The notes under the pieces are model-generated. The model had not been told where the DNA came from, made no database searches, and was given only the letters and a program-made list of their open reading frames with translations. Of a stretch of DNA of 5,881 nt, positions 1 to 5,881 are shown one piece after another. Within the stretch, counting starts at the first letter, position 1, and each line of letters begins with the position of its first letter. The stretch is from a virus (lineage: Duplodnaviria; Heunggongvirae; Uroviricota; Caudoviricetes), in the IMG/VR virus record IMGVR_UViG_2681813262_000008; one strand, given 5' to 3'. A program made the position numbers and the translations under genes.

Positions 1-1012
1 ACGTCGCCAGCTGTCCGCACAGGAGAAATCCCTGCTGGCGCATAAAGATGAGACGCTGGAGTACAAACGCCAGCTGGCTGCACTTGGCGATAAGGTCACG
101 TATCAGGAGCGCCTGAACGCGCTGGCGCAGCAGGCGGATAAATTCGCACAGCAGCAACGGGCAAAACGGGCCGCTATTGATGCGAAAAGCCGGGGGCTGA
201 CTGACCGGCAGGCAGAACGGGAAGCCACGGAACAGCGCCTGAAGGAACAGTATGGCGATAATCCTCTGGCGCTGAATAACGTCATGTCAGAGCAGAAAAA
301 GACCTGGGCGGCTGAAGACCTGCTTCGCGGGAGCTGGATGGCAGGCCTCAGGTCCGGCTGGAGCGAGTGGAAAGAGAGTGCCACGGACAGTATGTCGCAG
401 GTAAAAAGTGCAGCCACGCAGACCTTTGATGGTATTGCGCAGAATATGGCGGCGATGCTGACCGGCAGTGAGCAGAACTGGCGCAGCTTCACCCGTTCCG
501 TGCTGTCCATGATGACAGAAATTCTGCTTAAGCAGGCAATGGTGGGGATTGTCGGGAGTATTGGCAGCGCCATTGGCGGGGCTGTTGGTGGCGGCGCATC
601 AGCGTCAGGCGGTACAGCCATTCAGGCCGCTGCGGCGAAATTCCATTTTGCAACCGGAGGATTTACGGGAACCGGCGGCAAATATGAGCCAGCGGGGATT
701 GTTCACCGTGGTGAATTTGTCTTCACGAAGGAGGCAACCAGCCGGATTGGCGTGGGAAATCTCTACCGGCTGATGCGCGGCTATGCCACCGGCGGTTATG
801 TCGGTGGCACCGGAAGTCCGGCGCAAATGCGGCGTTCAGAGGGTATCAGGTTTGAGCAGAACAACAACGTGGTGATTCAGAACGACGGTACGAATGGTCT
901 GCCAGGTCCACAGATGATGAAGGCGGTGTATGACATGGCCCGCAAGGGTGCCCGTGATGAAATCCAGGCACAGATGCGCGATGGTGGTCTGTTCTCCGGA
1001 GGTGGACGATGA
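1..1012 (+). CDS. H: Tail tape measure protein, C-terminal 337 codons (5' end lies upstream of the window)
   Basis: Reading frame is open from position 2 to the TGA at 1010..1012; the track ORF 284..1012 is only its last internal Met onward. Translation (RRQLSAQEKSLLAHKDETLEY...GGLFSGGGR) matches my memory of the lambda gpH C-terminus. Gly/Ala-rich hydrophobic stretch (MVGIVGSIGSAIGGAVGGGASASGG). Stop overlaps the M start (ATGA). Confidence 0.9.
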   Translation, partial: RRQLSAQEKSLLAHKDETLEYKRQLAALGDKVTYQERLNALAQQADKFAQQQRAKRAAIDAKSRGLTDRQAEREATEQRLKEQYGDNPLALNNVMSEQKKTWAAEDLLRGSWMAGLRSGWSEWKESATDSMSQVKSAATQTFDGIAQNMAAMLTGSEQNWRSFTRSVLSMMTEILLKQAMVGIVGSIGSAIGGAVGGGASASGGTAIQAAAAKFHFATGGFTGTGGKYEPAGIVHRGEFVFTKEATSRIGVGNLYRLMRGYATGGYVGGTGSPAQMRRSEGIRFEQNNNVVIQNDGTNGLPGPQMMKAVYDMARKGARDEIQAQMRDGGLFSGGGR

Positions 1013-1338
1013 AAACCTTCCGCTGGAAAGTGAAACCCGGGATGGATGTGACATCGGCTCCTTCCGTCAGGGAGGTGCGCTTTGGTGATGGCTATTCCCA
1101 GCGTGCGCCTGCCGGGCTGAACGCTGACCTGAAAACGTACAGCGTGACGCTGTCTGTCTCCCGTGAGGAGGCCACGGCGCTGGAGTCGTTTCTGGAAGAG
1201 CACGGGGGCTGGAAAGCCTTTCTGTGGACGCCGCCTTATGAGTGGCGGCAGATAAAGGTGACCTGCGCAAAATGGTCGTCGCGGGTCAGTATGTTGCGTG
1301 TTGAGTTCAGCGCAGAGTTTAAACAGGTGGTGAACTGA
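1009..1338 (+). CDS. M: Minor tail protein M (109 aa)
   Basis: Track ORF 1009..1338; protein MKTFRWKVKPGMDV...RVEFSAEFKQVVN matches lambda gpM from memory. Start overlaps the H stop (ATGA); stop overlaps the L start (TGATG). Confidence 0.93.
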   Translation: MKTFRWKVKPGMDVTSAPSVREVRFGDGYSQRAPAGLNADLKTYSVTLSVSREEATALESFLEEHGGWKAFLWTPPYEWRQIKVTCAKWSSRVSMLRVEFSAEFKQVVN

Positions 1339-2036
1339 TGCAGGATATCCGGCAGGAAACACTGAATGAATGCACCCGTGCGGAGCAGTCGGCCAGCGTG
1401 GTGCTCTGGGAAATCGATCTGACAGAGGTCGGTGGAGAACGTTATTTTTTCTGTAATGAGCAGAACGAAAAAGGTGAGCCGGTCACCTGGCAGGGGAGGC
1501 AGTATCAGGCGTATCCCATTCAGGGGAGCGGTTTTGAACTGAATGGCAAAGGCACCAGTACGCGGCCCACGCTGGCAGTCTCTAACCTGTACGGCATGGT
1601 CACCGGTATGGTGGAAGATATGCAGAGTCTGGTCGGCGGAACGGTGGTCCGGCGTAAGGTTTACGCCCGTTTTCTGGATGCGGTGAACTTCGTCAACGGA
1701 AACAGCGACGCCGATCCGGAACAGGAGGTGATCAGCCGCTGGCGCATCGAGCAGTGCAGCGAACTGAGCGCGGTGAGTGCCTCCTTTGTACTGTCCACGC
1801 CGACGGAAACGGATGGCGCTGTTTTTCCGGGGCGTATCATGCTGGCCAACACCTGCACCTGGACCTATCGCGGCGATGAGTGCGGTTATCACGGTCCGGC
1901 GGTCGCGGATGAATATGACCAGCCAACGTCCGATATCACGAAGGATAAATGCAGCAAATGCCTGAGCGGTTGTAAGTTCCGCAATAACGTCGGCAACTTT
2001 GGCGGCTTCCTTTCCATTAACAAACTTTCGCAGTAA
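1338..2036 (+). CDS. L: Minor tail protein L (232 aa), copy 1, sequence type 1
   Basis: Track ORF 1338..2036; protein MQDIRQETLNECTRAEQSASVVLWEIDL...FGGFLSINKLSQ matches lambda gpL from memory. C-terminal cysteine cluster (C-x10-C ... C-x2-C-x3-C) is the known Fe-S binding region of gpL. Confidence 0.92.
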   Translation: MQDIRQETLNECTRAEQSASVVLWEIDLTEVGGERYFFCNEQNEKGEPVTWQGRQYQAYPIQGSGFELNGKGTSTRPTLAVSNLYGMVTGMVEDMQSLVGGTVVRRKVYARFLDAVNFVNGNSDADPEQEVISRWRIEQCSELSAVSASFVLSTPTETDGAVFPGRIMLANTCTWTYRGDECGYHGPAVADEYDQPTSDITKDKCSKCLSGCKFRNNVGNFGGFLSINKLSQ

Positions 2037-2040
2037 TCCC

Positions 2041-2193
2041 ATGACAGAGACAGAATCAGCGATTCTGGCGCACGCCCGGCGATGTGCGCCAGCGGAGTCG
2101 TGCGGCTTCGTGGTGAGAGCGCCGGAGGGGGAAAGATATTTTCCCGGCGTGAATATTTCCGGTGAGCCGGAGGATTATTTCCGGATGGCTCCG
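2041..2193 (+). pseudogene. K: 5' fragment of tail assembly protein K gene (51 codons, type 1), cut off by the N run
   Basis: ATG at 2041, 4 nt after the L stop; MTETESAILAHARRCAPAESCGFVVRAPEGERYFPGVNISGEPEDYFRMAP equals the N-terminus of the complete K ORF at 3979 apart from four residues; sequence ends at the N run 2194..2201. Confidence 0.75.
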
Positions 2194-2201
2194 NNNNNNN
2201 N
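2194..2201. other. Run of 8 N (gap or masked bases) at junction between repeat segments A and B
   Basis: Literal n characters in the sequence; the flanking sequence jumps from K codon 51 back to the last 16 nt of M. Confidence 0.99.
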
Positions 2202-2217
2202 AACAGGTGGTGAACTG

Positions 2218-2916
2218 ATGCAGGATATCCGGCAGGAAACACTGAATGAATGCACCCGTGCGGAGCAGTCGGCCAGCGTGGTGCTCTGGGAAATCGATCT
2301 GACAGAGGTCGGTGGAGAACGTTATTTTTTCTGTAATGAGCAGAACGAAAAAGGTGAGCCGGTCACCTGGCAGGGGCGACAGTATCAGCCGTATCCCATT
2401 CAGGGGAGTGGTTTTGAACTGAATGGCAAAGGCACCAGTACGCGCCCCACGCTGATGGTTTCTAACCTGTACGGTATGGTCACCGGGATGGCGGAAGATC
2501 TACAGAGTCTGGTCGGCGGAACGGTGGTCCGGCGTAAGGTTTACGCCCGTTTTCTGGATGCGGTGAACTTCGTCAACGGAAACAGTGACGCCGATCCGGA
2601 GCAGGAGGTGATCAGCCGCTGGCGCATTGAGCAGTGCAGCGAACTGAGCGCGGTGAGTGCCTCTTTTGTACTGTCCACGCCGACGGAAACAGATGGCGCT
2701 GTTTTTCCGGGACGTATCATGCTGGCCAACACCTGCACCTGGACCTATCGCGGCGATGAGTGCGGTTATCACGGTCCGGCGGTCGCGGATGAATATGACC
2801 AGCCAACGTCCGACATCACGAAGGATAAATGCAGCAAATGCCTGAGTGGCTGTAAGTTTCGCAATAACGTCGGCAACTTTGGCGGCTTCCTTTCCATTAA
2901 CAAACTTTCGCAGTAA
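2218..2916 (+). CDS. L: Minor tail protein L (232 aa), copy 2, sequence type 2
   Basis: Full-length L ORF preceded by the last 16 nt of M (aacaggtggtgaactg, as at 1322..1337). Differs from copy 1 by roughly 25 substitutions by manual alignment, giving four amino-acid changes (A58P, A80M, V92A, M95L). The track ORF 1999..2916 is this ORF fused in frame across the N run to upstream sequence. Confidence 0.8.
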   Translation: MQDIRQETLNECTRAEQSASVVLWEIDLTEVGGERYFFCNEQNEKGEPVTWQGRQYQPYPIQGSGFELNGKGTSTRPTLMVSNLYGMVTGMAEDLQSLVGGTVVRRKVYARFLDAVNFVNGNSDADPEQEVISRWRIEQCSELSAVSASFVLSTPTETDGAVFPGRIMLANTCTWTYRGDECGYHGPAVADEYDQPTSDITKDKCSKCLSGCKFRNNVGNFGGFLSINKLSQ

Positions 2917-2920
2917 TCCC

Positions 2921-3041
2921 ATGACAGAGACAGAATCAGCGATTCTGGCGCACGCCCGGCGATGTGCTCCAGCGGAGTCGTGCGGCTTCGTGGTAAGAAC
3001 GCCGGAGGGGGAAAGATATTTCCCCTGCGTGAATATCTCCG
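2921..3041 (+). pseudogene. K: 5' fragment of K gene (40 codons, type 2), cut off by single N at 3042
   Basis: MTETESAILAHARRCAPAESCGFVVRTPEGERYFPCVNIS; nucleotide-identical to 3979..4099 of the complete K gene by manual comparison. Confidence 0.75.
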
Positions 3042-3042
3042 N

Positions 3043-3549
3043 GGTTTTGAACTGAATGGCAAAGGCACCAGTACGCGGCCCACGCTGGCAGTCTCTAACC
3101 TGTACGGCATGGTCACCGGTATGGTGGAAGATATGCAGAGTCTGGTCGGCGGAACGGTGGTCCGGCGTAAGGTTTACGCCCGTTTTCTGGATGCGGTGAA
3201 CTTCGTCAACGGAAACAGAGACGCCGATCCGGAGCAGGAGGTGATCAGCCGCTGGCGCATCGAGCAGTGCAGCGAACTGAGCGCGGTGAGTGCCTCCTTT
3301 GTACTGTCCACGCCGACGGAAACGGATGGCGCTGTTTTTCCGGGGCGTATCATGCTGGCCAACACCTGCACCTGGACCTATCGCGGCGATGAGTGCGGTT
3401 ATCACGGTCCGGCGGTCGCGGATGAATATGACCAGCCAACGTCCGATATCACGAAGGATAAATGCAGCAAATGCCTGAGCGGTTGTAAGTTCCGCAATAA
3501 CGTCGGCAACTTTGGCGGCTTCCTTTCCATTAACAAACTTTCGCAGTAA
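3043..3549 (+). pseudogene. L: 3' fragment of L (codons 65-232, type 1 with 2 substitutions relative to copy 1)
   Basis: Begins directly after the N at 3042 at the sequence corresponding to 1530 of copy 1 (GFELNGKGTSTRPTLAVSNLYGMVTGMVEDMQSL...) and runs to TAA 3547..3549. Differs from copy 1 at 3214 (S to R) and a silent change near 3231. Confidence 0.75.
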
Positions 3550-3554
3550 ATCCC

Positions 3555-3748
3555 ATGACAGAGACAGAATCAGCGATTCTGGCGCACGCCCGGCGATGTG
3601 CGCCAGCGGAGTCGTGCGGCTTCGTGGTGAGAGCGCCGGAGGGGGAAAGATATTTTCCCGGCGTGAATATTTCCGGTGAGCCGGAGGATTATTTCCGGAT
3701 GGCTCCGGAGGACTGGCTGCAGGCAGAGATGCAGGGTGAGATTGTGGC
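3555..3748 (+). pseudogene. K: 5' fragment of K gene (64 codons, type 1), cut off by single N at 3749
   Basis: ATG at 3555; MTETES...RMAPEDWLQAEMQGEIV. The L-K spacer here has one extra A (taaatccc versus taatccc in the other copies). Confidence 0.75.
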
Positions 3749-3749
3749 N

Positions 3750-3974
3750 GATGGCGCTGTTTTTCCGGGACGTATCATGCTGGCCAACACCTGCACCTGG
3801 ACCTATCGCGGCGATGAGTGCGGTTATCACGGTCCGGCGGTCGCGGATGAATATGACCAGCCAACGTCCGACATCACGAAGGATAAATGCAGCAAATGCC
3901 TGAGTGGCTGTAAGTTTCGCAATAACGTCGGCAACTTTGGCGGCTTCCTTTCCATTAACAAACTTTCGCAGTAA
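3750..3974 (+). pseudogene. L: 3' fragment of L (codons 159-232, type 2)
   Basis: Begins after the N at 3749 at the sequence corresponding to 1812 of copy 1 (DGAVFPGRIMLANTCTWTYRGDECGYHGPAV...), ends at TAA 3972..3974. Carries the type-2 variants (ccgggacgt, tccgacatc, ctgagtggctgtaagtttcgc) and looks identical to 2696..2916. Confidence 0.75.
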
Positions 3975-3978
3975 TCCC

Positions 3979-4722
3979 ATGACAGAGACAGAATCAGCGA
4001 TTCTGGCGCACGCCCGGCGATGTGCTCCAGCGGAGTCGTGCGGCTTCGTGGTAAGAACGCCGGAGGGGGAAAGATATTTCCCCTGCGTGAATATCTCCGG
4101 TGAGCCGGAGGCGTATTTCCGTATGTCGCCGGAAGACTGGCTGCAGGCAGAGATGCAGGGTGAGATTGTGGCACTGGTCCACAGCCACCCCGGTGGTCTG
4201 CCCTGGCTGAGTGAGGCCGACCGGCGGCTGCAGGTGCAGAGTGATTTGCCGTGGTGGCTGGTCTGCCGGGGGGCGATTCACAAGTTCCGCTGTGTGCCAC
4301 ATCTTACCGGGCGGCGCTTTGAGCACGGGGTGACGGACTGTTACACGCTGTTCCGGGATGCTTACCATCTGGCGGGGATTGAGATGCCGGATTTTCATCG
4401 TGAGGATGACTGGTGGCGTCACGGTCAGAATCTCTATCTGGATAATCTGGAGGCCACAGGGCTGTATCAGGTGCCGTTGTCAGCGGCGCAGCCGGGCGAT
4501 GTGCTGCTGTGCTGTTTTGGTTCATCGGTGCCGAATCATGCCGCCATTTACTGTGGTGACGGCGAGCTGCTGCACCATATTCCTGAACAACTGAGCAAAC
4601 GAGAGAGGTATACCGACAAATGGCAGCGACGCACACACTCCCTCTGGCGTCACCGGGCATGGCACGCATCTGCCTTTACGGGGATTTGCAACGATTTGGC
4701 CGCCGCATCGACCTTCGTGTGA
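3979..4722 (+). CDS. K: Tail assembly protein K with JAB/MPN (JAMM) metalloprotease motif and NlpC/P60 peptidase domain; long form 247 aa (canonical lambda start would be the internal ATG at 4123, 199 aa)
   Basis: In-frame ORF from ATG 3979 to TGA 4720..4722. JAMM-type motif H-S-H-P-x7-S-x2-D encoded at 4180..4221 (LVHSHPGGLPWLSEAD). NlpC/P60-like Cys in DCYTL (Cys codon 4339..4341) and downstream His residues (PNHAAIY, LLHH). GGAGG at 4107..4111 precedes the internal ATG 4123; no clear SD precedes 3979. Confidence 0.85.
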   Translation: MTETESAILAHARRCAPAESCGFVVRTPEGERYFPCVNISGEPEAYFRMSPEDWLQAEMQGEIVALVHSHPGGLPWLSEADRRLQVQSDLPWWLVCRGAIHKFRCVPHLTGRRFEHGVTDCYTLFRDAYHLAGIEMPDFHREDDWWRHGQNLYLDNLEATGLYQVPLSAAQPGDVLLCCFGSSVPNHAAIYCGDGELLHHIPEQLSKRERYTDKWQRRTHSLWRHRAWHASAFTGICNDLAAASTFV

Positions 4723-5291
4723 AAACGGGTGCCGAAGCCATCCGGGCGATGGCCACACAGCTCCCTGCGTTTCGTCAGAAGCTGAGCGACGGCTGGTATC
4801 AGGTGCGTATTGCCGGGCAGGATGTTAGCACGTCCGGATTAACGGCACAGTTACATGAGGCTCTGCCTGACGGCGCTGTGATTCATATTGTTCCCAGAGT
4901 CGCCGGGGCCAAGTCAGGTGGTGTATTCCAGATTGTCCTGGGAGCAGCCGCCATTGCCGGATCATTCTTTACCGCCGGAGCCACCCTTGCAGCATGGGGG
5001 GCTGCCATTGGTGCCGGTGGTATGACCGGCATTCTGTTTTCTCTCGGTGCCAGTATGGTGCTCGGCGGTGTGGCTCAGATGCTGGCACCGAAAGCCAGAA
5101 CTCCCCGCACACAGACAACGGATAACGGTAAGCAGAACACCTATTTCTCCTCACTGGATAACATGGTTGCCCAGGGCAATGTTATGCCTGTTCTGTATGG
5201 TGAAATGCGCGTGGGGTCACGTGTGGTATCTCAGGAGATCAGCACGGCAGACGAAGGGGACGGTGGTCAGGTTGTGGTGATTGGTCGCTGA
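4620..5291 (+). CDS. I: Tail assembly protein I (223 aa)
   Basis: Track ORF 4620..5291; MAATHTLPLASPGMARICLYGDLQRF...DGGQVVVIGR matches lambda gpI from memory. Purine-rich GAGAGAGG at 4601..4608 upstream. Overlaps the 3' end of K by 103 nt in another frame. Confidence 0.92.
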   Translation: MAATHTLPLASPGMARICLYGDLQRFGRRIDLRVKTGAEAIRAMATQLPAFRQKLSDGWYQVRIAGQDVSTSGLTAQLHEALPDGAVIHIVPRVAGAKSGGVFQIVLGAAAIAGSFFTAGATLAAWGAAIGAGGMTGILFSLGASMVLGGVAQMLAPKARTPRTQTTDNGKQNTYFSSLDNMVAQGNVMPVLYGEMRVGSRVVSQEISTADEGDGGQVVVIGR

Positions 5292-5351
5292 TGCAAAATG
5301 TTTTATGTGAAATCGCCTCCGGGCGGTTTTATCGTTTATGGAGCATGACGA

Positions 5352-5881
5352 ATGGGTAAAGGCAGCAGTAAGGGGCATACCCCGCGCGAAGCGAAGGACA
5401 ACCTGAAGTCCACGCAGCTGCTGAGTGTGATCGATGCCATCAGCGAAGGGCCGGTTGAAGGTCCGGTGGATGGATTAAAAAGCGTGCTGCTGAACAGTAC
5501 GCCGGTGCTGGACAGTGAGGGGAATACCAACATCTCCGGCGTCACGGTGGTGTTCCGGGCAGGTGAGCAGGAGCAGTCACCGCCGGAGGGATTTGAATCC
5601 TCCGGCTCCGAGACGGTGCTGGGTACGGAAGTGAAATATGACACGCCGATCACCCGGACCATCACGTCGGCAAACATTGACCGACTGCGTTTTACCTTCG
5701 GTGTACAGGCACTGGTGGAAACCACCTCAAAGGGAGACAGGAATCCGTCTGAAGTTCGCCTGCTGGTTCAGATACAGCGTAACGGTGGCTGGGTGACGGA
5801 AAAAGACATCACCATTAAGGGCAAAACCACCTCGCAGTATCTGGCCTCGGTGGTGGTGGATAACCTGCCGCCGCGCCCGTT
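5352..5881 (+). CDS. J: Tail tip attachment / central tail fibre protein J, N-terminal 176 codons (continues past window end)
   Basis: ATG at 5352 preceded by GGAG at 5340..5343; frame open to the window end, which is why the track does not list it. Translation MGKGSSKGHTPREAKDNLKSTQLLSVIDAISEGPVEGPVDGLKSVLLNSTPVLD... matches the lambda gpJ N-terminus from memory. Confidence 0.92.
   Translation, partial: MGKGSSKGHTPREAKDNLKSTQLLSVIDAISEGPVEGPVDGLKSVLLNSTPVLDSEGNTNISGVTVVFRAGEQEQSPPEGFESSGSETVLGTEVKYDTPITRTITSANIDRLRFTFGVQALVETTSKGDRNPSEVRLLVQIQRNGGWVTEKDITIKGKTTSQYLASVVVDNLPPRP

Follow-up and report, generated by a model that had tools for sequence, protein, structure and literature searches.

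Reiterated, N-punctuated L and K tail genes in a lambdoid virus record are very probably a scaffolding artifact of two E. coli prophages

The tail-tip module of phage lambda and phage 21 has the gene order H-M-L-K-I-J. False duplications in assemblies typically show gaps between the copies on one scaffold, along with copy-specific k-mers, and in the class termed 'heterotype' (Ko et al. 2022, Genome Biol 23:205, PMC9516828) two diverged versions of a region stand side by side, with gaps between them, copy-specific variants, and spurious extra genes. The similarity of lambdoid prophages to one another leads to assembly difficulties in short-read E. coli drafts, mostly in the form of contig breaks (PMC4587872). 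In a de Bruijn graph, single-nucleotide polymorphisms (SNPs) create forks, and a negative gap indicates contigs that overlap (PMC3158087); SOAPdenovo2 often inserts gaps between contigs that overlap (PMC5368935).

The window, which is the whole 5881-nt stretch of IMG/VR virus record IMGVR_UViG_2681813262_000008 analyzed here, contains a module of this kind in which L and the 5' end of K are reiterated. This reiteration is very probably a false duplication generated by an assembler and a scaffolder, in which case the tandem DNA does not exist and there is no biological feature to explain. The physical absence of a tandem array is something we infer from sequence rather than observe. The window is divided by N runs into four pieces, A to D, with the following features.

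1–2193: piece A, bounded by the N run at 2194–2201
2202–3041: piece B, between the 8-N run and the N at 3042
3043–3748: piece C, between the single Ns at 3042 and 3749
3750–5881: piece D, after the N at 3749
2194–2201, no strand: 8-N gap placeholder, junction 1
3042–3042, no strand: single-N placeholder, junction 2
3749–3749, no strand: single-N placeholder, junction 3
1–1012, + strand: 3' part of H, tape-measure gene, of the type-1 prophage (piece A, left unique flank; Pfam Tape_meas_lam_C)
1009–1338, + strand: M, minor tail protein, type 1 (PF05939, E = 5e-40; 'phage tail protein' in the annotation of prophage L001)
1338–2036, + strand: full copy of L, type-1 allele, piece A (PF05100, E = 8e-101)
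2041–2193, + strand: 5' end of K, codons 1–51 (153 nt), type 1, terminus of piece A; stops at CTCCG/G
2202–2218, + strand: 3'-terminal 17 nt of M, type 2, where piece B starts, one base past SNP 1321 (A/G)
2218–2916, + strand: full copy of L, type-2 allele, piece B (PF05100, E = 1e-100)
2921–3041, + strand: 5' end of K, 40 codons plus 1 nt, type 2, terminus of piece B; stops at CTCCG/G
3043–3549, + strand: 3' fragment of L, codons 65–232, type 1, piece C; starts one base past SNP 1529 (C/T)
3555–3748, + strand: 5' end of K, 64 codons plus 2 nt, type 1, terminus of piece C, one base short of SNP 2235 (G/A)
3750–3974, + strand: 3' fragment of L, codons 159–232, type 2, piece D; starts one base past SNP 1811 (G/A)
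3979–4722, + strand: K, the sole full-length copy, type 2 (Prok-JAB and NlpC/P60)
4719–5291, + strand: I, tail assembly protein, type 2 (PF06805)
5352–5881, + strand: 5' part of J, tip attachment protein, type 2 (right unique flank; FNIII-A_GpJ)

By pairwise alignment, all four pieces fall on a single H-M-L-K-I-J locus, on which A ends at 2193, B covers 1322–2161, C covers 1530–2234, and D starts at 1812. The pieces are mutually overlapping or nested and are sorted by their start coordinate, and the junctions join three different pairs of positions (2193/1322, 2161/1530, and 2234/1812) with no shared unit boundary. On these coordinates, A to D are overlapping stretches of one locus and not tandem units. 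Collapsing them reduces the window from 5881 nt to a single copy of ~3943 nt, a surplus of 1938 nt. A genuine tandem duplication is recognized by head-to-tail units with a common boundary and by continuous sequence over every junction; the window has no such units, and all three of its junctions are N runs (8, 1, and 1 N). The Ns occur at three of three junctions and nowhere else, with no other ambiguity codes in the window, which is the pattern of N gaps between copies on the same scaffold described for false duplications (PMC9516828).

These measurements agree closely with the initial annotation. It had placed the repeated span at 1322–4170, within 2 nt of the 1322–4172 that we measured, and its inventory of two full copies and two 3' fragments of L, four 5' ends of K, and N at every junction was reproduced exactly. 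Its breakpoints likewise held at codon level: K codon 51 to the M tail (A runs out after codon 51 of K, and B opens 17 nt ahead of the M stop codon), K codon 40 to L codon 65 (B includes one base of K codon 41, and C begins at the first base of codon 65), and K codon 64 to L codon 159 (C includes two bases of K codon 65, and D begins at the first base of codon 159). One expectation was off: a PCR product from primers at 1250 and 4700, put at ~2.0 kb for a single-copy locus, computes to 1512 bp (~1.5 kb), whereas the written scaffold would give 3450 bp.

The lambda-like M-L-K-I-J order is fully represented, with PF05939, PF05100, Prok-JAB plus NlpC/P60, PF06805, and GpJ domains occurring in that sequence. 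The open frame of I reaches upstream to an ATG at 4620, and a 190-amino acid gene is called at the equivalent position in prophage L085. A terminator-like hairpin noticed by eye between I and J (5300–5335) was not recovered by a consensus scan. Two further open reading frames are spurious. A K'-L fusion of 305 amino acids (1999–2916) spans the 8 Ns, and a K'-L' fusion of 139 amino acids (3555–3974) crosses junction 3, joining K codons 1–64, an X, and L codons 159–232. The reading frame is kept at junctions 1 and 3 (K' to L over the 8 Ns and K' to L' at 3749) and is lost at junction 2. Fusion proteins as a designed product were rejected on account of this frame loss and the lack of a consistent coding logic.

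As the initial annotation had claimed, A and C belong to one sequence type and B and D to another. B and D have no mismatches over 350 nt, while the 664-nt alignment of A with C shows 2 substitutions (1706/3219 and 1721/3234) and, at 3549, a 1-nt indel (AA vs AAA). Neighboring pieces are less alike, differing at 30 of 840 sites between A and B (gapless by pairwise alignment), at 25 of 632 between B and C, and at 17 of 423, plus 1 indel, between C and D. Typing at 200 SNPs that distinguish type 1 from type 2 gave the order 1, 2, 1, 2. A is type 1 throughout save for one third-state site, C is type 1 save for its last site, and B and D are type 2 throughout; copy-specific variants, as in heterotype duplications (PMC9516828), are therefore present. 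The indel state of the L-K spacer in the window is swapped relative to the natural references. Together with the non-identity of A and C, this swap goes beyond a simple two-copy model, which must be supplemented by a third copy or by local errors, and it suggests one of the two, the errors being ones of local phasing.

Both types correspond to natural prophages. The left flank (1–1321) has no mismatches in 1321 nt with a prophage of avian pathogenic E. coli (APEC) O78:H4 strain E12049 (L001), which defines type 1, and is 94.5% identical to type 2. The E12049 type carries a 112-amino acid open reading frame between I and J. The right flank (4173–5881) has no mismatches in 1709 nt with a prophage found in CP104423 (L085) and in many other genomes, which defines type 2, and is 85.6–95% identical to type 1. 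Merged, B and D match the CP104423 prophage with no mismatches and 1 gap as a contiguous, single-copy stretch, and A and C both map to the E12049 prophage. Positions 1706 and 1721 are the sole differences between the L of piece A and L001, and the L of piece B has no mismatches, the spacer indel aside, with L016, L015, L008, L006, and L085–L092. By these matches, the two unique flanks come from different natural prophages. Both underlying tail modules are ordinary and are already known at 100% identity.

In other genomes the locus occurs as a single copy. When the 5881-nt window was used as a query, it mapped as 4 pieces onto ~3943 nt in 60 of 60 complete records whose span was inspected (the top 20 phage and top 40 E. 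coli records, of roughly 3600 with full coverage), and none of these 60 contained a 5.9-kb version. The exact L protein of A or K protein of D was found in a single M-L-K-I-J arrangement at 16 of 16 places listed; the exact K protein of D, which is present in 5044 collection blocks, lay in a single-copy M-L-K-I-J arrangement at 8 of 8 places listed. The locus is also a single copy in the annotation of L001. With any base permitted at the N, scans of the viral, metagenome, and genome collections yielded no instance of junction 3, and a scan of the viral contigs yielded none of junction 2. Exact sequence patterns specific to A, to B, to type 1, and to the B/D spacer state of the window (the last sought in the viral, genome, and metagenome collections) likewise failed to retrieve the source record. 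The arrangement of the window was thus not seen in independent gap-free sequences among the collections and records scanned.

The initial annotation had regarded the junctions as falling at arbitrary points, which is not so. Four of the six piece boundaries lie exactly one base from an inter-allele SNP: the starts of B, C, and D are one base after SNPs 1321, 1529, and 1811, respectively, and the end of C is one base before SNP 2235. Such adjacency is improbable by chance (binomial p = 3.3e-5; 4 of 200,000 random draws were equally good). C and D begin on codon boundaries because they start just after wobble-position SNPs. Contig ends beside inter-copy differences, as expected of forks in an assembly graph, are found at these four boundaries and not at the other two. 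No SNP adjoined the end of A (2193) or the end of B (3041) among 76 loci sampled there, sites 2162 and 2194 were invariant in nearly all of 38 loci compared, and no next-base branching followed the terminal 15–31-mer of either end among loci sharing that k-mer. A third allele as the explanation of these two ends was rejected for want of support; divergent co-resident prophages fall outside the sample. Microhomology noticed by eye at the junctions (cggt at B/C and tggc at C/D) proved a misfit once the N was counted.

The most probable route to the window would start with two or more lambdoid prophages in the sequenced E. coli, ~96% identical to each other in their L-K regions. Differences between the copies would fork the assembly graph, and contigs would end and begin at these forks. 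Four contigs would result over the same M-L-K interval: A reaching K codon 51, B running from the M tail to K codon 40, C from L codon 65 to K codon 64, and D from L codon 159 onward. Read-pair or reference-based ordering would then have placed them on one scaffold, ranked by start position, with N placeholders (8, 1, and 1) written between unmerged neighbors. Neighbors could not be merged by overlap because they carry different alleles, and the alleles alternate because pieces of the same allele would have merged. The product would have the left half of prophage 1 at one end and the right half of prophage 2 at the other, separated by 1938 redundant nt. The makers were probably a graph-based assembler and a scaffolder, to which we attach no program name. 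A single n for an unresolved overlap is written by both ABySS and SSPACE. Two points lie outside this account, namely the ends of A and B with no adjoining SNP and the 8-N run, for which it offers no specific explanation. The proposal in the initial annotation that contig ends of two near-identical lambdoid prophages had been stitched together is nonetheless in agreement with the flanks, the merging of B with D, the single-copy records, the junction searches, and the SNP-adjacent boundaries.

Single-N joins of overlapping tail-module pieces also occur in at least 10 other IMG/VR contigs, all draft-derived (L003, L005, L007, L009, L013, L014, L035, L037, L047, and L073). Some breakpoints are identical to those in the window, with a piece of L014 starting at the start of D and a piece of L047 at the start of C. 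Both allele types occur on one scaffold in L047 and in L004 plus L073. Piece 1 of L047 passes from type-1 H-M into type-2 K-I without an N and has five allele switches within ~800 nt.

Lambdoid phages are mosaic. The window might accordingly represent a single natural recombinant prophage, having type-1 H-M-L and type-2 K-I-J, with only B and C being stray contigs that were wrongly inserted. The N-free passage between types in piece 1 of L047 fits this reading, although its five switches resemble phase switching by an assembler rather than one crossover. In the window itself, type 1 continues to the end of A and type 2 is already present at the start of D, such that the crossover point is nowhere in the sequence. 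We consider a recombinant unlikely, and the reiteration would be an artifact even so.

The same artifact could also have drawn its alleles from two strains, through a mixed culture, contamination, or a metagenome bin, instead of from one chromosome. The content of the window cannot separate two genomes from two loci in one. Co-resident copies are nevertheless usual: the tail module occurs at a median of 3 places, and up to 14, per complete E. coli genome, and APEC E12049 alone has it at 6 places. The sibling assemblies L047 and L004 plus L073 hold both alleles in one scaffold, and flanks this divergent (~5% and up to 14%) are more readily explained by different phages than by the same prophage in two strains. 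A two-strain source is, on this evidence, very unlikely.

A real alternating-allele array in the tail operon, formed by three illegitimate recombinations between co-resident prophages that made its K'-M'L, K'-L', and K'-L' junctions, and with Ns that are merely poor base calls, is what the deposited scaffold literally reads, and one of its junctions is in frame (3555–3974), but we regard it as extremely improbable, as it requires three different non-homologous junctions that are each N-marked, pieces nested on one locus without a common unit boundary, and junctions at inter-allele SNPs that recombination does not predict, none of its junctions was found in the collections scanned and the expanded locus in 0 of 60 complete records, and K would be complete only once, with truncated K and L fragments sitting in an essential tail-tip module.

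As a scaffolding artifact, the window resembles the heterotype false duplications in having two diverged versions side by side with gaps between and copy-specific variants, and also in its spurious extra genes, here the 305- and 139-amino acid open reading frames. It differs in involving paralogous prophage copies from a haploid bacterium instead of diploid haplotypes, and in having four alternating pieces instead of one pair (PMC9516828). It shares cause, organism, and phage group with the difficulties reported for lambdoid prophages in short-read E. coli drafts, where contig breaks predominate, whereas the pieces here have additionally been chained into one scaffold (PMC4587872). Relative to the tail-tip module of phage lambda and phage 21, there is no biological difference. 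Once de-duplicated, either allele is a typical module of this kind, its Pfam families and gene order being those expected (97.0% identity to phage 21 over the collapsed 3943 nt), and the extra copies do not belong to it.

The reiteration itself has no biological significance, and its practical use is cautionary. Two distinct prophages are fused in the scaffold, which inflates the counts of L and K genes and creates spurious fusion open reading frames. The recurrence of single-N chaining in at least 10 other IMG/VR contigs means that suspicion is due for such records in this gene region, and prophage boundaries, gene-copy counts, and apparent mosaic recombinants taken from them are doubtful.

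The window is filled by a lambdoid tail module on the + strand, as judged from ORFs and Pfam matches, and its nonredundant part is 97.0% identical to phage 21. Three N runs are its only non-ACGT characters, and these divide it into four pieces, A to D. There are two complete copies of L and two 3' fragments, and the 5' end of K occurs four times, as stretches of 51, 40, and 64 codons and as one full copy.

Features of the window
1-5881, + strand, tail genes in the order H 3' end (tape-measure), M, L, K, I, J 5' end
1-2193, piece A
2194-2201, junction 1, 8 N
2202-3041, piece B
3042, junction 2, 1 N
3043-3748, piece C
3749, junction 3, 1 N
3750-5881, piece D
1338-2036, complete L, in piece A
2218-2916, complete L, in piece B
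3043-3549, 3' fragment of L from codon 65, in piece C
3750-3974, 3' fragment of L from codon 159, in piece D
3979-4722, full copy of K
2034-2040, 2914-2920, 3547-3554, and 3972-3978, L-K spacers of pieces A, B, C, and D, respectively

Pairwise alignment confirmed the initial annotation's description of the repeat in full, including its copies and fragments, the pairing of alleles, and an N at each junction. Between pieces A and B there are 30 differences in 840 positions and no gaps, and between C and D 17 in 423 positions plus a 1-nt indel; A and C are separated by two substitutions and this indel across 664 nt, and the 350-nt overlap of B and D is identical. Identities this high (96-100%) across hundreds of bases are well out of the reach of chance. 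On a single locus numbered as in piece A, the pieces occupy positions up to 2193 (A), 1322-2161 (B), 1530-2234 (C), and 1812 onward (D), and the order in which they are written is that of their start coordinates. They are stretches of one M-L-K interval that nest and overlap with one another, not tandem units. Without the redundancy, the window amounts to 3943 nt.

The two ends of the window match different prophages. Piece A has 99.9% identity to one prophage (type 1) in the APEC O78:H4 strain E12049, whose complete genome has a single-copy H-M-L-K-I followed by a 112-aa ORF and J. The left unique flank (1-1321) matches this prophage at 1321 of 1321 positions and type 2 at only 94.5%. Conversely, the right unique flank (4173-5881) matches the CP104423 prophage (type 2) at 1709 of 1709 positions and type 1 at only 85.6-95%. 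Pieces B and D have no mismatches to the N-free, single-copy L-K-I-J of several IMG/VR contigs (L016, L015, L008, and L006), nor to that of complete chromosomes (e.g., CP104423.1 and CP179990.1). At 200 distinguishing sites, A and C are of type 1 and B and D of type 2, with only two exceptions. The divergent flanks and alternating alleles mark the window as a chimera in which one known prophage supplies the left part and another the right, with redundant pieces of both between. This supports, and makes more precise, the earlier proposal that contig ends from two near-identical lambdoid prophages were stitched together.

Between I and J (9324-9801 in L001, the APEC E12049 prophage), the type-1 prophage carries its 112-aa hypothetical ORF, and the type-2 prophage in the window lacks it, having a spacer of just 60 nt (5292-5351). 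Within this spacer lies a small GC-rich hairpin followed by a T-rich stretch, cgcctccgggcggttttatcgttt (5310-5335), at which a consensus scan found no terminator; a terminator is among the features of the phage 21 record under its match to the window. The I frame stays open upstream as far as an ATG at 4620, an overlap of ~100 nt with the 3' end of K (4620-4722), and I is annotated with inconsistent starts in identical and related loci (186 to 215 aa).

We consider the reiteration very probably a scaffolding artefact, without biological novelty. Same-allele neighbours would have merged through their near-identical overlaps, leaving only unlike neighbours separated by Ns, which would account for the alternation of alleles. 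Copies kept apart by gaps within one scaffold, each with variants of its own, are the sequence-level marks of false duplication (PMC9516828), and the window shows them. A natural recombinant prophage into which stray contigs were inserted is improbable, and in this case too the reiteration would be false. A little less probable is a mixture of two strains in place of two prophages in one genome, from which an identical artefact is expected. In E. coli genomes, the median number of places with the tail module is three (maximum 14), so that the raw material for such scaffolding errors is normal, and difficulty in assembling similar lambdoid prophages has been documented (PMC4587872).

The best 20 phage genomes and the best 40 complete E. 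coli genomes listed all map the window as four pieces onto 3943 nt, and among the matches listed, the exact window L (A copy) or K protein lies in a single M-L-K-I-J in 16 of 16 places. With the N free to match any base, junction 3 was absent from 2.9 million viral contigs and from the metagenome and species-representative genome collections, and junction 2 did not occur in the viral contigs. A real tandem array is hardly credible, as it requires three separate nonhomologous joins, each at an N and mostly at an inter-allele SNP, and leaves truncated L and K copies inside an essential operon. For a PCR from M to I (primers at 1250 and 4700), the product of a single-copy locus is 1.5 kb by our computation, not the ~2.0 kb of the initial annotation, versus 3.45 kb for the window as written.

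Most piece boundaries adjoin differences between the two types. B, C, and D start one base after differences at 1321 (A/G), 1529 (C/T), and 1811 (G/A), respectively, and C ends one base before another at 2235 (G/A). All three start sites are polymorphic among the natural alleles sampled, and C and D begin on codon boundaries because the SNPs just before them are third-position changes. At the observed density of differing sites (39 per 1000 nt), the binomial probability of at least four of six boundaries being SNP-adjacent is 3.3e-5, and this was seen in 4 of 200,000 random placements. SNP-adjacent boundaries are the signature of contigs ending at assembly-graph forks. Single-nucleotide differences between two copies fork a de Bruijn graph and end contigs, and an overlap of contigs shows up in a scaffold as a negative gap (PMC3158087); at least one widely used assembler separates overlapping contigs by gaps (PMC5368935).

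Piece A (end at 2193) and piece B (end at 3041) stop where no differing site is adjacent in the loci sampled. Both ends (2183-2193 and 3031-3041) fall at CTCCG|G, a pentamer that is part of CTCCGG/CCGGAG inverted repeats; the end of A lies within an 8-bp palindrome, CTCCGGAG, and that of B within a CTCCGG-TGAG-CCGGAG hairpin. These ends may reflect a local drop in coverage or quality at an inverted repeat, or chance. Nor does the artefact model account specifically for the 8 N at junction 1.

Small inconsistencies occur between alleles as well. At 1706 and 1721, piece A has C and A, against A and G in piece C (3219 and 3234) and in the 99.9%-identical APEC prophage; the difference at 1706 turns Arg into Ser in codon 123 of L. 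The two bases in A form the haplotype found in a third family of L alleles (loci L018-L039), roughly 88% identical, which may indicate a third co-resident prophage or local phase switching. The L-K spacer homopolymer is TAATCCC in type 1 and TAAATCCC in type 2 in every natural locus examined, and is swapped in the window, B and D having TAATCCC and C having TAAATCCC. The exact B/D spacer state was found in none of three collections (viral, genome, and metagenome). Taken with the ends of A and B and the 8-N run, these inconsistencies suggest either a third co-resident copy or local errors of phasing and consensus; each of these fits an assembly origin, and the main conclusion needs neither.

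Single-N joins of overlapping pieces occur in the same tail module in at least 10 other draft-derived IMG/VR contigs (L003, L005, L007, L009, L013, L014, L035, L037, L047, and L073). The pieces chained in these contigs stem from different prophages, and breakpoints recur across contigs at 6524, 7530, 7812, and 7873 (L001 coordinates). One piece of L014 starts at the D coordinate of the window, and one of L047 starts at the C coordinate and continues for 3.3 kb at 99.8% identity to the APEC prophage. L073 and a further contig, L004, are parts of one scaffold in which the tail modules of three or four prophages are chained by single Ns. The N-free stretch 1-3112 of L047 has five type-1/type-2 switches within ~800 nt of L-K, which probably reflect phase switching by the assembler, with a natural gene-conversion mosaic as a lesser possibility.

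Two spurious ORFs run across Ns in the window. One (1999-2916, 305 aa) consists of K' (51 codons), XXX, read-through of the M tail, and full L, and the other (3555-3974, 139 aa) of K' (64 codons), X, and L codons 159-232. Such junction-spanning ORFs would enter gene calls as extra or fused genes. The sole use of this case is as a caution on gene counts, prophage boundaries, and recombinants inferred from N-containing draft scaffolds in this region.

Follow-up and report, generated by a model that had tools for sequence, protein, structure and literature searches.

We found that gene K of a lambda-type prophage is very probably translated from an ATG just behind gene L, giving a 247-aa protein predicted to join a JAMM/MPN metallopeptidase domain to an NlpC/P60 peptidase domain, and that the 199-aa form of the lambda reference is in all likelihood an artefact of that record. 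The long form and its JAB + NlpC/P60 architecture are already known and are an ordinary feature of K. New here is the cause of the short annotation, which we trace to a 1-nt gap in the reference sequence and not to a biological choice of start. The outcome is therefore an annotation correction, not a discovery.

Our analysis centered on a 5,881-nt stretch of viral DNA (the window), which is ∼95% identical to lambda and keeps its L-K-I-J order, with K between L and I in the H-M-L-K-I-J module (Table 1); it also holds the start of gene J. The window consists of four overlapping pieces (lambda 12092-14278, 13413-14253, 13621-14325 and 13903-16034) that represent two alleles and are joined by N runs (2194-2201, 3042 and 3749), and it looks like a scaffold stringing together variant lambdoid prophage copies. 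Such lambda-like copies occur at a median of three per E. coli genome. We rejected a real tandem duplication as the source of the four L/K junction copies, which lie in overlapping, N-joined pieces from two alleles. The copy at 3979 is the last and the only complete L/K junction.

Table 1. Coordinates of gene K, its predicted domains and active-site residues, and neighboring features in the window
Feature	Position	Strand	Basis or remark
Tape measure gene H, C-terminus	284-1012	+	Pfam tape measure C-terminus
Gene M	1009-1338	+	Pfam Phage_min_tail
Gene L, full copy	1338-2036	+	Pfam Phage_tail_L
Partial second L-stop/K-start junction copy, allele 1	2041..2193	+	Ends at N run
Partial third junction copy, allele 2	2921..3041	+	Ends at N
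Partial fourth junction copy, allele 1	3555..3748	+	Spacer ATCCC as in lambda; ends at N
Gene L stop TAA	3972..3974	+	4 nt before K start; Pfam Phage_tail_L on full L copy
Full-length gene K, 247 codons + TGA	3979..4722	+	Tail tip assembly protein, two predicted peptidase domains
48-codon K extension	3979..4122	+	Helix 3-15, strands 21-27 and 30-36 of JAMM/MPN domain (AlphaFold model)
Predicted JAMM/MPN (Prok-JAB, PF14464) metallopeptidase domain, ~residues 1-105	3979..4293	+	Pfam, 2KKS, AlphaFold, Foldseek
E19 codon GAG, predicted JAMM catalytic Glu in P-A-E-S-C-G	4033..4035	+	Aligned to 2KKS 'PNEACG'
Internal GGAGG (4107-4111) and ATG 4123	4107..4125	+	Within JAB domain; codons P43-E44-A45 through M49
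G absent from J02459/NC_001416 (after reference 14266)	4113..4113	+	Alignment to lambda derivatives
Predicted JAMM zinc-site part H68-S69-H70-x7-S78-x2-D81	4180..4221	+	Family alignment conservation
Predicted NlpC/P60 (PF00877) papain-like cysteine peptidase domain, residues 111-224	4309..4650	+	Pfam, alignment, Foldseek
C121 codon	4339-4341	+	Predicted NlpC/P60 catalytic Cys
H187 codon	4537-4539	+	Predicted NlpC/P60 catalytic residue
H199/H200 codons	4573-4578	+	Predicted NlpC/P60 catalytic residues
Gene I, 223 aa, N-terminal Lambda_tail_I/ubiquitin-like domain	4620..5291	+	Overlaps K 3' end by 103 nt, other frame

Position and high identity to lambda K identify the gene as the lambda-type tail tip assembly protein K: lambda-type K proteins are 97-98% identical to the window protein, and residues 49-247 differ from lambda K at five positions. 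Four nucleotides (TCCC) separate the L stop from ATG 3979, the frame stays open until the TGA at 4720-4722, and the nearest in-frame stop upstream of this ATG is at position 3901. An initial reading of the sequence alone (the sequence-only reading) had placed the K start here, 4 nt past the L stop, and had taken the classical 199-aa start to be an internal ATG with the better Shine-Dalgarno sequence. The coordinates checked out, giving 247 codons. ATG 4123 is K codon 49 and aligns to the lambda RefSeq K start at 14276; GGAGG lies 11 nt upstream of it, and we found no Shine-Dalgarno sequence between the L stop and ATG 3979. The broader claim that the frame extends 48 codons upstream of the lambda start is correct for the window and incorrect for the lambda reference, in which the K frame meets a TGA seven codons upstream of 14276. 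The extension includes the peptide stretch MTETESAILAHAR...YFR. Peptides distinctive of the long start are TETESAILAHAR, CAPAESCGFVVR and YFPCVNISGEPEAYFR, and the 199-aa protein has the N-terminal sequence MSPEDWLQAEMQGEIVALVHSHPGGLPWLSEADR (beginning MSPEDWLQ).

The Pfam match to the JAMM/MPN domain requires the extension. Against the Pfam Prok-JAB profile (PF14464; cut-off 25 bits), the 247-aa protein scored 52.6 bits over residues 4-98 and matched profile positions 4-103 of 114, whereas the 199-aa form fell below the cut-off (22.9 bits) and matched positions 63-103 only. The 48-residue extension alone matched positions 3-41. The domain is thus not confined to the part downstream of residue 49, a case in which the extension would have been superfluous to it. 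The solved JAMM-like protein 2KKS (PDB) aligned over K residues 7-105, with 'PAESCG' of K pairing with 'PNEACG'.

We collected relatives by scanning 1.84 billion representatives exhaustively with HMMER, which returned 2,776 sequences. Full-length relatives (230-260 aa, 34-60% identity) aligned from K residue 4-10 onward, starting at their own residue 3-15. In an alignment of 36 sequences (identity down to 34%), C21, G22 and N38 of the extension were invariant, and P17, E19 and F47 were at least 90% conserved; downstream, H68, H70 and D81 were invariant, and S69 and S78 were at least 90% conserved. The HSHP-x7-S-x2-D motif that the sequence-only reading had located at residues 68-81 is present there (H68-S69-H70-P71, S78 and D81), and the glutamate that it expected only the extension to supply is E19, among its seven candidates, according to both 2KKS and the 36-sequence alignment. 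The complete motif, E-x(n)-H-[S/T]-H-x7-S-x2-D, is accordingly found as E19, H68, S69, H70, S78 and D81. We conclude that the extension is conserved and belongs to the JAMM fold itself, being neither a leader nor an intergenic spacer, and that the N-terminal domain of K is a predicted JAMM/MPN zinc metallopeptidase with E19, H68, H70, S78 and D81 in its active site.

Structure prediction agreed. An AlphaFold model of the 247-aa protein, built from the family alignment, had a mean pLDDT of 96 and showed residues 1-105 as an MPN domain, and a Foldseek search of the PDB with this domain returned PfJAMM1 (5LD9; 110 columns, target TM 0.63), Rpn11 and CSN5 (probability 1.00). The 199-aa form was modeled with equal confidence (pLDDT 95.7); because AlphaFold can reconstruct the local structure out of the alignment, comparing the two predictions is uninformative about the stability of half a domain. 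We rejected an assignment of K as a desampylase (NCBIfam equivalog NF041370; 29.2 bits vs. a cut-off of 130), to which it is related without being a member.

The C-terminal half of K belongs to the NlpC/P60 family, with 49.2 bits against PF00877 (cut-off 23) over the entire profile (positions 1-105 of 105). Of its catalytic residues, H187 and H200 were invariant in the 36-sequence alignment, and C121 and H199 were at least 90% conserved. Foldseek matched this domain to MepS/Spr, LytE, Acd autolysins and other NlpC/P60 enzymes. Judged from these comparisons, the 247-aa protein holds two complete predicted peptidase domains with their catalytic residues intact.

We then asked how the long ORF behaves across related phages. 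We took 87 close relatives of the K locus from viral contigs and GenBank phages, and an intact 247-codon ORF starting with Met was present in 86, the exception being the lambda reference record; an open frame kept this widely is not a matter of chance. Pooled Nei-Gojobori estimates over 76 distinct K sequences gave a dN/dS of 0.195 for codons 2-48 and 0.114 for codons 49-247 in the K frame, compared with 1.59 and 2.18 when the nucleotides of codons 2-48 were read in the other two frames. The extension has 34 variable sites, 23 of them at third codon positions. The two alleles within the window (copies 3555 and 3979) differ in codons 1-52 by six synonymous and four nonsynonymous changes (A27T, G36C, D45A and A50S), exactly as the sequence-only reading had counted them; five and three of these, respectively, fall in codons 1-48. 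The weak sign of coding constraint that it saw in this pair was borne out by the purifying selection on the 76 distinct genes (0.195 in the K frame vs. 1.6-2.2 elsewhere). The 48-codon extension is coding, and the long 247-codon ORF is a conserved unit.

The same layout recurs in more distant relatives. Using single distant proteins as queries, we gathered a further 133 viral loci. In 107 of them an ORF bearing the complete motif (E-x-C-G ... H-[S/T]-H-x7-S-x2-D) was accompanied by another ORF, 150 aa or longer, on its upstream side. The K-like ORF of nearly every one of these 107 loci starts between −8 and +12 nt from the stop of the upstream ORF, and its glutamate lies 15-21 residues from the start. 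A start near the L stop without a Shine-Dalgarno sequence is therefore normal for the K family. The missing Shine-Dalgarno sequence, together with a start 4 to 5 nt past the L stop, suggests translational coupling with L; initiation at ATG 3979 would most likely occur by termination-reinitiation coupled to L.

The absence of this ORF from the lambda reference comes down to one base. The sequence-only reading, whose interpretation is otherwise supported, missed this cause, and it also missed that databases and the literature already have the long form with its architecture. In J02459/NC_001416 the upstream ATG (14133) lies 143 nt before 14276 and is thus out of frame with it; ATG 14276 is what remains as a start, hence the 199-aa 'canonical' gpK. 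At the site itself the reference reads GGAGGC-TATTTCC, and all other aligned sequences are one base longer (GGAGGCGTATTTCC in the window and in lambda derivatives, GGAGGAG in phage 434 and GGAGGAT in the window's other allele). We compared the reference with five lambda derivatives, namely imm434 (OM418626), KT232076, PV340536, Lambda_AGU (LC730321) and DE3. Across a region of ∼1.5 kb (13,500-15,000), a G added after 14266 was the only internal difference, and all five, carrying this G, hold the 247-codon ORF. Over 1.9 kb, the same single difference separates the reference from the lambda prophage in J53, a K-12 laboratory strain. A search of 5,426 complete E. coli genomes gave 7,890 places matching this stretch, not one of them with the reference form; the best place was 99.2% identical to the reference over 131 nt, a one-base insertion.

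In our phage collection the reference form was confined to four records: J02459, its RefSeq copy, OR474059 and OR974322. The last two look reference-derived, OR474059 being an 'UNVERIFIED' record of strain lambdaS3243 and OR974322 a chicken-swab genome whose coordinates are those of lambda itself. As a separate observation, OR974322, which comes from chicken cloacal swabs taken in South Africa, shows no difference from the 1982 reference in the 1.7 kb examined (13400-15099) and lacks the G as well. This suggests that lambda control DNA was assembled with the reference as guide and that the record is no environmental isolate.

Most likely, the G was left out through a sequencing error in the 1982 record, whose source we take to be the cI857 S7 stock. 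A G/C-rich run, here GGAGGCG, is a context where gel reads drop a base. The documentation of breseq and a supplier's notes on the lambda sequence reportedly list '+G at 14,266' along with a 1-bp deletion near 138/139. Nine differences from the published sequence are common to many laboratory lambda strains (Feiss et al. 2022; PMC9119081). Genome-wide, LC730321 (48,503 bp) differed from NC_001416 at 15 places, including a 1-bp deletion at 139, the G after 14266, substitutions at 31016, 34934 and 45618, and a C added after 20835 in the side-tail-fiber (orf-401) region; no differences were seen in cI or S. These two genes are presumably the marker sites of the 1982 stock, and with no differences there we rejected LC730321 as that stock and assigned it to a different lambda lineage. 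Some of its differences may be among those that two papers mention, without listing them, as common to laboratory lambda. Our literature search found no explicit statement that lambda K has 247 aa or that position 14266 is wrong.

One point against the long form is the lack of a Shine-Dalgarno sequence at ATG 3979, compared with a GGAGG placed 11 nt ahead of ATG 4123. Both starts might be used, with a 247-aa JAMM + NlpC/P60 protein and a nested 199-aa product from ATG 4123 in which only NlpC/P60 works. Lambda has other genes with in-frame internal starts (C/Nu3 and S107/S105), and among 52 close relatives Met49 is kept in 51 and GGAGG in 48. However, codons P43-E44-x45 fully account for the Shine-Dalgarno-like bases, some sequences read CCTGAGG or GGAAG instead, and in one close relative codon 49 is CTG. 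At 34-60% identity, position 49 is mostly I, V or L (consensus Ile), which argues that there is no conserved internal start. The 11-nt spacing is also long, and the short product would hold half an MPN fold. We consider such nested isoforms unlikely, and their elaboration, in which the ratio of an L-coupled 247-aa product to a 199-aa isoform tunes processing of the gpI ubiquitin-like domain, improbable as well.

The reference could also be right about its own phage, if the 1982 stock truly lacked the G and was viable, making K as two products, an N-terminal fragment of 76 aa and a separate protein of 199 aa. Laboratory growth would then not depend on the JAMM active site, or one piece would complement the other. 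The deposited sequence does read this way, with a 76-codon ORF from 14133, and two later records (OR474059 and OR974322) agree. Laboratory lambda also has another frameshift: the stf lesion of lambda PaPa (Hendrix and Duda 1992, cited in PMC10721106) is likewise a single-base change that shortens or splits a tail gene relative to natural relatives. The stf lesion is a real strain mutation, whereas none of the independently sequenced lambda derivatives examined carries the K lesion. The G is present in imm434, KT232076, PV340536, LC730321, DE3 and the J53 prophage, and the reference form matched none of the 7,890 E. coli places. The nine shared laboratory-strain differences count against a genuine frameshift too, as do the position of the missing base within a G/C-rich run and the nature of the two agreeing records. 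We regard a real frameshift as very unlikely; the K lesion is most likely confined to the database record. The classical view, in which gpK has 199 aa and the upstream 144 nt either stay untranslated as a spacer or hold a small ORF of their own, has usage on its side. RefSeq (NP_040598), UniProt-style usage and some recent records annotate 199 aa, as do a 2020 review ('199 residues', with one peptidase domain seen; PMC7291167) and a 2025 expression screen that took accession NP_040598.1 as lambda gpK (bioRxiv 2025.07.02.662641). Against it stand purifying selection in the K frame only, catalytic-motif residues of the extension that are invariant across distant homologs, a short start that splits the Pfam domain, an ORF intact in 86 of 87 loci, and the family-wide start of K near the stop of the upstream gene. 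A short-only gene is contradicted by these comparative data, and we give it next to no credence.

The preferred reading, a single 247-aa K from ATG 3979, is already reflected in much of the annotation. PGAP calls the 744-nt gene a 'C40 family peptidase' (247 aa) in E. coli genomes, and the long form is annotated in phage 434 and lambda PV340536. In a collection of 5.8 billion proteins, most K clusters have 247 aa with PF14464 + PF00877, and the 199-aa clusters have PF00877 only. DE3 is annotated short and KT232076 at 636 nt, though both DNAs hold the full ORF. We also noted that one and the same 2022 announcement gives K as 744 nt in phage 434 (OL657226) and 600 nt in lambda imm434 (OM418626). 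The latter has an annotated RBS at 14260-14264, and its DNA holds the full 247-codon ORF, as in phage 434.

The correction matters because lambda is the reference phage and the 199-aa entry (NP_040598, AAA96551) continues to be used; the short start has been carried over into several recent lambda depositions whose own DNA holds the full ORF. Since the short form lacks the catalytic Glu and three secondary-structure elements, work on gpK function needs the 247-aa protein. The need is greatest for the long-standing proposal that gpI has its ubiquitin-like domain processed by a phage JAMM peptidase. Fixing the reference at 14266 would remove the problem of the truncated gpK.

Following that proposal, the ubiquitin-like N-terminal domain of gpI, the proposed substrate, is the probable target of the JAMM domain of K while the tip is being assembled, and K itself would be left out of the virion. 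Iyer, Burroughs and Aravind (2006, Genome Biol 7:R60; PMC1779556) described TAPK as JAB + NlpC/P60 beside a ubiquitin-like TAPI, with JAB as the proposed peptidase that frees the ubiquitin-like domain of I. A lambda-type K is expected to be required for tail assembly and absent from the virion; in published work neither mass spectrometry nor cryo-EM detected gpK there (PMC10721106, PMC12617516). In the tail tip, gpI is resolved only from residue 101 or 135 onward, and its ubiquitin-like domain is unseen (PMC10721106, PMC11101478). The unseen gpI N-terminus fits processing by K and is no proof of it.

Gene I itself has the opposite start problem to that of K. The Lambda_tail_I (ubiquitin-like) domain covers residues 14-97 of the 223-aa form (Pfam), and PV340536, KT232076 and the PGAP annotation of J53 begin the gene at a GTG overlapping the K stop (window 4719). 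The resulting 190-aa protein would lose the first 33 residues, and with them a portion of the ubiquitin-like domain.

K can be compared with known enzymes at both of its domains. The E-x(n)-H-S-H-x7-S-x2-D motif is shared with PfJAMM1 (5LD9/5LDA), the NF041370 desampylase and 2KKS. Like these archaeal and bacterial JAMM/MPN+ isopeptidases, whose targets are ubiquitin-like proteins, K has a compact MPN fold of ∼105-130 residues and an adjoining gene for a ubiquitin-like beta-grasp domain (PMC300881; PMC1779556), and Ambroggio et al. (2003; PMC300881) already placed lambda K among the JAMM proteins; unlike those enzymes, K is fused to NlpC/P60, serves in phage tail assembly and has only a putative substrate. 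E. coli MepS/Spr and B. subtilis LytE share with K the fold and the Cys-His-His catalytic residues of its C-terminal domain. They differ in that K has no annotated signal peptide, is absent from the virion and is cytoplasmic during assembly, which makes peptidoglycan an unlikely substrate and a protein a more plausible one. The closest counterpart is the TAPK of Iyer et al. (2006), which is the same gene as the window K with the same JAB + NlpC/P60 architecture; the lambda reference K (NP_040598/AAA96551, 199 aa) lacks residues 1-48, unlike the complete protein of the window.
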